Shown: piece after piece, positions 1 through 64,000 of the stretch
How the letters are laid out: every line of letters starts with the position of its first letter
Position numbering within the stretch: position 1 is the first letter of the stretch
Assembly (NCBI RefSeq): GCF_006345805.1
Contig: NC_043001.1
Coordinates: forward strand, 88,722,001 to 88,786,000
Direction of reading: 5' to 3'
Origin: Octopus sinensis
Lineage: Eukaryota
DNA length: 64,000 nt
Notes under the pieces: model-generated
What the model saw: the letters and a program-made list of their open reading frames with translations, nothing else
Databases searched by the model: none
What the model was told of the DNA's origin: nothing
Translations under genes and position numbers: made by a program

Positions 1-229
1 AAAGATAGACTTTTTTTCTATTCCAACGAAAAACGATTTTATTCATACAAATATGCAACCAAAGAGTTTAAAGTACCAGTAATGATAAGGCTGTTGACTG
101 GGAGAACACAAACATGGTTTAAACAGTAAGCTTGGCAGGAAAGAAACGTGCCTTTAAGCAGTACAAAACCAACAAAAAATGGAAGGTGCAGTTAGGTACA
201 GGTTGACAGAAGAAAAGCAGAACAAAAAC

Positions 230-401
230 GGCTTTATTGATCGCATTCTCACCTGGAATCAATTTTTGTAATTTTTTCAAGACTTATACATGCCCTGATA
301 CCGTCAGTATCTACATATCAAATTTGAGTGCAATCGGATGGCGGATGCCCAAGATCCTAGAAAACACTCACACAGACAGACAATGGATTTTATATAATAG
401 A
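230..401 (-). mobile_element. Helitron-type 5' end fragment
   Basis: Minus strand begins a|tctattatataaaatccattgtctgtctgtg, the same style of end as at 62179. Confidence 0.55.
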
Positions 402-753
402 TATTTCGGAGATGTACTTGCCTAACAGGTGATTTGATCTGATATTGTGTGTTGAAATTAAAACAATTACAGCATGGAAGATGCCCAGCAGCCATTCAAA
501 AACACAAAAAACTGTTAATTTCACTTAAACATCTATTATTAGTTGTGAGTGACCCGGTTGCAATTGGTGTAGCAAAAATTTTGACAACAGCCTTGTATGT
601 TTTTTTGACTGGTCCAATATGTGTCATCTTCATTGTAATTATACATACATATACACACACATGTATGCATATATATTTATGCACACATACACACACATAT
701 GCATACACACATACACCATATGTTTATGTATATGTAGGTCTGTGTATGTTTGC

Positions 754-808
<55 letters not shown>

Positions 809-1051
809 TGTGTGTATGTATACAAACACATGCAATTACACATTTTAAAACTAGATAAAAGAGAAAGATCACTTCTCTCCTGAACTTTGATATCCCACCC
901 AAATTGTTAAATCGATACTTAGCATATTTCCACATACATTTTACACAACATATTTCTATATCTTCTATTAAATTTTGTGTTGTTGTTGCTTGCAGCATGT
1001 TCTCCTGCTTTCTTATTCAACTTCTCTTTCTTTTTCCTCCCATTCTCTCTA

Positions 1052-1088
<37 letters not shown>

Positions 1089-1499
1089 CCTATCTTCAGT
1101 AAAACATTAAACATGTTACTTTTCCTGAAGTCCTAAAGATTACAGATTAAACTTAAGTCAACTATTATGTTCTCTCCACATATAGACAGTTTACTGTTCT
1201 ATATGTTTAATTTTCTTTTTAACTTTTTCTTTCTCTCTCATTCCCTTTCTCTTTTGCTTTCTATTTTTAACTACTTTTTTAAATCTTTTTTTCTCTTTGA
1301 AAGTTTGGGACATTAATTATAAATTAACTGTTCTTTAGAAAGATTTTTATCCAACTGGAATTTGCATTCTTTATTTATTATTCTTTTTCCTAACATTATT
1401 CTGTCATATCAATCATTCTTCTATCTTATTTGTTTTATTATTCTATGCAGATAGGTTAAATTAAGAGGTGCTATAACTGTAATGCCAGGGTACCTATAC

Positions 1500-2720
1500 A
1501 TCAAACAGTGAGTGTCTGTCAAAGGTTATGACTTGCACTATAGGATTAATGCAACCCTAACTGTTGTGTTGCTACAGCTGACAGTCTTACTAATTGTCAG
1601 TCTACCAGGGTACCAAGGGTTTTGTTGTGACAATGTCCTTGTATTACCCTGGTTTACCATAGGAATAGGGCTACTTTAGCAAAATGATGTTGAGAATAGA
1701 ACAAATTGTTGATGATGTTAACATGCTATTAGTTACCATCCAATTAACAATTAATTACACTCTCTGGGTACATCACAGACTTCAATACAGGGAAGTCAGA
1801 AATAATTTGAAACTTATGCACTATTCTTCTAGTATAAGGTTAGGAAAGTTGTATGCAGGACTCATGGAGAGTGTAGATTGTTCTTCAAGTTAAAGGTAGC
1901 AAATTAAGTTGTTTTATAAAATAGATCAGATATAAGAATACAGGTTTAATTTTTTTTTTAATTACAAGAGTAGCTGTATAAGAATGAGATTTAGGACTGA
2001 GGTATTTATATTTCGTCAACCTGGATAAGGTTAAAGTCAGAGGATCAAGTTATTGTTTTCTCAAGCTTAAGGAAACTGCTCAAGCGTGTGTATGTTATGT
2101 TAGCATGCGTCAAGTTAAGGATTAAAAGACTGAGCTTTATATGTTTTCTCAGATTAATTGTTCATTTAGCATGTCTTTCACCAGACTTTTCCTTGTCTGC
2201 CATTCAGCATGACTTTTTTACAGATTGCTCTGACATTTTTTGACATTTCTTATTAGCATGACGCTCTACAACAACCATTACTTTTTTTTTCCCAAACATT
2301 TTTCCCAAACATTTTCTGATTTCTTAGAGTCTTCGCATGGCAACTTATTTCTTTTCTTTTTTTTTTATGTTTGAAATCTGCAGTAAAAGAAAACTTTTCT
2401 ATAAAAAATAACTATAAATTTATCACCCCTTCATCAATTGTCCTTATGCTAGCAATGACTGCCTATGATTGGGTGTAGGGAAGGATATGTGCCTCTGATA
2501 CTGGTGTTCTCTTTCTACTAGATTTTCAGCTTATTACCTTTCATTGGTCTTCTCTGCAGGCTTTCTCTTTTTTCCTTCTTTCATGTTTTCACTCCTTCTC
2601 TGTCTCCACACACATCTTAGCAGGAATTTCAATCATGTTTCGTGGTCTGCTACCACAACAGCTCCTTTATAGGATCCAGTTAGCTCAAGACATCATCAGG
2701 AGGAACCACGTCTTGTTTCG
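1500..2720 (-). mobile_element. Highly degenerate retroelement remnant, possibly Penelope-like
   Basis: Broken minus-strand frames give AKVALF..., YPGRL..S.CSNTT.RVA and SVLNL, loosely resembling the pre-RT motifs FYxLPKxHK / PGRPIVS. A ctgatga...cgaaacatg remnant lies at 2630-2700. Confidence 0.3.
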
Positions 2721-4105
2721 GCCCCTACTCCTCTACCGTTTTGACATGGTGGGGCCCCCCCTTTCGGAGGTGTCTTCAGCTCTGGTGTTGGGTGCATGTC
2801 TTCTTTCTTCTTCTTTCTTCTGTTCCCTGGCCTCTTCGATGTAGCATCAACGACTGACTGACTTGTCAAATTTTTTCCCTTTAAATACCTGCTGGTAGGC
2901 TCTAGCAGGCAGCCCCAGCAAGTTGTCACGTGACACTGTCTCAACTTTAACTGATCAATGAAGGCGCGTAGTCTTATTGGGCTGTGGCTATGCTGGGGCA
3001 CCGCCTTGAAGAGTTTAGTCAATCAAATTGACTCCAGTACTTAATGTTAAGTTTAGTACTTTTTCTATCAGTCTATTTTGCCAGACTGCTAGGTTATGGG
3101 GACATAACAAACTACAACTAGTTGTCACGTAGTGGTGGAAGACAAACAAGAAGACACATACACATGGTGGGTTTCTTTCAGTTTGTACTCCCTAATTCAT
3201 TCATAAAGCTTATAACATCATTTGCACCAGTTTTAACAGATATGTATTTCAGCTCATCAACCAGCATAACTCATTAAATTATAAATGCAAAGCAGTTGAG
3301 TATTCTGCAGATACACACAAGCATAATACAATAATAGTCTGACAGACTCAACATGACATGGAATGTGACAATGTCAGCCTTTTGAATTAAATGTACAGTC
3401 CATATGATGGGCCTCAGCATAGATTCTATCTACTCAATTTAAGTCACAAGGGTTGGGTCAGCCTGAGACAAAGGTAGAAGACAATTGCTTAAGTTACATT
3501 TCATTGAGCTTGATCATGAGGCCTCATGATTGTGAAGCAATAGTGATAGAAAGCGGGGTTGTTACCCCTGCACAGTTACACACACAGCCCTACTGATTGG
3601 AATCAATAAAAGGAATTATATTCGTTTTTATACTGGTTTCTGGCTTTGACCAGCAATCATGCAGAACATCAGTTGGGTTTTGATTTATTGTACGATTTAA
3701 ATTTTTTTTCAGAGTTGCCTCTTTTTAACAATATAATGCTATACAGCATGCACACGTGCACACACACACACACTCGCACACGTACACACTCCTCCATGTT
3801 CTTGTATAGGTCTTGTCTAACAAATTTCACTAGTAAGGCTTTAGTCAACTCGAGTAATGGCAGTAGAAGATACTTGCCCAAGATGTCATGCATTATGCTG
3901 ACTATCCACGTACACACAAACACACAAAACATCTTCTTTTGAGGCAGTGTTTTACAACTGCTTGCCCTTTCTAATGTCAATCTTTTTAGCCACCTCTTAC
4001 AATACACAGGAAAATAGTGTACCTATTTTAAGAACTGTAATATACACAAACATTGGTACCCTGCCTCTTTTCTCCCTTTCTCTCTCCCCCTCTCTCTCTC
4101 TCTCG

Positions 4106-4136
<31 letters not shown>

Positions 4137-4153
4137 CTCTCCTATTATTCTCC

Positions 4154-4193
<40 letters not shown>

Positions 4194-6177
4194 CTCTCTC
4201 CTATTCTTCTATTCAAATTCATTCATATATATATATACATATATATATGAGTTCATTATCATTTTACATTTCCTAAAATATATTTTTGTGCCTTCAAGAT
4301 TATTATCATCATCATCATCACACATCTTTCTTTGTTGGCATGTTTTTCAACAAGTTGTCATAATCTGGATCAGTTATTATTCAGAGTTATTGCTCTCTTA
4401 GATGAGCTGCAGAACCATGTCACACTTGTACAATTCATTTGGGGCTTCGTTTCTACAGCTTGATACCATTCCTATTGCCAGTCTCTCTATGGAGATTAAA
4501 AGATCTTAGCAACATCCAGTCAGCCACCAATCACTTTCCAGTATGTACTAAGTGTATTTTATTAAGCTACCAGCACTAGTGAGGTTGCTTTGTAACACTT
4601 AAAGGTAGTGTTCTTACTATCTTATGATGTGTATGTATATATGCAGTCCCAGAAGGTAAGTAGAAGAGAGTGATGACAAAAGAATAAACAAGAAGAGTGG
4701 GTAACACTGGCAAAGGTGCATGGACTCAGTAACACATACACTCATTTTCTCTGGTCAACCAAATCTCAGTAATTCCTTCTATTTTACATTATCAACACTA
4801 CATCATTTAATACTCCATGACTAACCTTTCTCATATTATTTATGGTCATTTAGAAATGTTACTTAGTTTAGCTCTATTATTATTGTCTTTTCTAAACCTT
4901 TGTGCTCCAGTATACCTTTAGTTATGTTAGCTTACACGGCTAAAATAATGGAATGAACCAACAAAATTAAAGGTCTCTGTTGTCCACTTATGAGAAGCTG
5001 TTGGAATACTCTGGGCAAGGAAAGGAAGTTAGGAACATGATATTTTTTTAAGTGGGCAATTGATGCACACCTATTATTCACCTCTCTTATAACACATCCC
5101 TCTTATCTCTCACTTGTTTATTGCCCATTCCACTGTCATTCGTATCTTTGTGGCTTTTGCCTTTACCACCCATGACTCTAGCACACAGACTCCTGTTACT
5201 CACCTCTTGATCGCTCCCTTCCTTTCTCACCCTTACTGTATCCTGCCGATGTGGCTAAGTAGAGCAGTAGATCTCTTTGGCTCTTTGGCATGTTACTTCC
5301 AGTACACCAAGGGATGCCAATGGACGTACCTGACTTTCAGATACTCTCCACTCCTCCCCTTTTCATCCTCAGGACCACCATCTTCAGTTATATACTGAAT
5401 GGACATGTAGCTCATACACTTTACCAAAACTCCCCACTGGCCATTTAGTGTCAGCATCCATCATAAATCTCACCATTTATCCACTTCTTGTTGGCCATTA
5501 CTCTCTCAACCCTATTCTCTCTAGTGTTGGTGCTTAACACTTTACTAAGTGTAAAATTGTGAAGAACCTTTAGTCATCTCAAATATATAACGCCTTCTTC
5601 AGTGCTTGTATCAAGAAAAATGTGCACCCAGTACTCACTATAAAGTGGTTGGTGTTAGGAAGGACATTCAGCTGTACAAAACCAAGGATAAAATTAAGCT
5701 TATGAATGAGATTTGGTTTCCTAATCTATCTATTAGAGTGGAGATAACACATACAACCCATGCCAGCATAAAAAGTTTATATAAAGCAATGATGAAGATG
5801 ATGATGATATATGTATTGTGTGTATCTGTGTATGTATATATATATATGTGTATGTGCACACATATATATATATATATATGTGTGTATGTTTGTGTGCTTA
5901 TATATATATAATATATTCTATTATTTATATATGTTAAATATAGTACATAGTTTGTTGCACATATACATGTATATCATATGCAATGTATATATATTTGTTA
6001 AATATACTTCATAATGTTACATAAGTGTATATGTAAGTGTATATTTTTATATTTATTTATATACATATATATATTATATATATGTATATATTATATATAT
6101 ATATATATTATATATATATATATATCTATTTACATGCATATATATTATATATATATATATTATATATATTATATATA

Positions 6178-6256
6178 CGAGGGGTGTATAAAAACCCTTC
6201 AGCCTCAAAAAATAAAACCTGGTACAAGACTTCAAGGCTCAAAACTTTTCATATTC

Positions 6257-6260
<4 letters not shown>
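6178..6260. mobile_element. Solo mariner-type terminal fragment in (TA)n
   Basis: ta-cgaggggtgtataaaaa resembles a mariner TIR start; no partner end found. Confidence 0.4.
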
Positions 6261-6300
<40 letters not shown>

Positions 6301-6351
6301 CAATATATATTATATATATATATAATTTATATTATATATATCAATATGTAT

Positions 6352-6399
<48 letters not shown>

Positions 6400-6620
6400 T
6401 AATATATGTTATATACATATATTTATATCAATATATATATATATATATTATCATAATGGAAAACTAATTTTTCTGTTCTCTGCTATGAAATATTGAGGAA
6501 TATGCCAAAGCTATAGATTTATTGTGCAAATAGTTGGATAATGTGAGAAAAACAAAAATTATCGTGAAAGGTGAATGGCTTCCACCAGTGCACTTCATAT
6601 TTATTATCTAATATTCACCT

Positions 6621-6660
<40 letters not shown>

Positions 6661-7974
6661 TACAAATATCCATTTTCTTTCTAGTATTCTCTAATAACTT
6701 CCTTCTTCTCCTATTATTCAAATTCATTCATCCTATCTTCTCCCTACTTCCTTCTGTCTATATTCAACTTGTTATTTACATTGAACTTAGTCTTTCATAT
6801 TCTTTGCGCACTCGTCTCTAATAAATACTATGGTTTTGTGATGAGAAATTGTATGTATAAATTCATTCAAAATTTATTTACTGAAACTGATTTTCTTTGT
6901 AATAATTCTGTTCATGCTGTATTATTATATAATCTGGCTATGATTTTTTTCCAAATTTAGACTAAGATTAAATTAGTTTGAAGCTAAGAAACAAACCTGT
7001 TATTATCCACAGACAAGACTTGCAAATAAATAACTAGATTTATCTACTTTATATTTACTTTGAGTATTTGCTTTTAAGTATTTATATCAAAAAGTATATA
7101 GTATTTGATACAGAGATGTAATGTATTTATATTTATAGAGCAATGCAACTTAATGAATCATGTGGTCTAATATTCATTTCATTGCCTCAGTTTTTAGGCC
7201 ATGTTTATCTTCTCATGATATGAAAAGCATGATAAATGTTTTTTAAAAGATACTTTTGTCTAACTTCTATTTCTTCTAAATTATGTTATGAAAGTCCAGA
7301 AGAAAATAGAAATTGCTTGACATTAAAGAGAGGAAAAACAAAAAATTTGGAATAAATGAGATTAATGTTTGTCAATCAGAAATAGAAATAATAGAGGCAA
7401 AGATGTAGGAAGAATTTATTTAAAAATAAAGTAGGCGAATAGGTAGAATGATGGGAGAGGAAAGGGCAATGAAAATCAGAAGGGAGGCTATGTCAGGTAT
7501 ATATATGTAGTTGTATTTGAATGTTTTCCAATTGTCGAAGAGGTGCTTTTCAAAGTGTTTACATTTCTGAACATCTCTGATTTAGCATTTAAATAGTGAT
7601 CTTATTTATGAAGGTGCTTGAGGAGATTCTTCTTTGCTGTGGATAGTTCATACCCTTTTCTTCCAGAATTTGTGGATGTAGTTGGCTCTAAGATATTGGT
7701 GTTATTACTCTGTTGACAAGGCAATTTATGAAGTAATGTTAGAAAAAGAAAAGATGGAAGGTCATGGAAATATTCACACCTTATCAAATTGGAAGTGAAA
7801 ATTATGTGCACAAACAATACATTTATTCTCCTGGCCCTACTCTTTCTCTGTATGTATGTGTGTGTGTATATATGTATATATATACACACACACACATATA
7901 TATATATATATATTGTGTGTGTATTATTATTACTATTATTATTATTATTCAAAACAGTTTGGTTCCGCCCCATG

Positions 7975-8640
7975 CAACTTAAAGTTTCATAGACTCATCA
8001 CAGCACTTCCTTTGGGGGGGGGGGTGTACTCTGGGTCGCATATATAAATTTGTTCCTTTCATGACCTCAGAGTAAAGGTCTCTACTGGCAAGGATCTCCT
8101 TATTGGAGGAAACACTGGAGCCCTGTGAAACTTTTTCATGAAGTTTTAAATACTAAGGCCACATGGCATAAAGCTGTGTTAATGTAAGTCACCTTTTCAT
8201 TCATCCCATAGAATGACTTATAAAAACTAATACCTAGATGTCTAAAAGTTAACTATTAACAAGTTTGTATCCATGGTAATCTTGAGGCCAAGGGAATCAA
8301 GGGTATGGATCAAATTTATTCTAAGTTTATCTAGTGTATTCTTGTTTCTGCCTCAAAATGTGGCCAATGCATCATCTTCATAGAGGCCAAAAGTAGTCGA
8401 AGGGATTTTCTGCCTAGGATATCAAGAATATGTAGGCTTATAAGATCACATATCTCTGCATGGGTTATGAATAAATATGCATAAACATATTTTTAATCTT
8501 GCTGGGAATTTAGGCCCTGTGTTAAAGCCATGGCATTTTCAGCTGCTTGGAATAAGTATCAGATGAATTGGTTTTATTTTTCCTTAAAAACTTAATCAGG
8601 GATCACTTATTTCTGTTATCCAAACAAGGATATGACCCTG
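7975..8640 (-). mobile_element. Second, more decayed copy of the same Penelope-like RT family (intronic)
   Basis: Minus-strand translation EICDLISLHILDILGRK...FGLYEDDALATF*GRNKNTLDKLRINLIHTLDSLGLKITMDTNL...SSNKEIL parallels the ORF at 59979-60791. Confidence 0.75.
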
Positions 8641-9718
8641 TATAAATTTGTTCATAACCCACTCTAGTTATTAATATTCAATCAATATCCTACATTTGTC
8701 TTGTGTCTTACTTATCACAGTTCTGTGTGAGCATATATGTCTTTATATGTTACTTGCTATCAGGAATGCTGTTCATCATGTCCATGACAATTTATTAAAA
8801 TATATATATATCTTGGTATGTATGTATACTTCAACCCCCTACCTGCCAATTCTTATGATGTCTGTAAAATACAAATTTCATTTGACATTGATATCAACTA
8901 ATGAATTAAGGTATATTGATCTTTATCATTTAAGTCTTTGCTGGATATTGTTATTATAACCTTTTATAACCATTTTTTTTTATTGCAGTTCAGATATGAA
9001 TTTAACTGTTTTCCTTTTTCCTCTTTTGTTTCTCTTAAAGCCTTTTCTAAGTTTGCCTTATGAAAATTGTCAATGAATTTACCAGAAAATATCAAATTAC
9101 ATTCTTGTATTATTTTCTATTTTACAATATTTTTGTTTTATCGTCATGTATGTTTCTTTTAATTCCTTACTATCCACATTTCAATGATTTTAGTCAATAA
9201 TTCTGACCACATTGTCATAGTTTCTCTATCAATAATTTCCTTCACATAGTATTGTTTAAAAATATGCTAAAATATCTATTCCCCCTTTCAAAATTGCCTG
9301 TCATATCATTCTTTTGCTCTTTTTTCATTGTTGCATTTTGATTTATATTATTTTATTCTTTATCTTTATTTATTTATTGGCTTTCTATTGTGTTTTTCTT
9401 TGAAACTGTTATTAATAAGAAAGTATAAAATAGCAACCTAGCTTTATATTATTTTAATTCCAAAATGTAAAAAAAAATATATGTTTTCTTACTAGTGAGA
9501 GCATAAACTCCATCAAAGATATGTGTCTTTATATCTTAAATTCATCAAACATAGTACATATGTTCTTATACTTAAAGGTTATATATTAAGTTTCCACATT
9601 GATTGAAATTACCATTTTATGTATTTTATACATTATAATCATCATTAACTGTGTTCAACTTCTTGTTTATTCCTCTCTTGTTGTTTCATCTGAGTTTCTA
9701 TCTAACTTTTCATCGCAG

Positions 9719-9794
9719 GTCGCAAACAAGAAATTATTAAGTTGACTGAACAACTTATTGCTGCCATCACAAGTAGTGATTTTGAAGGATACAC
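9719..9794 (+). CDS. CaMKII: CaMKII association (hub) domain exon 1 in window: (G)RKQEIIKLTEQLIAAITSSDFEGYT
   Basis: Acceptor ttttcatcgcAG and donor AC|GTACGT. 76 nt, phase 1 to phase 2. The peptide matches the RKQEIIKxTEQLIxAI...DFExYT start of the CaMKII hub and splices in frame to 11552. Confidence 0.95.
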
Positions 9795-10770
9795 GTACGT
9801 ATTATCTTTATGCTCTTTGTTCAATTACAATTCTATATTTCATTTATGTTTTTGTTTATTGTGGTCATAGGGCAGAAGAGTGTACTAGGAGTTTCTTTTT
9901 GATGATTTGATGACAATTTGTACAAGAAGGGCACCTGTACATTTAATCAGAAATACACTAGTTGGAATGCTAGGTAGATTGGTAAAGGTAAAATTGGTTG
10001 AGTAAATTAGCATCACTGGTAATAAGTCATCACAGAAACAGAATGTGATCGTTATTATATATCTTGCATGTGTATCACATTTATATACTTCACTGACTCA
10101 TTCAGTCTGTATACAACCACCAAAATGTTTATGTGCATGTGGGTGTGTGTTTACAAGGTGTTCGGTCTAAATTTGACAGTTTACATAAAAAGAAAAGAAA
10201 ATGCAATATCCCATCCAAAAATAAAAGGATTTTCAAAAAATCAAAAAATGTCAATTATGTAATGGCTGGGAGATTATAGGTTACTCAAAGTAGCAGCCCT
10301 TAGCTTCCATCATGGCCTCAAGACAGCTCCAGAACCTGGCTCAATATGGAAAGCAGCTCATTCATTGGGAATTGTTGCCAAGACACTAAATTATATATGG
10401 CAGAGTGAGGTACAGGCTGGTCATTCAAATAGTAAATCAAGTGATATAGGCAAAAACTGGTACTGTAGTATCATTGTAAATTGTTACGAATGTAAAGAAG
10501 GTGCATCAAAAAGAATGCACTATTAAGGCAGTAAATTGCTGAACTACCGGGTTATCAAAATTACAGAAAGGGTTATTGCAAAACTGATTAAGAACAGGAT
10601 TATTTTGGATGAGATATAATTTTGCTTTGTCCTAGGAGGAGGTAGCACTGGTGCCATATTCTTAATGACATAATTGTAAGACAAGTACTTAGCTACCACA
10701 CACTTTGCAACCATCTCCCATAATGTTATGACATTTCATGACTGGTTCTTCTGTTGTGCCTAGTTGGTGT

Positions 10771-10812
<42 letters not shown>

Positions 10813-11551
10813 CCCCTCTCATTATCATTCCATATACACTTCTCTCATACAACATCTTGATTTTCACTGTACATTACTTATCAATGTGAAACACCTCATG
10901 CTTCTGATCCTCGCAGCACAGAATATGTGCAAACTTCTCTATCTCTGCTTATATCCTTGCTAGGTTTACCTTCCCTTCTAGATTTTTGATATTTTTCTCT
11001 GCTATTTCCTTTCTTCTGATTTTTCCAAGCTTGTCTCTTTACTACAATAGCACCATCTACTGTCATGTTCCACCTCTGCATCACTTTGATTTCACCTGGG
11101 ACCTTGGACCAGGCACAGATCTGGTCTGTAGTGCTCAGCAGATTGTCTCATTTTGCTCTCTATTATAAATTTCTATCTCCTTCCTACTGTTATAAACTAC
11201 CATTTATGATATGTAGTACCACTTAAAATTCCTTCCCACCCACTTCTAACTTAATTTCTTTTCCTTGTTTCTTGTTTTCTTCTCTTATGCGCTCCAGTCT
11301 CTTTTGTTTATTTATAAAATGATTTCTCAACTACCTACATTTACTCATTTTTCTACATAAAATTTCATTACTGTTTACTTTAAATAATTATCTATTCCAT
11401 TTTCCCCATACTTTTATCTTCCTTGATATTCTGAATTTATTCCCCCACCCTTCCACCTAACAGTCTAAATATGTGTCCGTTTCCATTATGAACTTGTTGT
11501 GACTTTTTTTTTAACACAACATTTATCACACATCTTAATTTTATCTTTCAG

Positions 11552-11646
11552 AAGATTTGTTGACCCTCATGTCACAAGCTTTGAACCAGAAGCTTTGGGA
11601 AATCTGATAGTTGGAATGGATTTTCATAAATTCTATTTTGATCATG
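11552..11646 (+). CDS. CaMKII: CaMKII hub exon: [31 protein letters not shown]
   Basis: Acceptor ttatctttcAG and donor G|GTAAGT. 95 nt, phase 2 to phase 1. Carries the hallmark [26 protein letters not shown] motif. Confidence 0.97.
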
Positions 11647-12185
11647 GTAAGTTGGTATCTGTTTTGTTTGTTTTTTTTGTTTTTTTTTGCTTTTTTTCCT
11701 ATCTTACCTACCCCGTCCAAAGACACACATATGCACACAAAGGTTTAACCCTGTAACAATCAGACTGCCAATTCTTACTATTCTCAAGCAGTGCTGTTTG
11801 TTCACACTATCCATACTTAGCCTTGTACATATATATATTACCTTATATGGTAACAGGAAAGCAAACCAGATCACACAGAAAGTCATGTCTGAGTTTCATC
11901 ATTTACATTTGGATGCATCAACATAACTAATACCACTGTTATTACGATTCCTAAAGTATCCATTTAGTATATTTACCTTTCAGATCTCCTGTCTCTGTAT
12001 AAAGTACAAGCTCATATGCAATTATTTTTGCCTCAGTTGCACCTACACTGTAACATATTTCACACAATAAACTGTCTATTAGGTGTCTAAAGGGAATTTT
12101 GTCCATAATTTCTTTGAATGAAGTCTCTATATATGTTGATGTCTTATTTTCTTTCTTAGTTACTCATCATTCTCTTGTGCACACA

Positions 12186-12216
<31 letters not shown>

Positions 12217-14215
12217 TGTTTGGAGGAACAGGTGAGAGAAAGAGTACTAATTAAAGGTTGATATTCATGACAAGCTGATGATAAAAGAACCAGATGTATA
12301 TCCCTATACACAAAATATACCTAGATAAATATATATATATATAAATTTACAGATAGCTGTATTTGCACATGCACAATACATATAAAGATACACATATACA
12401 TTTATACATGCAAATATGTATGTGTAAATGTATGTGTGTATGTGTGAATATACATGCACATAGGTAGATACATTCCTATATAAATACCTGCCTTCATATA
12501 TGTCTGCACATGAACATATCCTTACTAAGACATGCCTGTGAATATGCATGTACATATCTGTGTAAATGTATATGTGTGTGTGTATATGCACTCAGAATTT
12601 TTATGTGTACATATTTTGTCATACAAACTTACATATACTTGCTCATTTATGTGTGTTAAAGATTTGATATCCTATACAAGAATGGAGAGTGAGAAAATGG
12701 GATTGGAATTAATATAAGTATACTTAGCTTGAGTTGTTAAGGATTGAGAAAGTTAGTTAATTCTTCCCCAATAGGGAAGTATCGATGGAAATTTCACAGG
12801 TCTAAAATATCTACGGGTTCTGAGGTTTTATGTAGACATCAACATGTTTATTTTATTTCATTAGATGTAGTTACATAACTAACAATGTTTTTCTTTACTG
12901 GAGTAGGCTTTTGCAAAGGAATGAATTTTCCATTTTGTGTTAAAGAGTATATTACTATCTTTTAGAGTTGTAATTTGATAGAACAGTTTTCCTGTTAGTA
13001 TTGCAGAATGAGTATGTATGTCTATAGTACGTTTCATTAAAGGTATTAGCAATTAAACCTATGTAGGACTTATTGGCTGAGTTGATCTCTGAAGTTGCCA
13101 TACATGTTTGTGAGGTAGTATTTGTGGTTAAGAGCTGTAATTTATTAGAACCAGCTAGTATTTGTGTAAGAATTTAAAGAAAAACTTGCTACAAAGGTAG
13201 ATAATTGCAAGTTCCATTTTTTGGTGTGATTTAACTTTATAGTCTAAAGGTAATGGACTTTTTCATGGAATCCAATTTTCACAAGTATTTCATTATAAGG
13301 GCTAAACATTTTTTTTTTTTTTTCTTTAGAAGAAAGTGTAGGAAATGTGAATGAATAGTTCTCTAAATTCTTGATGATACTCTAAAGGGAGTTTGAGAAT
13401 GTGTTCATATAAATGCATAAGTTTTTAAATAAGATTCATGAACATCTTTATGTGTGATATTTTTTAAGTTTAAATTTGCATCTCAGATAGTTGACTATTT
13501 TGAAATGTGCTTCACTGATGATGAGAAACCCAGATTCTTAACAAAATTCTGTATGTTCTTTTTGAATCTAGCCATAGATTGAGAATTGAAGTTGTAAAGT
13601 ACAAGTAGTCCATGGTCTTTAAATACATCTCCATTTAGGAAAGGAAATGCATCAGACTGGCCTTGTGACTATATAGTCTGACTGTATTACTAACTTCTGT
13701 AGAAACTTTGTAACAATAAAAAATAAAAACTTTGAACAATAAAAAATCAGACTTTAACTCCAACTTCACAATCAGGACTACCACATAATGAGACTTATAA
13801 CTGTTGCCTTTTTCAATTGGAAATACATACTTGTATTTCTGTGTATATAATTATGTGTGTGAGTATGTGTATACATTTGTCTGCACACAGATAATATATA
13901 TATATATATACACACATACATATATATATGTATATAATATGTGTATATATATATATGTGTGTGTGTGTGTGTATATATATGTAATTATATATGTGTATAT
14001 ATATGTATGTGTATATATATATATATGTATATATATATATGTATATATATATATGTGTATGATGATGATATATATGTATATATATATATGCATTTATATA
14101 TGTATGTGTATATATATGCATATATATGTATGTGTATATATATATGCACATATATATGTATGTGTAATATATATATATATGTGTGTATATATATATGTGT
14201 ATGTATGTGTATATA

Positions 14216-14264
<49 letters not shown>

Positions 14265-15217
14265 GAATATATATATCTATTTATGTGTATGTATATATAT
14301 ATGAATATATATATATGCATGTTTGTATATAAAGTGTGTGTATAAATGTGCATGTATATTTGTGTCAGGTTTAATCTTATTGTGTAGCACCTTGGGAAAG
14401 TGTCTCCCACTACATCCTGAGGCTGACCAAAGCCTTGTGTGTGAGTTTGGTAGATGGAAACTGAAAGAATCCTGTCATATATGCAGTGTGTGTACATTTG
14501 TGTTGTCTTGAATTGATGTCATATGATAATCATAAATAATTGTCACTATCATACACACAGCATCATTCATTTCCAATATTTTGTGAAAACATGGCCATCC
14601 ATAAGAAAAAATTACTATGCTTGGACACCGGTAAAGGTTGGTGACATGAGCATCCAGCTGTAGAAAATCTGCTGCACTAAACTACTGCCAACCCATGCAA
14701 GCATGGAAAGGTGGCTATTAAAACAATGATTGTGTGTGTTTTTGTGTGTATAGGTATGAATATATGGACATGTGCATTTAGCATTAAAATGGTGGAGTAG
14801 GGCGTATGCTTGTCATCCTCTAGTCTGTTAGGTAGGACAGTAAAGTGTCATACACAATAAGTGGTATAGTTGAATCATTGCCAAATATCCTAAAGATACA
14901 GGATATACAGTAGGTTGACGAAATTATAGAGATACCAAACCGTTGGACGAGGTTATGAAAGTTGTCATATCCCTGGTGTAAACCATGGCTTGTATGTTGT
15001 ATTCTTGGTTTTTGAATACCAAACATGGGCATGTGATTTCTTCTGGTGCTGTGTGTAAAAGAAAATGTATGGAGGTTATGACTGGTTTTAAAGGTGTTAG
15101 GAGTGAGTTTCATTTAATTCCTGGCATAGCTGAAAGTGATGATATACATGTGTGTGCATGTAAACATACACACACACATTCACATGCCTATATATTAGTT
15201 ATGGTATATGTATATAG

Positions 15218-15248
<31 letters not shown>

Positions 15249-18200
15249 AATATAGGTATCTGTATAAATACATATAAATATGTGTATGTGCATATATGTG
15301 TGTATATATATGAGTACGTGTGCATGTGTGTACAACTGAAACAGCATTAGATTAAATTGATGATGTGCATAACATTTTTGCTATATATATATACAGAACA
15401 GCGCTAACCATAATATTGTTTCAGAGAAACTTCTCTTCAGAGACTCTGTGTGTCAAAAACAGAACATGCTAAGAATGTCATTAGTGTATCATTAGACATT
15501 GGGGTTTTGGTTTGATTTACCAACCTTCAGTGACCAACACCCTGATCTTTCTGAGTTAAGTCAGAATTTTTGTTCCACTATAGAAATCAGTAAAAAAAAA
15601 TATTTGCAGAAGCTGACCAAACTTAGATTAAAACAGTGTATCCATTTAAAGTAGTATTTGATTAAAATATACAAATGTAGAATGAGGTTAACTGAAATAT
15701 TTAATACACAAAGTCTCTCTAAGAGACTATTTCATATACTGACCACCTACTTTATCATATCCATTATTGCAAACTGACCACACACTAATTTAAAAGAACT
15801 CCATAAACAACAAGCTGTAATGACCTGTTGAGTATTAGTGAAAATGATAGCATGTGTGCATGCAAGTAATAAAACTGAAGCTATCTACTCTGATCAACTA
15901 TAGTGTTTATCAAACAAACTATGGAACAGAATCTACACTTACTAGTCAAAGTCTGAAGTTTCAGTCTCTGCCTCCAACACAAACATTCTCCAATTAACAT
16001 CATCAATCAATTGACAAGAACCTCATCACCTTTATTCAGTTAACAGCCTATGGTTCCTCATTTCACAATTATTCTGTTATGTGTATATATTTTGCTTTTC
16101 TCCATATATCTTCAGTTAAGTTTTCTTCCTCCACATCTTTTTCCACCTCTCTCTTGTTATCTCCCTCTTTTTCTTCTCTCTCTCTCTCTTTCTCTCTCTC
16201 TCATTACATGCATTTTAATATTTCATCTTGTGAGCCATTTATCTTTCCTATCCCATCCACATTATTTTCTTGACATTCTGTTTTTCCTGTAAATCAATTT
16301 GAAATTATTGTATTAATTATTCACTGAGTTTCTTATATCATAACTATGTGATTAATTAATATTAATTCTCTGCACATATCAGTTGGTTCAAGACTACTGC
16401 TTAGAATGGAAATAGTGATACTTGTATTAGTATAAGTTGTTTAAGAATCCGCAAATACACCAAGGGAAGCAATCTTGAGATGCATGATCTGAGTTTACTT
16501 AGTTTCTTCATGGTTATATGTCCATTGAGCTTATCAGTTTACATTCTCTGTATCCCTTAAACTCCCACCCATTCTTTCTTGTGTGTGTGTGTCTTTTTTC
16601 TTTTTCTCTTCCTTTTCTTTTTTCTTTTTCTTTAATCTCTCATTACTGCTTCAGCTTCCATGAAGATCGCATGCAAATCAGAGTTGCTTTATGAAAGACA
16701 CCTGGACAACTTACAAGCAGAAGCCTGGTTAAATTTTGTGATAAATGCGTCTAATATTTATATAAATGTCTTGGCATTAAATAATGATTTTTTTAATGTT
16801 GTAAGCCATATCATAGTTCTGGACTTAACTCTTGACCACTGTTGTGGCTAAGTCTTGAATGCCATGTAAACGCTATTTGAATAGTGTTCTTTGGGACTGA
16901 AAAACAGGAATTAAGCATTCTTCCGTGTGAGAAACAAAGTTTAGCCTCATTATAGAAAGAACTTCTTGTCAAAAGACTTATTTTTCATGATTTGTCAAGT
17001 GAGTTTCTTTGGGTTCTTTCCTTCCTTCAATTTTCAAGCATTTTGGTGGCTAATACTTCAAGTGATGAGTTAGAATTCAGTGATATTATGTATTAACAAT
17101 TGACTTATTATTATTTATGAAATTATTTATTTATTATTTAGTTAGTGGAAGAGTGATTGGACTTGGAGAAAAGAATTAATGTAATATTTCAGTGTCATCT
17201 GTATGCACCAGCAGGGAATTTATATTGGGATTTATTGATTCTAAGCAGTAGTGTGATTACATATTTAATCATTATGTTAATGATTAATCTACTGATATAT
17301 TTTAAATGTATAGTATCTGCATGTGGGTAAGTTTATGAGGTGTGTCTAATTATTGAAATAACAGTATTTGTTGGTGAGGCTGGTCTTACAAAACATTTAA
17401 ATGGAGGATATGAAGGCATACTTCAGAATGCTTTTTCTCATGGGAGTTGTGCAGCTTCCAAGTTATAGAAACTACTGAAGACAATAAAACAATACCCAAG
17501 ACAATTAACCATTACCCAAGAATCAGTATCTCATAAAAAATACACAGACTCATACATGTAATCATCTTATCTGTATTCAACCTTCATAGATAAGTGAAAG
17601 TAACATGACAACAGGTAAAAACCATATTTATTATATACATCAACAATCATAACATCTTATCACCAAATTTTATCCAAATTCATGCAATAGTTATATTTTT
17701 TTTATAATTTTTATATTGGATTAACTGCATTTCATCAAAATCTCCAGATTTTAACAGGATTGAGAGATTTATATAGAGAAAGCACTCTATATATAGAGTC
17801 AAAGTATCTTTGTTAGACTTACTGGATTGGGGGTTAGTATTAATTGCAGAATGCACAGCCGGTATTTATAATGCAGTGCAGTTCCTAATTGTTTTCTTTG
17901 TTGTTTACAATATTTTTTTTTATGCTAATATAAATTCGATGGGATTTTTGTTGTTGTTGGGTTTTTTTTTCTTTCTTGCTGCAGCAACTACTTTTACATC
18001 TGGATGCAATTCCTATTGCAAATGACAGATATGAAATAAAAGTGGGATCATTGTTAGGCTAAGAGGAACAGAGATGTGATGTTACTTGTCCAGAAGCACA
18101 CTGTGATATGCTTGTTATAAGACACACATGAATGTGTATTTACACATATCAGTGCATTTTATCACAGTACCAAGAAGAGTGGTTATCATGCTGTCAACAA

Positions 18201-18822
18201 GACCAAAAACTTCTCTCTTTAGCTTATGTTGTCTCTGTCTTTCTCCAACCTATTTACAGATTGCATTTGGTGCATTTTATCATAGCACCACCACTAGAGA
18301 GGTTGCCACTGCAAACTAATCAGTTCTCTTTGTCTCTATTCAAGGCAAATGTAACTGACAAGATGAGTAGAAGAGAGTGTGGTGACCAAGAGTGTGAATG
18401 GTAGGAACGTGATAGGGGAAATAAAGTGATAGAAACTAGAAAGTGCTAGGGAGAGAAATGAAAGGAAAACTGTACTAAACATACAAATTATTGATAGGGA
18501 GATTGGATAGAAAAACAACTTTATGTGTATATACACTGACATACATATATGTATATACCGTGTACATGTGTACAGAATATATATACATTTGTATGTTATA
18601 TATATGAATGTATATAAATATATGTGTTCATGTTATGCGTATGTATGTGTGTGTAAACACACACATAGATACATATATATATATCCAAACACACACACAT
18701 ATACATATGCTTATATATGTGTGTATTCATATATACATACACTTACATATATGTATGTAATGTATGTATATGCATATTTATATTTGTATACATATATGCA
18801 GAATATATGTCTGTGTGTGTGG

Positions 18823-18856
<34 letters not shown>

Positions 18857-19597
18857 GCACAGGTATGACTGTATGGCTAAGAACTTTTCTATGCTACCAC
18901 ATAGTTTCAGGGTCAATTTCACTGCTCAGCGCCTTGGAGACGTTTTTTATACTGTATCCACAGGTTAACCAAAGTCTTGTGAGTGAATTCAGCAAATGGA
19001 ATCTGAAAAAATTTTGCTGCATGTTTGCATAGGTATTTGTCTGTATATGAGTGTGTATCTCTTCTCTCAACAGCACATGTAAATTATAAAAGTCCCATTG
19101 TCATACAAGTAGTATCATTCAAAACAAGGTAATGTTTTCCTTAGGACCTTCAAATGCATACATTACAATGGCTGGATATGTACTGTGTTCAAATCGACTA
19201 GGGAAATATTACATTACTGAGAAACAGCTTAGACTTGGCAACTGAAAGGGCATTCAGCTATAGAAAATCTGCCTCAATGAGTTTTGTCTGACCCTTGAAA
19301 GTGTGTGTGTATAGAATATATGTGTGTATATATTTTCCTTAATTGTCTATAAGTCAGAATAAAAAGCACATACAATATAATACAGCAGGTATATCTTTAT
19401 ATCACCAAGCAATATTTTACTGATTATGACATACAACTAATCAGAATGTTACTGTTGGTATTCATGTCATATATTGCCACTACAATATTCTGACGAGTTA
19501 TCAATCATAACCAGTAATATATTGCTTAACATGATGTTTGTCTGTCTGCTTATGTATCTATCTATTTATCTATATATATATATATATATATATATAT

Positions 19598-19835
19598 TAA
19601 GTGTAGGAAAAAATGGAGCTGAACGAAGATTTAACAAAATTCCTTTTTATTATTTTCTACATATGTTTCGAAGGCTGCAAAGTCCCTAATTCGGATTGAA
19701 TAAGGAGTCCATTTTGCAGCCTTCTCTTCAGGAAAATTCAGGAACTTAATTTTCCAACAAAATGCACAACAAGCTTTTCGACAAACGCTCACGAGGAGCC
19801 CATGAAATTTATTTCATGGGCTCCTCGTGAGCCCA
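19598..19835 (-). mobile_element. Short non-autonomous Penelope-like (pLTR-type) fragment with hammerhead and terminal 21-bp fold-back, inserted in (TA)n
   Basis: Unique sequence bounded by (TA)n on both sides. Contains the hammerhead at 19653-19736 and the perfect inverted repeat 19787-19807 / 19812-19832. Confidence 0.6.
19653..19736 (-). ncRNA. Type I hammerhead ribozyme, Penelope-type minimal variant with extended stem II
   Basis: Minus strand reads TTTTC CTGAAGA G-AAGGCTGCAAA (31-nt loop) TTTGCAGCCTT-C GAAA CATATG TA|GAAAA. All core nucleotides are present, with a 5-bp stem I, a perfect 12-bp stem II, a palindromic stem III and a GUA cleavage triplet. Confidence 0.85.
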
Positions 19836-19839
19836 TATA

Positions 19840-19870
19840 TATTTTGTATATATGTATATTATATATATAT

Positions 19871-19907
<37 letters not shown>

Positions 19908-20034
19908 TAATATATAGTATATATATATGTATATATATATGTATATATATATATTATGTATATATATATGTATGTATATATATATGTATGTATATATATA
20001 TGTATGTATATATGTATATATGTATGTATATATG

Positions 20035-20067
<33 letters not shown>

Positions 20068-20397
20068 TGTATATATATATGTATATATATATATGTATAT
20101 ATATATATGTATATATTATATAGTATATATATATTATATATGTATATATATATATGTATATGTATATGTATATGTATATATATATTGTATATGTATATGA
20201 TATGTATATATATATGTATATGTATATAATATATATGTATATGTATATTATATAGATATATACATGTATATATATATTATACATGTATATATATATGTAT
20301 ATATATATAGTATATATATAATATACATGTATATATATATTACATGTATATATATATGTATATATATATATATATGTATATATATATGTATATTAAC

Positions 20398-20428
<31 letters not shown>

Positions 20429-20437
20429 ATATATATG

Positions 20438-20472
<35 letters not shown>

Positions 20473-20546
20473 GTATGTATAATATATATGTATATATATA
20501 TATAGTATATATATATATATAATATATATCTATATATATATATATA

Positions 20547-20608
<62 letters not shown>

Positions 20609-20907
20609 GTATATACATATGTATATACATATGTATATACATATATATATGTATATATTATATGTATATATATATGTATATACATATATATATATGTATA
20701 TATGTATATATATATTATATACATATATATATATGTATATGTATATATATATATGTATATATATATATGTTATATATATATATGTATGTATTATATATAT
20801 ATGTATATATATATGTATATATATATATGTATATATATATGTATATATATATGTATATATGTATATATATATGTGTATATATATATGTATATATATATGT
20901 ATATATG

Positions 20908-20942
<35 letters not shown>

Positions 20943-21436
20943 GTATTATACATATATTATATATATATATGTATATATATATGTATATACATATATATAT
21001 GTATATATATATGTATATATATATATGTAATATGTATATATATATGTATATGTATTATATATATGTATATAATATGTATATACATATATATACGTATATT
21101 ATAGTATATATTATGTATATACATATATATACGTCTATATATAGATAATATGTGTATATATATGTGTATATACAGATATATACGTATATATATATAATAT
21201 ATGTATATATATGTATATATATGTATATGAATCTATATGTATATAATGTATATACATATAGTACGTATATATATATATGTATATATATATGTATATACGT
21301 ATTATATATATATATATTATATATTGTATATATATATGCTATACATATATACGTATATTAATATATATATATATATATATATATGATATATATAGTATAT
21401 ATATATGTTATATATATAGTATATATATTATATACG

Positions 21437-21469
<33 letters not shown>

Positions 21470-21592
21470 TATATATGTATATATATATGTATATACATAT
21501 ATATACGTATATATATATATATATGTATATACATATATATACGTATATATGTATATATATATGTATATATATAGTTATATACATATATATAC

Positions 21593-21623
<31 letters not shown>

Positions 21624-21800
21624 GTATATATATATGTATATAACATATATATACGTATATATATGTATATACATATATATATACGTATATATATATATAT
21701 ATGTATATATATATGTATATATATATGTATATACATATATATACGTATATATATTATATATATGTATATATATATGTATGTATATATGTATATATATATA
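19840..21800. repeat. About 2-kb compound (TA)n/(TATG)n microsatellite
   Basis: Almost pure TA with interspersed G and C. Similar smaller arrays lie at 5990-6450, 13840-14340 and 43960-44830. Confidence 0.98.
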
Positions 21801-22090
21801 TATAATATTAATTAGAGACAAAACCACTATTATGCAAATCAAACAAAGAAGACTTAATCCACACATAAAATTTAAAAAATTTTATAAAATAAATATAATT
21901 AAGATTAATTATTATATTTAATTTATATAAAAATTTTTATGTATTGGATTAAGTCTTTCTTTGTTTGATTTGCAATATAATGGTTTTGTCTCTAATTAAT
22001 ATTATATTATATTTTATTATAAATTTGGATTCAATTATAAATCTGATTTTCCCTGTAAATTTGGATTTATTCCCTAATATTTATTATTAT
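21801..22090. mobile_element. AT-rich fold-back element (about 100-bp inverted arms, right arm extended)
   Basis: tataatattaattagagacaaaacca (21801-21826) is the exact reverse complement of 21981-22006, and the arms stay similar inward. Flanked by (TA)n. Confidence 0.65.
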
Positions 22091-22127
<37 letters not shown>

Positions 22128-22131
<4 letters not shown>

Positions 22132-22440
22132 TTAGTGGTTAGGGTATTCGTCTCACGATTGTAAGGTTGTGACTTTGATTCCTAGTGATGCATTATGTCC
22201 CTGAGCAAGACACTTTATTTCACACTGATCCAGTCTACTCAGCTGGCAAAACTGAGTCACACTTGTATTTCAGAAGGCCAGCCTTGTCACATTTGGGGTC
22301 ACACTGAACTTCCTTAAGAATTGCATTAAGAGTACGCATGTCTGTGGAGTGCTCAGCCACTTGTACATTAATTTCACAAGTAAGCTCATCTGTGGATCAG
22401 ATCAACTGAAACACTCACTGTTGCAGTTGACATAGTGCCA
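22128..22440 (+). mobile_element. tRNA-derived SINE (second family)
   Basis: Head ggcttagtggttagggtattcg...ttgattcc, then tgtccctgagcaagacacttt. A related decayed copy lies at about 28760-29040. Confidence 0.65.
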
Positions 22441-23045
22441 GTTATTTGTGACACTGCTGGATCAGATTGCACTGCCCAGGTGTCAAAACCATAGTGATAT
22501 CTGTTTGACAGCTAATGATGAGAATACACATTTGTTATGCTTGATTGTGGATTTCTTGTATCTTAGTCTTCTTATTTTGAGTTGTCTTTCATTCTTGTTA
22601 AGTAGAAAGTGCCACTTACATTGGTATTTTTTGGTTTTATTCATAGGTTATCTAATTAGGCTTAGATTATACTTGGATATTGGTGTCTAGTTTTGTGAGG
22701 TTCTGTAGCATGTGTGTGTGTGTGTGTAATGTGTTTTACTTGTATTATTTCATGGTAACATGGGTTTGACAAATATATTATTGAGGCATTGTTTTACTGT
22801 CTGATGCCCTTCCTATCACTAACTACTACTTGTTTTTCAAGTTACTCGTCTTTTATTCATCTCATCTTCTCAGTGCAAATGTAAACAAACACGTGCATAC
22901 ACTCATACATACACATACTCACACATACACACATATGCATACATGTATGTGTGACTGATTTCTTTTATCACTGTCTCGCAAGACATTTACCCAAGGTACC
23001 ATGCAGTGAGACCAAACATATGTGGTTGGGAAGCAAACTTAACTA

Positions 23046-23234
<189 letters not shown>

Positions 23235-23298
23235 TCATATTGACCAATGGTTTCGCATCCATAAAGTGCCTAGCTCCATGGAATCTTATCAGACTCTA
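23235..23298 (-). ncRNA. Degenerate hammerhead copy in the left arm of the palindrome
   Basis: Minus strand reads TAGAGT CTGATAA G...C GAAA CCATTGG TC AATATG. The G8 to A core change and broken stem I make it probably inactive. Confidence 0.45.
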
Positions 23299-23500
23299 AA
23301 GACAAGCACATATATGACTTAATTCTACAAGGTAGGAATCTGCTAGTTATTAAGTACTCAAAGAATAAACAATCTGGGTTGGTGAGGAGATAACCCATCC
23401 TCACCAAACTGGATTGCTTATTCTTTGGTTACTTAATAGCTGATTGACTGTAACAGATTCCTACCTCCCAGAGTTGAAGAGTTATACATGTCTTCAGCTT

Positions 23501-23564
23501 TAGAGTCTGATGAGCCATCCGTGAGGTTAGGCCCTTTATGGCTATGAAACCATTGGTCACTCTA
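23501..23564 (+). ncRNA. Type I hammerhead-like motif, sense to the CaMKII pre-mRNA (core interrupted by 3 extra nt)
   Basis: TAGAGT CTGATGA GCCAT...ATGGC TAT GAAA CC ATT GG TC|ACTCTA: 6-bp stem I, 5-bp stem II, short stem III and GUC triplet. An extra TAT separates stem II from GAAA. Confidence 0.6.
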
Positions 23565-23774
23565 TGACCAGGCATAGACTTAACTGCTTGGAAATACATT
23601 ACTGCTCTATGCTTTAGAGTGTGCTTCTTTTTCGGATAGATGATACTTTGATGATATATATGTATATATACATCATTATACATATATATATATAGGGAGA
23701 GTTTACGAAAAAACAAAAGACGAAGACAGGTGGTGTACAAAACAAACAGATGTATTAGTATATACATACATGCA

Positions 23775-23806
<32 letters not shown>

Positions 23807-24601
23807 TACACACAGACATGCATGTACTCATATAGATAGAAAGATAAGATTTGATATATATATATATATTGAGAAAATGTATGTAGTATTGATAGTATTG
23901 AGAATTTGAATTAAAGAATGCATGGCAATGTAACCTTTTTTTTATATCATAAAATAGATGACATTCTGTGCTTTCTTTAAGTATTTCAAGCCATAATGTA
24001 CTCTTTCTTCATTATGATACCAAATATTATGAATGAGCTGAAATAACTTTTGATCCCATGTATTTCACACCTATTTTTATCCTGCTGCATTACGAAGAAG
24101 AGTTTTTTCTATGCTTGAAAAATGTAAGAGAAAATTTAATGTCATTTATTTTATGAAAAATCATTTATATTGCCACAGCTTCTATTGTTCAGATGTAATA
24201 TATATTTATATACATATCTGAATTTAAACTAATTTGCACTGATATTTTCATTATGTATTATTTGCTATTCATTACAAATTGCTCTGTTCTTTATAACACA
24301 AGCAACTTCTTTAGTTATCCATTATGACCATAATACATCCTTACTTTTCATAAGCTATCCCATATTTTTGTAAGAATACCATATTATCCATAAGAGAACC
24401 ATATTCCACATGTGGATAGCATGAACTAGCTGTGACTATTACACTGTGTTTGCTGAAGGACAACTGAAGACTTACTCTAGAATGTTTAGCTGTGCCAGCA
24501 GTAGCGGCTTTAAACAAACTAACTGTCCAGCCAGCTTGCCAGCTCACTAGCCCATGAATTGGTGGTTTTAATGCCCTGTTTTACTCTTCTCTTTACTGAA
24601 G

Positions 24602-24712
24602 CTAAATACTGTCATAGAGACACAATATCTAAGAATGATGGAATATTGGAATATTGTATCCCTCGGACTCCCACCATCGTAGAACAAGGCAAATTTCCTG
24701 CTGACAACCCTG
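24602..24712 (+). CDS. CaMKII: Candidate alternative cassette exon in the CaMKII hub: (A)KYCHRDTISKNDGILEYCIPRTPTIVEQGKFPADNP
   Basis: 111 nt (multiple of 3), phase 1 to phase 1, matching the flanking exons, and stop-free in that frame. Pyrimidine tract ttttactcttctctttactgaAG and consensus donor TG|GTAAGT. No transcript evidence is available. Confidence 0.6.
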
Positions 24713-27169
24713 GTAAGTGCTGAACCTGATGATCATAATGATGATGCTGGTGATGATGATGATGCTGATGCTGATGACTGATCATAGGTGGCTCATTGCT
24801 ACAGCTAGATATCTTAGGCAGCTACTGCTTCATCTTCTTGTCCTTGTTGTCTTTCGCCTCCTACTTCCTCTTCCTAAACTCTATCACCTCTTCTGTTTTG
24901 TATTTATTTGTACTGGCTGAGGTGTTCCCTGTGTATTTTGCCCTCCCCCATTCGTCATCCTGATTGCTTATCTTATAACAACAAGTATACATTGCAGTGA
25001 TGTGATAGTTCTAAAGCATGGCTTCTTTTCAAAGAAAGGTTTTCACAATGAAGACATACAACATTGAGGCAGGTTGTGATAAGATTTCACCTGCAGAGTA
25101 AGTAATATAGAAACAAGATATTTTACATTAAAGTGGTATAAATGTCATTTTGAAAAAGAATATGTGACATTGGGGTGGGATATAACTTTGATGTGGAATA
25201 CATAAGGATCAAGTAAAATAAATGACAAAAATAGGATATCTCATTTGAAAGCAGTAATGCACCATCAAGGTAGGCTATACAACTCTGAGGTAAAATATAT
25301 GGCATTAAGAAGGGGTTATGACACAGAAATAGGTTATCTTATGGGTATCACATTGGAATAGTATATAGGACTATGAAATGATATATATGAGACTGAGTTG
25401 ACATTCATGTCAAGTATACAGTTATAAGACTTTTCACAGGTAAATTTTGTTACTGAATGTGAAGCTTTTAGATTGAGGTCCTAGAGCATTAAACATTAAC
25501 CCCATGAAGCTCATTTACTTCTTTCTCATAAACTACTAATGTATATCAGAGTGAAAAAATGGAAAGAAGTTGTGGACAATTGGGTTGGTAGGATGAAATC
25601 TAAAAAGGTGAAAACTGTTAACAGCCCAGACCACTTCATTGTAAGTAGACATCACAGTGTATTTTCAGTTCAATGTACTGTGTCCATAATCAAGATATGA
25701 CTTTCAACAGTGCAATCTATGTAAGTGTAAGTAGGTACCATATTGTGGTGTACTTTGCAGTACTGTGACCAACAGCATAATTGTGGAACTGAGGAATGCT
25801 TAGATAGCTAAGTTTAAATCTTCCCATGGGAAAATGATTGACCTATATATTATCCAGAGAAACATTTAGTTTTTATTCATTTAGTACTATGGAAACTAAG
25901 ATCGAACCTATAGATGCTTATTATTCACAAACGATTCGCATAATGGTGGCAGTGAATAATGTCCAAAATGACATTACTTACAGTATTGGTATGGTGAGCT
26001 GGTTGTTGAACTAAGGCTTTCAGAGTTTAGATGTGTAGCACTCTGAGTTATATAGGCTAATAGCACTGCCACATATCTGTATTGTAGATCAATTGTATGG
26101 AAGTATTAGTACATCCATGCTATTATTACTGCCAGACATTCATCTACATATACACAGATTCACTGAACACATACACACACAAATAAATTTGTAAACACAT
26201 ATTTGCGTATAGATTTTCAGGGTATTTCCTTTCATTATGTTAGGTATATTTATAAATTATGACATATTCCAACATTTCATTGAGGTTGCTGGTTGTTACA
26301 AGATAATTTGATGGAATGTATTAGTAACTAATTCTTGCATAACTTGGATGTCTAACAATAACCTTGTTCAAAGTGAAATTGTTTTCTAGACTTTTCATTG
26401 ATAATCTTAACAATTAAATTGTTTTTTATATTTTAAACTATAATAGTTAATTACATTAAAAACTTTTCATTACTGTTACTTATTTTAATAAGATTTTGAT
26501 GATGAAAGCTACAATAAAACTTCAACAGAATTCCAGCTAATAACTTAGAAGAATGGCAAAAATAGAGACTTAGTCCAGCACTCTTCCTATCTCTTTCAAT
26601 TCCAGCAACCTCATATTTTAAAATGTTAAATTAGAAGCACCTTTTACATAGAAATTTCTCTATCATATTACTGCAATATATTTGTTGTTGCTGCTATTGT
26701 TGTTGTTGTTATTTGAATTGTTCCTCAGTTTTTGTCATGTTCATTTTTTGTTTGTTTGTTTTTTTTTCCATTTGTTTTCAATAGTTTTGTTTTGTTTTTT
26801 GCTGAAACGTCTAGCTTCCAAAGTAGTTTAAATCCATAGTTAAAAGCACAGAGTTCTGTTAGGTTGGAATGCTCAAGAAAAAAGAATGGAATTTTGTTTA
26901 TTTAAAACTTATAATCCAGGTTTGGTATCTGTGTTAATGTCCAGCCTTGTTTAATTCATTTATCATCCATCATCATACAGCCCAGATGCTTCATACTAGT
27001 TCACACTAAAAAAAATCCATCAACAAATGGCCCAAACACACATGTCTACATCATACTATGTTATATCTACACATTTCTTCACAATAAACGTTCAAATGGT
27101 AAGTCAAACAGTAGTCAGATTTTCTGTAGTAAAGCATGCTACACTAACTATAATTAACCAAAATACAGA

Positions 27170-27229
<60 letters not shown>

Positions 27230-27294
27230 TATCTTTGTATACGTATGTGTGTTTGTTTATATATATGTGTGTAGTATGTATACATGTTTGTGTG

Positions 27295-27332
<38 letters not shown>

Positions 27333-27972
27333 TATGTATGTTTATGTATGTAGGTGTGAAAGTGTGTGTTACATCCTTTTTTCCATGCTTCCGTGGGTTG
27401 GATGAATATGTTATTTTAGTTATTGTTTTACAGCCAGATGTGTTTCCTAATGCTAACCCTTACCTGTTCTCAAGAGAGGGATCTTTTATTCCACACAGCT
27501 TCAAAGGCATGAAATGACCAGATAATCCGTTGATTGGAGAACAATAACAGCACAACCACTGCAACATTCATACAAATGATCACAGATATAAACAAGCACA
27601 TACATGCCATGCACACTCATATTTAGTTTCAGTTTAATCTATTGATTACAAACATGAATAGAACTAAGGATTGCCAGACATACTTCCACATAACACAATT
27701 TCTACATCTTTAAATGAGTTTTGTTAGAATTATCACCCTTCCTCCCATGCATGCACATCCATCCAGGTCAATACACCCTTATATGACCTGTAAATTGTTT
27801 TCAATTCCAGTTACTAAGAGCCCAGTCTGAAGCAAAACACTGAGTAGACTGTCTCCTTTTGATAATAAAAAATACCTATCCACTCTACCCTGCTTATGCA
27901 CTTCTATATCAAATTATGTATGAATTACATAAAATACATTTTAAAGTATTATATAACTCTACATTATAATTT

Positions 27973-28021
<49 letters not shown>

Positions 28022-28262
28022 GTAATGTGGTAGGTAGAGCATAACATATAACCAATATTTAGAACTCTATTAGATTATAGTTCAAAATTTCCATTCATGA
28101 AGAGAAATATAATTATTAATCTAAATGTCTTCCTAAAGGTATATATATATATATATATGTGTGTGTAATCAAAATAAGCAACAATTATAATCACCTTATT
28201 TTAAATTGTATGGATAATACCATACTAAATTCTGGTTCCTCAACTTAAGTACCATATTCATC

Positions 28263-28298
<36 letters not shown>

Positions 28299-28308
28299 AA
28301 AATGACAT

Positions 28309-28475
28309 GACAAAGGAATAAATGATGATTTTATGAACTTCATTAGCTTACAGCTATTTCTGTAATAAGATGCTGTGGACTCATAGTTGAGTGCCTGACA
28401 GTTCACTGCATCTTATAGCAGAAACAGCTGTAAGCTAATAAGGTTTATAAGATAATCATTTACTTCTTTGTTATC
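28309..28475. mobile_element. Hairpin MITE-like element (about 65-bp imperfect arms)
   Basis: cattagcttacagctatttctgtaataagatgc pairs with gcatcttatagcagaaacagctgtaagctaat around a 34-nt spacer. Confidence 0.7.
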
Positions 28476-29049
28476 TCATTTTCGTATTATGGCTCTATAC
28501 TCATCAAACACTTCATTCTGAAGCATACATATACTGAGTTCTACACCAGGTTATTAGTCTTGCAATGCCTAAGCAAAATATATATATATATAAATACACA
28601 CACACACAAAATCTGTTTAAGCTAGTGCTTGGAAAAACTCTTAGGTCACTGTTGCCAACATTTTTCTTGTCAAATTATATATGTTTGTATTGCATGATTT
28701 CCATATGGTCTTACTCAAACAAGCACACAGAACCATTAGTGAATCATTGATGTAGAACATGTAGGTGCAGTATGACTGAATAGTGAAGAAGTTTGCTCCA
28801 TAACCATAAGGCTTTGGAGTCAATTCCACAGTATGATATCTTGACCAGAGATGTTTGTTTTCTGTAACCTTAATTTGAGCTACATCTTGTGTGTGAAGTT
28901 GGGTAGAGAGAAACTATAGAAGCTTGACTGGTGGATTGTATCTGAAATTCAAAAAGTACAGCCTTGTCAAATACTATATCATACTGATTCTGCTTAAGAA
29001 TTATGTTAAGAATACACGTGTCTGTGGAATACACAGCCACAGCCATTTA

Positions 29050-30342
29050 CGAGGAGGTACCCAAAAGTAACTAGAAACATTCTCTGTTGGACAACCCCAT
29101 TGTAGTTCAAGCTTCCATCACTTGATGCAACCCTCTAGCATCAGTCTGCCAACCAGCATTATCGGGTGGGGTGGTGCTGTGCTGCCAAGTGGAGTATCTT
29201 TGTTTCACAGTGCTTCTCCTTTGTTCATTGAGTTTTGCAATAGCTGAAACAAAGGAACAACATGTTTCCATGAAATTCTGTTTTCTGCCTGGGAAAACAA
29301 CTACTAAAACAGTTGTTATGCTTCAAACAGCTTACAAAGACACTGCCATGAGCAAAACATAAGTTTACGAGTGCTTTTCTTGCTTTAGGAATGGTCCCTT
29401 GTTGCTTGAAGATCAACCTCGTTCAGGGCGACTGTCGACCTCCTGAATGAAAAGCATCATGAAAATTCATGAACTGATTTTGGAGGACTGACACTGAACA
29501 ATTGACAAACTTCTTGATACAACTGGTATGTTCTGGATCTCCAGCCAACGAATTTTGAATGAGGAATTGCAAATGAAAAAAGTTGCAGTAAGATTTGTAC
29601 CTCACTTGCTCACGGAAGATCAAAAGCATTCATGACTGTGTACCATGATCTGAAAGAACAGTTGGAAGTTGATCGGGACCTTTTTTCAAAGGTCATCACT
29701 GGCAACGAAAGTTGTTGCTGTGGCCATGACCCGGAAACAAAGCAGCAATCAAGTCAATGAAAGCATTCAGTATCACCATGCCCACAAAAAGTGCATCAAG
29801 TGAAATCCAATGTCAAGATGATGCTGGTTTGTTTCATTGATGTGAAAGGAATTGTTCACACAATTTGTTTGACCTCCTGGTCAAACTGTTAACCAGACAT
29901 TTTGTGAGGTATTTGTGAGATGTGGTGAGATGAAAACGCCCCAACTTGTGACAAAGTGGAGAGTGATGGTTTCATCACAACAATATGCCAGTGCACACCA
30001 CCTTGAGTGTGAGGCAGTTTTCGACCAAAAATGGCATGACCCCACTTACTCACCCTCCCTATTCATCTAATCTTGCTCCCTGTGACATTTTTGTTCCTGA
30101 ATAAAAAAGTACTGAAAGGAAAAGGTTTTGCAGATGTGGAAGAGGTGAAGAAAAACATGGCAGAGGCGTTAAAAGGCATCACTTTGCAAGAGTTCCAGAA
30201 CTGCTTCAAACAGTGGAAAACACATCTGGACCAATGTAGTGCTTCAAATGGAGAATACGTTGAAGGCAATAAAAGTGTAAATATGTACGGCTAAGTGAAA
30301 AATAATATTGCAAAATTCCAGTTTCTTTTGGGTACCCCCTTG
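29050..30342 (+). mobile_element. Full-length (1.29 kb) decayed mariner transposon
   Basis: TA flanks at 29048-49 and 30343-44. TIRs cgaggaggtacccaaaagtaactag / ccagtttcttttgggtacccccttg. Transposase remnants AETKEQHVSMKFCF, ETKQQSSQ and HPPYSSNLAPCD, with stops and frameshifts. Confidence 0.92.
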
Positions 30343-33300
30343 TACTTATTAATTCAGGAGCAGGTAATGCAGTTGATCAAACAGCTGAATCCTCATCATC
30401 AAACAATGAAGATTCACCACCATCTTCATCATCATCATCATTTTAATGTCTACTTTTCCATGCTTATGTGGGTCAGATGGAATTCATTGAAGCTGATCTT
30501 TTATTGTTGGATGCCCTTCCTGTTGCCAACCCTCACTCGTTTCCAAGTACGTTATGTTTCCCATGGCCAGACATGTTTTCATGAATGACACTGCCTATAT
30601 GACAGTGATGTGTGTGGAGAGGGGGGAGGAACAAAGACGTTAGGGGAAATGTACACAGTAACCTTGTTGAAGTCAGTAATCTACAAAATCTCTGAGGTCA
30701 CTCTCAACCTCTTTTCTTGTAAAATTGTATGTGTTTGTGTGCATGTGTGGTATGTTTCCCACAAAGTATTATTTAAATAAGCACACAGTTATTGAATTAA
30801 GTATCTAAAGAAGAGCCATTAGTGAATTATTGATACAGAATAAGCTGCATAATTAATGTAGAAGACATCTTATACTCAGTTGATTTCAAAGAGAATTACA
30901 ACTCGGTGCTAAGTGGATATATGCTCACTTTTTGATTGTTCAGTTTTATGTAAAGTTACAGTTATCATAGCATTAGAACCACAATCATCAACACACACCA
31001 CTTTTGCAGCCACTATTACTCGCTCTACAACCACTGACACTACTCCTCTACAACCACCACTACCACTATACAACTATCACCAGAGCTCAGCAATCACCTC
31101 TATACAATCACCACTACTCTCTACAACTGCCATTACCCGTTTCTGACCACTGCTACTCCTCTTCAACCATCATTATACTGTTACAACTGCCACCACTATA
31201 CTTATAAAAGTGCCATCATTCCTATATCTACCCAACTATACTGTCACACTCCATCTTCTGTGTAACTATTATAACTACCACAATACTCCACTTCAGTAAT
31301 CATTTGTCTAGCCTGCTGACTAGGCAATGTGTTGTGTCTAGACAACTGTACATATAGCACTTGTGGCTGTGTAGTAGCTTGATACCTGTACATTATATCA
31401 CCTATAGCTCAGTACCAACTCACAACCCGTTCAAATATTCAACCAGCTTTTGTGATTTTTTAATATCTTGAATTACTGAGATGAATTTTGAAAAAGTTTT
31501 AGTTAACATTTTTAAAACTAAATTCCTCATCCAATTTTGATTTTTACATGCAGCTAGGTAGTTTGTGGTGTGGTTCTGTGTTCACCATACTTCCTGTAGA
31601 ATTTGATACACAGAATACAATCTCTCTTGGCAGATGAGTTCCAGTTTGATTCAGTATTATGATAATACAATAACAAACACCACAGCACAAACTGAAGACA
31701 TATTGGCAACAGCAAAGTCAGTTGTTAACAGGGCCATGTTAACCAGCTGAGTATTGTCTCATGTTTTTAATTAATGTATCACCCTAACTTTAATGACACA
31801 GTCTGCAGCTCCTCCCATATAGGCTGAGATAAATATTGATAGAAGAAGCAGCAAATAAAGTACATTTGGGGGCAATACATTGTAGAATCTGTAGAAAATA
31901 CATAAAATACCTGACAGTATTTAGGTAGGTCCTTAAAACATTTTGAGTTGAAACCTTTCTAGAATTGACTTTACCTTTCATCCTCTGGCCCCAATAAAGT
32001 AAGTACCAGTAATATACTAGGAGCAAATTCAATTCACTATTCTAATGTTTTCTATAAATGTTGCTGCTGTAAGGCAGCAGTATTAACCTACAATGAAAAT
32101 GTTGCTGTGTATTGGAAGCTAATACTTTGAAATCCACCCCCATCTAGTATGGCTGTTGTTTCAGCCGTTACCATCTCCCATCACCAGTAAGCTATAGTTG
32201 TACTCAAGATTTTCTTTTCCAGTTAGGGACCAGGGACACCTTTTCAACATTACATTTGAAATTTGTATGAAGTTTTTCTTTTCTTCGTTTATTTTTTTCT
32301 TTGATGGCTTCTTTGACATTATTTTATACAGACATGCATCACATACATAAATGCACACAACCACAGACTTGCAGTCCATTTATCTCTGATTTTAGTTAGC
32401 ATGTCTATATGAGCACAACTAATATTCCCCCCACCTCACATTTCCATCCTCCACTACAATACATGTAGTTTCTAGAGATAAGGTTGAGATTGCCTGTTAT
32501 TTTACCCCACTTCAACTTTCCTCGTTGATCTGCGTCCCCACGATCTCTTGGTTTCCTGTCCTTCACCCAGTCTTCTTAGCTTGCTTTGCTCAATAGCTGT
32601 AGTTTCCTCCGTCCCCACTAGCCTTCTCCTTTATTCCCTGTTAAAATTGTAACCATGGTAACCAGATGCAGTATTTTGTAACCCACATTGCTACATTGCT
32701 AAAGTGTTGTTATATTGTTACTGGTGTTGTATTTGAAGTTTTCTTAAATGCGAAAATCTCTCTAGCCAAGCATTTCATGATGTAAGTATCGTGTCTCTAA
32801 ATAATGATTTCTAACATAAGGCTACATATTTGCAGAAACAAAAGTTGTTTGTATTACCAGGACAATGAAAAGCAAAGTCAACCTTGGTGCAATTATTGCA
32901 AGAGCACAAATAATAAGAAAAAGATTTGAAGTCAGAATCTAAATGATTGTATCTTAATAGTTAATAAGGCATTTATTTCATGCTCCACCAATACTGTCAA
33001 CCATCATCTAATTGCTACAATAAAGATTTTTAACATAAGTACAAAGCCTCAAATTTGGGGTTGTAAACATCCAATTAAAGTAACCTCACTATATTACTAG
33101 GTCTTTATTTGATTAACTGCAGACAGAGAAAATTAAGGTCAGCCCCAGTAGGATTTGAACTCGTAAAATAAATCAACATTGCTAAATACCTTAGGACATC
33201 TTATCCAATGCTCTACCCATTCTGTTCTGTTGGCAGCAAGCCACACATTAATAGAGGAAGCAATTGAGAAAATTGACCCAGTACTTAATTAAGACTCCAT

Positions 33301-33893
33301 TTTATAAATCTCATAAGGAAGAAAGACAAGGCCAATTTTAGCAAGATATACTCAGTCCATAAAGAACATGAGTAAATACTGCTAGGCATTGTGTCCAATA
33401 CTCTACTAATTCTTGCTAATCCAAATGAGATTTGTGACCTGATGTTACTGGTATCACTTGAAATGAATATACATACATCTTTTTACTCTAGTTTGACTGG
33501 TATCTAGGCAAAACAAATTATCACCATCAGTATTAATCCAACAGAGGTCAACTTGATTTTCATCCATTTGGGATCAATAAAATATTCCAAATGACTGGCT
33601 TTGTCCCTATATTAGAAATGATAATAATAATTGTTATTATTATTGTTCTCATTAATATTAAGGGTAGTGTATTTCAGAATATGCCATGCAAAATGCCTTG
33701 CTTTATTCATGTACTTTTACATTTGTGTTCAATCTTGATCAAGATGATAAAAATAATATCAATCAAATGTTTAGGTTACTATAATTGTTACTATAATTAC
33801 TATAACAGGTTACTGAAATATATACTCTTGTCCCTACATCAAAAATTATTATTATTATTATTATTATTATTATCATCATCATTATTATTATTA

Positions 33894-34577
33894 AGGCAGC
33901 AACTTGGCAGAGTTGTTAGCATGCTGAGCAAAATGCTTAGCAGCATTTCATCCATCCTTACATACTGAGTTCAAATTCCATCAAAGTCAACTTTACCTTT
34001 CATCCTTTCAGGGTCAGTGATATAAGTACCAGTTGAACATTAGGGTCAATGTAATCAACTATTCCCCTCCCCCAAATTTCAGGCCTTGTGCCTATAGTAG
34101 AAGGGATTATTATTATAAAGGCAGCAAGCTGGCAGAATCATTAGCATGCTGGGCAAAATGTTTGGCGGTATTTCATCTGTCTTCATGTTCTGAGTTCAAA
34201 TTCTGCCAAGGTCAGCTTTGCCTTTCATCCTTTCAAGATTGATGAAATAAGTACAGTTGAGCATTGGAGTCAATGTAGTTTAACTAGTCCCCTCCCCAAA
34301 ATTTCAGGCCTTGTGCCTAGAGTAGAAAATATTATTATTATTATTATTATTACAACTACTGCAGCAAGCTGGCAGAATTGTTAGTGCATTGGACAAAATA
34401 CTTTGCAGCATTTTGTTCTGTTTTTTACAATCTGATTTCTGACTGGGGTCAACTTTGCTTTTCATTCTTTCAGGGTCAAATACTGGGGTCAGTGTAATTT
34501 ACTAACTCTCACCCTCTAAAGAATTGCTGGCCTTGTACCAAAATTTGAAACAATTATTTTTATTGCTGTTGTTGTTA

Positions 34578-34611
<34 letters not shown>

Positions 34612-35100
34612 CATTATTATTGTTATTGTTATTATTATTATTATTGTTATTATTATTATTATGGCAAGCTGGCAGAATCATTAGCATGCCAGACAAAATG
34701 CTTAGTGGTATTTTGTTTGTCTTAATGTTCTGAGTCCAAATTCCGCCATGGTCAACTTCACCTTTCATCCCTTCAGGGTTGATGAAATAAGTACCAGTTG
34801 AACACTGGGGGTCAATGTAATCGATTAGCCCTCCTCCTAATATTTCAAGTCTTGTGCCTGTAGTATTAATTATTCTTATTATTATTGAAGGTGATGGGTT
34901 GGCTGAAATTTTAGTGTAAGACTAAATACCTTGGGGTATTTGTTTCAGGTCTTTTTTCTAAGTTCAAATCCCATCAATGTCAACTTTGTCTTTCATCTTT
35001 TCAGAGTCGATAAAATAAAGCACCAGTCAAGTACGGAGCCTATACAATAACAAACCATCTCCCTTCAAAATTACTAGCTTTGTGTCTAAATTAGAAACAA
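33894..35100 (+). mobile_element. Head-to-tail cluster of about 5 SINE-like copies separated by (TTA)n
   Basis: Recurrent ggcagcaagctggcagaatc.ttagcatg...gagttcaaatt...ctttgcctttcatcctttca.g...taagtaccagt at about 33894, 34119, 34360, 34662 and 34890. Older copies lie at 32.8-33.4 kb. Confidence 0.8.
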
Positions 35101-35321
35101 TTATTATTATTATTGTCTTTTATTTTTTAGCCCAGAGATGGAAAATTTATGAAAGCTGATTTGGAAGTCTGTGATTTTCTTGACTTATTAATTTTGTGTG
35201 TTTATGGCACTTTAGTTGTGTTCTACTCTGGAGTTACATATCTCACTCTCCCTAGTTGTCTGACTGTCTTGTCTCCCTTGTTTCCATCATTATCATTATG
35301 TTGTTGTTGTTCTCCTTGCAG

Positions 35322-35436
35322 TGCTATCAAAGAACAGTAAGACATTGAACACCACAATCTTGAACCCTCATGTACACCTTCTTGGTGACGATGCAGCATG
35401 CATTGCCTATGTTCGACTCACACAGTATATTGACAG
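35322..35436 (+). CDS. CaMKII: CaMKII hub exon: [39 protein letters not shown]
   Basis: Acceptor tctccttgcAG and donor AG|GTAAAG. 115 nt, phase 1 to phase 2. Carries the hallmark [26 protein letters not shown] motif. Confidence 0.97.
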
Positions 35437-35753
35437 GTAAAGACAACTTTCTAAATCTCAGCACTATATTCACTACCACTATCATCATAATATCACTATC
35501 AACATAACACCATCATTATAATAACTGTCGTCCTCATTGTTTTCGACATTATTACTCTTTTAAAATCTGTTTCTCTGTACATGATTTGTCACTTGTTGCT
35601 TGTTGTTTAGACCCTGGTTGAGGGTTATAATTGTAAGTATCGCATAGATATGCAACACAGCTTCTTTATACTTCAGTCTTATATGATCTAGAAAAGTTTC
35701 CCATTAATGGACTTCGTCCATCTCTCATCTCTTGAATCAGTAGTTCCCTATCT

Positions 35754-35821
35754 GAATGCATCATTGCAGAATGCATCATTGCAGAATGCATCATTGCAGA
35801 ATGCATCATTGCAGAATGCAT
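35754..35821 (+). repeat. Tandem repeat, 4.5 x gaatgcatcattgca (15 bp)
   Basis: Four perfect units plus a partial fifth. Confidence 0.95.
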
Positions 35822-37210
35822 TGACTTACTGCTCCACTCTCAGTCAACTCTGGTGTACCCCTAGGTTTAATCTTTGTCCCCCACTTTCTTTTATGTGTTA
35901 CCATACCTAACAATACCCATTCTTATGCAAATAATCCAACCTTTCATTCCTACCCAGCCTTTCCCCACCAAGCATTATCCACACACAACCTAAACACTAT
36001 GCACCAAACTTGTATTGATTCCAGAATGGATACCTTAAAAGGATACCTTAAATGCATCATTCTTTTAAATGCAAAACACTCAAGCCTTACTTATACCAAG
36101 AAAACACCACTGCATTGCACCACATCCCCTAAACATGAGTAGCACTCAGCTTGAGCCCTCACAATTGCTCTAAATGCTGGGCCTCATTTTCACCAAGGAT
36201 CTCTCCTGGTAAAAGCACACCTTTAGTAAAGCTAGGACCACATCCCTTCTCTTTAAGGCCAGAAAACATTTTAGCCCTTAACATATGCTGACAATCTGCG
36301 AGGTCTAAGGGAAGCTGCCAATGGAGTATTTCTCCCACATCTAGGAAGGTGCTGTTCCGTGCACACAAACGTGTCCTGGACTGGTTCCAGAGAAGGACCA
36401 CTCAACTGTTGGCATTAAATCGCTAACAGTCATGCTTCAGCCTCTAATTCATAAGCATGCTGTCTCTTCTCTCTGTATTTTATATTGCCACTATAATGGT
36501 CTCTGTTCCTTGAAACTGGATGGATGACTGATGTATCTTTTCCATTCAGGCCCCCTCAACCCACTCATCTCTCCACTTCTTGTTAACCTTGTTCATCCAG
36601 TTTTCCCATTTGATCCCACAATAACCACTATCTCCAGTCCTTCCCCCCCCCCCCAGAACATTGCTCCACTGGAATCTCTGCCCTGCACATATCCTTTCTA
36701 CAGGTGTTTATCTGCAACATTTGACACAAAACATTAGCAACATCAAGCTCACCAATTTCAGAGGGTCTGCAAAGTTCATGAGCACTTCTTCTTTCAGACT
36801 AAGTAAAGGAAAAAAAAAACATCTAATCAGTGGTGTTTAGTTTCCTCACATTTCACTTAACTACATTTAACCAAATCTTCCTCACTCTACCTCTTATGAA
36901 ATCTTCTACCAATACCAGTTTATATTACAATATAGTAAACGTTTCCTGCTTACATTATGTCATCTCCCTAACACGATCTTATATATGTGTAATCACTGCT
37001 CACTAAATAGGCCCTTTTGAAAACCCTGGTCACCAGTTAATATTCACCATTCTTAGCTCCTGTTACAAACTGTTATCAATATGTAAATTAGCTTACTCAC
37101 TTTTATAGCACTATGTTGCTGTCAATTTTGAACAAAGAAACCTGCAATCAAAAGAACCTCAACCACAATCATTTTGTTTGTTTAGTGGTATTCAGGACTA
37201 AATGATTGTA

Positions 37211-38422
37211 TGAGGGTCAGCTGAAAAGCTCATAGACTGATCAAGATACTCTCATGAATTGTGATCAAATGAGGTTTAGTTTTCAACATAGTCTACATCA
37301 GTGTTGCAGTGTTTCAATCCCATTGGTGAAGTAGCTTTCAACCTGTTGGTCAAAAAGTCATCAACAGCAGATGTGATGCTATCATCACTGCGATAGTGGT
37401 TTCCTACCAAGTGTTTCTCCATGTTGGAGAACAGATGATAGCCAGATAGGGCCAAATCAGGAAAATGGGGATGGTGATCAAGCAGTTCAAAACCACAGTC
37501 ATGCACAGCATCCTTTGAAACCAAGAACTTGTGTGCTGGAGTATTGTCCTGATGAAACAAGACCCCTTTTGTCACTTTTCCTAGGTGTTTGGTCTTGATA
37601 GCCTCTACTTACTACCTCAGCAAGTTGGCATAGTACTCTCCATTGATGGTGTGGCCCTTTTGAAGATAGTCAATAAATAATGCCTTTTGCATAAAAAAAA
37701 ACAGGATATCACCTTCCCTGCAGATGAAATGATATTGGCCTTCTTTGGAGCAGCATTCATTATCTCTTTGTCTCTGGTTTAAAGTGATGAAGCCAACATC
37801 ATCCTAGGTTAGAAAACATTCAAGAAAACCAGCTGGATCTGCCAGAAACAATGTCAGGTTTTTCCAAGATATAATCAGCCTGGTGTGCTTATGGTCAGGT
37901 GTCAGAAGACATGGCACCTACCAAGCAGAAACCTTTGTCATGCCAAGTTCATTGTGCAGGATATTCTGAATTATCTCATGGGATATGCTAATAGCATTGG
38001 CTATTTGATTTGTAGTCAATCACCTGTCATCCATCACCGTGTGGTGAACATGATCAATGTTTTCCTTGGTGGCAGCAGTCTTCAAGACTCTCTCTTCCCC
38101 TCCTAAATTCAGAAGCTCTCTTTTGCACTGTTGGTAAAGCTGGAGTGTTATCCCCTAATGTAGCAACTATGTCAGCATGAATGTTGTTGGGTGCTAAACC
38201 GTTTTTCTGCAGGTAACTTGATAACACAACAATGTCGAAATTTGCCCATTTTCAAGAGAAGTTGCTACTAGTTGCTACTAGTTTTCTTTTAACAATCAGA
38301 TATGTGTTTACCTGGAAAGAAACAATGTAGTTGTTAATAATAAGTGTTGAAATTAATGCATGCAAGATTTCACAGCTCTAGCATCATTCTTTCATAGTCA
38401 TGAACTTTTCAGTCCAGCTTCA
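37211..38422 (-). mobile_element. Full-length decayed mariner transposon
   Basis: TA-flanked imperfect TIRs (tgagggtcagctgaaaagctcat / atgaacttttcagtccagcttca). ORF 37276-37575 gives LFHQDNTPAH...LDHHPHFPDLALSGYHLF, the mariner D,D34D region. Confidence 0.88.
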
Positions 38423-38982
38423 TATAAGTATCATCACTTACTTTACACACTAAGGTGTGATTTGATGAGATTTGGCTGATATTTCTAACAGGTCAAGTAA
38501 CCACTTAGAGACTGCCTTGTTAATATATATATTTAGAGAGTTATAAGCTGTGATCTCAGAACATTGGGGTTAACCCTTTCTGTTGAAAAACACTACTTCT
38601 CTTTTGATTTATTTTGAAAATAACAAATTTAGTGAAATAACTGTAATTATGAAGCTGGTGTTTAGAGCATAAATTAACTTGAAATTTTAATGAAAGGTTC
38701 TAATTTAGATTCCTTTTAAAACAGATAATTTGTATCAAAGGACTAAAGGTGGTCTCAGATTAAACAACAACAGAGAATGCTTAACAAGATAGGAACTTTG
38801 GTTACCCCTTATCTATGTCATTTTAGTCCTGAAGGTATTTAGTCTGTAGCAAATCTATCCTATTTTATACATTTTGATTAACTGCATATTTTAATATTAT
38901 GAGTACCACAGTGAGGTATGTATTTCGGTTGTAAGTAATCCATGAGTAAAACTGTTCATTCCTGTTGTTATTGTAATTTCAG

Positions 38983-39103
38983 AGATGGTGTTCCAATCAC
39001 TGTTCAGTCAGAGGAGACAAGAGTGTGGCAAAGGAAGGATGGCAAATGGCAGAATGTACATTTTCATCGCTCAGGATCATTGCAAGCTGTCTCATCAAAA
39101 TAG
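38983..39103 (+). CDS. CaMKII: CaMKII last coding exon: [39 protein letters not shown]
   Basis: Acceptor gtaatttcAG, phase 2. Carries the hallmark [23 protein letters not shown] motif; TAG at 39101-39103. Confidence 0.97.
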
Positions 39104-46970
<7,867 letters not shown>

Positions 46971-47405
46971 TCAGTGAATTATCACATTTGTGGAGAGGAC
47001 AGAGCTATTATATTGTCAACTTAATACAGTTATTATTTTATTAATCTTCAATTACAAACACAGTTGTTTATTCATTGCTTTTTTTAGAGTTTTTGATACA
47101 TGATGTGGTTTACACTAGATCATGCATCTGTGGCTTATTGCAGTATTTCTTATTGGTGGTAGGATGAGGGAGGGCCTCTCTGACCCTATAGAGGATTAAA
47201 AGGTGGATGTGGGGCAAATTATATTGACTAAAATTAAGATGGTATTACCCTTTGTGTTACTATATTTCTGTTCGAATACACCTTCTTTATTTCAATTAAT
47301 TTTGAAATTAATGAATAATTTAGTAAAATAACTTTGTCATCGTTAAGCTGAGTTTTGGAACATAACATGAAATTCTGATGGAATGTTTAATTTAGTTCAC
47401 TTTAA

Positions 47406-47626
47406 CCCTTTAGCATTCAAACTGGCCATATCTGGCCCAAATATTCTACCTCTTTTTTGTTCAGACTGACCAGATGCAGCCTCTCACATTTACCCTACAA
47501 TGCCATTCTGAAACTAAAACATTTACATTATCAAAATTGTGAAGCTTTGAGATCATACGTGATTAATTCAAAACAATGTGAATAAATATGGATTATATTT
47601 AACAGAGTAATCTGAATACTAAAGGG
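47406..47626. mobile_element. piggyBac-type MITE with TTAA target duplication
   Basis: TTAA|ccctttagcattcaaa ... tctgaatactaaaggg|TTAA. Sits inside a second MITE-like sequence (about 47265-47670) that resembles 38570-38760. Confidence 0.8.
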
Positions 47627-48081
47627 TTAAAACAAGAAGTTAATATCATGAAACCAGGACAGTATAAGGCAAGTTAGTATGGAAATGGTTGAATGTTTTA
47701 AACTCCTGTTCCATAGCAAAGAAAAAAGAATTATGAAGATACAAACTCTGTTTTATCTTCTTGTTAATAAAGAAGAAAATGAGGAGAGGAAAGATTTTTC
47801 AATAATATTCAAATGGTGGGGTAGCTATTTTGCAGTTTTGAAACCACTGGGCCAAGCAGATAACAAAATTACTACCTTTGGTTTAGAAATAAGGAATCCA
47901 GGTTTGATTCCAATCTCATACTACACACATATCCAGGAATAAGAAAGACACTTGTTAATGATCATTAATCAAACTAATCAAAACAACATGTGGATGTAAA
48001 AGGTTTTAAAATTCATTTCATCTCTACAAGTATGATTAATAGTGCTAAATATAATTAACAGGTTGTTGCAGACATTTAAAT

Positions 48082-48450
48082 GCGCAGGATTGGCTGTGTG
48101 GTAAGTAGCTTGCTTACCATCCACATGGTTCTGGGTTTCAGTCCCACTGCGTGGCACTTTGGTCAGGTGTCTTCTACTATAGCCTTGGGCCAACCAAAGC
48201 CTTGTGAGTGGATTTGGTAGATGGAAACTGAAAGAAGCCCATCATATGTATATGTATATATACATGCGTGTGTGTCAGTGTTTGTCCCTCCCCAATATCG
48301 CTTGACAACCAATGCTGGTGTGTTTACGCCCCCATAACTTAGCGGTTTGGCAAAAGAGACCGATAGAATAAGTCCTGGGGTCGATTTGCTCAACTAAGCA
48401 TGGTACTCCAGCATGGTTGCAGTCAAATGACTGAAACAAGTAAAGAGAGA
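48082..48450 (+). mobile_element. Near-complete tRNA-derived SINE
   Basis: Box-A/B-like head (tggctgtgtggtaag...ggtttcagtccc), internal microsatellite and 3' domain. Partial copies at about 2975-3240, 52015-52255 and 58095-58290 (-) and at 14350-14480 and 18856-19030 (+). Confidence 0.75.
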
Positions 48451-49685
48451 GAGTGTGAGTGTGTATATTTGTAATAAAATGTATGTCTTAACAAGATATG
48501 CACATATACCATCATCATCTAATGACTCTTCCATGCTGGTCTGAGTTGGATAGTATGATGGGATCCAATGAGTTTAAGGACTGATCATGCACCAATGTTT
48601 TTGGCATGGTTTCTACAGCTGCCCTCTCACCACCACTTCCTAATGCGTTTTTCATAACACCAGTTCTAGTAGCCATAAGATTTGCAAGATCCCCTTCAAC
48701 TGAGTGGGATTATACTAGAAAAGGAGGTGGCTTTATGCTAGGTTTTGTGTAGAAGAGATACATGGCTACCTCGCAGTGAATGAGAGTAATCAGTGGAATT
48801 GGAAAGAAGGTGGCAATGTATCACATTGAGTTTTCAAGGTACCCAAAGGAAAATAGAAGAGGGAGTGGACGGGGACAAGCATGGAAAGGGTGGGTGCCAG
48901 TTGCAAGAGTGTATGGGAAGAGCAAGAGGTAGTTGGAGATGGAGTAGAAGTGAATGAGATGAAGGTAGTGAGTGGTAAACAAGGGCAGAGTGGGTTGATG
49001 ACAAATATGAGTTGTAGGGGTGAGTGGGCAGTGCAAAAAGAATGAAGAGCAGCTTAATAGTAATAATATGGCAGACAGCAGAAGAATGAGAAAAAGGGAT
49101 ATGACAGGTGAGAAGTAGCTTGCAAGAATGTGTGGAGAGAGTGAGAGTTATATGGTGAATAGTGGGGGTAAGTCAACAAGCAGTGGTTCAAGTAGAGGGA
49201 GATATAATAGCACAGAAGGATGTGGGGACGGTGTTAAGAATGAGTGATGGATGTCAGAAGTAGGAAAGATAGCTGGTTGAACAGAAATGGATGATGAAAT
49301 ATGTAGTTCTCTCATTTAATTACAGCAGTAGAATACTGCATAAGGTGATGACAGGGGTGGGGAGTGAGGAGTCCAGTTGTGTATATATATACACACACAA
49401 TCATTGAATTGTGTCAAAAGAAAATGAGAAAGGAATTTTTAAGTTGTCTCATAGAGTATATTAGCTTATTGAAACTGAATTTATCCCTCACAATTCAAGT
49501 TTCAGACCAATGTATGTGTACGTATATATATATATATATATATATCATCATCATCATCAAAAGCATCCGCTTTCCATGCTAGCATGGGTTGGACGGTTCA
49601 ACTAGGGTCTGGGAAGCCAGAAGGCTGCACCATGCCCAGTCTGATCTGGCAATGTTTCTACAGCTGGATGCCCTTCCTAACGCCA

Positions 49686-49720
<35 letters not shown>

Positions 49721-49769
49721 CCTATGAATATACATATGTATGTGTATATAAAAAAAAATATGAGAAACA

Positions 49770-50833
49770 GAAAATGGAATTCATGAGACTTTATTCAGAT
49801 CCACTATGATTGTTTCAACTCACCATGCACCAGTACCTTACAGGTGAGATGCTGTACAATCAGTTGTTATGCATCTCCTCAGGTGACTTTTCAAAAAGTA
49901 CCTTGTTTTTTCCTTGTCATTTTGTTTATTTCTATAGCAATACATTTGGATTAGTGTAGCATATGACCCCCCGTCTCCATAAGGAACTGAGATATAATGA
50001 AAGAATCTGTCTCATATAAGCCAATAAGATAAAGTATACAAGGATAAAAGTATAAAGATTGAATGAAATGGAGTACAATGATAATAAGACACAGTTGAAT
50101 AAAAACATAAAATACACATGCGATCAGAACAACAAAGAGAAAAACGATTGAACATTTGTATTGACCTCTACATTTCATCAAAACAAATAAGTTACATTAT
50201 CCATATATATATATACATATACATATATATCATCATCATCATCGGACGTTAAATGATGATGATATATATATATACATATACATATATATATATAAAGATA
50301 GATATACATACAAACCTATATATCCATGCATACATTTCACTATATCTACACACACACATATATCCATACACAATATACATGTATACCTATGCACACACAC
50401 AGGTATATATGTGTGTATACATATAAGTATGTGTGTGTATGTATATACATATATATGAGTAGATAGGCTTATAAGTCAATAAGTTCATTCCTCTGTATAT
50501 GTATGTATGTATGTATAAGGGCCGGTATATGGCAGCCTATATAAATTAATGCATAAATTTCTAGAGGTTCAAACAAAACATTAAAGGATTATGATTAAAA
50601 CAAATAGATTTTACCATTAGAAATGATATGTCTTTGTGCAGTTTGTATGCAAAATATTCTTGGCTTAATTAATCATATAAATGTACCATCCTTTCATTAA
50701 AATTATCACTACCATGATTATGACTTCAATGACTATAATCACTTGAGATTAACTATATTGAACCATCTTTATTCTGTAAAATATTACATGAAACAGTAGA
50801 TGGAGATATCAGCAAAGGTAGAAGAGTGAAAAA

Positions 50834-50864
<31 letters not shown>

Positions 50865-51840
50865 TGTGTGAAAGAGAAGATTTTTGTCAAGTGTGCATGA
50901 GTGCCCATATGTGCTGATATCACTGCATGCATGTATGTATGTATGTATATCTATGGGCACACATTAATGTATAGCTGTGTGCAATTGGATAAGAATATTC
51001 AAGTTAGAATGTATGAATGTATGCATGCATGAATGAGTGTGTATAACAATGTGTGTGTCTATGTTGTGTACATCCCAATCAGTGGTATTGGTTCTCAGAG
51101 TGCATGGATGTGTTTGTGTATCAGTGCATGTAAGCTAATGAATGTGTGTTGTAATAAATTAACTCTAGGTTCAAGAAATCCCAAGAACTATCACCAGACA
51201 GATGTGGAAGCATAGGAAATCAGAGGGAGGAAGTAATAAAAAGAAATAAGAAATGCAAATGAGGTCTGAATAATGCCTGGTATTAATCACTCAGTACCTA
51301 CTTGGGATGCCTTTCTCTGACTTTAGTTTCATATTCTATCTCTCTCTAACCTATTAAATGTGAGAAAGCCAGTTATGATATGTCTCTTTGTACATATAAT
51401 TTATTGGTCAATACAATGCCTGATCATTTCTTTTTTCTTTTTTGTTCTGTTCTGATCGCATGTATATTTTATGTTTATATTCAACTGTGTCTTATTATCA
51501 TGGTATTCCTTTTAATTTGATTTGATTTGATTTATTCTTTATTCTTTTATTCTTGTATGCTTTATTTTATTACTTATATGAGAAGGATTCTTTCATTATA
51601 TCTCAGTTCCTTAAGGAGACAGATAGTATGGTACACTAGCCAAAATGTATTTTTATAGAAATAAACAAAATGACAAGTAAAAAACAAGGTACTTTTTCAA
51701 AAGTCACCTGAGGAGATGCATTTTCACCTATGATGCAGGACAGTTGATTGTATGGCATCTCACCTGTCAGATACCAGTGCATGGAGGGCTAAAACGATCA
51801 TAGTATGTCTGAATAAAGAGTTTTGTGACTTTCGTTTTCC
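49770..51840. repeat. Pair of about 400-bp inverted repeats (49770-50166 and 51406-51840) around a 1.2-kb spacer
   Basis: The arms align along their length by eye and include a perfect 23-bp match, atgcatctcctcaggtgactttt (49869-49891) with aaaagtcacctgaggagatgcat (51699-51721). Confidence 0.85.
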
Positions 51841-52261
51841 AATGAGGCTAAAGCAAATATTGACTAATGAACTGAGAAAGAATTGCTCAATACAAATGTA
51901 GAATGCAGAAATTTTATTTAAGGTGGTCTAGTCGCCTGTTATTCTGAAGTTTCCGTGATGTGTGGTTGCTTCTTCAGACAAAAAAGCCTGGACAAAGTGT
52001 ATGTGTATATATTTCTTTTATTCTTTTACTTGCTTCAGTCATTTGTCAGCAGCAATACTGGAGCACCACTTTGAAGGGTTTTAGTCAAACAAATCAACCC
52101 CCAGGACTTATTTAAGCCTGGTACTTATTTTACCAGTCACTTTTGCCAAACTTAAGTTACAGGGACATAAACATGACAACAGGTGTTGGTGTGTTTACGT
52201 CCCTGCAACTTAGTGGGGATAGGGGGACAAACACAGACATAAAGACACACACACACCTATA

Positions 52262-53689
52262 GAAGAGATACATGGTACCCAAAGGTGATGTTGGTGCCAA
52301 AGGAAGTCATTTGGAGATCAGAGTTATATTTTCTGATGGTCTTTAAAAATGCATGGATTCCTCAGTAGCAACAGTAAGAAGCTGTTTAAGGGGCTCTGAA
52401 TCAACAAGGGCTGCTGCATTACCTTCTCCATTAGAAGAGCACATTACATTTGTCTTTTGCTTCCATTTTTGGCTAAATAATTTTCAGGAATTTTGGAATT
52501 TTCTGCAGCTCATGTATGTCTGGCTGAACCTAGCCTCTGCTTGACATACTCTTTAAACTTTCTGGCCTGGCCTGGCTTGCCCTGGTGGTCTTGTGAGGTT
52601 TCATGGTGCCTGTATGCATCCTACTTGGCAGAATTCTATCGAAGGTGAGCCTGTCATTCATTAGACATTTCCTATTGTCAATGGACAGCCTATCTTGTAG
52701 CATTCTGTTCACTGTGGTTTTCACATTCACTACCAGTCTTGAACTTTCTGTGAGCTGCATTCCTGGCAGCATTAGCTTGCAGTCTTTTTCGACACTGTCC
52801 ATTTGTTTCTGTTGTCCTCAGAGCATAATCGTGTTTGGCAGCAGAAGATACTGGAACTCTCTTTTCTGTAACATTAACAATGGAAACAAATTATAAGAAA
52901 GTAAGTGTAAGCACACGTCCCTTCCTGTTATACCACGGAGGAAAAGACTTTTATGTTAAAAAAAAAGAACACTCAAGAAGGTACATGAACATTGATGCTG
53001 TAGAATGAAATCATTACTATCTGGTGCTGGCTTATGGTTTATAAGGTTAAAAAAAATTTTTTAAACATGATTTCAAGAAAAGTAAGACACAAATGATTGA
53101 AGTGACAGAATATAAAAAATGTAAAGAAAGATAGTTTTTTGTGAAATATTTTCAATAATGTTTAATGTGAAATCTACAAAAACACCTGCAAATTATTGAG
53201 AAAGAAGGAGAAATGGTATAAGTAAGAGAAAGAGAGAAATACATAACATACAGCCAAAAGAATATTTTTCTTTTTCCACATTCTCCCCATCCTTGTTAAT
53301 GCTTATTTTTTCTTCCTCCCACTCCTTTTTTCCATACTGCTCTTATTTCTTGTGCTTCAGATGTTATCAGATTTTTATAAGGAGATGTAAGTTCTGTGAC
53401 ACAGAGAGAGAGAGAGAGAGAGTGATATTTATGTAACAATAGGTAGTCAGTGAGGTAAATTGGGTGAAGTTTTGAGAGAGAGAAATAGGGGGAGATAAAA
53501 TAAATATTGATACAGAGTGAGGCAGGATCATATGAAAAATGAAAGAGAATAAGGAATAGTGGAGTGGAGGATTAAGACAAAGAAAATCTAAAAGGAAGAA
53601 GCAGTGGAGAAACAACCATGTGTTATGAGAAGATGGGAAGAGAACCAGATGTATACACACAAACATTTATATGTATAAAGATAGATAGA
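52262..53689 (-). mobile_element. Helitron 5' fragment with decayed RepHel N-terminus
   Basis: Minus strand 52262-52900 gives ET/R-rich repeats (RTTETNGQCRKRLQANAARNAAHR), then KWK...MCSSNGE...EPLKQLL..ATEESMHF and KYNSDLQMTSFG, typical of the Helitron RepHel N-terminal region. TC-start-like end near 53689. Confidence 0.75.
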
Positions 53690-53739
53690 TACATACATAT
53701 ATACATACATATTTATATTTATATGTAGCTACTTGGATA

Positions 53740-56720
53740 GATTTCAACTGGTATTGGCCCAAGCCATGACTAACTTAAAAGCACCACTTACAGATGATGT
53801 TTAATCACGTTTAATTTTTACAGTCATACTCTGGGCACTTATAACCGATCCAAGTAAAGAATTATTGGTTGCAGAGCTATATCTGAGTGTAGGTGGTTTA
53901 TCTGGAATTTGTCCAGTAACTGTTTGTTATGGGATATTTTTCTTCTCTTTTACATCTTGGCACAATGTTAAAGAGAGCAGGATCAAGTGAGGTGAAATAA
54001 TTCTGTCTTAATGTTTTGATGTGAGCTCAGCTTTTGCTGAGAATGTTTGGCATGAGAACCAAGATTTGGGTAAAAAAAAGTTGATGTCAATATTATTAGG
54101 GCAATGGTGATGGAATATTTTCCATATCATGCAAATGGTATAGTGCTTATGGTAGCTTTGAAGGGGCTAGAGCTTGAGTTTCTTGAACCAATCCCACTAA
54201 TCAAGACTTGTCACTGATTTTTTTTTTTGTGACTAATCCATGAAGGACTTCAATTTTTATAATACTTTGTTTCATGTGGAGAGACCTCAGCTGACAGCAG
54301 TATTCAAGGAGAGGACAGGAAAAGGTAGAGAAGAGAAAAAGAATAGCAGAAGCATTCCTGGACCTAAGAATCCAAAGGATTCATGAGCACATCCTGTGGA
54401 CCATGTCAACTTTGCTGTTTATATGGGTACTCCAGCTTAAGGTATTATAGGTAATTACTCCAAGGACTCTAGCAGTATTTGATGCCATGATCGTTGTGTT
54501 CAGTGAAGGAGAAAGAGGTGGATTATCTGTATCCTCTTTTCTGAAGTTGATTATTTGAAATTTATCACCATTTAGCTGCATATGGTGTATGCTTTTCTTC
54601 TTTTTTCTTTCTTTTTCTTTAGCCCATTAGATAACAGCAAGCAGATCTAATTGGAGATATGCCCAGTCTCCTCTGTTGACGACCTTCAGCAGCTTAGAGT
54701 AATTTTCTTACAGCCAAGTTTGATGGCATCTGTGATGTCACGAATGTAAATAAGAAAGAGAAGTGGGCCCAACACAGTGTCTTGTGGGACTCCATTAATG
54801 ATTCTCACTGAGTTTGATTGAACACCATCAACTGCAACATACTGGGTTCTGTTCACAAGAAAACACTTATTCCACTTTAAAAGTTTCCCCATAGACTCTA
54901 ATACTGGATGGTTTCTCCCACAGGATGCTGTGATCAATCTTTACTGAAGCTAAGGCATATTATATCAGTATAAGAGCCCTCTCTTAGAGTCTTTAGAATG
55001 TCTACAAAGTGATGTGGGAATTTTGTTAGGCAGTCTCTCATTGCAGAAACCATGTTGGTTGGAATTAAGGAAGTAAATTGCTCAAAATCTCATCACACTT
55101 TCAAATAATTAGATGACATGAGAGATAAGTGAGATTAAGTTATTAATTGGTAATTCAATGTAAGTGAATTTCTTCTTTTTTAGAAAAGTAGGGCAACTGA
55201 GATAGAAAATGATAAGGAATATAACCAACATCCAGTGATTTCCTCCAGAGAATGGCAAGTAGGGATGTGAATTGATGTCGACATTCTTTCAGGATTCTAG
55301 TGAAGAACTTATTGGGGCCTGCAAATGAGTTACTTTCTTAATTTTATTTATATCTACTATGATATCCAGAGTGCCAAAAGATATGTCAGATAGGTTGTGC
55401 TGTCCAGATCAACCATATTGGGATTGCCGAAAGCAGATGTTGTCCAGATCAACCATATTGGGATTGCCGAAAGTAGATGTTGTCCAGACCAACCATATTG
55501 GGAATGCCGAAAGCAGATGTTGTCCAGATCAACTATATTGGGATTGCCGAAAGTAGATGTTGTCCAGATTAACCATATTGGGAATGCCGAAAGCAGATGT
55601 TGTCCAGATCAACCATATTGGGATTGCCGAAAGCAGATGTTGTCCAGATCAACCATATTGGGATTGCCGAAAGTAGATGTTGTCCAGACCAACCATATTG
55701 GGAATGCCGAAAGCAGATGTTGTCCGAACCAACAATATTGGGTTTGCCAAAAGCAGATGTTGTCCAGACCAACCATACTGGGATTGCCGAAAGCAGATGT
55801 TGTCTAGATCAACCATATTGGAATTGCCAAAAGCAGATGTTGTCCAGACCAACCATATTGGGATTGCTGAAAGCAGATGTTGTCCAGATTAACCATATTG
55901 GGATTGCCGAAAGCAGATGTTGTCTAGATCAACCATATTGGGATTGCCGTAAGCAGATGTTGTCCAGACCAACCATATTGGGATTGCTGAAAGCACATCT
56001 TGTCCAGACCAACCATATTTGGATTGCCGAAAGCAGATGTTGTCTAGATCAACTATATTGGAATTGCTGAAAGCACATCTTGTCCAGATCAACCATATTG
56101 GGGTTGCTGAAAGCAGATGCTGCCCAGGCCAACCATATTGGGATTGCTGAAAGCACATCTTGTCCAGATCAACCATATTGGGATTGCTGAAAGCAGATGC
56201 TGCCCAGACCAACCATATTGGGATTGCCGAAAGCAGATGTTGTCTAGACCAACCATATTGGGATTGCCGAAAGCAGATGTTGTCCAGAACAACCATATTG
56301 GGATTGCCGAAAGCAGATGTTGCCCAGACTAACCATATTTGGATTACCGAAAGCAGATGTTGTCCAGACCAACCATATTGGGATTTCCAAAAGCAGATGT
56401 TGTCCAGACCAACTATATTGGGATTGCTGAAAGCAGATGTTGTCCAGACCAACCATATTGGGATTTCCAAAAGTAGATGTTGTCCAGACCAACTATATTG
56501 GGATTGCTGAAAGCAGATGTTGTCCAGACCAACCATATTGGGATTGCTGAAAGCAGAGCTGTATTGTTTCTGCAGAATCTCACCATATCTTTAGCATCAC
56601 TATGGAAATTGTTGTCTTTGTCAATCAGATGTCCAACAGATGAAATAGCATCCTTATGCTTTTGGGCAAATGAGAACACTTTGGAATTGAGTTCTATTTT
56701 GTCACTGGCCCAGTTCTCCT
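53740..56720 (-). mobile_element. CR1/L2-group LINE ORF2 remnant, interrupted by the 40-bp array
   Basis: Minus strand gives FSFAQKH..SSVGHLIDKDNN..DAKDM (56560-56700), NLSDISF...AGPN..ILKEC..LWRKSLDVG (55200-55390), VAVDGVQSNSVRIINGVPQDTVLGPLLFLIYI (54686-54937) and MQLNGDKFQ. Confidence 0.88.
55401..56556. repeat. Minisatellite, 29 copies of a 40-bp unit (tgtccagaYcaaccatattgggattgccgaaagcagatgt)
   Basis: Units start every 40 bp in exact register from 55401 to 56521, with substitutions only and no unique spacers. Confidence 0.97.
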
Positions 56721-57464
56721 CTGCTGATCATTTACACACACATGTAAACATATATAGGCATGTGTGTATCTGTGTGTGTGTAAAAATAAAAAACACAAAA
56801 ACAAGGTAAATAAACAAACAAGGTATATTAGGTTGATGCTCAGGAAAATTGGAAGGAGCCTTTAATTTTGGGGGCATATGCTCTTCTATGGAAAGGATAG
56901 ATGAAGAAAGAAAAAAATGGAGAGAAAAGAACAAACATAACCCACTTAGATGGTCACCACATGCTGAAATATATATAAATTATACATACATACATGGATG
57001 CATGCATGCATGTATGTATGTGTGTGTGTGTGCGCATGCACATGCACATACCCGTGTGCATGCATGCCCATATACCATTTCACATTTTCTAAATTAAACA
57101 AAAAAAAATGAAAGATATTCCCATGTCAAAGCAGATATAATTTATACTAAATTACATATGCTTTACACATGTCATCAACAATAGGCATATTTATCATTTG
57201 CGAAAAGCTGAATTCCACTTTAAAAAAAGTCATCCCATTTCCTTTTTAACATTTCCCTTCTAGCCCAAGAGACTTTACGTCAAAATTCTGCTTGTTTTCC
57301 TTCAAGTTTTTAGGCTGGACACCAACCACATTGCTCTCAGTAGACTAAAAGAACCTGCAATGGTCAACAGCCCAAACTAGCCTCTTCTAACTTGATGGTC
57401 GTTGAAGATGGCTGTGTCAGTTTAAAAGAGTCATGGACAACCTTTTTCGAGAAGCAGGTCACAC

Positions 57465-58504
57465 TACTAAGAGAATTCAAAGAAATATTTCGTAAGTGTG
57501 TCCTTTAGAAAGTCCCCCTGGTCGCAAATGGCCCAAGTTTAGTTTAAAACGACCAGTAATCAACACATGTACGCATGCGCAAGCCTGAGCTATTCTGAAA
57601 TTAAACTGACATTTGCACAGGCATTCATTCAAGCCTTCCTTTATCCGCACCGACGATATCCAATGGAATGTCCGTCGATTTGGGCCAATGCAACCTGGTG
57701 CCAGTGTCGTTGCAGACATTACTGCCAGATGCAAAGAGTCATGACAAATTTCACAAGTTATCTGGTCTTATTCGTTTACAATGTCACTAATCCATAGTCC
57801 TGATTTGGTACTTCTTTTATTGATCCCGAAAGGATGAATGGTAACAACGAATTTTATATAAGGTGAAACGTATATAAATTATAGAAAATAAGTGAAATAG
57901 TATTCTGGAACATTAATATCGTTGTGAAAGTAATTACTGACCAAATGGAAATTTCCTAAAACTTTAAATCTCATACTTTTGTCTTTACGGTCGCAATCAT
58001 AGGCTTTCAAGTTCGATAACTATCGCAATGTTATTTAGTAATTACTTCCCTTTAGTTAAATTTTAAGAAAATATGCGTTATTATTTTTATCTTTTACTTG
58101 TTTTAGCTATTGGACTGCTAGGGTGCCGCCGTGAAGGAAACGCAAACGAATTCACCCAAGTACTTATTTTTTTAAAACCCTTGTGCTTATCCCTCCAGTC
58201 TCTCATGCTGAACTTCTAAGTTACGCAGACGTAAACAAAGCCAACACTGATTGCCAAGCGGTAGTAGGCGACAAACACGCATGTGTGTGTGTAGAGCTCC
58301 TCAATGGATCTTGAGCCTAACAATGACACTTCACGCAATGAGTACATATTCCATTTTATTAAACCTGACCAATATTTTTCAAGCAATGGTATAATTTGTC
58401 GACTAGGAACTTATTGCAAAGCTGCATGATAAACAATATTTTTTTGTCTTCCCACTCAGGGGTCAGTACAGTTTTTTTTCTGTGTAACCTCTTTCTTTCT
58501 TTCT

Positions 58505-58578
<74 letters not shown>

Positions 58579-58998
58579 ATTTTGATTGTTTTCAACCATC
58601 ACTATCACCAGTACCACCACCATTGCTACCACAACAGCTATACACACACCATTCAGATTTCTGATGCCACCACCTCAATACCTTTGACTTCGCCACCTTG
58701 CCCTCCACCACCATCACCACTATCTTTCACATTGCTTACTATCACCGTTGACCCTGACTGCTTCAGCTATCCCCACCACCATCATCATCACCATCACCGC
58801 CACCTCTATCACAACTACAGCTCATACTATTACTATCACTCCATTACCATCACAACCGTCAATCTACTACTGTCTCTATGCCTTCTATTACTATCATCCC
58901 AACATGAGCAATAGTAGGACTGTCAATGAATAGTGAGAGAAGGGGTCAAAGTGTGACACACTGACACACAAATTAGTTTTCGCATTTATTATATTAGA
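57465..58998 (-). mobile_element. Probable non-autonomous Helitron (5' end clear, 3' end tentative) with a nested SINE and (TC)n
   Basis: Minus strand starts a|tctaatataataaatgcg at 58998. A near-palindrome acgaaatatttc and a gtag|t end near 57465-57495 are only suggestive. Confidence 0.4.
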
Positions 58999-59009
58999 TT
59001 TATATATAG

Positions 59010-61370
59010 TCAATAAAACATGTCAGAAAAGAAGCACACTAAAGATTAGAGCAGTAATTATTAAAATAAAAAGTTAAATTCTGGCCCAAAGGCCACAGCC
59101 TTTTGGACAGCTTGTCAGCCTCTATACAAAGACAAAAAAATTAAACTTTCTACCATGCGGATGTGAGGAAACGCTCAGATATCGTGATCTAATGGCTAAC
59201 ATATAAAGACATTAATGAGGAGGGGGTTATCTCACCTGGACCAGAGGATAAAACAACCCTTATAGACCCAAAATAGCCTAACCAGCAAACAGGGAGATCC
59301 AATTTTCCAGTAGGTAGCCCTTGAAATGGACACATTTAGAGAAAACTTCCTTATGACTATTTAATGCGCCAGGTTTAGCATACTCCTCAAGAATTTTAGA
59401 TCTCTCTATGATGCAGATTTTGCAATGGCCACTCCTATTAATATATGGGCTTGGGTGTTCTTTTATTTTCCACCTAATGTCACATGGGGTCCCTTAATCT
59501 TTGAAGCACCACGCATGGCTGGCCAGGGATATGACAAAACATCTTTCTGAGACTCTGAAGGATGACTGGTGGTTATGGAAGTGACGTTTGAAAGATGTAC
59601 TCGCCGATCTGATATATTTACAAACTTGTGATGTGGCTATGTTCGCACTCCTGGTATATCTCTAGTAGGCTCTGGGCCTGGGGATACTGTTGGTAACACC
59701 GTTGCTGACATTGTCAATATGGCACAGTGATCCAGTGGTGTTATTGCTATGGATATCATTTCTGGTCATATGGTTGGCAATGAAGCTGCTGGTGTTAGTG
59801 TGGGTGTTGGTAACATATGGTGCGGGGCTTGTCATTCCATTGGTGTCGATGATAATTGTTTGGTCATCATCTGTGGTGGTTGTACTGGGGACGCCGGATA
59901 CCCCTTCTGTGTCTCTGGTCCTGGATTGGTCATCGTCTCTAGGTGTGGCAATTGTACCAGTGGTAACATATGGTGTGGTCACTCTATTGGTGTCAATGAT
60001 AAGGGTTTGTTTATCATCTGTGGTAGTGTTACAAGGATTTCTTGGCTAGAGGATAGATTCGAGATTCTCTTGCTTATACCCTTCACTAGGTTCTTGAAAA
60101 CTATAGTGGGGTAGTAGGAGGCTGTGCCAATAAAGGACAGCTTCTCATTTAGCTTGTGATAGGGTCTATATGTACCAGAGCCTAGATCTAAAGTAACATC
60201 AAGGAAATCTACTGTGAGATTAGTCTCAATGGTGATCTTGAGTCCCATTGAGCCTAGGGCACTAATTAGGTCCTTTCTAAGTCTAGCTAGTGTGTGCCTG
60301 TTGGCTCCTCTTGAGATGGCTAGCGCGTCATCTCTGTAAAGACTGAAAAGGACCAAAGGAAACCTCTTCTCTACGATGTCTGGGATGTATAGTCTGATAA
60401 GATCACTGACATTGATGCTGTCATAGGCTCTCATAGCTACTTCGAAGGAGCCCTTGGGGTCAGACTGCTTGACCCACATCAAATCTTTGTTGAACAGCAC
60501 CGTCTTCCTGACATGCATGATAACACTAATATTACTGTCACTAATATCTGTGAAGCCCTTAGCAAAGGAAAGTGCCTTCAATAACAACTCTTTTGAAATC
60601 AATGGATAAAAGTTGACAATGTCAAACTGTGTAAGCCTAGCCCTGCCTCTCCTCCGGTTGGCAATAAACCTTGAGGTCACCTCATTGGTGCTGTGCCATA
60701 GAGGGAGGCTTCTGTGCCTCCTTACATCATCATTAATCTTCCTCAGTATATACATACTCGCCTGGCTAATCTCAGGTTGATCAGGTGGCATTTGGGGTTA
60801 GAGGCAAAATTCAGCTTGTGGTCCTTTAAAGTGATAAAGGCATTTCTCTTGGCCAAGATCTTTACTCTGTCTGCTATACCTAGCCTAATTGCTATCTGTT
60901 TAGCTTCACAGTTAATGTTATTATAAGTGTGTCAAGGAGTGCGTCTGTATTTTTGTGTGATTGAATCATTTAAAAGCCTATTGTGTGTGTCCATCATGTA
61001 TAAGTTCTTAGTCTTATCTGAAAAGATTAAGTTCTTAGTCTTATCTGAGAAGATTAGAGTTTCTTATTTTTTGTATATCTTCATGGAGTTTGCTTTGAAA
61101 AAATAAAAAGAATTTAGGGAATTTCAGCCTGGGTATTATGCCCAGTAGGTCCACTTTGAAGGCCTCAAGTTCCTTGATTGTAGGTGGGAATTTCCTAGAC
61201 TTGACACCATACATGTTGGCCTTGGTAATATATATATATATATATATATATAAAATACAAAATGGGACAAGAATGCAAAACATCCGGACAACTAGGTTAA
61301 ACAAAAAGGAGACAACAAAGCATCCAGAAAGATGATACAAAGAAAACAAGGAAGGGTCATTCAAAGTTTT
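59010..61370 (-). mobile_element. Decayed Penelope-like retroelement (RT plus C-terminal GIY-YIG/CCHH, Naiad-like architecture)
   Basis: RT ORF 59979-60791 has FDIVNFYP, LYRDDAL and VDFLDVTLDL. Upstream frames give YGVKSRKFPPTIKEL and FITLKDHK. About 59290-59650 gives YIRSASTSFKRHFHNH...WKI...CKICIIERSKIL...LNSHKEVFSKCVH. Frameshifted. Confidence 0.9.
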
Positions 61371-62123
61371 CTATCTTCAGTCAAGAACTAGATTATCCTT
61401 GCAATTTCGGCTGATTATTCTTGAGATTGCTCCAATCTGGCCAGCCCCAAGAAAGACTAAGCTAAGAGCATTAGATTCCTTGGAAGAAAGCAGCGAATGT
61501 ATACAAAAACAAGGATAGAAAAAACGGACAATGTTACACAAATATAAATACAAGAAAAAATGCAAGAAAAATAATAACAGGACATAACAACATAACAATA
61601 TGTGTCTTTCGACTAAGGACAAATTGAATTAAGCTGGCATGTGTGGAAATGAAGCCTTACGGCAGAGATACAACAGTTTCACAAATACAGGGAAGAATAT
61701 CGATGTTGCAGAGACATATTACCAATTTGTTTCACCTGTTTTGAGGTATACAGTGTTTTTTAACACACTGTATCTTAAAGTGACTTCCCCTGCATGAAAA
61801 ACTGCAGCCTGAAAGTATTTAAGCAAAACACAAACATTAAGTACAGGATATCAATAATGCTCCCATTACTAGAGCTGCTTCTAACTCAAAAATTTAATTC
61901 TGTTTTACTTGTGTGGTGCTGTTGCATGTTAGCTGATAGATTTTATGCTATTTGCAAGTATGTCAGACTAAAATTTTGAATTCCTTTTGAAAGTGGCCCA
62001 AGTCTATGGTACTGATGAGCTGAAATAACAGGACCAGTTCATTTCACTTGGTTTTGGGATATATACAGAGTTTTTCAAGAAACATCAATAATGTTTATGC
62101 TATTAGAGCTGCTTCTGACTCAA

Positions 62124-62178
<55 letters not shown>

Positions 62179-62188
<10 letters not shown>

Positions 62189-63719
62189 AAACTGAGAATG
62201 TGTGTCTGTCTGTGTGTTTCCCTAAAACTTGAGAACGACACAACCAATTTCATTCAAATTTTACACATGCCTTACTTAGGGTCCATGTAGTTTCATGGGC
62301 AAAAAAATGTTCAACTTCTTGCCTAGAGCGAGCCCATAGCAATATCATATCTTCTCCACCATTTCAGTATTGCGTGTTAAAAGTAAAACAAAAACATTTC
62401 TCTATTTTATGTCAGATGCTTTCACTTTAACAATAAAAATAATAATAACAATTGAATTATATGTAGTAAGTAATAATTAAAATCAAACTAAAGTATAATA
62501 TAATTGTAGCATAACAAAAGTAAAAATAGCAATTGGTATAAAATTGCATCAATGACTTGAACTTGAATAAGTGGTTTCACATGAATGGGAATAAATTAAA
62601 ATAAAATTAGCGTGCAGAAATGGAATAGTCCAGATGGAGCTGTGCTTTTACATTAGATTATCTGCTAATTAGCTAGCATTAAGTATCTATATGAAGTTTG
62701 GCTATATATAATATCTGTTTCCTCGAACAGCCGCTTCTACAGAGTACTGCTGTTGGTTTATTTCTTATATATAAAGGACTAAAGCTTCAACTGCTTACTG
62801 CTTTCTGATTCACCGTAAGGTTTGTTGTTATTATTATAACTGTTTAACTATTGTTATCACGTTTGTTGGTTCCTCGTAAAGGAAACATTGTTGTGTTGCA
62901 TTTGTTAAATAATTGTAAACTGTAACCCTCCCCCCTTGGTTATTGTTTAAAAATTGAATTGTGTCCCTGTTTGGGGAAATTGACATTATTTTCACCGTTT
63001 ACACGGAAGCATTTTTGTTAGAATGCCTTCGATAGAAGAAAGTCCAAAAATGAATTTCGCAGCAGCCGTCAGCGGGTGCGAACTCATTGAAATTAAAATG
63101 GAAGAAATATGAATTGATCACCGACAAAGACGGTGAATCTATGATAACACCACCAAACGAAATAAAAAATTAAATTAAAGAAAAGATTATTGTCTATAAA
63201 GTATACAATATAGAGAAAAAAAAAAGATTTGAACACCTGGAGGAAAGCACCATCGAAAAGTGTCTTGGTGCGACTATGAAAGATATCTAACCAGAGGCGG
63301 TAAATTCGCCACAATAGAAGCAAGGTTCGAGTCAACGGAGCGTGCGAGGGAGTACTTGACTCGAACCTTGCAAAGTGGAAATATTTTATTTTTACCTTTA
63401 TATCTGGGACGTCGGACATCCCGGATAAAAATTTAAAATGTCCCCCCAGAAGTAGAGGTAGGCTGGATTGTAACCACACTTCTATACAAGAGGGAGGACA
63501 AGATACAATTGATCGAAATTGCAAGGGACAGGCTTACAATTCCAGTCTGTTATATATTTTGAGTATTGTTATCACTAGCGATATCAAGATATAACTTTGT
63601 ATTTTGTATTTTATGTGTAGATGTATGTATATAGATGTACATGTAATATGTACACATATATATACACATATATACATGCACTAGCACTATGACCCGGCAA
63701 CGACGGGTCATAATGCTAG
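62179..63719 (+). mobile_element. Non-autonomous Helitron (about 1.5 kb) enclosing a LINE ORF1-like fragment
   Basis: 5' t[g]tatatataaaactgagaatgtgtgtctgtctgtg. 3' perfect 9-bp hairpin TATGACCCG-gcaacga-CGGGTCATA (63688-63712), then CTAG (63716-63719) and T. Sits in (TA)n. Confidence 0.8.
63023..63560 (+). pseudogene. LINE ORF1/gag-like 5' fragment inside the Helitron
   Basis: MPSIEESPKMNFAAAVSG..., EHLEESTIEKCLGATMKD, then after a frameshift YLTRGGKFATIEARFESTERAREYLTRTLQSGNILFLPLYLGRRTSRIKI*NVPPEVEVGWIV. The FAAAV and xNVPP motifs recall L1/Tx1-type ORF1. Confidence 0.5.
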
Positions 63720-64000
63720 TATATATATATATTCTTTAGAATTTATTTGCCAAATTTTACATCAATAGAGAAGAATCCAGTTCCTAACTCAGAAACAAGC
63801 TACTGTCATTGAGATTTACTTATCAACTGCATAGTTATGAATACAAACATACATACTTACATATGTATATATGAATGGATGTTTGTGCAAAAGTATGTGT
63901 ATACGTGTATATGTACAAACATATGAATAACAGTATGTATGTATTTGCATTTGTGTTTATGTACATGTAGATGTATGTATGATTGTACGCTATTATTTAG

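Follow-up and report, generated by a model that had tools for sequence, protein, structure and literature searches.

A putative conserved cassette exon within the hub domain of cephalopod CaMKII

Results

CaMKII hub exons in the octopus window

The stretch of Octopus sinensis DNA analysed here (64 kb, hereafter the window) carries four constitutive exons of the hub domain of CaMKII (Table 1). Their spliced product matches the solved hubs 2W2C, 2UX0, 1HKX and 5IG3 at E-values of about 1e-62 to 1e-64, and its homologues carry PF08332, the CaMKII association domain. Exon B ends with ...TTC TAT TTT GAT CAT G/gtaagt at 11646 (FYFDH followed by G), and exon C starts with ag/TG CTA TCA AAG AAC AGT AAG at 35322 (TG followed by ...LSKNSK). 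The residues SSDFEGYT and KNSKTLN are common to the window and to the protein model P0001 (UniRef A0A0L8GXG3), which we take from its accession series to be that of Octopus bimaculoides, and they are different in the cuttlefish Sepia.

The acceptor of exon B (11548-11554, tttcAGAAG/A) is a NAGNAG tandem acceptor, and its second AG, if used, would remove one codon (Arg of ...GYT-R-FVDP). After the CaMKII stop, the 3' UTR can be aligned between octopus and cuttlefish for about 130 nt (39104-39236 of the window, 53703-53825 of the cuttlefish locus L010), and the block made of the last exon and the 3' UTR (38966-39236) is 76.6% identical; since this UTR is alignable despite saturated synonymous sites, it suggests a conserved UTR element. 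P0001 and a second model, P0123 (UniRef A0A0L8GXU4), are hub-only models of 165 and 163 aa with differing N-terminal leaders, which were looked for in the window and not found there. They may be fragments, or else hub-only isoforms that start from internal promoters, in which case they would presumably be comparable to vertebrate alpha-KAP.

Table 1. Coordinates of the CaMKII hub exons, the putative cassette exon, its flanks and the host introns. L010 is the Sepia pharaonis locus; L011, L012 and L013 are from non-cephalopod molluscs.
Feature	Sequence	Position	Strand	Remarks
Hub exon A	window	9719..9794	+	(G)RKQEIIKLTEQLIAAITSSDFEGYT; tblastn and spliced translation
Cuttlefish counterpart of exon A	L010	7879-7954		85.5% identical, dN/dS 0.011
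Hub exon B	window	11552..11646	+	ends in phase 1, donor GTAAGT; upstream partner of cassette
Cuttlefish counterpart of exon B	L010	12286-12380		88.4% identical, dS 1.03, dN/dS 0.013
Upstream intron segment	window	24567..24601	+	probable branch-point region, pyrimidine tract CTCTTCTCTTTACTGAAG, acceptor AG
Putative cassette exon	window	24602..24712	+	111 nt, phase 1-1, encodes AKYCHRDTISKNDGILEYCIPRTPTIVEQGKFPADNP
Cuttlefish counterpart of cassette	L010	19105-19215		AG...GTAAGT
Downstream intron segment	window	24713..24829	+	GTAAGT, GAT/TGA-rich run 24727-24782, block TAGGTGGCTCATTGCTACAGCTAGA 24785-24809
Hub exon C	window	35322..35436	+	(V)...(R); downstream partner of cassette
Cuttlefish counterpart of exon C	L010	47192-47306		83.5% identical, dS 1.29, dN/dS 0.019
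Last coding hub exon	window	38983..39103	+	DGVPITVQ...SLQAVSSK, stop
Cuttlefish counterpart of last hub exon	L010	53582-53702		89.3% identical
Host intron, octopus	window	11647-35321
Host intron, cuttlefish	L010	12381-47191
Host intron, Batillaria (gastropod)	L011	6566-6880		315 nt
Host intron, Tegillarca (bivalve)	L012	10300-10672		373 nt
Host intron, Elysia (gastropod)	L013	11433-12831		1399 nt

A stop-free segment with splice signals between exons B and C

The initial annotation had pointed to a 111-nt, stop-free, phase 1-1 segment with a pyrimidine tract, an AG acceptor and a GTAAGT donor in the intron between exons B and C, and all of these features are present in the sequence. tgttttactcttctctttactgaag (80-85% pyrimidine, with AG) lies directly upstream of the segment and GTAAGT directly downstream, in the donor context CTG/GTAAGT. 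The splice sites of the segment match those of the four constitutive hub exons in quality. Spliced translation gives exactly AKYCHRDTISKNDGILEYCIPRTPTIVEQGKFPADNP between FYFDH and VLSKNSK, as had been proposed, and the frame is then open to the natural stop at 39103. The segment does not behave as a poison (NMD-inducing) exon, as the inclusion product reads to the normal stop. Its flanks had been described as non-repetitive, which does not hold entirely, since a (TGA)n microsatellite (24727-24782) starts 15 nt past the donor.

With GTAAGT, a pyrimidine tract of at least 70%, phase 1-1 and no stops as criteria, the segment is the sole candidate in the 23,675-nt host intron (31% G+C). At least one such candidate was found in 5-14% of introns simulated with a second-order Markov model, and in 27% when GTRAGT was accepted as donor. 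From the octopus sequence alone, the cassette is thus weakly above chance.

The cuttlefish orthologue

A protein search with the insert alone gave one match, P0121, an ORF of 50 aa carried by nine Logan contigs. Its sequence, MADFPLLFTE/AKYWRREPVAQNAGILEYCIPRTPTILEQSKIPADNS/GKL, corresponds to a read-through of the acceptor and of the ggtaag donor. P0121 is 100% identical to positions 19074-19223 of L010, the 55.7-kb genomic locus of the Sepia (Acanthosepion) pharaonis CAMK2 model P0122, and its attribution to a related octopus was rejected on this ground. One of the contigs, L009, is 100% identical to L010 18979-19441, and contigs L001-L008 are from a close Sepia relative, about 3% diverged in the intron. 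The Sepia cassette lies between the counterparts of exon B (...FYFDH) and exon C (VLSKNNK...). Conservation of frame and splice sites in the orthologous intron had been set beforehand as a test, and this is what was found in Sepia pharaonis, where the AG, the pyrimidine tract, the GTAAGT, the 111-nt length and the frame are all kept. The positions of AG and GTAAGT are also the same in the second Sepia species. This conservation rests on two lineages, octopus and Sepia, and a passage citing Huang et al. 2022 (PMC10925132) places the split between Octopodiformes and Decapodiformes at 285-340 Myr.

A BLASTN comparison of the whole window with the whole of L010 gave five collinear blocks that are not of low complexity, namely the four hub exons and the cassette. 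The cassette block (24522-24894 versus 19029-19386) is the longest (379 nt) and the top-scoring one (215 bits, versus 97-192 for the exon blocks). The cassette is found once in the window and once in the Sepia locus, with no sign of a repeat family within these two loci; as for an exonised transposable element, no protein-family match was found, and no second copy in either locus.

The encoded peptide is conserved in part. Two cysteines had been noted in it, which is true of octopus, and of these the second is conserved in cuttlefish and the first is replaced there by Trp. The P-R-T-P motif is present as stated and is conserved in cuttlefish. It belongs to a conserved core, GILEYCIPRTPTI(V/L)EQxKxPADN, within a peptide that includes the stretch GILEYCIPRTPTIVEQGK, and this core holds a Thr-Pro site (P-R-T-P) and an R-x-x-T-hydrophobic site.

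Age of the cassette and growth of the host intron

The host intron, 23.7 kb in octopus and 34.8 kb in cuttlefish, has an identical position and phase in all five species of Table 1, and the same phase-1 intron position was seen in many other molluscan genomic ORFs. The comparison with other molluscs, which had been called for at the outset, gave a divided answer, with the cassette present in cuttlefish and no cassette-like sequence in the introns of Batillaria, Tegillarca and Elysia at either the protein or the DNA level. A homology search for genomic ORFs of the constitutive exons returned non-cephalopod molluscs only. The short, cassette-free introns of the three non-cephalopod molluscs indicate that the cassette arose in the cephalopod lineage, before the divergence of octopus and cuttlefish.

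Substitution pattern in the cassette

Between octopus and Sepia pharaonis, the cassette is 79.3% identical without indel, with a dN of 0.165 and a dN/dS of 0.29. The constitutive exons are 83.5-89.3% identical, with saturated synonymous sites (dS 1.0-1.6) and dN/dS of 0.011-0.019; the pS of the cassette (0.40) is lower than theirs (0.56-0.66). Against contig L001, dN/dS is 0.23 for the whole cassette and 0.12 for its last 24 codons; the first 13 codons are poorly conserved (about 0.4). The dN/dS check that had been proposed for the cassette thus gave 0.23-0.29, with a coding-type pattern. With 23-24 substitutions only, the changes fall on the three codon positions as 9/2/12 against L010 and as 9/2/13 against L001 (codon-position chi-square p=0.021 and second-position binomial p=0.005 for the latter). 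When the same substitutions were re-placed randomly, a stop appeared in 59% of the trials and the mean number of amino-acid changes was 15.8, versus 12 observed; the simulated probability of no stop together with at most 12 amino-acid changes was 0.016. The CaMKII frame, stop-free in octopus and in two Sepia species, is the sole frame of six that is open in both octopus and Sepia, the other five being closed in at least one species. Within Sepia (L001 versus L009), 18 substitutions and 2 indels were counted in the 566 nt upstream of the conserved island, versus one synonymous change in the 195-nt island itself (Poisson P=0.015; Fisher p=0.058, borderline).

Conserved intron flanks

Octopus and cuttlefish share 86% identity along the 35 nt of the upstream intron segment and 95% along the 20 nt next to the cassette, and CTCTTCTCTTTACTGAAG is invariant in the alignment. 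Further upstream (700 nt before 24567), identity is 0.487, versus 0.49-0.50 for shuffled or unrelated sequence. Past the donor, identity in successive 20-nt bins is 0.85, 0.60, 0.85, 0.50, 0.80 and 0.65, then falls to background; for the introns flanking the four constitutive exons, identity is 0.50-0.65 over the 20 nt nearest the exon, and background is reached after about 20-40 nt. The block TAGGTGGCTCATTGCTACAGCTAGA (24785-24809) is nearly invariant between octopus and cuttlefish, with TAGGTGGCT-ATTGCTACAGCTAGA about 75-95 nt past the cassette, and a conserved tract of the flanks reads CTCTTCTCTTT. The downstream segment is a candidate carrier of splicing-regulatory elements. No canonical UGCAUG motif was seen by eye at the cassette; its UCUU/CUCUCU-type pyrimidine tract resembles what we take to be binding sites of PTB-type repressors. 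A GAT/TGA-rich run occurs in both species with different lengths (24727-24782 in the window, about 19230-19275 in L010), and, instead of being a neutral simple repeat, it may belong to the conserved regulatory flank.

Skipping and inclusion

The skip form is expressed, as a spliced cuttlefish Logan contig (L014, run SRR9970002), 98-99% identical to the exons of S. pharaonis, joins exon B directly to exon C. The cassette is likewise missing from two octopus-type models and from the Sepia model; among them P0001, the best match to a query made of flanks and insert, is identical to both flanking exons, joined directly. Since annotated proteins and a spliced transcript skip the segment, the words "hidden" and "cassette" of the initial annotation both fit it. 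The query with flanks and insert returned, among cluster representatives, only hubs without the insert. No insert-containing transcript or protein was found by the insert-only query, whose sole match was the genomic ORF P0121, so that inclusion of the cassette is inferred. These searches covered cluster representatives only, so that the absence of inclusion products is weak negative evidence, and there seemed to be a bias towards short proteins. Three more matches (P0125-P0127) came from an exhaustive HMMER scan over 1.84 billion representatives and were set aside as chance matches to internally repetitive proteins. The cassette peptide has no match in Pfam and, by the exhaustive representative search and Pfam, is unrelated to linker exons or to known proteins. 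A literature search on cephalopod CaMKII splicing found nothing.

Many short "proteins" in the databases (P0008, P0128-P0144) are genomic ORFs that run from the CaMKII hub exon into the intron (FYFDH, then G-K/E...). The apparent insert of P0008 at the same site starts G-K-L, the translation of ggtaag..., and was read as a gene caller crossing a short intron. Such intron read-through ORFs are a trap in searches for hub insertions.

Place of the insert in the hub fold

The FYFDH/VL junction aligns with ...FYFEN401/L402 W403 of human CaMKII-alpha, which would put the 37 residues between the equivalents of Asn401 and Leu402. A helix ends at this site and the flexible "pocket loop" begins there; the residue aligned with Trp403, a Leu in octopus, comes two residues after the insertion point. 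The hubs of other animals have no residues there, and the cassette is not part of the conserved core of PF08332. AlphaFold2 predictions of the hub with and without the insert, from a 36-sequence alignment, had low confidence in either case (mean pLDDT 57.6 and 66.9); they agree only in placing the junction where a helix gives way to a poorly defined loop and in keeping the four core strands. The pocket loop is at the upper edge of the hub cavity, where Trp403 (Leu in other isozymes) flips on ligand binding, and roles in ligand binding, in the thermal stability of the hub and in kinase-hub docking have been ascribed to it (PMC12148480).

Discussion

Our results support the notion that the segment at 24602-24712 is very probably a functional, evolutionarily conserved alternative coding cassette exon of cephalopod CaMKII. 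The initial annotation had proposed a hidden in-frame cassette of the hub, and the Sepia orthologue lends strong support to this proposal by its frame, its splice sites, its coding-type changes and its flanks, while the current models skip the segment. We read it as a real optional coding exon because over about 300 million years cuttlefish kept it in the same intron, together with its frame and its splice signals.

The main rival is a conserved non-coding intron element, acting as an enhancer, in splicing or in the processing of long introns, of which the open frame and the splice-like ends would be by-products. Such an element would account for flanks that are as conserved as the "exon" (86% / 79% / 80% over the upstream flank, the cassette and the downstream flank), the identity of the cassette being below that of the constitutive exons and not above that of its own flanks. 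It is also compatible with the 41% of simulations with 24 random substitutions in which the frame stays open, with the probability of 0.14 that the 8 splice-site bases stay intact, and with the failure to find an inclusion transcript in searches of cluster representatives. However, the changes follow a codon period in the CaMKII frame (9/2/12-13; p=0.005-0.02), and fewer amino acids have changed than would be expected (P=0.016-0.03). Moreover, the conserved block starts about 35 nt before a strong acceptor, GTAAGT stands at the exact in-frame position in both species, and the length and phase of the segment match those of the neighbouring exons. An RNA structure signal, an Rfam family or complementarity to CaMKII exons was not detected either. 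Folding as a structured non-coding RNA gave z-scores of +0.63 and -0.68, and Rfam matches were sub-threshold and on simple repeats; as an editing-site complement, the segment showed only 7-8-nt chance matches to the four hub exons. A recursive splice site was ruled out as well, the acceptor being followed by CTAAAT in octopus and CCAAGT in Sepia, with no AG/GTRAGT. On the codon periodicity and the exact in-phase consensus splice sites the non-coding explanation fails, and we consider it unlikely.

Less likely still is a real exon that yields no productive CaMKII coding cassette, belonging to another transcript of the same strand or serving as a rarely used decoy. The N-terminal third of the peptide evolves almost freely, the peptide is without relatives in protein and Pfam searches, and its inclusion would break up a domain that is among the most conserved in the protein, all of which would suit such an exon. 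Yet both lineages kept phase 1-1 and a stop-free frame that fits the CaMKII neighbours, the C-terminal 24 codons have a dN/dS of 0.12, and the comparison of 64 kb with 55.7 kb contains no other conserved block able to serve as partner exon. A chance pseudo-exon in a neutrally evolving intron, which the single-sequence features would allow in 5-14% of simulated introns of like size and composition, is refuted by the cuttlefish orthologue, since neutral octopus and cuttlefish sequence is saturated (dS 1.0-1.6) and the adjacent intron is at the null of 0.49, and the 260-370-nt block is nonetheless the best-conserved stretch of the locus.

As an alternative coding exon of CaMKII, the cassette would be present in some of the transcripts, probably those of certain cell types or stages, and the conserved flanking elements, including the UCUU/CUCUCU-type pyrimidine tract, might control this inclusion. 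Inclusion would add 37 residues at the start of the pocket loop that borders the hub cavity. Speculatively, the cassette might then act as a phosphorylatable surface module that alters hub stability, kinase docking or partner binding in some holoenzymes; among possible roles this one seems the most likely, as the conserved core places a Thr-Pro site and an R-x-x-T-hydrophobic site at the pocket loop. Effects on stoichiometry, subunit exchange or MAPK/CDK input, which the initial annotation had proposed, are speculative as well. A wider and far more tentative reading, which we regard as possible rather than probable, would join these points. Coleoids would have gained a regulated 37-residue module before the split of octopus and cuttlefish, as the host intron grew from less than 1.5 kb to tens of kb, and would have kept it for about 300 Myr; the module would provide a second, switchable class of neuronal holoenzyme, differing in stability, stoichiometry, kinase docking or partner binding and tuned by phosphorylation of the conserved R-T-P-T site.

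Conserved regulated alternative exons of mammals and flies have a length divisible by 3 and conserved flanking introns, together with reduced synonymous change and faster protein evolution than constitutive exons. The cassette resembles such exons, which are often neuron-specific, in its length, in about 100 nt of conserved flanking intron, in its reduced synonymous divergence and in a protein sequence that evolves faster than that of the constitutive exons. It is also similar to the linker exons of vertebrate and insect CaMKII, which are in-frame cassettes of the same gene family that generate isoform diversity. These linker exons, however, encode parts of the disordered kinase-hub linker, whereas the cephalopod cassette would lie inside the folded hub domain. 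Vertebrate CaMKII combines up to 9 optional exons, among linker exons 13-21, and human hub exons are described as constitutively spliced (bioRxiv 10.1101/721589). The pocket loop itself varies in vertebrates by point substitution (Trp versus Leu) between paralogous genes, whereas in octopus the products of a single gene would differ there by a spliced-in module of 37 residues.

CaMKII is a central enzyme of synaptic plasticity, its hub sets the assembly of the 12-14-subunit holoenzyme, and this hub is increasingly viewed as an allosteric regulator and a drug site. On the wider, tentative reading given above, the cassette would be the first case in which isoform diversity resides in the hub of CaMKII. 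In vertebrates, alternative splicing mostly affects the linker, the hub exons being described as constitutive; a hub cassette kept for about 300 Myr, and found only in the lineage whose brains are the largest among invertebrates, would therefore amount to a natural experiment on how the hub works. Current gene models of octopus and cuttlefish miss this conserved exon; given that neutral sequence between the two is saturated, a simple comparison of octopus and cuttlefish introns can expose such exons.

Other features of the window

On the reverse strand, positions 59979-60791 hold a 270-aa ORF with YRDDALAI, reminiscent of the YxDD motif of reverse transcriptases; it has no Pfam match at E<=1. 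A tandem array with a period of about 120 nt (55397-56536) contains long repetitive ORFs on both strands, for example with repeated MLSRSTILGLPKADVVQINHIGIAESRCCPDQPYW. G+C content goes down to 22.5% in the 20-24 kb part of the window. Very long TA/CA-type microsatellite tracts lie at 13800-14500, 18500-19000, 20400-21900 and 44470-45030, and these create spurious ORFs of 130-214 aa as well as sub-threshold mir-297 matches in Rfam.
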